DNA from: Octopus bimaculoides
Lineage: Eukaryota
Length of the DNA stretch: 64,000 nucleotides
Reading direction: 5' to 3'
Assembly (NCBI RefSeq): GCF_001194135.2
Contig: NC_068983.1
Coordinates: 147,271,033 to 147,335,032 of the forward strand
Numbering within the stretch: position 1 is the first letter of the stretch; every line of letters begins with the position of its first letter. The position numbers and the translations under genes are program-made. Below the pieces are notes generated by a model. The model was not told where the DNA came from, searched no databases, and saw nothing but the letters and a program-made list of their open reading frames with translations. Of the stretch, positions 1-64,000 are shown piece after piece.

Positions 1-38
1 ATATATATATATATATATACATATATACATACATATAA

Positions 39-300
39 TCATACAAATAATATGTAAGTATATGCATATATACGTACATGTATGTACATACCTACATCTA
101 CATGTGTATATAGATGCATATCTGGGAACAGGACGTCACAAAAAAAGCGTGGACAAAATGAAAAACAACATAAACAGAGCACAGAAAACATGACAGGAAA
201 ATGAAACAGTGAAAATAAACAAGAAGGGCTATAAGGCCAGACGTGAAAAAATATCTGTATACTGAACGCTGTGATGTGACGAACTGGAGAGAGAAGAAAC
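39..300 (-). repeat. Interspersed repeat family X (probable Penelope-like terminal sequence), copy 1
   Basis: Homologous to 2115-2450, 5930-6030 and 44700-44975 (tatgcatatatacgtaca...gcatatctgggaacaggacgtcac). Confidence 0.6.
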
Positions 301-621
301 TTCGTGCTAGCTTGGCTATGGCCAAGAGAAGAAAGGAAGCAGTAGCCGGTCACATTTGACCAACGAGGGGTAAGGTGAGAGAGTGTTAGAGAGAAAAAAA
401 AGGGGGAGGAAGTTGAACATAGGCGAGCAACGAGAGGCAGGGAGGAAGAGAGAGAGAGATAGTAGTGAAGAGGTGAGGCGAAGAACAACAGAAGGAAGAA
501 CGAGAGGGGGAAACATACAAATATGTATACATGTATACATATATATACATATATATACATACATATATATACACACATATATATACATGCATATATATAC
601 ATACATATACACACACACACT

Positions 622-653
<32 letters not shown>

Positions 654-845
654 CGGCACGGGAGTGACTGTGTGGTAAGTAGCTTACCTACCAATCACAT
701 GGTTCCTGGTTCAGTGTAACTGTGTGGCACCTTGGGCAAGTATCATCTACTATAGCCTCATGCCGACCAAAGCCTTGTGAGTGGATTTGGTAGACGGAAA
801 CTGAAAGAAGCCTGTCGTATATATATATGTGTGTGTGTGTGTGCG
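654..845 (+). mobile_element. tRNA-derived SINE family 1, 5' part ending in a microsatellite
   Basis: gagtgactgtgtggtaagtagc...ggttcagt head and gtggatttggtagacggaaactgaaagaagcc body shared with 28702, 34455, 39355 and 52338. Confidence 0.8.
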
Positions 846-908
846 TGTGCGTACGTGAATTTATGTATCCTATTTTCCACATAATAACTCTTTCCATATT
901 ATTTACAG

Positions 909-1015
909 GTAAAGTGGACACATGGAAAAAATGGTTAACGGTGGAACAAAGTGAAAGAATCGATGCAAGGATCCAATCAGAATTCACGGATCAAGGAATC
1001 ATTTTTAATTTTTGA
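909..1015 (+). CDS. Terminal coding exon of an upstream cytosolic sulfotransferase-like paralogue (rest of gene lies before the window)
   Basis: Acceptor atttacag at 901-908. Phase-1 exon reads (G)KVDTWKKWLTVEQSERIDARIQSEFTDQGIIFNF-stop. 107 bp, 6 nt differences from 30852-30958. Contains the KxxxTVxxxE SULT dimerisation motif. Confidence 0.9.
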
Positions 1016-1156
1016 CTCATGCATTGATGTTAGACATTTTCAAGTCAAGTAAAATCATGCAAAAACATATGTTGCCAGTTCAAACTTCTTTATTGGTTCG
1101 ACGGTAATTTCTTAAGCTCTACGTTCTTATAGTGTAGTTATGAATCATTGAATTTC

Positions 1157-1162
1157 AATAAA
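1157..1162 (+). promoter_or_regulatory. Candidate polyadenylation signal of the upstream SULT paralogue
   Basis: AATAAA about 140 nt after the stop; the homologous position in gene A also has AATAAA (31089-31094). Confidence 0.55.
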
Positions 1163-1603
1163 AAAAATGCATATTTATTGTATTCCGATTTTTATGTGGA
1201 ACCCTAAGAAAGTTTCCTCAAATTATTGTATGTAAAATGTAATATCCGATTTTGCAAATGAACTCCCTCCAAACCCAAACACCCGTATTCAAACAATTAT
1301 GCCTTTTGTTTTGTTTTTACATAAATCTAACATTATTTTTTTATACACCCCTCTAAAAAGAAAAGAAAATTTACATATGGATATCCATTAAGAGATGGCT
1401 CAAAGTGTTTTCATACCTCTTATCGAAATGATGTTTCCGTAGTAATCTCCTTAGTCTGTTGAACTGTATCGCTATTAGACGTGGTTTCAACAAGCATTAT
1501 TTATCGAATTTTGTGTTTTTGTAAAATGTAGTAATCTTCATGAAAGCACCCGAAACAATCTAATAACAGAAAGGAAACGTAGGTGTAACTGAGCACTACT
1601 TGT

Positions 1604-1721
1604 TTCCAATTAATACATATGTTTCAGTATTCAGCAATACATAACGTTACATTATAGTTGCAACCAATAGATACAACTTACAGGGCCAACATAGAGCAGT
1701 TACATCGTCAGACAATTGAAA
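1604..1721 (-). ncRNA. Decayed minimal hammerhead-ribozyme-like motif
   Basis: Minus strand: CTGACGA ... GAAAC-ATAT-GT-A with palindromic stem III (ACATATGT) and about 9-bp stem I; stem II weak. Confidence 0.3.
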
Positions 1722-2014
1722 AAGAAATATAAGCTAACCACTAGTAGTATCCAAATTTAAATACAATGAAGGGATACGCCAGATGGGAGTGGGTAGTTAA
1801 ACCGATCGGCATAACCACACAGTGGACCGGTGTTCGTAATGGTAGGGATTAGGGATTAGGTCGCCTGCACTTGACGATTCACGGAGGAGGGGAAAGGTGA
1901 CGGTGGAGGGTAAAGAGGGAAATTTAACATCTGGTAAGTTAAATGAGTATAATAGAAATCGTCTACGCCGTCACAGTCTGGTTAGCCCCCATATATCCGT
2001 GCAAGCACACGCAA

Positions 2015-2098
<84 letters not shown>

Positions 2099-2114
2099 CA
2101 TATATATATATACA

Positions 2115-2450
2115 CAAAAGTAAATGAGTATATGCATATATACGTACAGGTATGTGCATACCGACATCCACCTGTATGTATAGGTGCATATCTGGGTACA
2201 GGACATTGCAAACAAACGTAGACGAGAACACACGAGCCACATAGAGAACATTCTACTTCTTCAGCTACCCACGTTTTAACACCGGCGTTTCGACGAGCTT
2301 CGGGCAGGACGCAACGTTAAAACGGCTCGTCCCATGGATCGCAGATTAAATCTGTATACGCAAATTTAATCTAGCCATGGAGGAATGTAGTGGCGGACAA
2401 AAAACAAGACAGGAAAACAAACAGAAGGCTTTACGGCCAGACGAGAATAT
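2115..2450 (-). repeat. Interspersed repeat family X, copy 2
   Basis: Close reverse complement of 44700-44975. Confidence 0.7.
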
Positions 2451-2518
2451 ATACACACGTGTGAATATGTGTACATACTCATACATACATATGTGTACAT
2501 TCACACAGACACATACAT

Positions 2519-3348
2519 ATTCGAGGTGATTTCAACCAGTTCCCAGACTAGTTCTGTAGCGCGCCAACAGATGGCAGCACACGACTGCGTGCGCTGTGAG
2601 AGCTAGCAGTGATCTCTATAAGGCAATGTGCCGAGTATCATCGCTGTGTTTAGTTTGCGAGTTGTGGAATTTGTGTTTTTGTGATCACGTGTGTGCTGTA
2701 GTTTGCGATTTTTGTTACTTGGAACAAAGAACCAACTTGGGAAGTCTGCTGCAGAAACATTGAATATGCTTCAGCAAGCTTACAGCGATGGGCCGTACGC
2801 AATGCTCCAAGTGCATGCCCATCGTTTTTCTTTTACATCTGCGGTATTGTGCATGGAGAATTCGTTTCCCAGGTCTAGACCGTCAATTCAAGAGTTCTAC
2901 TGCGATGTTTTGAAGCGTTTGAATAAGGATATTCGGTGAAAGTGACCGGATCTGTGGAGCGCGAAGAATTGGATTCTTCATGATGGTAATGTACCCTGTC
3001 ACTCGTGAGTTTCTTGCCAAAGACAATATAGAATCTCTTCCGCACCTGCCCTATTCACCAGATTTAGCACCTGCGAACTTCTATGTCTTCCCCAAGATGA
3101 AAATGCAGCTCAAAGGTCGCCGTTTTAACATTATTGTGGAGATGAGGAGCGATTCACAAAAGTTCCAAGACTCGCTTACGGAAAATGACTTCCAGACCAG
3201 ATTCCAGAAATGATAGGGATACTGGGGGCCGGTGTATTGCTGCGCACGGTGACTATATCGAAGGTGATGATGTTAAAACTTAGGTAAATAAGTTATTTTT
3301 TTTTTATTAAACATAACTTTCCCGGAAACTCCTTGATACTACTTTGTA
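2519..3348 (+). mobile_element. Internally deleted, frameshifted mariner transposon
   Basis: HTH fragment LGKSAAETLNMLQQAYSD; catalytic C-terminus PHLPYSPDLAPANFYVFPKMK; degenerate TIRs (tcgaggtgatttcaaccagttccc / cccggaaactccttgatactactttgta). Confidence 0.85.
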
Positions 3349-4177
3349 TGCGCACAGACATACGGGTGCAATCACAAATACAAACATGTGTAGAAACACC
3401 CGAATACCACTCCCCTTGCCGATTTCTGTGATTTGGCCAAAACAACCCTTTTGAATACTACCGGTCAAATGACCGTACTTAAGTTCCTTATTCAATCTTG
3501 CTTTCTTCACGTACACTTTTTTCTCCCCCTTGATCAAAAATATTTCCCCACCCTCTTCCCACCACATTATCTTATTTTCAAATACCATTTCCCTTCCTAA
3601 TTTCTGTAATTCAGTCAGAATAGCCCTATTGAATACTTCCGGTCAACTGACCTTGTTTAAATTCCTCATTCCTCTCACTCCCTTATATTTTATTTTTTTC
3701 TCCTTTTAATACTTATTTCTCTCTATATTTATATTCTCCTCCCCTACTGGGCTTTTTACATTCTGATTGAATCTTCCATGCGTTAACGTGTACCTCCTTA
3801 CGACAATGTGAACTTTCATCTAATTAAGATATCCTTGGCCTGAATATATCCTTGGCCTGCGGTATACATCTCGCTTAGATATTTACCACTTCCAAGATTA
3901 CGCTCGCTATGAAACATATGTAACCCGGATCTAATCTACTCCATTCCGTAACTCTTGTAGTCTTATTCGCACACCCGGCAACCCTGGTCGCTTACCGGGA
4001 AATATAAAATTAACTTTTTTCAGTTTATCGTACGTCGATACGAAAAAAGTCCACATCAATAAACTAATATTGTCCCTGAAAGTTGTTGTATATTTACTAC
4101 GGATTGCTTAAAGCTAACTTTCTTCCTATACCTCGATCCCTGGATCTTACATTTATATATCACTTGTTCCTAATCTA

Positions 4178-6030
4178 GTGAACGCTAACTGTGTTGAAGA
4201 CACGGAAATGGAGAAAATTAAATTAAACTTGTCGCTTAAGGATATCCATCTTACTAACAAAACCGAGTACATGAAACTCATAATTCATGCTACGAAAGAA
4301 TTGATTCGACAGATGCGATGGAAAGCTTTCTTCTCCCTCTGCAACTCTACTACCAACTCTGTTAACCTAAGCCATCAAGCCCTACTCCGCAAATTTAGAT
4401 TCCACAAAAACCCACCTCCTAACCGACACCTCGACAATTTCGAGCAAAACGTTACCAATATGGTCAAAACATAAAATTTAAACCCAAAATGAAAGCGACC
4501 AAACTCCACCTAACCAAAATCGATAAGATTATCAAGAAACTTCAGATATACCCAGGAATCCCCGTCCACGCTGTTAAGACAGGTAATTTATACAATGTTC
4601 TCCTGGACAAATACCCAGATTTAATACCCAAACAACTACAGAAGTGTACTTCATTTCGCTATAAAAGAAATCTATCGCAAAAATAGAGATCCCGTTTTTA
4701 AACTTGGACTTCGGAATAGAACCGAATCTTCCACACCTCGCCCACCCCGTATAAGCTTAAAAGATCACAAAGAAAAATTCCCAGCCAACCCCTCCGTTCG
4801 CCTCATTTATCCTTCTACCTCCGATATAGGTAAGCTCAGTAAAATTATACTCGATCGAATAATACCCCCAACTTTCCATCACATCTATATTAAGAACTCT
4901 GAACGCAAGCCACTGAAACTATCCAGTGGTTCAATTTTCTATGCCCTAAGCACACCTTTAAATTTATACAAGTCGACATTAATCAATACTATTCCAGCAT
5001 ATCTGCTATCCTTCTAAATAACGCCCTAATTTTCGCCAAAATACATTCCAACCTATCTCGCGACGATATTGATATTATATTAGCATGGGAAATGCTGGGC
5101 CCGCAAGGATACACCCAACTCTTTCGATATCCCCATGGGGCCCAGCGACTCCGCTCAAGTTATGGACCTTGTAGTTCATTACCTACTTAATAGTCTCCAC
5201 GAATATTTCCGTAACATTTCCGGTGGTCTATATAGAGACGACGCTCTGTTCGCAATCCAAAATTCTAGCAACCAATCGAACAGACTAGAAAAAGCTGAAG
5301 AATTTTCTTTTAAAAACGTCGGCCTTGGCGTCTTCTGTAACAACGTTAAAACTGCCATGCTCCCTTTCTCAGCCGTAAGTAAAACATTTTTCTTTCATCG
5401 ATGATTAAGCTGGGCTATGTGAATGAGTTTTCACCGCTTCTTGTACGTATCAACAACTAGGAAAACAGACAAACTGTATTTATTTCATACAATCATCTCA
5501 TTAGTATACTATCCGCCAGGCAATAAATCAAAGTGGTATGCCTCTTAGGGCTCGAAACTCGTTCTTCTCAATTAGATATTCTATATGATACGTAACCACC
5601 AACACTTTTCCTTCCCTCGTTTTTCACCCCTCTCTCTCATTCTCTCTCATTCTCTCTCTCTATGTTTTTATCCTCCTTTGCTCTTTCGTTGCTCACACGT
5701 GACCATCAGCCATCTTTCTTTTCCTAACTTGAATTTCTTTCTTTCCTTGTGATCAGCTGCAGGGATCAAACGCATTCTTGTCTGTCTTTTATCAAAGCTT
5801 GTTCCACCAGCGTTCACCACCTCACCTCATTTAGGCTTAGCAGCCCTTCCTGTTTGTTTTCACTGTCCTATTTTTGTTACCAACTTTGACCCTCCGCAAA
5901 AATCCCAAATTTTATTTAATTTGCTTTGCGGGAGCAACTGTTTTGTTGAAGGCGTATCTATATTGTTTTCGTATTTCATGTTGTTTACATTCTGTGACGT
6001 CCTGTTCCCATATATGCATATGTATATACA
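4178..6030 (+). mobile_element. Degenerate Penelope-like retroelement (RT with Naiad/Chlamys-like N-terminus) plus 3' terminal sequence
   Basis: Frameshifted peptides LSLKDI..YMKLII..TKELIRQMRWKAFF, KLKDHKE..PSVRLIYPS, MGPSDSAQVMDLV, GLYRDDAL (RT YxDD); ends in a family X repeat. Confidence 0.7.
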
Positions 6031-6887
6031 TATATGTGTAAGTATGTAAATATATGTATGTATATATGCATATATATATATATTTATATTATATATATAT
6101 ATATGTGTATGTATGTATGTATGTATATATGTACGCATATATTTTCATTCACATACATCCATACACTCATACACATGTATATGCCATGCATAAATAAGTA
6201 AATAGTACATATATAAAAGACACGCAGGCACACACAAACACACACACACGTTATAATCCTGATTTCAACACAATGAATTTTGGCTTGGCCAGTACGGTGC
6301 AAAGATTTACAAGAGGAAAAATAATGATTGCTATTAGAACATGTGTAAAGGTCAAAGCTGTAGAGTGGAAACTTAATTAAAACTAATATCAAATTAGATA
6401 AAGAAACAAAGATAAAGGAATCCTACCAAATACTGGCTTAGAAATACATAGGAATCAATGAACCTAAGAGAGCACAACAACCAAATGAAACAGAAATAAA
6501 GGATGGAATATATAGTGAGACAGTAACGTTATACAAGCAGAGCAGATTTATAAAATATGCCTCTAGAACAAAAAATATATCCTGTTAAGAATAATGAAAA
6601 CAATGTAAATAGTTTCAAGACGTGAACGAAACAAAAGCAGAATCTCTGTTCTTAAGGAATACAATAAATACGAAACCAAGACTGAAATGATAGATGGTTA
6701 TAAAGAGAAAGGTTAAACAATATAAATTGCGTAAATACTATACGTCCAATACCAGGAAAAGAAAAGTCAAAGCCGAAAAGGATCAAAGCCTTTCCACCAA
6801 AAACCATCGAATTCTTAAGTAAAGAATTCTATAGAACTATAGAATACTATAAACTCTCTCCTATCTGGCAATTTATTCGGCAGTAAT

Positions 6888-7150
6888 TTATCGAACTGTT
6901 TCACAAATGATCGCAAAGCATGTAGCTGTGTGTGAGTGAACTGAAAATGCGTAAAAAAAAAAAAAACTTCTCGAATTATGTATATAGACACTTGGAAAAC
7001 TTATCACCATCTCATTATCCATTATCACATCATCTAAATATATCCAGAGTCTAAAGAATGATAACATTAACAAATCTGAACTCCTCAAATTTATTATAAG
7101 ACATGCTTTCCCCAGCAGAAGGTGCAAGTTTTGCCTCTCGGTGTAGAATA
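6888..7150 (-). mobile_element. Possible second decayed Penelope-like RT fragment
   Basis: FFRLWIYLDDVIM resembles the W-x-R-Y-x-D-D RT core. Confidence 0.3.
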
Positions 7151-7639
7151 ACAGCCGTTTACAGTATCAGAACAAAAAAAATCAGAATTAATGAATAAAA
7201 ATCAGAATTAATGAATCTATAGAGACATTTCCAATGATATTTATTGGAGAATTTCGAAATAGTAAATGCTTAAAATAGTTTTACACATATGTCACTTCAC
7301 ATAGACTGAAAGACTTTTTCCTATTGGAAAAAATCAAACAAACATTCAGTTACTTATCAACACTAACACTGCATTAATTATAATAATCTATGCTTTTGTG
7401 AGAGTTGCACATATGACGCTGAAGACATGAAAATATCACATGTTTTTGCATGTGGCTATATAAATACGACACGTATTCTGCATATGACTATTAAATAGAC
7501 TTTAGTCTGTTTTTTAAAATCTTGATCACGAGTTATATTTCAAGGTGTTTGCGAATACTTGAGCCTATTTATTATCATCGTTTGAATTATCTGTAATACG
7601 AAAGGCAGAGTAACTATTCAAGAGGCTCTAGATATTTAT

Positions 7640-8470
7640 ATTATCATTACGAATATTGTTAAAAAGTCAAAACAATATTGAAAATCCCAATGCGCTCTTT
7701 TGCCTCCTCATTCATGTCTGCGCTTATACACCTTTTGTGTTAGTTTACTGCACTTGCTCAAAAGGTGATTGATACTTTCGTCCCCTTTCCTGTAGATTTT
7801 ACATTTGCTATCTGACTGAGTTCTGTCGATCTTTGCTTTATCAGATTTATCCTAAAGGTTTGTTCCTAAGCGGTTATAATTAGAGTTTCTTCCTCTCGTT
7901 TCAAATTCCTGTCTGTCAGCCAGAGCCAGCAATCTTTACTTCTAATATTCTCGGTCTGTCGCAAGAATTAGCCATGTAGGTCCATTTCTTTCAATGTGTT
8001 TGTTCTGTTTTGCTTCCTTTTTTCTTTGAATTCTCCTATTCTTTCAATCACTTTTTGAGTATTTCTCGCTGCCAAGAGTTTCCTTTCTCTACTTAGCACA
8101 ACATAAATTTTTATACCAATTATCATAGTATTAATTCTGCCTTCTGCGTTAATTAATCTGCTGTCACCTTCTTTTCTTGGTAGAGTCGGTCGTTGTAACT
8201 GTAAGCAGCTTTCTAGTTCTTCTGTCCCCATTCTGTAGCTCGACCTTTGTCCATTTCAGAAAAGAAGCAGATTATCTCATTGCGGGAATAGTCCCTGTAT
8301 TTATGGCGTTAATGATTTTCTCGCTTTTTAATTTTGTTTCGAGCACCTTCCTAATTCTCCTCTTGTACTCTATAGTAACTTACTCTCTCATTTCTCCATA
8401 CATTATCCTAACTTCTTGCAGCACTTCTACATGTTTATGCCCTTCCTTAACCAAAAGTTTCATATTCGCT
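7640..8470 (-). mobile_element. R4/Dong-type non-LTR retroelement fragment (RT C-terminus and zinc knuckle)
   Basis: Manual translation gives EYKRRIRKVLETKL..IINAINT, KWTKVEL..DRRTRKLL, LPRKEGDSRLI, WL..RNLKREEETLII, and KC..YRKGDESINHLLSKC..YKRRH; multiple stops. Confidence 0.7.
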
Positions 8471-8479
8471 TTGTAATGC

Positions 8480-9540
8480 TTTTCTTTTTTTTTTAACAAA
8501 AAGAAGAAAATGCTGCAACAACTTGCGAAAACATTTGTGAAGTTTATGGTGACGCTGCTGTAGGTGAATCAACTGTTCGAAGGTGGTTTGCTAAAGCTAG
8601 ATAGTTTCGTTTGGAAGATGACAGTTGCAGTAGAAGACCTTCAAAATTGAATGAAGACATTCTGAAGGCAAAAATCGAAGAAAACTCAAATATCACGACC
8701 AGAGAACTTGCAGATGAGTTGGAAGTTTCTAAAAGTATGGCTCCTGAAGACCGGGTGAAGCTAGGATACATTTCTTGCTATTTATGTATGGGTCCCTCAC
8801 AAACTCTCAGAAAAGAATTGCTTAGACCAGTATTCTGTTTGTGATACACTTTTGAAACAGAATGAAAGTATACCTTTTTTGAAACAACTTGTGACTGGAG
8901 ATGAAAAATGGATTGTGTACGAAAACAAAGTGCGAAAAGATCCTGGAGTTTGAGTAAAGATCTCCCAAAACAGAAAACAAAGACGAATATCCATGCCAAA
9001 AAAGCTATGCTTTGTGTTTGGTGGGATCATAAAGGTATTATTTATTATGAGCTTCTCCCAGAAAATCAAACCATTAATTCTGATGTGTACTGTCATCAGC
9101 TAGTTAATTTGAACCAAAAAATAAATGAACTGAGGCCGAAGATTGCCAACAGAAAGTGGGTAGTATTCCAACAAGACAATTCCCGACCACATGTGTCTTT
9201 GGCTACCCGAACAAAGTTATATGAACTTGGCTCAGATCTCTTACCCTATCCACCATATTCTGATCTCGCGCCATCTGACTACCACTTGTTTGTGTCCCTA
9301 CAGAACTCATTGCAAGGAAAAACATTTAACAGTTTAGATGGAGTCAAAATGCATCTAGGTAACCATTTTCTTCAAAACCAATCAAATTTTATATTGATGG
9401 AATATTCAAACTGATAGATGGGTAAAGGACATTAATAATAATGGAAATTATTTCAGCGAATAAAATTTATTAAAAGGTCCGTTATTTATATCCCTTTTTG
9501 CATATTAAAAACTGCTCAGAACTTCCCAAACAACCTAATA
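8480..9540 (+). mobile_element. 5'-truncated mariner (Hsmar1-like) transposon pseudogene
   Basis: EVYGDAAVGESTVRRWF, WIVYEN, KAMLCVWWD, FQQDNSRPH, YPPYSDLAPSDYHLF; 3' TIR ends caacctaata (reverse complement TATTAGGTTG). Confidence 0.9.
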
Positions 9541-10438
9541 CATGGGAGATTCTTGAGCCAGACACCCTGGACATCATCTTGTGTATAATAATATAAAAAA
9601 GAAGATCAAGAAGGAATATTATAGGAGAGTTTGAGCTGTTATGAAATCTGAGCGAAATGCACATAACGAGGTGTTAACCATAAATTCCTTTGCAGTTCTA
9701 GTTGTTACAACTTCAATGTCAGCTAGTCATGCTACTTCAGGCTGATAACGAGCAAAAACTCAGAAACATGTCCCTGAATGCAGGCTGGGCTGGGTGAAGG
9801 AGTTTGTCTCCCCCTCGCAAACATAAGGTCACAGGAAATGTGTCAAGGCCGACAGGAAGTGGTCCAGCTTCCTAGGGCTAAATAATAGTAGTATATTCCC
9901 TTATTGGGACTGTCACGTTAAGTTGGCAGTATACAACTACTTTATCGCATCACTACTGCTTGAGTCTCTCTGAGAGATTTAGAAATGTATTATTTCTAAC
10001 ATATATNNNNNNNNNNNNNNNNNNNNNNNNNNNNNNNNNNNNNNNNNNNNNNNNNNNNNNNNNNNNNNNNNNNNNNNNNNNNNNNNNNNNNNNNNNNNNN
10101 NNNNNNNNNNNNNNNNNNNNNNNNNNNNNNNNNNNNNNNNNNNNNNNNNNNNNNNNNNNNNNNNNNNNNNNNNNNNNNNNNNNNNNNNNNNNNNNNNNNN
10201 NNNNNNNNNNNNNNNNNNNNNNNNNNNNNNNNNNNNNNNNNNNNNNNNNNNNNNNNNNNNNNNNNNNNNNNNNNNNNNNNNNNNNNNNNNNNNNNNNNNN
10301 NNNNNNNNNNNNNNNNNNNNNNNNNNNNNNNNNNNNNNNNNNNNNNNNNNNNNNNNNNNNNNNNNNNNNNNNNNNNNNNNNNNNNNNNNNNNNNNNNNNN
10401 NNNNNNNNNNNNNNNNNNNNNNNNNNNNNNNNNNNNNN

Positions 10439-12740
10439 CATCATCGTTTAATGTCTGCCTTCCATACTAGCATAGGTTGGACGATTTGACTGAGGACTGG
10501 CAAACCAGATGGCTGCACCAGGCTCCAACCTGATCTGGCAGAGTTTCTACAGCTGGATGCCCTTCCTAACGCCAACCACTCCGAGAGTGTAGTGGGAGCT
10601 TTTACGTGCCACTGGCACGAGGATCAGTCAGGCGGTACTGGCAACGGCCACGCTCAAAGTGGTGTTTTTTATGTGCCACCTGCAACAGGAGTTAGTCCAG
10701 CGGCAGTGGCAATGACCTCGCTCGAATGTTTTATCACATGCCACCGGCACAAGTGCCAGTAAGGCGACGCTGGTAACGATCACGCTTAAATGGTGCTATT
10801 TACATGTCACTGGCACGGAAGCTAGACAGCTGCTCTGGCAATGAACACGCTCGGACGGTGCTCTTAACGCTCCACTGGCACAGGTGCCAGTCATCGAATT
10901 TGGTTCAATCACTTTTTCGATTTCACTTGCCCCAACAGGTCTTCGCAAGCCGAGTTTAGTGTCCAATGAAGGAGAGGTTGGCATGGGTGCCATTCGTCGA
11001 ATTTGGTTCGATTTCGATTTCACTTGCCTCAACAGGTCTTCGCAAGCAGAGTTTAGTGTCCAATGAAGGAAAGGTACGCATAAGTAGGCTGGCTACACCC
11101 CTGGCAGAGGCCTCGGATTATGGTCTCACTTGGCTTGCCGGGTCTTCTCACGCACTGCATATTTCCAAAGGTCTCGGTGACAAGTTATTGCCTCAGTGAG
11201 GCCTCATGTTCGAAAGTCGTGCTTCACCACCTCATCCCAGGTCTTCCTGGGTCTACCTCTTCCACAGGATCCCTCAACTGCTAGGGTGTGACACTTTTTT
11301 ACACAGATATCCTCATCCATTCCCGCCACATGACCATACCAGCGCAATAGTCTCTCTTCCACACCACAACTGATGCTTCTTAGGTTCCACTTTTGTCTGA
11401 AGGTACTTGCACTCTATCGAGTATGCACACTAACATTACACATCCATCGGAGCATACTGCCTTTATTCCTTGCGAGCTAACGCATGTCTTCAGCAGTCAC
11501 GGTCCATGTTTCACTGCCATGTAGCATGGCTGTTCGTTNNNNNNNNNNAACTACGTCTAGTTTTTCTCCCTGGAATGTGGTAGAAGTTGTTTTCTGCACA
11601 TTTTCAGTGTTTATTGCTCCTGAGCATCTGCCACATACAAAAACTAACTTCCTAGTTAACCTTCCTTTGATATTGCTGCACCTCTTATGTGTCCATAGCT
11701 TGCACTGAGTGCATCTTATAGAGTTTCTACCTACGCCTTTTCTACAGATCGAGTAGGGCCATCTACCTGAAGGAGTTTGTGTTTTTTCTACCTTCCTACT
11801 TATTAGGACTTTGGTTTCAGCTAGGTTGACTCTAAGGCCCTTCGATTCTAGTCCTTGCTTCCAGACCTGAAACTTCTCCTCTAGTTCTGATAGTGACTCG
11901 GCAATTAGCGCATGGTCATCAGCATAGAGGAGCTTCCAGGGGCATCCTGTCTTAAATTTCTGTGTTATTGCCTGGAGGACTATGATAAATAGGAGGGGGC
12001 TGAGGACTGAACCTTAGTGGACCCCTACCTCTACCCGAAATTCTTCAGTGTACTCGTTGCCAACCCTCACCTTACTGAGAGCGTCCTTGTACATGGCTCG
12101 CACAGCTCTCACTAACCATTCATCTATCTCTAGTTTCCTCATTGACCACCAGATAATGGATCGGGGGACCCTGTCAAAGGCTTTCGCCATGTCAACGAAA
12201 GCCAGGTAAAGAGGTTTATCTTTGGTTAGGTATTTCTCCTGCAGCTGTCTAACCAGAAATATAGCATCAGTGGTGCTTTTCCCTGGCGCGAACCCAAGAT
12301 GCATCTCATCTAGATTGACTCTCTCCATAATAAGTTGGGCTATGACCCCCTCCGTGACATTCATTACCTGGTCCAACAACATGATACCTCTAATTATTTT
12401 TATCTAAAGCGTCACCTTAACCTTTGTAGCAGTTGACTATGGTGGTGCTACACCAGTTATTTGGTATGACTCCTTCATGTACGGGTGACTAGGCTATAGC
12501 TGACACTGCCAGATATTTTGAGCATCTCTGCCGTGATTTCTGATGGGCCGGGGGCTTTCCCTGTCTTCATACTCTTAATTGCTTTATCTACCATGGTACT
12601 GTCAACTCGGATAGCTGGTCCCTCTGTTGGGTCGACATTCGGCAGACTCTCTTTCTCCCATTCATTCTCTTTATTGAGCAATCTTTCGTAGTGGCGGCTC
12701 CAAACCTCTCTCTCTCTTTGCAGCGACGTTTAGTGCAAGT
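10439..12740 (-). mobile_element. RTE-clade LINE, 3' half (RT, thumb, 3'UTR with about 50-bp tandem units, (GAT)n tail)
   Basis: GFAPGKSTTDAIFLVRQLQEKY, YLAFVDMAKAFDRVPR, VGVH..GSVLSPLLF, LLYADDHAL, AMLHGSETWTVT; stops and frameshifts. Confidence 0.9.
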
Positions 12741-12789
12741 GAACCATCATACATGCGGACATATGTATGCATATATATATATATATATA

Positions 12790-12949
12790 GTTTAAAAAAA
12801 ACAATAACAAAAAAGCAACAAAGTGAGGACGTGATACGGATAGTGTTATTGGACGCTCGGGAAAGGAAAGAGAGAGTGCATGACGTTTCGGGCGTAGCCC
12901 TTCGTCGGAAAGATGGAAAGTTCGGAGAATGGAAAAACGGAGAAAGAGG
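12790..12949 (-). repeat. Short Penelope-type terminal repeat carrying a hammerhead-like motif (12882-12908)
   Basis: Homologous to 54860-55040; minus strand CCGACGA-A-GGGC-TAC-GCCC-GAAAC-GTC. Confidence 0.6.
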
Positions 12950-13326
12950 NNNNNNNNNNNNNNNNNNNNNNNNNNNNNNNNNNNNNNNNNNNNNNNNNNN
13001 NNNNNNNNNNNNNNNNNNNNNNNNNNNNNNNNNNNNNNNNNNNNNNNNNNNNNNNNNNNNNNNNNNNNNNNNNNNNNNNNNNNNNNNNNNNNNNNNNNNN
13101 NNNNNNNNNNNNNNNNNNNNNNNNNNNNNNNNNNNNNNNNNNNNNNNNNNNNNNNNNNNNNNNNNNNNNNNNNNNNNNNNNNNNNNNNNNNNNNNNNNNN
13201 NNNNNNNNNNNNNNNNNNNNNNNNNNNNNNNNNNNNNNNNNNNNNNNNNNNNNNNNNNNNNNNNNNNNNNNNNNNNNNNNNNNNNNNNNNNNNNNNNNNN
13301 NNNNNNNNNNNNNNNNNNNNNNNNNN

Positions 13327-13812
13327 GTATGTGTATGTTTTTGTGCGTGCGTGTGTGTTTGTGTGTATGTGTATGTTGTGTATATGTGCGTTGCTGTGTA
13401 CGTGTGTGTGCGTGCGTTTGCTATTGTATGTGCGTGTGTTGTTTATGCCCATGTGTGTGTGATTGTATGCGTGTCTGTGTGAGTGTGTAGTGTTGGTGAG
13501 AAGTGTGTGTGCGTGTGTGTGTGTATGTGGGTGTGTGCGTGTGTGTGTATGTGTGTGGATGGGCGTGTGTGTGTGGGATTGTGAGTGTTAGGTACGGGTG
13601 TGTGTGTGTGCGCGTGTGTGTATATTTTTTGTGCGTGCATGTATGTGTATGTTTTCGTGCGTGCGTGTGTGAGTATTGTGTATGTGAGAGGTGTGTGTGC
13701 ATGTGTGTATATGTGTATGTGTGTATATGTGTATGTGTGTTGTGTATGTGTGTGTGTGTGTGGTTTTGTGTATGTGAGAGGTGTGTATGTGTGGAGAGAG
13801 AGAGAGAGAGAG
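13327..13812. repeat. Degenerate (TG)n/(GA)n compound microsatellite
   Basis: Direct reading. Confidence 0.95.
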
Positions 13813-14184
13813 AGTGGATGACCATAACTTTATTTCATTATATGCTACATACTAATTGTTACACTTGATATTTGTGTGAATGCTCTTTGAAATATGTGCT
13901 ACTTATAAATAAATATCTTGTAATCTATAGAAAATTTGATATGCTAAAACCAAGTTTTACTGATAAAATTTAGCTACATGGATCAACATATTTGCTATAT
14001 TAGGACAGCGAGAGTATTAAATTTCATATGCATAATCGACAGGCCTAAAATCTATGCATTATAAGTACTTAACAGAGCAGCAAATTTGCCACATGCTCAA
14101 GGAAAGCTAAAGAAACCGATTAGGATTTTGTTTTCACGAGTTAACTAAGTGGTTACAATAACTAGAACGATATTAACAGCTACA

Positions 14185-14395
14185 ATGAGTAAAGAAATGA
14201 ACCCTGAAGAAATAAAAAAGGAAATTGAAAGTAATTTTAAACAATACTTCGGCAAAGATGGAGAACCTTTATCAGTTTATCAATATAAAGGACACAATAT
14301 TATGAAATTCGACATTGCAGTTTCAGCTTTATCCAAACTACATATGGTGAAAATCAGACCAGATGATATTTTGATGTTTTCCTATCCTGCAGCCG
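14185..14395 (+). CDS. SULT-like gene A exon 1
   Basis: ATG MSKEMNPEE...IRPDDILMFSYPAA(G); donor GTCAGA at 14396 (weak but at the position homologous to gene B). Confidence 0.8.
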
Positions 14396-16379
14396 GTCAG
14401 ATTTTATTATATCGCTTATTGTTAGGCAAAATATTTTTACATTGTAGCCAGGGTATGATTGCATGTCTCTGTATGACGTTCATACGTGTACTATTTGTTT
14501 GTGTTTGTGTAATTTATTTACATATTTCTATTCAACATACTCTATGTACCCTTCATGCACTTTGTTATCCTATATTTACTTAGTTTTGTAAAGATGAATA
14601 TATTTCTCTATTTTTATTTATTCCCTTTTTATCTATTTCTTCCCTTGCGTGTGTGAGGATTTTTACGTGTCTGCGTGTACTTGCGTATGTATGTATATGG
14701 GTATAAATGATGTTTGTACATATGTTGAAACTTTTGACTTACAACTGTCTTGTGTAGCTGCTGGGATGCCCCTGAGTGTATGCGTGTGTATTCGAGTTCA
14801 TGTGACTTATCGTTTTCGGCTTTATACCCTTCTCGGCTAGTTCTACTTTTTCAGATTAACCATAATAATTATTGACTTCAATACCAACACCTTCGTTGCC
14901 AATACCAACACATACACCACCTCTGGCACTCACTTCTACTCATTTGTTTGTTATTACCATCACGAACAACACACATACAGCCATCATCACGCTTCAACGT
15001 CAACACAGTCGACATCTGACTCGACCAACCCCCGACTCGAACGGCGGTAACTGTATCATTAGCCCCAACAGCTTTTTTCTCCCCATCTTCTTCACCATGT
15101 TCCACAAATTCCAAACGTATACAAGTTCAATTCTGTTACAAAATTGTACACAAAATTCAAATCTTTAGAATCCTTTTACAGTTTCTGCTTAGACGTAATC
15201 CCTACCTTAACTCAAAATTGTAATCCTAAGTGCTAACACGAAACCCAAACTTCAGATGCTGACCTTCGGCAGAACAAGAAAGAGCGTAATATGAAAAAAG
15301 CGGGGTGGGTGGGAGAGAGGGGGAGGGGAGAGAGGAGAAGGGGAGAGATGTGCGTATCTATGTGTGTAACAATTTTAGAGTTCGGATTCTCGAGTTAGGG
15401 TTAGTTTTAGGGTTAGGGTTAGGGTTACGGTTACGGTTAACAGTCTAGTTAGNNNNNNNNNNNNNNNNNNNNNNNNNNNNNNNNNNNNNNNNNNNNNNNN
15501 NNNNNNNNNNNNNNNNNNNNNNNNNNNNNNNNNNNNNNNNNNNNNNNNNNNNNNNNNNNNNNNNNNNNNNNNNNNNNNNNNNNNNNNNNNNNNNNNNNNN
15601 NNNNNNNNNNNNNNNNNNNNNNNNNNNNNNNNNNNNNNNNNNNNNNNNNNNNNNNNNNNNNNNNNNNNNNNNNNNNNNNNNNNNNNNNNNNNNNNNNNNN
15701 NNNNNNNNNNNNNNNNNNNNNNNNNNNNNNNNNNNNNNNNNNNNNNNNNNNNNNNNNNNNNNNNNNNNNNNNNNNNNNNNNNNNNNNNNNNNNNNNNNNN
15801 NNNNNNNNNNNNNNNNNNNNNNNNNNNNNNNNNNNNNNNNNNNNNNNNNNNNNNNNNNNNNNNNNNNNNNNNNNNNNNNNNNNNNNNNNNNNNNNNNNNN
15901 NNNNNNNNNNNNNNNNNNNNNNNNNNNNNNNNNNNNNNNNNNNNNNNNNNNNNNNNNNNNNNNNNNNNNNNNNNNNNNNNNNNNNNNNNNNNNNNNNNNN
16001 NNNNNNNNNNNNNNNNNNNNNNNNNNNNNNNNNNNNNNNNNNNNNNNNNNNNNNNNNNNNNNNNNNNNNNNNNNNNNNNNNNNNNNNNNNNNNNNNNNNN
16101 NNNNNNNNNNNNNNNNNNNNNNNNNNNNNNNNNNNNNNNNNNNNNNNNNNNNNNNNNNNNNNNNNNNNNNNNNNNNNNNNNNNNNNNNNNNNNNNNNNNN
16201 NNNNNNNNNNNNNNNNNNNNNNNNNNNNNNNNNNNNNNNNNNNNNNNNNNNNNNNNNNNNNNNNNNNNNNNNNNNNNNNNNNNNNNNNNNNNNNNNNNNN
16301 NNNNNNNNNNNNNNNNNNNNNNNNNNNNNNNNNNNNNNNNNNNNNNNNNNNNNNNNNNNNNNNNNNNNNNNNNNNNNNN

Positions 16380-16444
<65 letters not shown>

Positions 16445-19400
16445 GCACGCGCACACTGTTTTCATTAGTTATCGTCTGTCTGTTACGACTTGGCTTTGTA
16501 AACTGATTGAAAGCGCATATGTTCCAGAATGACAGTTTTATAAACGTTATCATCACACTGCCATTCCATATTTGTCGCTCACACTACTCAGTTCTCTCCC
16601 TCCCTGATATCAGTCACTCTCCCTATATCACCTCATTTCTCTCACACTAATACTATTGCACCCTTCTCATTTTACCCAAAACTAACCCACCATTGTTGTT
16701 GTTGTTGTTGTTGTTGGCACTCCGTCGCTTACGACATCAAGGGTTCCAGTTGATCCGATGAACGAAACAACCTGCTCGTGAAATTAACGTGCAAGTGGCT
16801 GAGCACTCCACAGACACGTGTACCCTTAACGTAGTTCTCGGGGATATTCAGCGTGACACGATGTGAAAAGGATGACCCTTTGAATTACAGGCACAACAAA
16901 AACAGGAAGTAGGAGTGAGAGAAAGTTGTGGTAAAAGAGTACTGCAGGGTTCGCCACCATCCCCTGCCGGAGCCTCGCGGAGCTTTAGGTGTTTTCGCTC
17001 AATAAACACTCACAACGCCCGGTCTGAGAATCGAAACCATTTTAAAGATGAAGACTTTTATCTAGAGGCCACACCTTTCAATTGAGCAAACTCAAAGTTG
17101 CCATGTAAACTCCTCACCACATTTAACATCGTTGTGCAAATTTTCAGGTCAATCTAACCACATTTACTAACTTTTGCCTGCACAACTGCGTGTGAGACAA
17201 AGTCCGCCCTTTTCAGACTNNNNNNNNNNTTTAACATCGTTGTGCAAATTTTCAGGTCAATCTAACCACATTTACTAACTTTTGCCTGCACAACTGCGTG
17301 TGAGACAAAGTCCGCCCTTTTCAGACTAACAGAGAAACCCATCCTTGCTCGGGATTAAAATGGCATAGTTTTTTTTATTGTTTTACTTGTTTCAGTATTA
17401 TAACCCGATTTCTTTTGTATCTACTCGGGCCACATTTTAAAGATGAGGAATTCCAAACAAAAAAAAAAAAAACAACGAAAATTTTATTAAAAATTAGTAA
17501 TGAAAAAAAGCATGCCAAATGTTTAAACAGTCTTTGAGACGTGATTGGAGAAACCTCACGGATGCAGATGTGAAGAGCAAAGAATGACGGGAAAATGCTG
17601 GAAAAAAAAAACACAAAACACAAATCAGGTCTCTGCACAAAACTGAAACAGTATAATACGACTGCACTTACAATGCCTTGGAAAAAATATGGAGGTAGTT
17701 GGCTGTTGAAGAATTCAATAGGGTAGATGACGGAATCGTCTGTGCTTTTGTTGGTGTCAATTGACTTGAATGAGACATCATCTCCTAGAATCTGATCAAG
17801 CAGGTGTTGATTCATTGCGTCAACGGTGACATTATGTGGTGCTAAAATAGCTCTCTCTTGCAGCCAGTTGTGATCAAGGAATCATGCTTCGAAGTCTGGG
17901 AAAACAGATGACACAAAGTTCTCAAATGGCAGACGGATGTGCTCTTCATCAATTCCAGGTGTAGCTCCATTACTAACTTCCTGTAAGAGTTTTGAGAAAT
18001 CCACAGAGTCTGTATCACCATTCACATGCACTCTCATGTTAGTAGTCAGGTTTAGTTTCTGGACATATTGCCATAGGTAGGATGACTTGATGCATTTATT
18101 AACATCGTCAGCTCTAGTGCCTCTAGTGATTACAGGAAGTGTCTGACGAAAATTGCCAGCCATCACTACCGTTGCTCTACCCATTATGTGTTAATTTCGA
18201 TGCAAGTCTTCGAGAGTTCGGTCTAAAGCCTCAAAGGTCACTTTGTAACTCATTGTAGCCTTATCCCAAATGATTAGACAGCAATCACAAAGAAGTTTTC
18301 CTTTTGAGTTGCCATGATTTATTTTGCATGTAGGATTCTCCTTCTTTGCAAGGTCCATAGGCAATTAGAATGCGGAGTGTGCCGTACGACCGCCATGTAA
18401 CAGTGTTGCCGCAATACCACTTGAGGTAACCACTAAAGCAATCCGCCTGTCTTTCTGCAGCTTCGCGATGGTTTATTTACTGCAAAAATATTTTAAAATG
18501 CAGAGCATGAGGGTTTGTATGAAAGTTGAACTCAAATATGGAGAAATTTTAAAAAATTGAATTGATAAACTCGGCTTTCAACATTTGTCAGACGGAAAAT
18601 AACAGTGGATGTCGGTAGAAAACGTGCCTGCAAATCACTACATGCGCTTTGGCTTTGATTGCTCTGGTTAGTAAGAGAGGTCGCCTGATTGGCAGAAAAA
18701 ACAATAGACGACATAGATGGGATCTATAAGACGTGTCTGGGCATTTTATTCAGCATGCTAATGGAAAAACTATCTTTAACGTAGATATGAAGGCAAATTT
18801 GCCATCCAAGTTGATTTATAATGATAATAATAGAAGCTGTAAATGTAGAAGGTGACAGTGTATTTACAGCAAAGTAAAGTTCTCATTGATGTGCAAGTTA
18901 AAAATTGCGTAGTATTAAAGTTTGTATATAATTTTAAATCACTAATGAAGAAATTAAAAAGAAACTGAATTGATTAACTTGGCAACAAAATTTTTCAAGC
19001 AGAATTTAAGTTTTCAGCATTTAATAGAATGAAAATAAAGAAAGAAATCGGTAAAAAAACGAACGTGTGCATGCGTCTCCCTTCTTTGCCATTTAAGGGC
19101 TCTATTTCTTTTGAGAGAATACACTGGGCATTTTCAGTTGGAAATATTGTATAACGATACTATATAAGCATTATAAAATTAGTTTATGTTAAATACTAAA
19201 CAACTGTATGTAAAAGTATTTTTGGTTGAAAACCGAATAACTGAGAGGAAGAAGTCTTTTAAATAAGGAGGCTCAATATAAAATTTATGCATTCATTGAG
19301 TGTTAAATGGTAATGTTAGAAAGAAAATGTTCTGAGATTATTAAGGTTTCTTGATTTTGAAATGCTTTATAAAATAAAATTATTTTTAAAAAGGCACAAT

Positions 19401-20857
19401 AAAAGGGCAGACATGTAAAATATAGCGCTAATATTGAAGAGAAAATAGTCTGTGATTTTTTACGTATCATGAATTTGCAATTCTTTACAAAAACAAAATG
19501 CATCATTAAGCATTAAATCATCCAAGAGAAATCAACAGCAAAAATTGCAGTCACCAAGAGAAGATTCAACTCAAATGAAAAGTGGCTAAATCTCAACGTC
19601 AGCTAAACTTACAGAGAGAGAGGCGGGGAGAGGAAGAGTGACAGGGAGATAGGGAAGACGGAGAGAGTAGAAGCTGTTAGATTCCGTTCTAGAGACAAAG
19701 TGAAGGAAAGGGAGGAAAGAAAGAGATTGAGGAAGAAAGGCTGTTGTGTATAGAAAGAGAGGACGCAAACACCTGTCAAAATCCACAAACACTTGTCAAA
19801 GCCAAACCTTTCAATTGAGCAAACTCAAATTTGCCATGCATGGTCCTCAGTCTGTTCCTCATAGGTGTGCAAATTTTCAGCTTGTAATGTCTCTATTGCA
19901 ACTATCAACCTTTTACAAGCTCAATCCGACCGCATTTACTAACACTTTTGCCTGCATAACTGTATGAGACAACGTCCACTCTTTTTACAAATATATATTA
20001 GATAAAATAAATTTCATCGGGTGGACCTGCAAAATGTTGTATGTGCTGTACAAGTACAGATACTACGGTGATATATTTCCTCCTGTATATTTTGTATACC
20101 ATTATAAGTTCACCACTCATCAAATACAATTTGTATTCCTGGTGGAATGTTATTTAGAATGATCGTATTTTTGTCCTACCTTTATTGTACTTCCTCTCAA
20201 GAAAATGGATTTCGGTTTATTCTTAGTACCATAAAAAGTGCCTTCTGTAAGTCCATACCAAAAATACTGTACTGGATGTTGTGTGATAAGATATATGCAG
20301 TTGTCTCTGCAGAACTGGTGCCCAATCAGTGACAGTTTTTCTGACAGTAAATTTAGTTCCAGCGACTGCATCCTTTCATAACGTTTCGTAAATGAAAATC
20401 ATTATTTTGTAGAACTAATTTGATCTTACGTTTTACTATTGTACACACTGCAAGCGAGGTGTGGCTGAAGTTTGCTTCCCAACTGCATGGTTCCATACTG
20501 GGCATATTTGCTTATAATATACCAAAAGGTATTCACAACCCATGGGACATCCTAGAGTATACCAAACACACCTAGGGTGTTAAATACTCATAAGGGTTAA
20601 ATTGTCTGTGTGCACAACCTGAATATTTTGCTGAATGTACTTCAGTACCCAGTAAATCTATTCAACTAAAGATGGTGCTTACAGGTTAATTCAGCCCAAC
20701 CTGGTGTATATCATTTGAGCACCCGATTTTCTCCAGAATCCTTAATATTATATATATATCTGTTTATCAATTCGTTTTGCAAGATTCCTGATGTGAACTC
20801 GTGTGTTGAAACAGATATTGTTGTATTTCGGGATGATCATTTTATCTATTTTAAAGA

Positions 20858-20919
<62 letters not shown>

Positions 20920-23900
20920 TCATGTGTTGCGTATGGATGAGGACAGCTGTGTGAAAGAGTGTCACACCCTAGCAGTAGAGGGAGCCTGTGAAAGAAGTAG
21001 ATCTAAGAAGACCTGAGATGAGATGGTAAAGCACAACCTTCGAACATTGGGCCTCACCGAAACGATGACAAGTAACGGAGACCTTCGGAGATATGCTGTG
21101 CTTAAGAAGACCCGACAAGCCAGGTGAGACGGTAACCGTGGCCTATGCCAGCGCAGCAGCATAACCAGCCCATTTAATAGTACCCTTCAATCATTGAGCA
21201 ATAAACTGCGTTTGCGAAGACCTGTTGAAGCAAGTGAAGTCATTGTCATGGCCGTTGACAGTACCGCCCAATTGGCACCCATGCTGTTGGCACATAAAAA
21301 GCACCATTCGAGCGTGACCGATGCCAGTGCCACCTGACTGGCTCCCATGCTGGTGACATGTAAAAAGCAGCATTCAATAGTAGCTGATGCCAGTGCTGCC
21401 TGACTGATTCCCGTGCCTGTGGCACGTAAAAATCACCATTCGAGCGTGGTCGTTGCCAGTGCCGCCTGACTGGCGCCCGTGCCGGTGGCATGTTACAAGC
21501 ACCATTGAAGCGTGGCCGATGCCAGTACCACCTGACTGGCCCTCGTGCTGGTGGCATGTAAAAAGCACCCACTACACTCTCGGAGTGGTTGGCATTAGGA
21601 AGGGCATCCAGCTGTAGAGACTCTGCCAAATCAGATTGGAGCCTGGTGCAGCCTCCTGGCTCACCAGCCCTCAGTTCAAACCGTCCAACCAATGCCATAA
21701 TGGAAAGCAGACATTAAACAACAACGACAACGACGATGACGATGCTGATGAAATACTCCAACACACATGCCTCTGCCTCTATTCGTTTTGATCGTTTCTC
21801 TTGGCATGTTTGAGTTAACACTAGTTTTTACACTATCGACTTTTGATACAGCCTTATTTAAAGGACAAGAGCCTGCATTTTTGCATGAGTAATTTAGATT
21901 TACTCGCTGGATGGGTTTACTGAAGATCATCACTTTTATATTAGGTCTGAAACTGTATCTTATTTTCACAGAACGTCTCTTCAAAATTGTCCTATACATA
22001 TGGTATGGAGATATGTTTAAGTGGGATAAGCACTTTCACCTGATATTAGTATTAATAATTAGAGAGACTGAGGGACAAACACAATAATTTTTTGCTTCTA
22101 ATAATTGTGGACAATGATCATGTGTTGCAAGACTGCATGAAATGTATTGTCTTTGAAAACAATGTGTTGTAGTACTTCCATGTTTCTACTCCAAATTACC
22201 TTTTCAAGTCACTGCCAGCTCAACAAACAAATCTAGTGAAATCATGAGTTTAGGTGCTGTGTTGTTATTGTAATATGGCTTTTGTCAAATACACCGGAGT
22301 CTTCCAGCTATAAACATTATATAGAAGTCTGGATGACAGCTTCTCCTAATTGATATGCCTGCACTATGTTTCTTAGCCTGCTTTTGAAAGGTAAAAAGTA
22401 AAGACAGTTTGTGCTGACATTGAGGCACTTGTGTTGCTGGTGTAATGCATCAGAATTCATATACATTTATGTTTGAGTGGTCGGGTATGTGTACGTGCTT
22501 GCATGTGTGCATGTGCGTGTGTTCTGTGTGTGTGTGTGTGTGTGAGTGTGTGTGCTCCAGGACTCTTTTATGTGCTCATGTTGCGCACGGAAGTATATAG
22601 ACAAATAAATCAATTCCATGATTTCATTTCTGACAAGTGTAATTTAGACACTGAACATTAAATCACGTTTCGCAATAACATAGGATTTCTTTTTCAGCAT
22701 TCACAGCCTTATTACTCACTTAATTTTGCAAACCTTTTAATTTTACAAATTCATTTAATTCTATAATTGGAGAAATCTCGAACGCACAACAATTATTCTT
22801 TAACTATTGAAATATTAGATTTAATTTCCGTAAACCAATATCTCTGATCACCAAATAGAAGCAACTATTCCTTACTACTGTCTTAGGTCGTCAGAGAGAT
22901 TCATATTTATCCATTTATACATTTGTTTTAATAACTAGGATTGTATATCACATTTCAGGATCGCATTGGATGTTTGAAATCGTTAATATGATATTGAAAG
23001 GAAGCACTGAAAGGGTTTCCTTGCTAAAAGAAGACTTACTGTTAGATTGGTCACCATTTGAAAAGCTAGATTCCATTGAATCCCCTCGACTCTTGAACAC
23101 GCACCTTCCTCCTGAACTTCTGCCTCAAGAATTGCTAAAGGATCATAAAATGATATTCCTCAACCGCAACCCGAAAGCTATGCTGGTGTCGTTCTACAGA
23201 CATATATTAGACGTTAATTTGTTGAACTACAAAGGAGATTTTCTAAGCTATTTTGACCTTTGGATGCAAGGAGAAGGTAAGCCTATAAAGTTATTGTTAC
23301 TACCACTACTGCTAGTACTACTAAAGCGGTTCGATAACTTAATTAGCTTCACTGGCCTTCAGAAGAAAAGATATCTGAAAGTTTGTTTCATACTCTTGTT
23401 CAGGTGTAAAAGGGAAATGAAATTAGTTATCCCACTATATTATTTTTGCCTGTATCTCACAAAGCCATGCATCTACAAATATATCATTATATCTTAACAT
23501 AGATCTAGTCACAATCAAAGTCATGTACCAATAATGACATTCAACCTAGATGTATAAGCGCAACCTTAGACGTTTATCTTACATATTCCTAGTCATCCTT
23601 CTTAGAACATAGATGTTCTTCTCAGATAGTGATTAAAAGATTTTTGGACTGCATCTAACCTTCATAGATGTAGTAGTGAAGCGTCTGCAGATGAAACACA
23701 AAATGAGCATCCAGCTTTGATATTTATGTATTCGATTTCAGTTTAAACTAGAAATTCACATTCAAAAGCAACAATCTTTTTCTTTTCAGTTTAGCACCAC
23801 ACCCAAGAATCTTTTCTTTGTGGATTCTAATGCTTGTCTCATATTCTCTCAACACTTTTTATTTTATATTCTCTTATTGATATTTTCTATCTGGTCATAA

Positions 23901-26900
23901 AATACACATCAAGTCGAGTCTTTTCCTTCAATTAATATATTTTAGATTATATCAGTGGAAGTATGTGACTAGAGCACATTTTATCGATTTTGAGGGTGAA
24001 AACCAAAGTATATTCTGATCTCATCTTAACTTAGGACAAATTAAATACAACGTTCTGAGATTTTCAATGCATTATATCTGAAAGTTCATATTTTTATAAA
24101 ATTTTTTTACCTATTATCAATCACCTCTGTTGTATGCACAGAGATGCCATCAATAAGACTTTGCAAATATCTATCTTATATACACTAATGAAAATATAAA
24201 TTTAATAAATTCCCTCTATAATCGTCTGTAAAATATAAAATTTTGTGCCCCCTTCTTCAACAAAAAAAAAAAAAAGATGCTAAATATATTTTCGTTTTAA
24301 ACATTGCATTGTATTTATAGTTTAATTTAACAAAGAGGTTGGCTATTCTTTTGAAAGTTATTACACAGACATGTTTTCAATTTATTCTTTTAATTTTCCA
24401 GTACCTTGGGATGATTACTTTAAATATGTTCAGGAAATGTATGCTCTATGTAAAGATAACCCAAATGCACTTATCATAACTTATGAAGAAATCAAAGCGG
24501 TAATTACACATTAATATTTGCTTTAATTGTGTTAATTTTATTATAATTTATTTCATATGTTAGTTTCTCAAGTATACACACACACACAAAAGAAATGAAC
24601 AATGACATCATACTTATGAAGTTTTGCTTTTAAATAATTCCGATTAATAAAGTATAATTACCACAAAGAATATCCTCCTTCACCTGCCTACCCCATTTTT
24701 TTAACGTATTAGTCAGAGAGATTGTTGTACTTGTATAAGAAAATATTTTTATGTTAAATACTGAAAATTTCGCAATTTCACTTTATTATTTCTCCTCAAC
24801 AGGATATACCCAAAGCAGTGTCACGTGTTGCTAAATTCTTGGAGAAAACAATTCCTGACCAACTTACAAAGGATATTGCTGATATGTGTTCATTTGATAA
24901 AATGAAATCCGAGAAAAAACTTGTTAGTTCGTATTTACCCAAAGATTCACTCAAAGATGGCGGTACTGTCTTCCATTCTGGTAATTATATTCATATTTTA
25001 TTTGATCAAACTTTCTAGTAGTTTAATTTCTATAAAGTCTAAGACACATATCTAGTCCTGGTAGAAGCTAATTTTTGCTATTACTCTATGCTATAGTGAT
25101 CCAAGCACTACTCATATGAAGGAAACAGGACCGCATGGCACACCAATTAAACAAGAGTAGCACTCAGCTAGAACCCTCACTGTCGCTCCAAATGCTAGGA
25201 CTCACAATTACGAAGGAGTGAGTCCCACAATAGAAAATGTTCCTACATTTGGGATTGTGCTGTTGCTATGCACATATGTGTCCTAGAAGACATTAACGAA
25301 AAGTCACTCGACTAAATGGAATTCAAGCCACAACAAAACGCTCCAACCATTAGTCAGCAGGTGTACTGTCTTCATTCTCTGTCTTTTCTTTCACTTTTAT
25401 AATGGCTTCCGATCTTTGATGCTGATTGCTTTGCACCTGTACCATTCAGACATCGGAGACGCACGTACATTTTCACCTCGAGTAACCTTCCGCTTTGTCC
25501 TCGCCATTATGCTCTGGCCATTTTCTCCAGAATATCCCCATTCTGGAATTTCACAGCCTGTGTTTCTCCTGGATGTATTGAACTGCAAAAGAGATAAAAA
25601 TATTTCTTTCTATTATAGGTACAAGGCCTGCAATTTGAGGGGAGGGGGATAGTCGATTACATCAAGCCCAATACTTGACTGGTACTTAATTTATTGACCC
25701 CGACAGGATGAAAGGCAAAGTCGACCTCGCCGGAATTTGAACTCAGAACGTAGTAGCAGACGAAATGACACCAAGTATTTTGCCCAGTGCGCTAACGATT
25801 CTTCCAGTTTGCCACCTGAGAAAAAAATAATACCATAACATCCAGTCACTGGTTTATTGTATCCATACTTTGTTTAATATACTTGATCAGTATTTTCAAC
25901 TCTTGTATGGACGTTTTTCTTCTAAACGATAACCCATCTATGTAAATATAATTGATTGCTGAGTGTCGCAGAATTGCTTCCTGGGGATACGGCTCGGATT
26001 CAAATCCATTTTATACTTTATGGATATATGTCTTTTCTTCCTTCCATTGCTTTGTCTTTGTTATTTTCTACTGTATCTCTCTTACGTACTTTTGTTCTTT
26101 TTTGTTTCCTATCTGCCTCACTATCTATCCTCCATAGCAATCATTCTCTCTCTGTGTATATATAAACTTATATGTTCATTTTTATTTCTTTAAGTTACCC
26201 TTTCTATTTGTCTACTGTTATCACTTAAATAACTACCTCTATCTTTTTCTCTATTCACATACCTCTCCTTCAATTCTAGCATTCATTTATCTTTATATCA
26301 TTGTAGTTTTTTTTCTACTGTCCATCTTCCTTGGAATCAGTTTATCCTATCGAATTTTCCACTCGTTCATATCTATTTATCTGTAACATTTTTTAAATTA
26401 CTTTTTTGTTTCACCCGTCCTGTTCTGTTCTATCTCTGTAGAGTTATTCCTACTTTTTCCTTCTCTGTGTTTGTGTGTGTGTCTATATAATATTAATAAT
26501 AATAATAATAATAATGATAATAATAATAATAATAAAGGTAAAGAATAAAACTTAAAAAAAAAAATTTATCAGTGGCCAGCATATAAAAAATAAACTGATT
26601 AAAGTGAAATCATATGTATAATTATAATTATATGGAAAAAATTTCTAGCCTATATACTGAAAATAGATGCTAAATCATCTCACCACTTTAAAAACCACAA
26701 AGTTACACACATGTTGAAATCGAGGGAGTAAGCTAACGGCAATTAATAACAATATAGATATCCCTGAATTAGCTAACATTAGGAACGTGTTTTTGTTAGT
26801 CCCTGACTGCGGCGGGTCTGTAACAGCTCAACGGTCACCAAGAGGGATGAAACCACAGCGCGTCGGTCTCTAGTGGTGACTGGGCAGGTGACCAAATCCG

Positions 26901-49600: not shown

Positions 49601-50740
49601 ATAAATACTGTTCTTATAGTAAACTTAGTGAGAAATTACAATTTATTTATACAAATTCTAACCACTTCACAATCATCATCATCATCATTTAACGTCCGCT
49701 TTCCATGCTAGCATGGGTTGGACGACTTGACTGAGAACTGGTGAAACGGGATGGCAACACCAGGCTCCAATCTAAATTTGGCAGAGTTTCTACAGCTGGA
49801 TGCCCTTCCTAACGCCAACCACTCAGAGAGTGTAGTAGGTGCTTTTACATGTCTGATCCAAACTTGCTGGATTTTCCTAAATAATGTGAATAAACATTTT
49901 CACAGAGATAATGAATATCACTAGATAAAGACAGAGCTTTTATAGTTTCACCCAAGAACTTTGCTGCTTCTGTACTCAATATCCTATATGAATGTGAAAA
50001 CCTCTTCCCTTTTATGATATTGCAATAACTGTAAAATCTGCATCTAATTGGCATGTGCCTTTCTAATGCAGTAGTTTGTTGAGCCTACGTCTTCCCTTCA
50101 GATAGGTGAGAAACAAAACAATTATATATAGTGAACTGAAAGGCCATTTAAATAATGAATTTGATAACATATGTATGCATTCAGATACTCAAAAAGACAT
50201 CTAACAAATCAATTTGAACTTTAAAGTATGGTAATATTATTAATTATTAAATCAGATTGGTCCAGTATAAAATATGCATCCCCTAGAAGGGGTGCTCTCT
50301 GTGGCTCAGTGAAGTACAGCATTCTATTTCAGTTCTATCAGTTCTCAGCAACCAATCAAATCTCAATGTATCGTTGAGTACTCTCACGTTGATGTGCTTT
50401 CGATTTTTTTTGCGTATATATTGTCTTGCTGCTTCACTACTTTAATCTTTTAAATTGGTAATGTGAAACTCATTTACGAATCCAAGAAGCTTCAGCTTCT
50501 AATAGTGAATGTAAGGGAGTATTTGTGTGTGTGTATGTGTGTGTGCATATGCATGCATGCTTGCATGTATGCATGTATCAGAATTTATACATCATACAAC
50601 TAGTTAATAAATTCTTTTATCTTCCGTTTACAGGAAAAGTTTCCACTTGGAAGGAATGGTTAACTGTGGACCAAAGTGAACGACTGGATGCACGGATACA
50701 GTCTGAACTCATTGATCAAGAAATCATTTTGAATATTTAA
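35911..50740 (+). CDS. SULT-like gene B, join(35911-36109,40108-40425,43273-43370,48463-48640,50634-50740), 299 aa, Sulfotransfer_1 fold with degenerate PAPS motifs
   Basis: Five GT/AG exons join into an uninterrupted 900-nt ORF; exon 2-5 lengths (318/98/178/107) are identical to gene A. Motifs: AYPTAGTHW, SPRVLNSHF, RNPKAVAVSYY, RSGKVSTWK, KEWLTVDQSE. Confidence 0.92.
36885..37050. mobile_element. Foldback/MITE-like element: about 70-bp inverted arms around a telomeric spacer
   Basis: Arms 36885-36954 and 36979-37050 (2 substitutions and a 2-nt indel); spacer ctgttaggtttagggttagggtta; termini GGC..GCC. Confidence 0.75.
37200..37503 (+). mobile_element. Probable hAT transposase C-terminal dimerisation fragment
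   Basis: GRLFNHMNVMKSNEHNRLSIEALREIL resembles the hATC ERxFSxMxxxKTxxRNRL motif. Confidence 0.45.
38810..39193 (+). mobile_element. Full-length SINE family 3 with 11-bp target-site duplication
   Basis: A-box tggcccagtggttaggg, B-box-like ggtttcgattccc; TSD CATATGCATAT at 38799-38809 and 39194-39204. Confidence 0.9.
39355..39990 (-). mobile_element. SINE family 1 with gapped internal (AT)n
   Basis: Tail ttttacttgtttcagtc and body ccgaattcactcacaaggc on either side of the gap. Confidence 0.7.
40108..40425 (+). CDS. SULT-like gene B exon 2
   Basis: Long polypyrimidine tract + gctacag; (G)THWIWEATNMI...RNPKAVAVSYYRH...FMKGD; donor GTAAAT. Confidence 0.93.
40865..42181 (-). mobile_element. Non-autonomous Helitron with both termini (gap inside)
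   Basis: Minus strand begins A|TCTATAAAAGAGAGG and ends with hairpin cccgagcagcgccggg then ctatactgCTAG|T; A/T target with no TSD. Confidence 0.75.
42841..43007 (+). repeat. Duplicate of 38786-38949 (flank plus SINE 5' half)
   Basis: Shares the non-SINE flank atattgtgttactcatatgcatat. Confidence 0.8.
43273..43370 (+). CDS. SULT-like gene B exon 3
   Basis: ttttgcag acceptor; (V)PTGDYFKYTKQWWSVIKDKPNALIVTYEDASE; donor GTAAAT. Confidence 0.9.
43447..43648 (-). mobile_element. RTE-type 3' tail fragment with (GAT)n tail
   Basis: aacgtccgctttccatgcta..gatgcccttcctaacgccaaccactc shared with 10439, 49672 and 51990. Confidence 0.75.
44700..44975 (+). repeat. Interspersed repeat family X, copy 4
   Basis: Reverse complement of 2115-2370. 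Confidence 0.7.
46040..48060 (+). mobile_element. RTE LINE 5' portion (APE endonuclease to start of RT), 3'-truncated, in intron 3 of gene B
   Basis: RISTLNVGTLKGRS, LCCIQEIRW, VAGDFNGHVG, SQIDYIL, NNYRGIKLL, QFGFMPGKST; frameshifts and stops. Confidence 0.92.
48463..48640 (+). CDS. SULT-like gene B exon 4
   Basis: aattttag acceptor; DFQKVVLTIAEFLDKK...CSFDKMKKEK...SFYRS(G); donor GTAAGT. Not in the ORF track; read by hand. Confidence 0.9.
49672..49850 (-). mobile_element. RTE-type 3' tail fragment
   Basis: Same family as 43447-43648. Confidence 0.75.
50634..50740 (+). CDS. SULT-like gene B exon 5 (terminal)
   Basis: gtttacag acceptor; (G)KVSTWKEWLTVDQSERLDARIQSELIDQEIILNI-stop. Confidence 0.92.
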
Positions 50741-50804
50741 GAATCTTCCTCTCACAAAGACACTACTTACTACTACTACTACTACTACCACTACCAACAA
50801 CAGT

Positions 50805-50827
50805 AATAAAGCATCAAAGCAAATAAA
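50805..50827 (+). promoter_or_regulatory. Two candidate polyadenylation signals of gene B
   Basis: AATAAA at 50805-50810 and 50822-50827. Confidence 0.45.
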
Positions 50828-51750
50828 CCAGATATTGTTGTGAAAGGCCAAAAGAATTATGTTTATTGGTTGACATGATCATACCTTGTGACCATATCTC
50901 GGGTAGTGGAGGCGCAATGGCCCAGTGGTTAGGGCAGTGGACTCACGGTCGTAGGATTGCGGTTTCAATTCCTAGACCAGGTGTTGTGAGTGTTTATTGA
51001 GTGGAAACACCTAAAGCTCCACAAGGCTCCAGCAGGGGGTGGTAGCGAACCCTGCTGTACTCTTTCACCGCAACTTTCTGTCACTCTTTCTTCCTGTTTC
51101 TGATGTACCTGTATTTCAAAGAGCCAGCCTTGTTGCACCCTGTGTCATGCTGAATCTCCCTGAGAACTACGTTAAGGGTACACGTGTCTGTGGAGTGCTC
51201 AGCCACTTGCACGTTAATTTCACGAGCAGTCTGTTCCATTGATTGGATCAACTGGAAGTCTCGTTGTCATAACTGACAGAGTGCCACAAATATCTCGGCA
51301 AAAGAATTTGATAAGCTTGGAAAATATAAAGATTTGCTAATCAAATATGAAGAGATGTGGCATTTCAAGACGGTTACAATAACAGTGATTGTAGGAACAA
51401 TTAGAATGGTGAAAAAAGGAACTGAAAATTATTTAAGAATGGTCCCTGGTTTACCATCCATACAGGAAGTGCGAAAGATTGTCTTAACTGGTACATCACA
51501 CGTACTGAGAAGAGTATTGTTGCTGTGAATTTTCTTTACTTCTTCCCCCTTTATTTTATTTGTTTACATTTTTTTTTTTCTTCTCCTTTCTCTCTATCAC
51601 ATGACTTTGTGACAATCTGGTTTGTTTATTTTAATGGAATACCAATGTATACAGTACGTTTCTCTACCCTAGGTATCAGTAAGACACTCAGCAAGGAATG
51701 GGATGCTAACGAAAATAGTGATAATAATAATAATAATAATAATGATAATA
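50812..51750 (+). mobile_element. R4/Dong-type retroelement 3' end (restriction-like endonuclease) with (TAA)n tail, interrupted by a SINE
   Basis: KANKPDIVVK..., then after the SINE ISAKEFDKLGKYKDLL..MW..VIVGTI..ILTGTSHVLRRVL-stop; (TAA)n at about 51718-51750. Confidence 0.75.
50905..51289 (+). mobile_element. Full-length SINE family 3 with 9-bp TSD
   Basis: Homologous to 38810-39193; ATATCTCGG at 50894-50902 and 51290-51298. Confidence 0.85.
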
Positions 51751-51781
51751 ATTTCTTCATAGTTATCCGTCCAAAATTATG

Positions 51782-51841
51782 ATTTATTCATGGTTATCTG
51801 TCTAGAAAAAATGAGCGATGGACAGATAACCATGAATAAAT
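51782..51841. repeat. Perfect 21-bp inverted repeat with 18-nt loop
   Basis: atttattcatggttatctgtc / gacagataaccatgaataaat. Confidence 0.9.
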
Positions 51842-51989
51842 GAAATGGTTGATTCATGATTCGCACACACTACAATGCAACACTCCTCCAAAAACACACA
51901 GGAATAAACTCATACAGTAAATACCCAATAAAATGAACAAAACCCACAATATGTGCCATAGAAGACTAACAACGCTGTCGAGCATGTTC

Positions 51990-52262
51990 ATTGCAAGAGC
52001 AGCTGTCTGGCTTCCATGCAGGTGGTATGTAAAAAACACCTTTTTGAGCGTGGCCGTTGCCAGTACTGTGTGACTGGTCCTCGTGCTGGTGGCATGTAAA
52101 AGCACCCACTACACTCTCGGGGTGATTGGCGTTAGGAAGGGCATTTAGCTGTAGAAACTCTGCCAGATCAGATTAGAGCCTGGTGTAGCCATCTGGTTTG
52201 CCAGTCCTCAGTCAAATCGTCCAACCCATGCTAGCATGGAAAGTGGACGTTAAACGATGATA
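51990..52262 (+). mobile_element. RTE-type 3' tail fragment
   Basis: Same family as 21500-21750; ends in a (GAT)n-like tail. Confidence 0.75.
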
Positions 52263-52278
52263 ATGATGATGATTATGA

Positions 52279-52312
<34 letters not shown>

Positions 52313-52337
52313 CATACATACGTATATATATCTCAAT

Positions 52338-52715
52338 AGGTGCAGGAGTGGTTGTGTGGTATGTAGCTTGCTTACCGACCACATGGTTCTGTGTTCAGTC
52401 CCACTCCATGGCACTTTGAGCAAGTGTCTTCTACTATAGCCTTGTGAATGGATTTGGTAGACGGAAACTGAAAGAAGCCTGTCGTATATATGTATATATA
52501 TATGTATGTGTGTGTATATATGTTTGTGTTTGTCCCCCCAACATCGCTTGACAACCGATGGTGGTGTGTTTATGTCCCCGTAACTTAGCGGTTCGGCAGA
52601 AGAGACCGATAGAATAAGTATTAGGCTTCCAAAGAATAAGTCCTGGGGTTGATTTGTTGAATAAAGGCGGTGCTCCAGCATGGCTAGTCAAAATGACTGA
52701 AACAAGTAAAAGAGT
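52338..52715 (+). mobile_element. SINE family 1
   Basis: Homologous to 28702-29165. Confidence 0.85.
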
Positions 52716-52717
52716 AT

Positions 52718-52767
<50 letters not shown>

Positions 52768-52879
52768 ACAAAATCCAAAATTACAGGTAAAAACTCAATT
52801 AAAATCAATTTATAAAAAATTAAAATTAAATTNNNNNNNNNNNNNNNNNNNNNNNNNNNATTGAGCTTTATAGATAAAA

Positions 52880-53158
52880 TATATAAAATATATAGTTTTT
52901 ATGAAAATAACCAAGTTTCAAGAACTCATCGATGAAAATCCACTATCACATATAGAAAAATTAATAATTAAAAGCACAATAAATGAGTATAACATAATAT
53001 AATCTTTTTATTATATTTATCTTATGATATTTACTTTACTTTATATTATACTCATTTATTGTGCTTTTAATTATTAATTTTTCTATATGTGATAGTGGAT
53101 TTTCATCGATGAGTTCTTGAAACTTGGTTATTTTCCCTAAAACTATATATTTTATATA
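52880..53158. repeat. Long inverted repeat, 90-bp perfect core arms and 53-nt spacer
   Basis: 52903-52992 is the exact reverse complement of 53046-53135; arms extend with few mismatches. Confidence 0.9.
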
Positions 53159-53369
53159 TATATATTTATAAAAAAGAAGTTTGAAAACGCCACTGTAGAA
53201 GATAAATTTTAATTTTCTGAGAGATTTTACATGTTTCGGTTCTACTTGAAAAAACGAACCCTATCAAAAATATATATTTTAAAAAGTTAAGTGTAATAAA
53301 AGAAAAGTTCATAAAGTCCATGTGGTAGCGTTTTATGTGTGGGAAAATAATGGCTGTCTTGTGCGTTGA

Positions 53370-53660
53370 CTAGAATCGTTGGCTGTAGTAGTGAAAGTGA
53401 TTGTTAGCTGTAATAGCAGTAGTAGTAGAGACCGTTTGTCGTTGTAGTAGTAGTAGTAGTAGTGACTGTGGTGGTAGTGGTTGTAGCAGCAGTTCATTGG
53501 CTGTAATAGCAGTAGTAGAAGTGACCTTTGGCTGTAATAGCAGCAGTAGCAGAGACTGTTGGTAGTAGTAGTAGTAGTAGTAGTGGTGGAAGTGACTGTT
53601 GGCTGTAATAGCAGCAGTAGTAGTAGTAGTAGTGATTGTGGTGGTAGTGGTGGTTGGAGT
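53370..53660. repeat. (TAG/CAG)n-rich compound minisatellite
   Basis: Recurring ggctgtaatagcagtagtagtag units. Confidence 0.85.
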
Positions 53661-53842
53661 TGTAGAATTCTGTTTTTCTTTTTGGATAGCCAATATATGG
53701 TTTTAATGTTTCCTGGCCCAGAGTATTTAAACTTGGTCCTAATTTTCTAATGAAATGAAGTTCTTTGTTATGTCATTGAGTGAAGGTTGCGTTGTTATTG
53801 AATTGGGAAAGTGGGGAAGTTGTAAATTTTGGATCTTTATTA

Positions 53843-54000
53843 TTATGCACATCTGTCTATGTGGCCGCTGACAGGTATTTTCCCGTATTGAGGATTCCTA
53901 ATTTGGGATTTATGTACTGCCATCCTTTTCCATAGGCTGTTTTTTGTATGGCTGATATATTGCCTATTGCACCCTGCGCATGTTATCACGTAAATTAAGT
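53843..54000 (-). mobile_element. GIY-YIG endonuclease fragment (Penelope-like)
   Basis: NLIYVITCAGCNRQYISHTKNSLWKRMAVHKSQIR matches the PLE GIY-YIG pattern (IY..C..C..YIG.T...L..R...H). Confidence 0.7.
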
Positions 54001-54700
54001 TACGAGGGGTGTATGAAAAGTTTTGAGTCTCAAAAAAACAAAACATGGTACAAAACTTCTGAAGATTTATTTTTCAACATAGTCCTCCTTGATGGCTGAA
54101 GACTTTCTCCAGCGGTGCTGAAGCGCCATTATCCCGGCATAGAACTCATTTGTTTGAGACTCCGAGAAACTTCCTAGAGCATCTATGACGTCATTGTCAC
54201 TGGCAAAATGGCAACCAGCCAGGGCTTTTATCATTTTGGGGAATAGATGAAAGTCAGAGGGGGCTAAGTCTGGCGAATAAGGCGGATGGGAAACAAGTTT
54301 GTATCCACAATCACGAATTGTTGCCATGGCGAGGGACCCACCTTGCAGAAACCTTTGAGAACCCAAGCTCTTTTGTCACAATCTTGTCTGCTCTTTCAAC
54401 TGAGATGCCTACTGTCTTGGCTATCTGACGACATGATATTTGGCGCTTGCATTATCATGCCAAGAGCAAGGTCAAGGTTGTCCTTGGTGGTTGCAGTTAG
54501 AGGTCTCCCTGGTCTGTGATCATCTTCCACACTCTCCCTGCCACGCTTGAATTCATTTACCCAGCGTTTGACTGTTGCATATGAAGGAGCATTGTCTGTT
54601 AAGGTTCTCACCATATCTTCATGGATTTCTGATGGAGTCATGTCTTTCAAATGAAGGTACTTTATGACAGCACGATACTCAGTTTTCTCCATTTTCCCTG
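54001..54700 (-). mobile_element. Internally deleted mariner transposon
   Basis: MEKTEYRAVIKYL..APSYATVKRWVNEFKRGRESVEDDHRPGRP (Himar-like HTH); HPPYSPDLAPSDFHLFPKM; TA + TIR tacgaggggtgtatgaaaag at 54001. Confidence 0.9.
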
Positions 54701-54859
54701 TACCCTCGACAAATCTGCAACAAACAAAATAAAAATATCATAATCATGAAAATGAGCAAGAATACTATGAAAAGACTACTTACCAGAAAAAATTGTTTCA
54801 GCTATCTAACAGCCCCGTTTATAGGTTTGGCTCAAAACGTTTCATACATCACTCATGTA

Positions 54860-55040
54860 ACCTCGTGGATATCGTTAGCAATTTTTTTCTTCCTCCGTCT
54901 TCCCATCTTTGGACTTTCCTGTTTCCGACGAAGAGCTCCGCTCGAAACGTCAAATTCTCTTTCTTTCCTTTCCCTAGCGTCCAGTAACACAATCTGTATC
55001 ACGTCCTCGCGTTGTTGTTTTTTGTTGTTGTTCCTTTGTC
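54860..55040 (+). repeat. Penelope-type terminal repeat carrying a hammerhead-like motif (54925-54951)
   Basis: CCGACGA-A-GAGC-TCC-GCTC-GAAAC-GTC; homologous to 12790-12949. Confidence 0.6.
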
Positions 55041-55058
55041 GTTTTTCTGTTTTGAACT

Positions 55059-55094
<36 letters not shown>

Positions 55095-55574
55095 CTTTCA
55101 AAATAGCATAAAAATCTTTTACAAGATTTTACATTACCAGAACTAAGACATATATCAATCCAGGGATGCATACATGTAAACACACACACACACACACTCA
55201 TGCAGAGACCAACACCCAAACACTCTGACATATATGAACAGATGATTTGTTCCTCATCATTCAGCGATGAGGATTCTGTTGTTCAGTCACTCAAATTATC
55301 TGTTTCTGGACTAACGTAGCAAAGGCTGAGCATTCTACAGATACTCAAGCAGTGTGACACAGTGTATAACAAGATCGCATCTGTTTGAATTTCAAGTAAG
55401 ATCCATCCAATCTACAAGCTTCTGTAGAGTTTCCATGCACCTAATTTCATCCACAGGGAATGGATTACCTTGTGTGTGTGGAAAAATGACGTTTGATGAA
55501 GAATTTATGCAGTGTGATCAAAATGGGGTCTTGTAGTTGTGAAGTGACTCTTAACTATTTCGCCATAATGTAAT

Positions 55575-55608
<34 letters not shown>

Positions 55609-58393
55609 TGGTGTTTGAAAAGGATTAATGACAGTGCTCACACACTAGAATAAAACTTCTTCCCCCAAAAAAGGTTAGTAACATCCTCATTTTCATAACA
55701 TTTGTTTTTTAAAATAATTTGAATCCTAATCGCTAAGGTGAGGACTTGAACCCTAATTGCTAGATACTCAGTTAGGTACCATGAGTGAGCCACCAGTTTC
55801 ATGGGACTCATTCATCAATCGGCCAGTCACCGTAGTGTGCTACAGCATCCTCAAATTTCTAACATTTGCCATCTGTTACCTTACAAAAACTGTTTGGCAC
55901 TTAACTCAGAGTCCAGACAGTCAACAGACAGCTGACATCACAGACCGCCTCGGACTTTTGCACAGACAACTCCAGGCACTTGGACACACTACATGATGTC
56001 CCATGGATAACATTCTACATTCACAGAGCAGTTTTTCTGGTGTGTTTACCTTCCCATAATTTAGTAGTTCAGCAAAAGAGGCTAATAGAGTAAGCACCAG
56101 GCTTTAATAAAATAAGTACTGAGGATGATACATTTGACTAAAATTTCAAGGCGGTGCCCCAGTATGGCTGCAGTCAAATGACAGAAACAAGTAAAAGAAT
56201 AAAAGCATGTATATATATCATCATCATTTGATGTCCATGTTCCATGCTGGTATGGGTTGGATAATTTGACTGCGTTGTGCTTTAATGTCTGCTTTGGCAT
56301 GGTTTGTATTGCTGGATGCCCTTACTAATGCCAACCACTTTAATGAGTGTATTGTACTTTTCTTTTCCTGACATCAGTACTAGTGAGATTGACATGTAGC
56401 TCATAAGACTAAGATCTCCTTCAACTTAGTGAGATTGCAATAGAGAGGAAGGTAGTTTTACGTATGAGAAGGGGCCAAATCAGAATAGGTTTCTTTCTGT
56501 AGAAGAGCTACATGTCCACTTACAATATAGAAGAGAGGGTAGGAAAAACCAGGGTGGATTTGGAGAGAGACATAAATAGTTGTGTGAGGTGTTGGGGATC
56601 ATCAAGGTATGAAGTAAGGATCATCAAAGTATGAAGTAAGTGGAAATTGTAGCCAGGTAGATGTTGCAAGAGTGTATGGGCAGAGTCAGAGATGGTTAAG
56701 GATGGAGAATGGGTAAGATGAGGCACCTCATCACTACCATCTTTATCGTCTTCCTGGTACTCCTACTGACCATTATACAAAGTGATGTAACCATGTAAGT
56801 CGTTTATAGCAAGACACATGTGCTTGTTCCCCTGTCATACTTTGACCTTCCAATGCCTGGCATAAAGCCTCACTTAGTTCATAGATTTTTCCCTGCTTTT
56901 TTTTCAAGAGAAATCCCCTTTCATTTATGTGACAGCAAGCATCTTTGAAATTGTCAAGTCTGCATAATTCACCTCATCCACTGCTGAAGGACTTTGAAAA
57001 ACCAATACAGAAAAAACAGGTCGTTTGATTCTTTTCCTTAAATACTACATTGTTAAAGAGTATTAGTTATGAGGCATAATGTACTTGGGCATCATTATAA
57101 TCTCTACGGTGTACAGGTACATTATGTATCTGTACACCAGAGATTACAATAACAAACACTTATATATCACAAATATCACTCAGTATCAGTTATCTCGGTG
57201 ACAAAAAAAAAAAAAAAAAAAATCTGACTGGTGCAGGTATTTCTGTATGACTAGAAACTTAGCGATCATGTTGTTCCATATTTGATACTCTTGGATGGCA
57301 CATTAAATATTTTACACTATAACTTTTAGTTACCCCAAATCTTGTGTGGATCTATGGAAAACAGTTAGATACACTGTACCTGTTCTTGGTTTGTAGACTT
57401 TACATGTCACCTAGTTTAACATCATTATGTGGGTCTTGGGTGCTTTTGTCAGAGGTCATTTGGTTGCAAACATTTAAACAGTCAGACCAATTGTGATGAT
57501 AACAGGATTTGAGTTGTGTAATTTTCTGCAGCTGCTACCATTGAATTGTACATTATTCCTCTCTTAACCTCACCAGTACCAGTTGTCTAACAGAATGTTA
57601 TGGACACTGTACTTCTTCCTCTGCAGTGCCTACTTACTGTTAAGAAAACTGGTTATTGAGAGCAAAATGTTTTGGTTATGGACACAGCTTATAAAAGTTC
57701 CTTTACTTATTTGAATATCCAAAAGGTACAACTGAAGACTTCATGTAGAGTATCTCAAATAAATCAGTTTGGCAGAGAACATTCCTCTCTAAGCTATATC
57801 AACAGGAGGGATTAAATGTTTATGATATTGGCACAATATAATACCCATGTTTGATATGATCCATAGAGTGACTCACAGGTTGTTCAGTATCCCATCATCT
57901 TGCCTATCTGGACTTCCCACTTGCAATGTAAGTGAAATTAGGTGGTTACAGTTACAATCTGAAATTACAATAGCTATTTCCAATACTTTTAAATTTTAAA
58001 TATAAGAATTAATACTAAGTTGAATAGTAAACCACAGGTAACCCAATTCACAATTCTATTTTGACCTGTTTTGATTTCTGGCTGACATCAACAGACTACA
58101 GTTATATGATGTAATATGAGTTTAACTATAAACAACAGCTTGGAAGCAAACAGCCACATTTTAAAACAGTAAGCTACAAAGTTACAGAGCATTGTCAGTT
58201 TCAATTATTCGAAAACTTAGCAAAATTTACTGTTAGGAAGATGTTTCCCAATAGGAACCACCATACTATGAATATTGAGAAAATATTGAATAACTCATTC
58301 ATGTTTGCGGCTTTTGTCAAAGTAAGAAAGTAATTATTTAAGAATAGTAACGGTAAAAACAAAAATAAAACACCAAGTAAAGATGTAACAAAT

Positions 58394-59656
58394 TTATTTA
58401 TTTTTTACAGATTTCTTTTTACTGAATACATACTTGTTGATAAGAATATAAAGAATAAAGATTTGAATAAAGAAAAAGATGACACTAGCAAGACAAATAT
58501 ATATAAAAGTGTTGCTACCTTCAAATTCCAAGAAATAAGCAGGTAGAAGCCATATGCCTTGTCCAAGAAACCAAACTAGAATTAAAATCAATCCATGAAC
58601 TACAGTCAGTTGCAGAGAAGGCAGAAGTAAGGGAAGGAGACAGAGGTACCAGAGAAAATATTGGGATGTGCATACTTTGTTAAACATCACAAAAATTACA
58701 GTTAAAAGGAACCAGCAGAAGGGCAAGTCAGCAAAGTATACAAGTGTTATGGCTGAAATTAGAATGATCTGTGGTAGAAAAGTAATGAGGCCAATCAGTG
58801 TTGATTGACTCAAATCTGCTGTAAGATAGAGAAGGTAGAAAAACAGAGAAAAGTTATGCCGAGTATCTTTACGGCTTATGTGATAGAGATATGCTTCCTG
58901 TATAAATGGCCACTCATATGCAAAGTAAAAGATACTAGTCAGTGAAGCTAAAGTTAAGATAGAAACTAAAGCAAATACAATCTGATCAGAGTTGGGTAAA
59001 ATAAGTCTTTTTATCTTTTGTAGCTTCTTGTTAGGTTTTGTAAATGATTCAGATGCAAGGTTTAAGTAAATAGAAGGAGCATAAATGATTGGATATATTT
59101 TGGTGTGTATAGCAATTCCATACAACACAGCTGCAAAAAATAAATGTCTTTTAAGGCATGTTAGTAAGCTAAAAAGAACTAGGAAAGTTATGATAGATTC
59201 AGCATTACCCCGGGTACATATAGTTATAGAGAGTGGATTATACAACCAAAACATTGAACACAATGTAGACAGTCTTCTTGATTGATGTTTTAGTTGAACT
59301 ATCTTGAAAATTGTAAAAGCAGTAAGTAAGTCAAATACTACAAAAACAAATTTCCCAAAATGAAATGAAATTAAAATATTTGGTGTCAAAAAATATGCCA
59401 ACAAAGGTGTATAGCGGTATGTGTGTCTCTTATAAGGACTCAATCCCTCCACAACATGCTTTGCGGCATCAGTAAACACACTGTAATCAATATCTGTATA
59501 TTTGACATCGAAATTTAAGTCTTGCCATATACCATAACCAATTAACACAAACCGAATCAAGCATCCAATGGTTAGATGCCATTTAATGTGTAATAAACTG
59601 GTTTTTGCTGCTGACACTTTGATGAGATTAAATAGGTATTGCATAACGGTCTTCAT
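58394..59656 (-). CDS. PIGM: GPI mannosyltransferase 1 (PIG-M), CDS without introns, 420 aa
   Basis: Intact ORF with PIG-M hallmarks: VKYTDIDYSVFTDAA (lumenal DXD), SPYKRHTYRYTPLLAY, TRGNAES, HTKIYPIIY, YLYHISRKDTRHNFS, FNKVCTSQYFLWY; many hydrophobic TM segments. Confidence 0.96.
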   Translation of the reverse strand: MKTVMQYLFNLIKVSAAKTSLLHIKWHLTIGCLIRFVLIGYGIWQDLNFDVKYTDIDYSVFTDAAKHVVEGLSPYKRHTYRYTPLLAYFLTPNILISFHFGKFVFVVFDLLTAFTIFKIVQLKHQSRRLSTLCSMFWLYNPLSITICTRGNAESIITFLVLFSLLTCLKRHLFFAAVLYGIAIHTKIYPIIYAPSIYLNLASESFTKPNKKLQKIKRLILPNSDQIVFALVSILTLASLTSIFYFAYEWPFIQEAYLYHISRKDTRHNFSLFFYLLYLTADLSQSTLIGLITFLPQIILISAITLVYFADLPFCWFLLTVIFVMFNKVCTSQYFLWYLCLLPLLLPSLQLTVVHGLILILVWFLGQGIWLLPAYFLEFEGSNTFIYICLASVIFFFIQIFILYILINKYVFSKKKSVKNK

Positions 59657-59829
59657 TTCATTTCTTGCTATATATTTAAATACAAAACTGGATCTTCTTC
59701 TGCAGTTACATTTAGAGCTGAGTTCAAAATGAGGACTTTCTATATTTTCTCTCTCCCTTTCAAAAGAAACTTGTAGCGTACCATTGCATCTCTAGGTATT
59801 GAAACCACAACAAATGTTTAAATATTTTC

Positions 59830-59856
59830 CTAAAATAAGATAAAAGAAGAATTACA
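59830..59856 (-). promoter_or_regulatory. Probable splice acceptor of a PIGM 5'UTR intron
   Basis: Minus strand reads taattcttcttttatcttattttag|gaaaat about 170 nt upstream of the ATG. Confidence 0.4.
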
Positions 59857-61899
59857 ATAACTCAAATTGAAAATGTGTCACAATAACCATTAATATTTAC
59901 TTATTATAACATCCAGGAATTCCCTCACGAGATTTGATAGCTAATTCTTTAATAGTTGGAAGCTATCAACAATTTATATATCTTACTATTGTTAATGAGG
60001 CAAAATAATAATGTGGATACATTAATTACAGAAAAAATATGTAAATCTTTTCAAGTTTGAGAATATACAGGTTTCATATTTTGCATAAAAAAATAAATTT
60101 AAAAAAATGTTAAAATCCAAACATGAATAAGTATCACATGACAACGTTTTGGAAATGATCTGTTGCAGTAACAATTATTTATGATCTCGTCTTTCATAAT
60201 CTATACTCTGTTTTAACTGGTTTAGTCTTCAGCTAATTTATTCCTATACATATGAACATTTCCCTATACTGGGTCTGAATTCAGAAAGATTAAGATTTCA
60301 ACATCCCATGAAATTATAGCATACTCATTAAGATCAAGAAAACACTTGATAAATGTTGAGTTGAAAGCCAGTCAAGGAATATATACCTATATATTAGAAT
60401 AAAGTACTTGAAGGTAATTGGAGAAGACTGGGAGGATCAAAATGTAGTGTAATACATAAATAAAAATGAAAATGTGATTAATTTTGAAGAAAATTCAAGT
60501 CATCACAAAACTGACTGCTTTGTTATAATCTTTACTGAGATGTTTGACAATCATCGCCACCACTACCATAACCATCATTATAATTTTCCTCTGCCTTATG
60601 AGCTGGTATGGGTTGAGTGAGCCATTGAAACTGGAGCCAGTGTTCTAGATGGCTTGAAGGACTACATCTCACACTTATGATTTTCAGTATAAATTCTATG
60701 GCTGGATACCCTTCATCACGACCATTTTACAGTGTACTGGGAACATTTTATCATGGCACCAGCACCAGAGAGGTTGTCATATCGTTAAGACTAAAGGGTC
60801 CTTATGACCCTATACTGTCTCCACTTGTTTGCCATCATTTTAGATATCGTACAGGTATGATTTATTAGAATGTTTAGCTGAAGACTTTAGGAACACCTCT
60901 TATGTATATCAACATGACTGTTTCATGCTGGTATAGGTTGAATGGAATGTTATAGTCCAAACCAGATCTTATTTGGAGTTATAGTCTTGGATAATTTGGG
61001 AGAACACATTTCATTCATATGTTTATATTTTGGTATAGCTTCTATAGCCGCATACCCATCTAACACCAACCACTTTATAGGAGGCCTCAAATGTGCTTTA
61101 TCACAGTATCAGACACATTGTCATCTCTTCTGCAAGACAGGACTAAAGATTCCTCTGAATCCTACATTGTTTCTATTCATTCACCAACTACTTTACAGAG
61201 TGTACAGTGTACATTATATCAGGGCATCAGTACTAGTGAGGTTGTCTTGAATCTTGTAATCTTCATTGCTCTATATTGTTTCCATTTGTCTGGAGCAATG
61301 TAGTTAATAGTGTGTAAAAGAGATTGCAGGACATGAAAGGAAGCAGAATGATTAGGGTATGCATGGAAAAAGGAAATAGGGGAGACAGTATAGAAGCAAT
61401 GAAAGAGACATTAAGAGCTGAAGATAACAGAGAGAGAGAGAGAGAAAGCAAGGGACAGATAGTCGTAAAAGGGACAGGTGTAGAGTGTTAGAGGTCAATA
61501 ATGAATGACCTGGAGAAAAGTAATTTGTTGTCAGTTGTATAGAAGAGTATAATGTTAGTTATTAAGATAGAAAGCCAATGGTTAGTGTTACGGCTATGAG
61601 GGAGTTAAAGATGGAGGAGGAAAAGTATTGAAATGATGTAATCTTACATTAATCAAATATCATAATCGGGAAATGACACTAATGGAAGCTACTTATTTGC
61701 TAGAAGAAAGAATGGGGCGCCTGTAATAGATATGAATAGATAAATGTGTGTGTGTGTAAGGGATATATGTACAGGGAGACAGTTAGTCATGCAAGCAGCT
61801 ATAACTAAGAATTTCAAAGGTGTGAAATTGTATTGAATCAATCAGATGTCATTTGTTTGCCACCCAAAGCCTACCAGTCTACGGTGATGATAATTGTTT

Positions 61900-62080
61900 G
61901 TTTCTAATTAAGGCACAAGGCCAGAATTTTAAGATTTCATTAATTTCAGTACTTGATTGGTACTATATTTTATTGACTCTGAAAGCATGAAAGGCAACAT
62001 TGACCTCAGCAGGATCTGAACCCAGAACCAGAACTGAAAGAAATACTGCAAGACATTTTGTAATGATTTTGCCAGTTCAC
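61900..62080 (-). mobile_element. Diverged SINE family 2
   Basis: ttgactctgaaagcatgaaaggcaacattgacctcagcaggatctgaaccc. Confidence 0.6.
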
Positions 62081-62199
62081 AGAATTAATGATGATGATGA
62101 TGATTATTATCATCATCAATTATTGTTAGGGCCTTGGGGACAATATCAAAAACTACCCCATGACCAATAGCCTGCAAGGTTTGATAGAGAAGGAAGCCA

Positions 62200-62830
62200 A
62201 AGTGAAATTCAATAATGGCTCAAAAGCTCCGACCGAAAAACAGAAACAGAGCGACTGATACTAGCTGCACAAAATCAATGCCTGGCCAAAAACAACTATA
62301 AAAATAAAACCATAAGAACAGATCTTAACACCAAATGCAGAATATGCAACCAGCACAATGAGACAGTCATCTTTGACTGGCCAGTCTTTACCAACTCTGA
62401 ATACACTCAGTAATATGCTAACACTGCAATGTGAAATAAGAAGTGATATAAGCATGTACCAAACATGGTATATAACAATGACCTGGCCAAAATAATCTGG
62501 AATATGCCATTCAAAACTGACAAAGAGATCAATGCAAACTGTCCAGATATGATAATAAAAGAGTGGAAAATAAACATATGTACACAGATAGACATTGTAA
62601 TCCCTTCTGATGAAAATATTACCTGAAAAACAAAATACAAGGACCTTGAAATTGAGATATTCAAGAAGTGGAGCATGAGGATGAAAATAATGCCAATAGT
62701 AACTGGTGCATTAGGCATAATTAAAAAAGATATGAAAAGAAACATAGAAACCATACTAGGTAGGCTCACAGCACTACACAACAAATAGTTCTGCTAGAAA
62801 GAGCCCATATCCTGTGCAAATCACTATCAA
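62200..62830 (+). mobile_element. R4/Dong-type retroelement fragment (zinc knuckle plus RLE)
   Basis: TETERLILAAQNQCL..KCRICNQHNETV; KIIWNMPFKTDKEINANCPDMII..IDIVIPSDENI..KYKDLEIEI..PIVTGALG. Confidence 0.75.
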
Positions 62831-63159
62831 TTCCATAGATTAGCTAATTAGTCGAATAACCCAAACAGAACAATCTTCACATACTTATACAACAAGTAAC
62901 TAATAATCATAAACAACACAGCTTGTGCAACATATACAAGATTAAGGTTTAACAGAATAATGCAACCCACATTATACATCCCATCTACGAAAGAATTAAC
63001 AATATAAAAAGAAACTAAACCACATAATAAAACAAACTGATGTAGTATACCAACAGGAGGAGTTTACCCGCTAACCAATCCTCACAAAAATAAGAACATA
63101 ATGTTGCATACACTTCAGGAACTGAGAGATGCAATTGAAACTACCAAAAAAAAAATAAA

Positions 63160-63500
63160 CTTTCTAATTTTGGCACAAGGTCAGTAATTTGTGAAGTGTG
63201 TGTAAGCCAATTACAGCAATTGCAGTGCTCAATGGATGTAAAGCAAAGTTGGCTTTGGTGGAATTTGAACCCAGAACATAATGGGTTAGAGGAAATGCTG
63301 CTAAGCATTTTGCCCAACATTCTAATGATTCTGCCAGCTTGACACCTCAATAATAATTCTAATTAGGCACAAGGCCTGAAATTTGGAGGGATGTTGCTTA
63401 GTTGATTATATTAACTGATTCTTTATTCTATTGACTCTGAATGTAAAAAAAGGCTTAGCTGGCCTTGGAAGGATTTGAACTCAAGAGTCAGAACAAATAT
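63160..63500 (-). mobile_element. Two diverged SINE family 2 copies
   Basis: ggcacaagg tails and ggaatttgaaccc/ctc B-box complements. Confidence 0.55.
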
Positions 63501-64000
63501 ATTATATACTAGCTGAGTATCCAAGTTGTTGAAAAGAAAAATGATGTATTTTCCAATTTAAAAAAAGTTTTTCTATTTGTTTACCTTTTTGTTTTCTTTT
63601 TACTGAAAAGACATCAGTACACCAGTATGAAAAAAAATCAACCATTTTTTTTCTTTTAAATTTTTTCAGCGGATTCATATGCTTACATTGACAGAGATTC
63701 TGAATATACCAAAAACCATGTTTTCAAAATTTTCAATTCCCCCTCTCTAAGCCGGTTTTGCTTTTTCGCTTTAAAGGTAAACGGTCCTGATAGAAACAAA
63801 CATGATATTCCATAATATGTTTGTGTTCTTCATTCAGAAAGAATAAAAACTTCTTGGGACTTCGTTCATGTGTATCCTCCCTCCCCACAAAAGTTTGTAT
63901 ATTCGGAATCTACATGATATAACACATACTCGTAGAAAATTTCATTACAAAATATCCATTTTTCTGAAAGTTATGATCATCCAAAGTCGGTGGGACAGAA

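What the first reader, a model, noticed from the sequence alone, without database searches (positions are those of the whole stretch)
14185..50740. Intact sulfotransferase subfamily that has lost canonical PAPS-binding/catalytic residues: candidate pseudo-enzyme or new-function SULTs
Seen: the PSB loop reads SYPAAGSHW (A) and AYPTAGTHW (B). The 3'-PB motif reads RNPKAMLVS / RNPKAVAVS. The C-terminal motif reads FHSGKVDTWK (A), YRSGKVSTWK (B) and GKVDTWK (upstream paralogue). Established: cytosolic SULTs have TYPKSGTxW, whose Lys (K48 in human SULT1A1) contacts the 5'-phosphosulfate and is catalytically important; they also have RNPKD and RKGxxGDWK. So the PSB Lys, the Asp of RNPKD, the Lys (and in A the Arg) of RKG and the second Gly of GxxGxxK are replaced. 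The 3'-phosphate Arg/Ser of RNPK...S and the catalytic His (NTH/NSH) are kept. The same positions are altered in A and B, which are only about 46% identical in exon 2 (manual count), while ORFs, splice sites and phases are intact. Inference: an old, selected change of function rather than decay. Options are a ligand/PAP-binding or structural protein, a regulatory partner of active SULTs, or altered chemistry. Precedent: cephalopod lens crystallins were recruited from the detoxification enzymes GST (S-crystallin) and ALDH (omega-crystallin), with reduced or lost activity.
Basis: partly seen in the sequence, partly recalled or inferred. Interest (0 to 1): 0.82.

Follow-up and report, generated by a model that had tools for sequence, protein, structure and literature searches.

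The report
Octopus sulfotransferase paralogues lacking cofactor-binding residues
Two intact, neighbouring octopus genes belong to an octopus-lineage family of sulfotransferase-like proteins that has been kept by selection after losing the charged residues that normally hold and activate the sulfate donor. They are therefore probably weak or retired enzymes with another job, but nobody has tested this.

Summary
The window is Octopus bimaculoides chromosome CM046603.1. Gene A (14185-30958) and gene B (35911-50740) are complete five-exon GT-AG genes whose translations equal RefSeq XP_014790788.1 and XP_014790789.1. All assembly gaps are intronic or intergenic.

In 109 related cytosolic SULTs, the PSB-loop Lys48 is always K or R. 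Asp134, Arg257, Lys258, Gly262 and Asp263 are 89-95% conserved. In 16 octopod proteins exactly these positions, plus Asn266, are replaced. The other 27 highly conserved columns are kept, including His108, Arg130, Ser138 (S/T), Trp53, Tyr193 and the KxxxTVxxxE dimer motif.

The clade contains only octopod proteins and is tandemly expanded and syntenic in O. sinensis. Its erosion looks stepwise: K48 first, then RKG/GD, then Asp134. dN/dS is 0.3-0.5 between species (p of 0.002 or lower) and about 0.15 between A and B. Canonical SULTs persist in Argonauta and in a squid.

"Old and selected, not decay" is supported. "Changed function" is inference only. My best reading, at about 50% confidence, is a SULT-fold protein with a de-charged PAPS pocket and little canonical activity. 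It would be an analogue of vertebrate SULT4A1 that arose independently. This is a new variant of a known kind and needs biochemistry.

The parts
14185..14395 (+). Gene A exon 1 (ATG; residues 1-70 and the first base of Gly71). It holds SYPAAG of the PSB loop. Codon GCA at 14389-14391 is the Ala that replaces the catalytic Lys48.
   Evidence: the spliced translation is identical to P0001 / XP_014790788.1
22959..23276 (+). Gene A exon 2. It holds SHW of the PSB loop (22959-22969), NTHLP with the retained catalytic His (23096-23110), RNPKAMLVS (23165-23191, Asp134 to Ala) and the clade-specific YRH with Arg151 (23195-23203).
24402..24499 (+). Gene A exon 3. It holds TYEE with the retained Tyr193 equivalent (24479-24490).
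24803..24980 (+). Gene A exon 4. It holds CSF with the retained Phe229 equivalent (24887-24895) and ends in FHS (Arg257 to His, Lys258 to Ser).
30852..30958 (+). Gene A exon 5. It holds GKVDTWK (Gly262 to Asp, Asp263 to Thr), the KKWLTVEQSE dimer motif (30869-30898) and the stop codon.
35911..36109 (+). Gene B exon 1. It holds AYPTAG. Codon ACT at 36103-36105 is the Thr that replaces Lys48.
   Evidence: the translation is identical to P0013 / XP_014790789.1
40108..40425 (+). Gene B exon 2. It holds THW, NSHFY with the retained His (40245-40259), RNPKAVAVS (40314-40340) and YRH (40344-40352).
43273..43370 (+). Gene B exon 3
48463..48640 (+). Gene B exon 4. It ends in YRS (Arg257 kept, Lys258 to Ser).
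50634..50740 (+). Gene B exon 5. It holds GKVSTWK, the KEWLTVDQSE dimer motif and the stop codon.
909..1015 (+). Last exon of the upstream paralogue. It matches the C-terminus of P0004 / XP_014790787.1 and carries the same (G)KVDTWKKWLTVEQSE.

Best explanation
Shown:
- A and B are two members of a tandem array of cytosolic-sulfotransferase-fold genes. The array belongs to a clade in which I found only octopod proteins (Octopus bimaculoides, O. sinensis, O. vulgaris, Argonauta hians).
- The fold, the catalytic His, the adenine-stacking residues (Trp53, Tyr193, Phe229), Arg130 and Ser138 for the 3'-phosphate, and the KxxxTVxxxE dimer motif are conserved.
- The charged or glycine residues that clamp the phosphosulfate and 3'-phosphate of PAPS have been replaced by small or uncharged residues. 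These are Lys48, Asp134, Lys258, Gly262, Asp263 and, in A-type proteins, Arg257. The replacements differ between paralogues.
- The loss looks stepwise. Lys48 went first: the P0035 type, on another chromosome, lacks Lys48 but is otherwise canonical. RKG and GD went next (P0032), and Asp134 last.
- The genes are under purifying selection.

Inferred:
- Lys48 is the catalytic acid and transition-state stabiliser of the whole PAPS sulfotransferase superfamily, and Arg257/Lys258 hold the 3'-phosphate. These proteins should therefore bind PAPS weakly and transfer sulfate poorly or not at all.
- Their selected role is most likely non-catalytic or only weakly catalytic. Candidates are binding or sequestering small hydrophobic ligands in the retained acceptor pocket, possibly still sensing PAP or PAPS, and/or dimerising with themselves or with the canonical SULT.
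- They would then be an independent invertebrate counterpart of the vertebrate orphan SULT4A1.
For: - Gene models are exact and intact. Pfam Sulfotransfer_1 matches over the full length at 170.6 and 179.6 bits.
- The AlphaFold model has pLDDT 89.5. Foldseek gives TM 0.78-0.86 to human SULT1E1, 1B1 and 1A1.
- Survey of 109 canonical relatives against 16 clade members: 27 of 34 conserved columns are retained, and the 7 changed columns all lie in PAPS motifs.
- Replacement residues vary (G/A/T/S/Y at position 48, A/S at 134, S/T/D at 258). Ser138 is invariant in 109/109 canonical proteins but is Thr in 4/16 clade members. This points to a continuing release of constraint on the cofactor site.
- Monophyly and order of loss come from NJ bootstraps of 64-76% for all K-less proteins, 92% for the core plus P0032, and 100% and 99% for the A and B subclades.
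- Purifying selection is shown. Synteny with O. sinensis is conserved.
- A spliced transcript of a clade member exists.
- Canonical SULTs persist in Argonauta (P0273) and in the squid Watasenia (P0042), so sulfonation capacity need not depend on this clade.
- Precedent: SULT4A1 keeps the fold, does not bind PAP and is inactive because of one or two changes in the same loop (PMC1847840).
- The role of the PSB-loop Lys as catalytic acid and its interplay with the conserved Ser are described in PMC3733922.
Against: - No activity, binding or expression data exist, so loss of catalysis is inferred from motifs only.
- The catalytic His and most nucleotide-contacting residues are invariant across proteins only about 45% identical. 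That is what one expects if some catalysis or nucleotide binding is still selected.
- The P0035 type lacks only Lys48. It is 86% identical between Argonauta and O. sinensis and is the most conserved of the octopod SULTs compared. A Lys48-less site is therefore compatible with a strongly constrained, possibly enzymatic, function.
- Clade-specific basic residues could compensate: Arg151 (SULT1A1 position 141; 16/16 in the core plus P0032), Lys270 (15/16) and Arg89 (18/19).
- From my own knowledge, Lys-to-Ala mutants of other sulfotransferases keep a small residual activity.
Confidence: 0.5

Rival explanations
1. A and B are still working PAPS-dependent sulfotransferases. The pocket has been remodelled, and other residues (for example Arg151, Lys270 or Arg89), a metal ion or a cationic substrate take over the roles of Lys48 and Lys258. 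The tandem expansion would then be ordinary diversification of a xenobiotic or hormone-conjugating enzyme family.
For: - His108, Arg130, Gly259, Trp53 and Tyr193 are invariant or nearly so in the clade.
- New basic residues are fixed at about the steps where Lys48 and Lys258 were lost: Arg89 is clade-wide, and Arg151 first appears with P0032.
- The K-less P0035 type is highly conserved (86% between Argonauta and Octopus).
- Purifying selection acts on the genes.
- Tandem, fairly fast-evolving arrays are typical of detoxification enzymes.
Against: - Lys or Arg at position 48 is universal in the 109 canonical relatives.
- Several phosphate-binding residues are lost together, not just one.
- The replacement residues are variable rather than fixed.
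- The otherwise invariant Ser138 becomes Thr in 4/16.
- SULT4A1 shows that keeping the His does not imply activity.
Confidence: 0.27
2. The proteins have altered chemistry on the SULT fold. They keep the general base and the nucleotide scaffold but use a different donor or reaction. Examples are a donor with a less charged or different 5' group, a PAP-dependent non-transfer reaction such as the dehydration done by insect retinol dehydratase, or hydrolysis.
For: - The catalytic His is retained while the residues that contact the leaving group and the 3'-phosphate are lost.
- New clade-invariant residues exist: Thr273 in place of Asp263, and Arg151 and Lys270.
- The SULT fold is known to support another reaction. 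Retinol dehydratase is among the PDB homologues.
Against: - No positive evidence exists for any alternative donor or product.
- The variable residues at positions 48, 134 and 258 argue against a newly built specific site.
- From my own knowledge, retinol dehydratase itself still uses PAPS.
Confidence: 0.13
3. The genes are non-functional or on the way to being lost. The intact reading frames would be a transient state or an annotation artefact.
For: - Between-species dN/dS is fairly high (0.32-0.57).
- Some neighbouring array members are annotated as truncated or lack exon 2 (P0008, P0033, P0034).
Against: - Five exons, their phases and GT-AG sites are intact in A, B and three O. sinensis genes.
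- dN/dS is significantly below 1 (p = 0.0002-0.005).
- 58 columns are invariant across 16 proteins from Octopus and Argonauta.
- A spliced full-length transcript of a clade member exists.
Confidence: 0.05

Closest known systems
Canonical cytosolic sulfotransferases (SULT1-like; Pfam PF00685). The closest are molluscan or lophotrochozoan SULTs with YPKAGTHW / RNPKD / RKGxVGDWKNWFT, and human SULT1E1, 1B1 and 1A1 among solved structures.
   Same: - Homologous over the full length (Pfam 170-180 bits; PDB E = 1e-31 to 1e-36; TM about 0.8).
- Same length.
- Keeps the catalytic His108, Arg130, Ser138, Trp53, Tyr193, Phe229, Gly259 and the KxxxTVxxxE dimer motif.
   Different: - Lys48 (K or R in 109/109 relatives) is G/A/T/S.
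- Asp134 is A/S, Lys258 is S/T/D and Arg257 is His in A-type proteins.
- GD of GxxGDWK is (D/S)(T/A).
- Asn266 is variable.
- Ser138 is sometimes Thr.
Vertebrate SULT4A1 (orphan, brain-expressed atypical SULT)
   Same: - A conserved SULT-fold protein under selection that keeps the catalytic His.
- Its PAPS pocket is disabled by a few substitutions in the same C-terminal Arg-Lys-Gly loop.
- It showed no PAP binding and no activity in the family-wide screen, but it binds catecholamines (PMC1847840).
   Different: - It is not orthologous. The octopod clade nests among molluscan SULT1-like proteins.
- SULT4A1 keeps Lys48 (my own knowledge) but loses Trp53 and has a shortened loop.
- The octopod proteins keep Trp53 and nearly the full loop length, but lose Lys48, Asp134 and Lys258.
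- SULT4A1 is a single gene, whereas this is a tandemly expanded family.
Cephalopod enzyme-derived crystallins (GST-derived S-crystallins, ALDH-derived omega-crystallin)
   Same: A detoxification-enzyme fold in a cephalopod, tandemly expanded, with substitutions at catalytic or cofactor sites (my own knowledge for the crystallins; for this locus).
   Different: No evidence of lens or any other high-level structural expression could be obtained here. This is an analogy only.
Other K-less SULT-like domains seen in the survey (P0056 triple-domain protein with YPMSGHDW; P0125 N-terminal domain with YPGAGASW)
   Same: They lost the PSB Lys independently and carry further motif erosion.
   Different: - They are multi-domain proteins from unnamed transcriptome assemblies.
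- At least two of the three P0056 domains have also lost the catalytic His, so they are more degenerate.
- They are not part of the octopod clade.

Membership tests
Cytosolic sulfotransferase superfamily (Pfam PF00685 Sulfotransfer_1), homology | Significant full-length match to the family profile | tested here: met
   A scores 170.6 bits and B 179.6 bits against a cut-off of 22, covering profile positions 1-251 of 255.
Cytosolic sulfotransferase superfamily, homology | SULT alpha/beta fold | tested here: met
   AlphaFold2 gives pLDDT 89.5 and pTM 0.89. Foldseek gives TM 0.78-0.86 to SULT1E1, 1B1 and 1A1 at probability 1.00.
Catalytically canonical PAPS-dependent SULT | 5'-PSB loop Lys (Lys48 in SULT1A1 numbering) | tested here: not met
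   Ala in A and Thr in B. The 16 clade members have G/A/T/S. The 109 relatives have K (101) or R (8).
Catalytically canonical PAPS-dependent SULT | Catalytic base His108 | tested here: met
   NTHLP in A and NSHFY in B. The His is invariant in 16/16 clade members.
Catalytically canonical PAPS-dependent SULT | 3'-PB motif Arg130 ... Ser138 | tested here: met
   Arg is present in 16/16. Ser is present in 12/16 and Thr in 4/16. A and B both have Ser. Asp134 of RNPKD is replaced by A/S.
Catalytically canonical PAPS-dependent SULT | C-terminal RKGxxGDWK (Arg257, Lys258, Gly259, Gly262, Asp263) | tested here: not met
   A has HSGKVDTWK and B has RSGKVSTWK. Only Gly259 and the Trp-Lys that follows Asp263 are kept, plus Arg257 in B-type proteins.
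Catalytically canonical PAPS-dependent SULT | KxxxTVxxxE dimerisation motif | tested here: met
   KKWLTVEQSE in A and KEWLTVDQSE in B. K275, T279, V280 and E284 are invariant or nearly so in the 40-sequence alignment.
Catalytically canonical PAPS-dependent SULT | PAPS binding and sulfuryl transfer to an acceptor | not testable with these tools
   This needs recombinant protein. No published assay was found.
SULT4A1 family | Orthology to vertebrate SULT4A1 | tested here: not met
   SULT4A1 (1zd1) is a weaker PDB hit (E = 1.5e-23) than SULT1 or SULT2 proteins. The clade nests with molluscan SULT1-like proteins.
SULT4A1 family | Trp53 to Leu, and a shortened loop lacking the Lys between Arg and Gly | tested here: not met
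   Trp is kept in 16/16. In the loop the Lys is substituted by Ser, not deleted. The SULT4A1 features are from PMC1847840.
Enzyme-crystallin type recruitment | Very high tissue-specific (lens) expression as a structural protein | not testable with these tools
   No expression data are accessible. The only evidence is that one clade member occurs as a spliced transcript in SRR3401912.

The most novel reading that the evidence does not exclude
The octopod proteins are catalytically competent through a mechanism that does not use the superfamily's universal PSB-loop Lys. Relocated basic residues (Arg151, Lys270, Arg89) or substrate assistance would replace it, or the proteins use a different donor or chemistry on the SULT fold. 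The sulfotransferase active site would then have been re-engineered in one animal lineage.
Probability: 0.15. Interest if true: 0.85.

Novelty: new variant of a known kind. Interest (0 to 1): 0.58.

Why it matters
The PSB-loop Lys is treated as a defining catalytic residue of all PAPS-dependent sulfotransferases. Here a whole gene family has done without it, together with Asp134, Lys258 and the GD of the C-terminal motif. It has done so at least since the common ancestor of Octopus and Argonauta, and it has stayed under purifying selection while expanding in tandem.

If the proteins are inactive, they are an invertebrate pseudo-sulfotransferase family that has not been described in any paper I could find. 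Its intermediates make the path from enzyme to non-enzyme traceable step by step: P0035 lacks only Lys48, and P0032 additionally lacks RKG and GD. That would give a comparative handle on the long-standing puzzle of what SULT4A1-type orphan SULTs do.

If the proteins are active, they show how the sulfuryl-transfer site can be rebuilt.

There is also a practical point. The RefSeq names "sulfotransferase 1E1" and "sulfotransferase 1A1" imply oestrogen or phenol sulfation. Those names should not be used to infer steroid or xenobiotic metabolism in octopus.

Tried and rejected
- **Assembly-gap artefact:** rejected. All N runs are intronic or intergenic, and exon structure matches the gap-independent O. 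sinensis assembly.
- **Assembly or sequencing error at the Lys codon:** rejected. The codons are GCA in A and ACT in B. Every paralogue or orthologue in four species, and a transcript, also lack Lys.
- **"YPxAG loops are common in invertebrate SULTs":** rejected for the Lys position (K or R in 109/109). The Ser-to-Ala and Thr-to-His changes in the same loop are common and are not anomalous.
- **[quoted passage not shown]:** rejected. Argonauta P0273 is canonical and orthologous to squid P0042.
- **Exact-sequence transcript contigs for A and B:** none on record. Only a related clade member was found as cDNA.
- **Literature on these genes, on K-less SULTs or on pseudo-sulfotransferases:** nothing specific was found.
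- **First attempt at a bootstrap tree with Biopython:** it timed out and was replaced by a numpy NJ implementation.
- **3D position of the candidate compensating residues:** I could not measure it. The structure tool returns no coordinates and no ligand can be modelled.
- **Decapodiform or nautilus members of the K-less clade:** none were found among named hits.

Full report
**What is there**

The window is Octopus bimaculoides chromosome CM046603.1, at about 147.28 Mb of assembly GCA_001194135.2. The PSB-loop and C-terminal motifs exist only in the spliced products. SYPAAG|SHW and AYPTAG|THW straddle the exon 1/2 junction. FHS|GKVDTWK and YRS|GKVSTWK straddle the exon 4/5 junction.

Gene A has five GT-AG exons: 14185-14395, 22959-23276, 24402-24499, 24803-24980 and 30852-30958. 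Its translation is identical to P0001 (303 aa), which is XP_014790788.1, "sulfotransferase 1E1". Gene B has five GT-AG exons: 35911-36109, 40108-40425, 43273-43370, 48463-48640 and 50634-50740. Exons 2-5 have the same phases and lengths as in A (318/98/178/107 nt). Its translation is identical to P0013 (299 aa), which is XP_014790789.1, "sulfotransferase 1A1 isoform X2". The last exon of a third paralogue, matching P0004 / XP_014790787.1, lies at 909-1015.

**The gap test asked for by the scan's program**

Every N run within the finding is intronic or intergenic. No exon abuts a gap. The independently assembled O. sinensis orthologues have the same five-exon structure. The coding inference therefore does not depend on continuity across any gap.

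**Family and fold**

Both proteins match Pfam Sulfotransfer_1 over its whole length, at 170.6 and 179.6 bits. They hit solved SULT1E1, 1B1, 1C2 and 1A1 sequences at E = 1e-31 to 1e-36. An AlphaFold2 model of A is confident (mean pLDDT 89.5, pTM 0.89). Confidence is lower only in the flexible "cap" loop at residues 241-270. The model superposes on human SULT1E1, 1B1 and 1A1 with TM 0.78-0.86.

**Is the motif pattern unusual?**

I ran an exhaustive HMMER search of 1.84 billion cluster representatives and three word-indexed searches. I then aligned 125 single-domain relatives.

In 109 canonical relatives, 34 columns are at least 80% conserved. The 16 octopod core proteins keep 27 of these. The kept columns include:
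- His108, Arg130, Gly50, Trp53, Gly259, Trp264 and Glu194, all invariant;
- Tyr193 (15 Tyr, 1 Phe), Phe229 and Thr269;
- Ser138, which is Ser in 12 and Thr in 4.

The other 7 columns are changed:
- Lys48 (canonical K 101, R 8) becomes G7/A4/T4/S1.
- Asp134 (94%) becomes A13/S3.
- Arg257 (95%) becomes H11/R5.
- Lys258 (94%) becomes S14/T1/D1.
- Gly262 (89%) becomes D11/S5.
- Asp263 (91%) becomes T15/A1.
- Asn266 (83%) becomes K/E/D/R.

All seven lie in the three PAPS-binding elements. Eighteen of the 34 conserved columns lie there, so my hand calculation gives a hypergeometric p of about 0.006. The numbering follows the vertebrate-type reference P0025, whose positions coincide with human SULT1A1.

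Ala at position 49 and His at position 52 (YPKAGTHW), and Asn at position 106 (LNTHLP), are the norm in canonical molluscan SULTs. The KxxxTVxxxE dimer motif is intact, as KKWLTVEQSE in A and KEWLTVDQSE in B.

**Phylogenetic distribution and order of events**

All named members of the clade are octopods: O. bimaculoides, O. sinensis, O. vulgaris and Argonauta hians.

In O. bimaculoides the consecutive accessions XP_014790786 to XP_014790794, plus at least three more models, sit on the same chromosome. This is a tandem array of about eight loci, some annotated as partial. In O. sinensis the order P0003 ... P0002 ... P0014 mirrors the window.

Neighbour-joining trees give the topology (P0035-type,(P0032,(A-type,B-type))). 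Bootstrap support is:
- 64-76% for all K-less proteins together;
- 92% for the core plus P0032;
- 70% for the core;
- 100% for the A subclade and 99% for the B subclade.

The P0035 type is annotated "SULT1B1" and lies on another chromosome. It has lost only Lys48 (AYPASGTHW or AYPSSGTHW) and keeps RNPKD and RKGQVGDWKNWFT. P0032, from Argonauta, has Tyr at position 48, RTG and ATWK, but still has RNPKD. The core has lost Asp134 as well. The simplest reading is stepwise erosion: Lys48 first, then the C-terminal motif, then Asp134. An S138T change appears in some A-type members.

Octopods are not without a canonical enzyme. Argonauta P0273 reads GYFKAGCHW / RNPRD / RKGVVGDWKNWFT. It sits on the same chromosome-sized scaffold as P0006 and P0016. 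It is orthologous, at 99% bootstrap, to the canonical squid protein P0042 from Watasenia scintillans (BBB86724.1). No squid, cuttlefish or nautilus member of the K-less clade was found. Many transcriptome-derived hits are unnamed, so absence is not proven.

Lys-less SULT-like domains are otherwise rare. The only other cases were two unnamed multi-domain proteins, P0056 and P0125. At least two of the three P0056 domains have also lost the catalytic His.

**Selection and expression**

I extracted the O. sinensis coding sequences by exact spliced matching. Nei-Gojobori and ML estimates of dN/dS are:
- A vs P0002: 0.48-0.49;
- B vs P0014: 0.32-0.45;
- A vs B: 0.15-0.18, with dS saturated.

Counts of changed versus unchanged sites show dN significantly below dS. 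The p-values are 0.0023 for A/P0002, 0.00024 for B/P0014, 0.0049 for A/P0003 and 0.00017 for P0002/P0003. Fifty-eight columns are invariant across the 16 core proteins.

One clade member, P0009 (SYPGAGSHW), is encoded without introns on a 1,213-nt contig from run SRR3401912. That contig is a correctly spliced mRNA. No exact-sequence transcript contig exists in the collection for A or B themselves. Decay and assembly error are therefore excluded, and the constraint is real although moderately relaxed.

**How it most likely works**

The following is established knowledge. The PSB-loop Lys contacts the bridging oxygen of the 5'-phosphosulfate and acts as catalytic acid and transition-state stabiliser. 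The conserved Ser of the 3'-PB helix interplays with it (PMC3733922; also my own knowledge of mutagenesis in the SULT1E1 and flavonol sulfotransferase literature). The Arg-Lys-Gly loop holds the 3'-phosphate. Small changes there, plus loss of Trp53, make human SULT4A1 unable to bind PAP and leave it inactive, although it is conserved and binds catecholamines (PMC1847840).

The following is inference. A and B have lost two positive charges (three in A-type proteins) and two negative charges around the cofactor phosphates. The charge balance suggests loss of a salt-bridge network. The replacing residues differ between paralogues, and even Ser138 has begun to vary. This looks like release of the cofactor site from constraint while the rest of the protein stays constrained. 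I therefore favour, at about 0.5, a SULT-fold protein with weak PAPS binding and little or no sulfotransfer. Its selected role would be ligand binding or sequestration in the retained acceptor pocket and/or dimer-mediated regulation.

Three observations count against this reading:
- The catalytic His and the adenine-contacting residues are invariant.
- The P0035 type lacks only Lys48, yet it is 86% identical between Argonauta and O. sinensis. This is higher than 73% for the B type, 60% for the A type, and 52% between the Argonauta and squid canonical SULTs.
- Basic residues are fixed in the clade at about the time the canonical ones were lost. Arg89 is found in 18/19 K-less proteins. Arg151 (SULT1A1 position 141) is found in 16/16 core proteins plus P0032. 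Lys270 is found in 15/16.

These observations keep two rivals alive: a remodelled but active sulfotransferase (about 0.27) and altered chemistry (about 0.13). I could not test the spatial position of these residues, because no model coordinates or ligand modelling were available.

**Comparison with known systems**

By homology these proteins are members of the cytosolic SULT superfamily. By motif criteria they fail two of the defining features of a catalytically canonical SULT, namely Lys48 and RKGxxGD.

Functionally the closest known case is SULT4A1. The octopod clade is not orthologous to it and is disabled in a different way: Trp53 and the loop length are kept, while Lys48, Asp134 and Lys258 are lost. 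It is also a tandemly expanded family, not a single gene.

No paper describing this clade or its motif loss was found. The genes themselves are annotated by RefSeq with misleading vertebrate-derived names.

**Verdict**

"Old and selected" is supported, and "changed function" is not shown.
- Novelty: a new variant of a known kind, namely an atypical or pseudo-SULT.
- Interest is moderate to high because the erosion path is traceable through extant intermediates and is directly testable. It is tempered by the complete lack of functional data.

Noticed in passing
window 58394-59656 (- strand): A single uninterrupted 420-aa ORF with a full-length match to Pfam Mannosyl_trans (PIG-M, 280 bits). It is an apparently intronless GPI mannosyltransferase I gene downstream of gene B.
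   Followed up: partly
window 34163-34393 and 37424-37513 (+ strand): Alternative first exons of gene B used by RefSeq isoforms X1 (309 aa) and X3 (262 aa). They replace the normal exon 1 with unrelated sequence. Those isoforms would lack the N-terminal strand and the YPTAG half of the PSB loop.
   Followed up: partly
window 8908-9414 (+ strand): A mariner/Tc1-type transposase fragment (Pfam Transposase_1, 93 bits) in the 13-kb spacer between the upstream paralogue and gene A.
   Followed up: partly
window 47314-48069 (+ strand), and 32869-33306 next to a gap: ORFs that look like retroelements (reverse-transcriptase-like sequence by eye, no Pfam hit at E <= 0.001). One lies inside intron 3 of gene B and one in the A-B spacer. 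Many (TG)n, (TA)n and TATC-type microsatellites border the assembly gaps.
   Followed up: no
P0035 / P0175 / P0177 (octopod 'SULT1B1', other chromosome; not in the window): A separate octopod SULT that lacks only the PSB Lys (AYPASGTHW or AYPSSGTHW) and is otherwise canonical. It is 86% identical between Argonauta and O. sinensis. It is the best single candidate for testing whether a Lys48-less SULT can be active.
   Followed up: partly
P0056 and P0125 (unnamed Logan transcriptome contigs): Multi-domain proteins built of two or three SULT domains. Some of these domains have independently lost the PSB Lys, and in P0056 at least two of three have also lost the catalytic His. The source organism is unknown.
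   Followed up: no
O. bimaculoides array members P0008, P0033, P0034 (same chromosome, outside the window): Annotated products are truncated or skip exon 2, or read through into microsatellite-like sequence. Some array members may be pseudogenes or mis-modelled.
   Followed up: no
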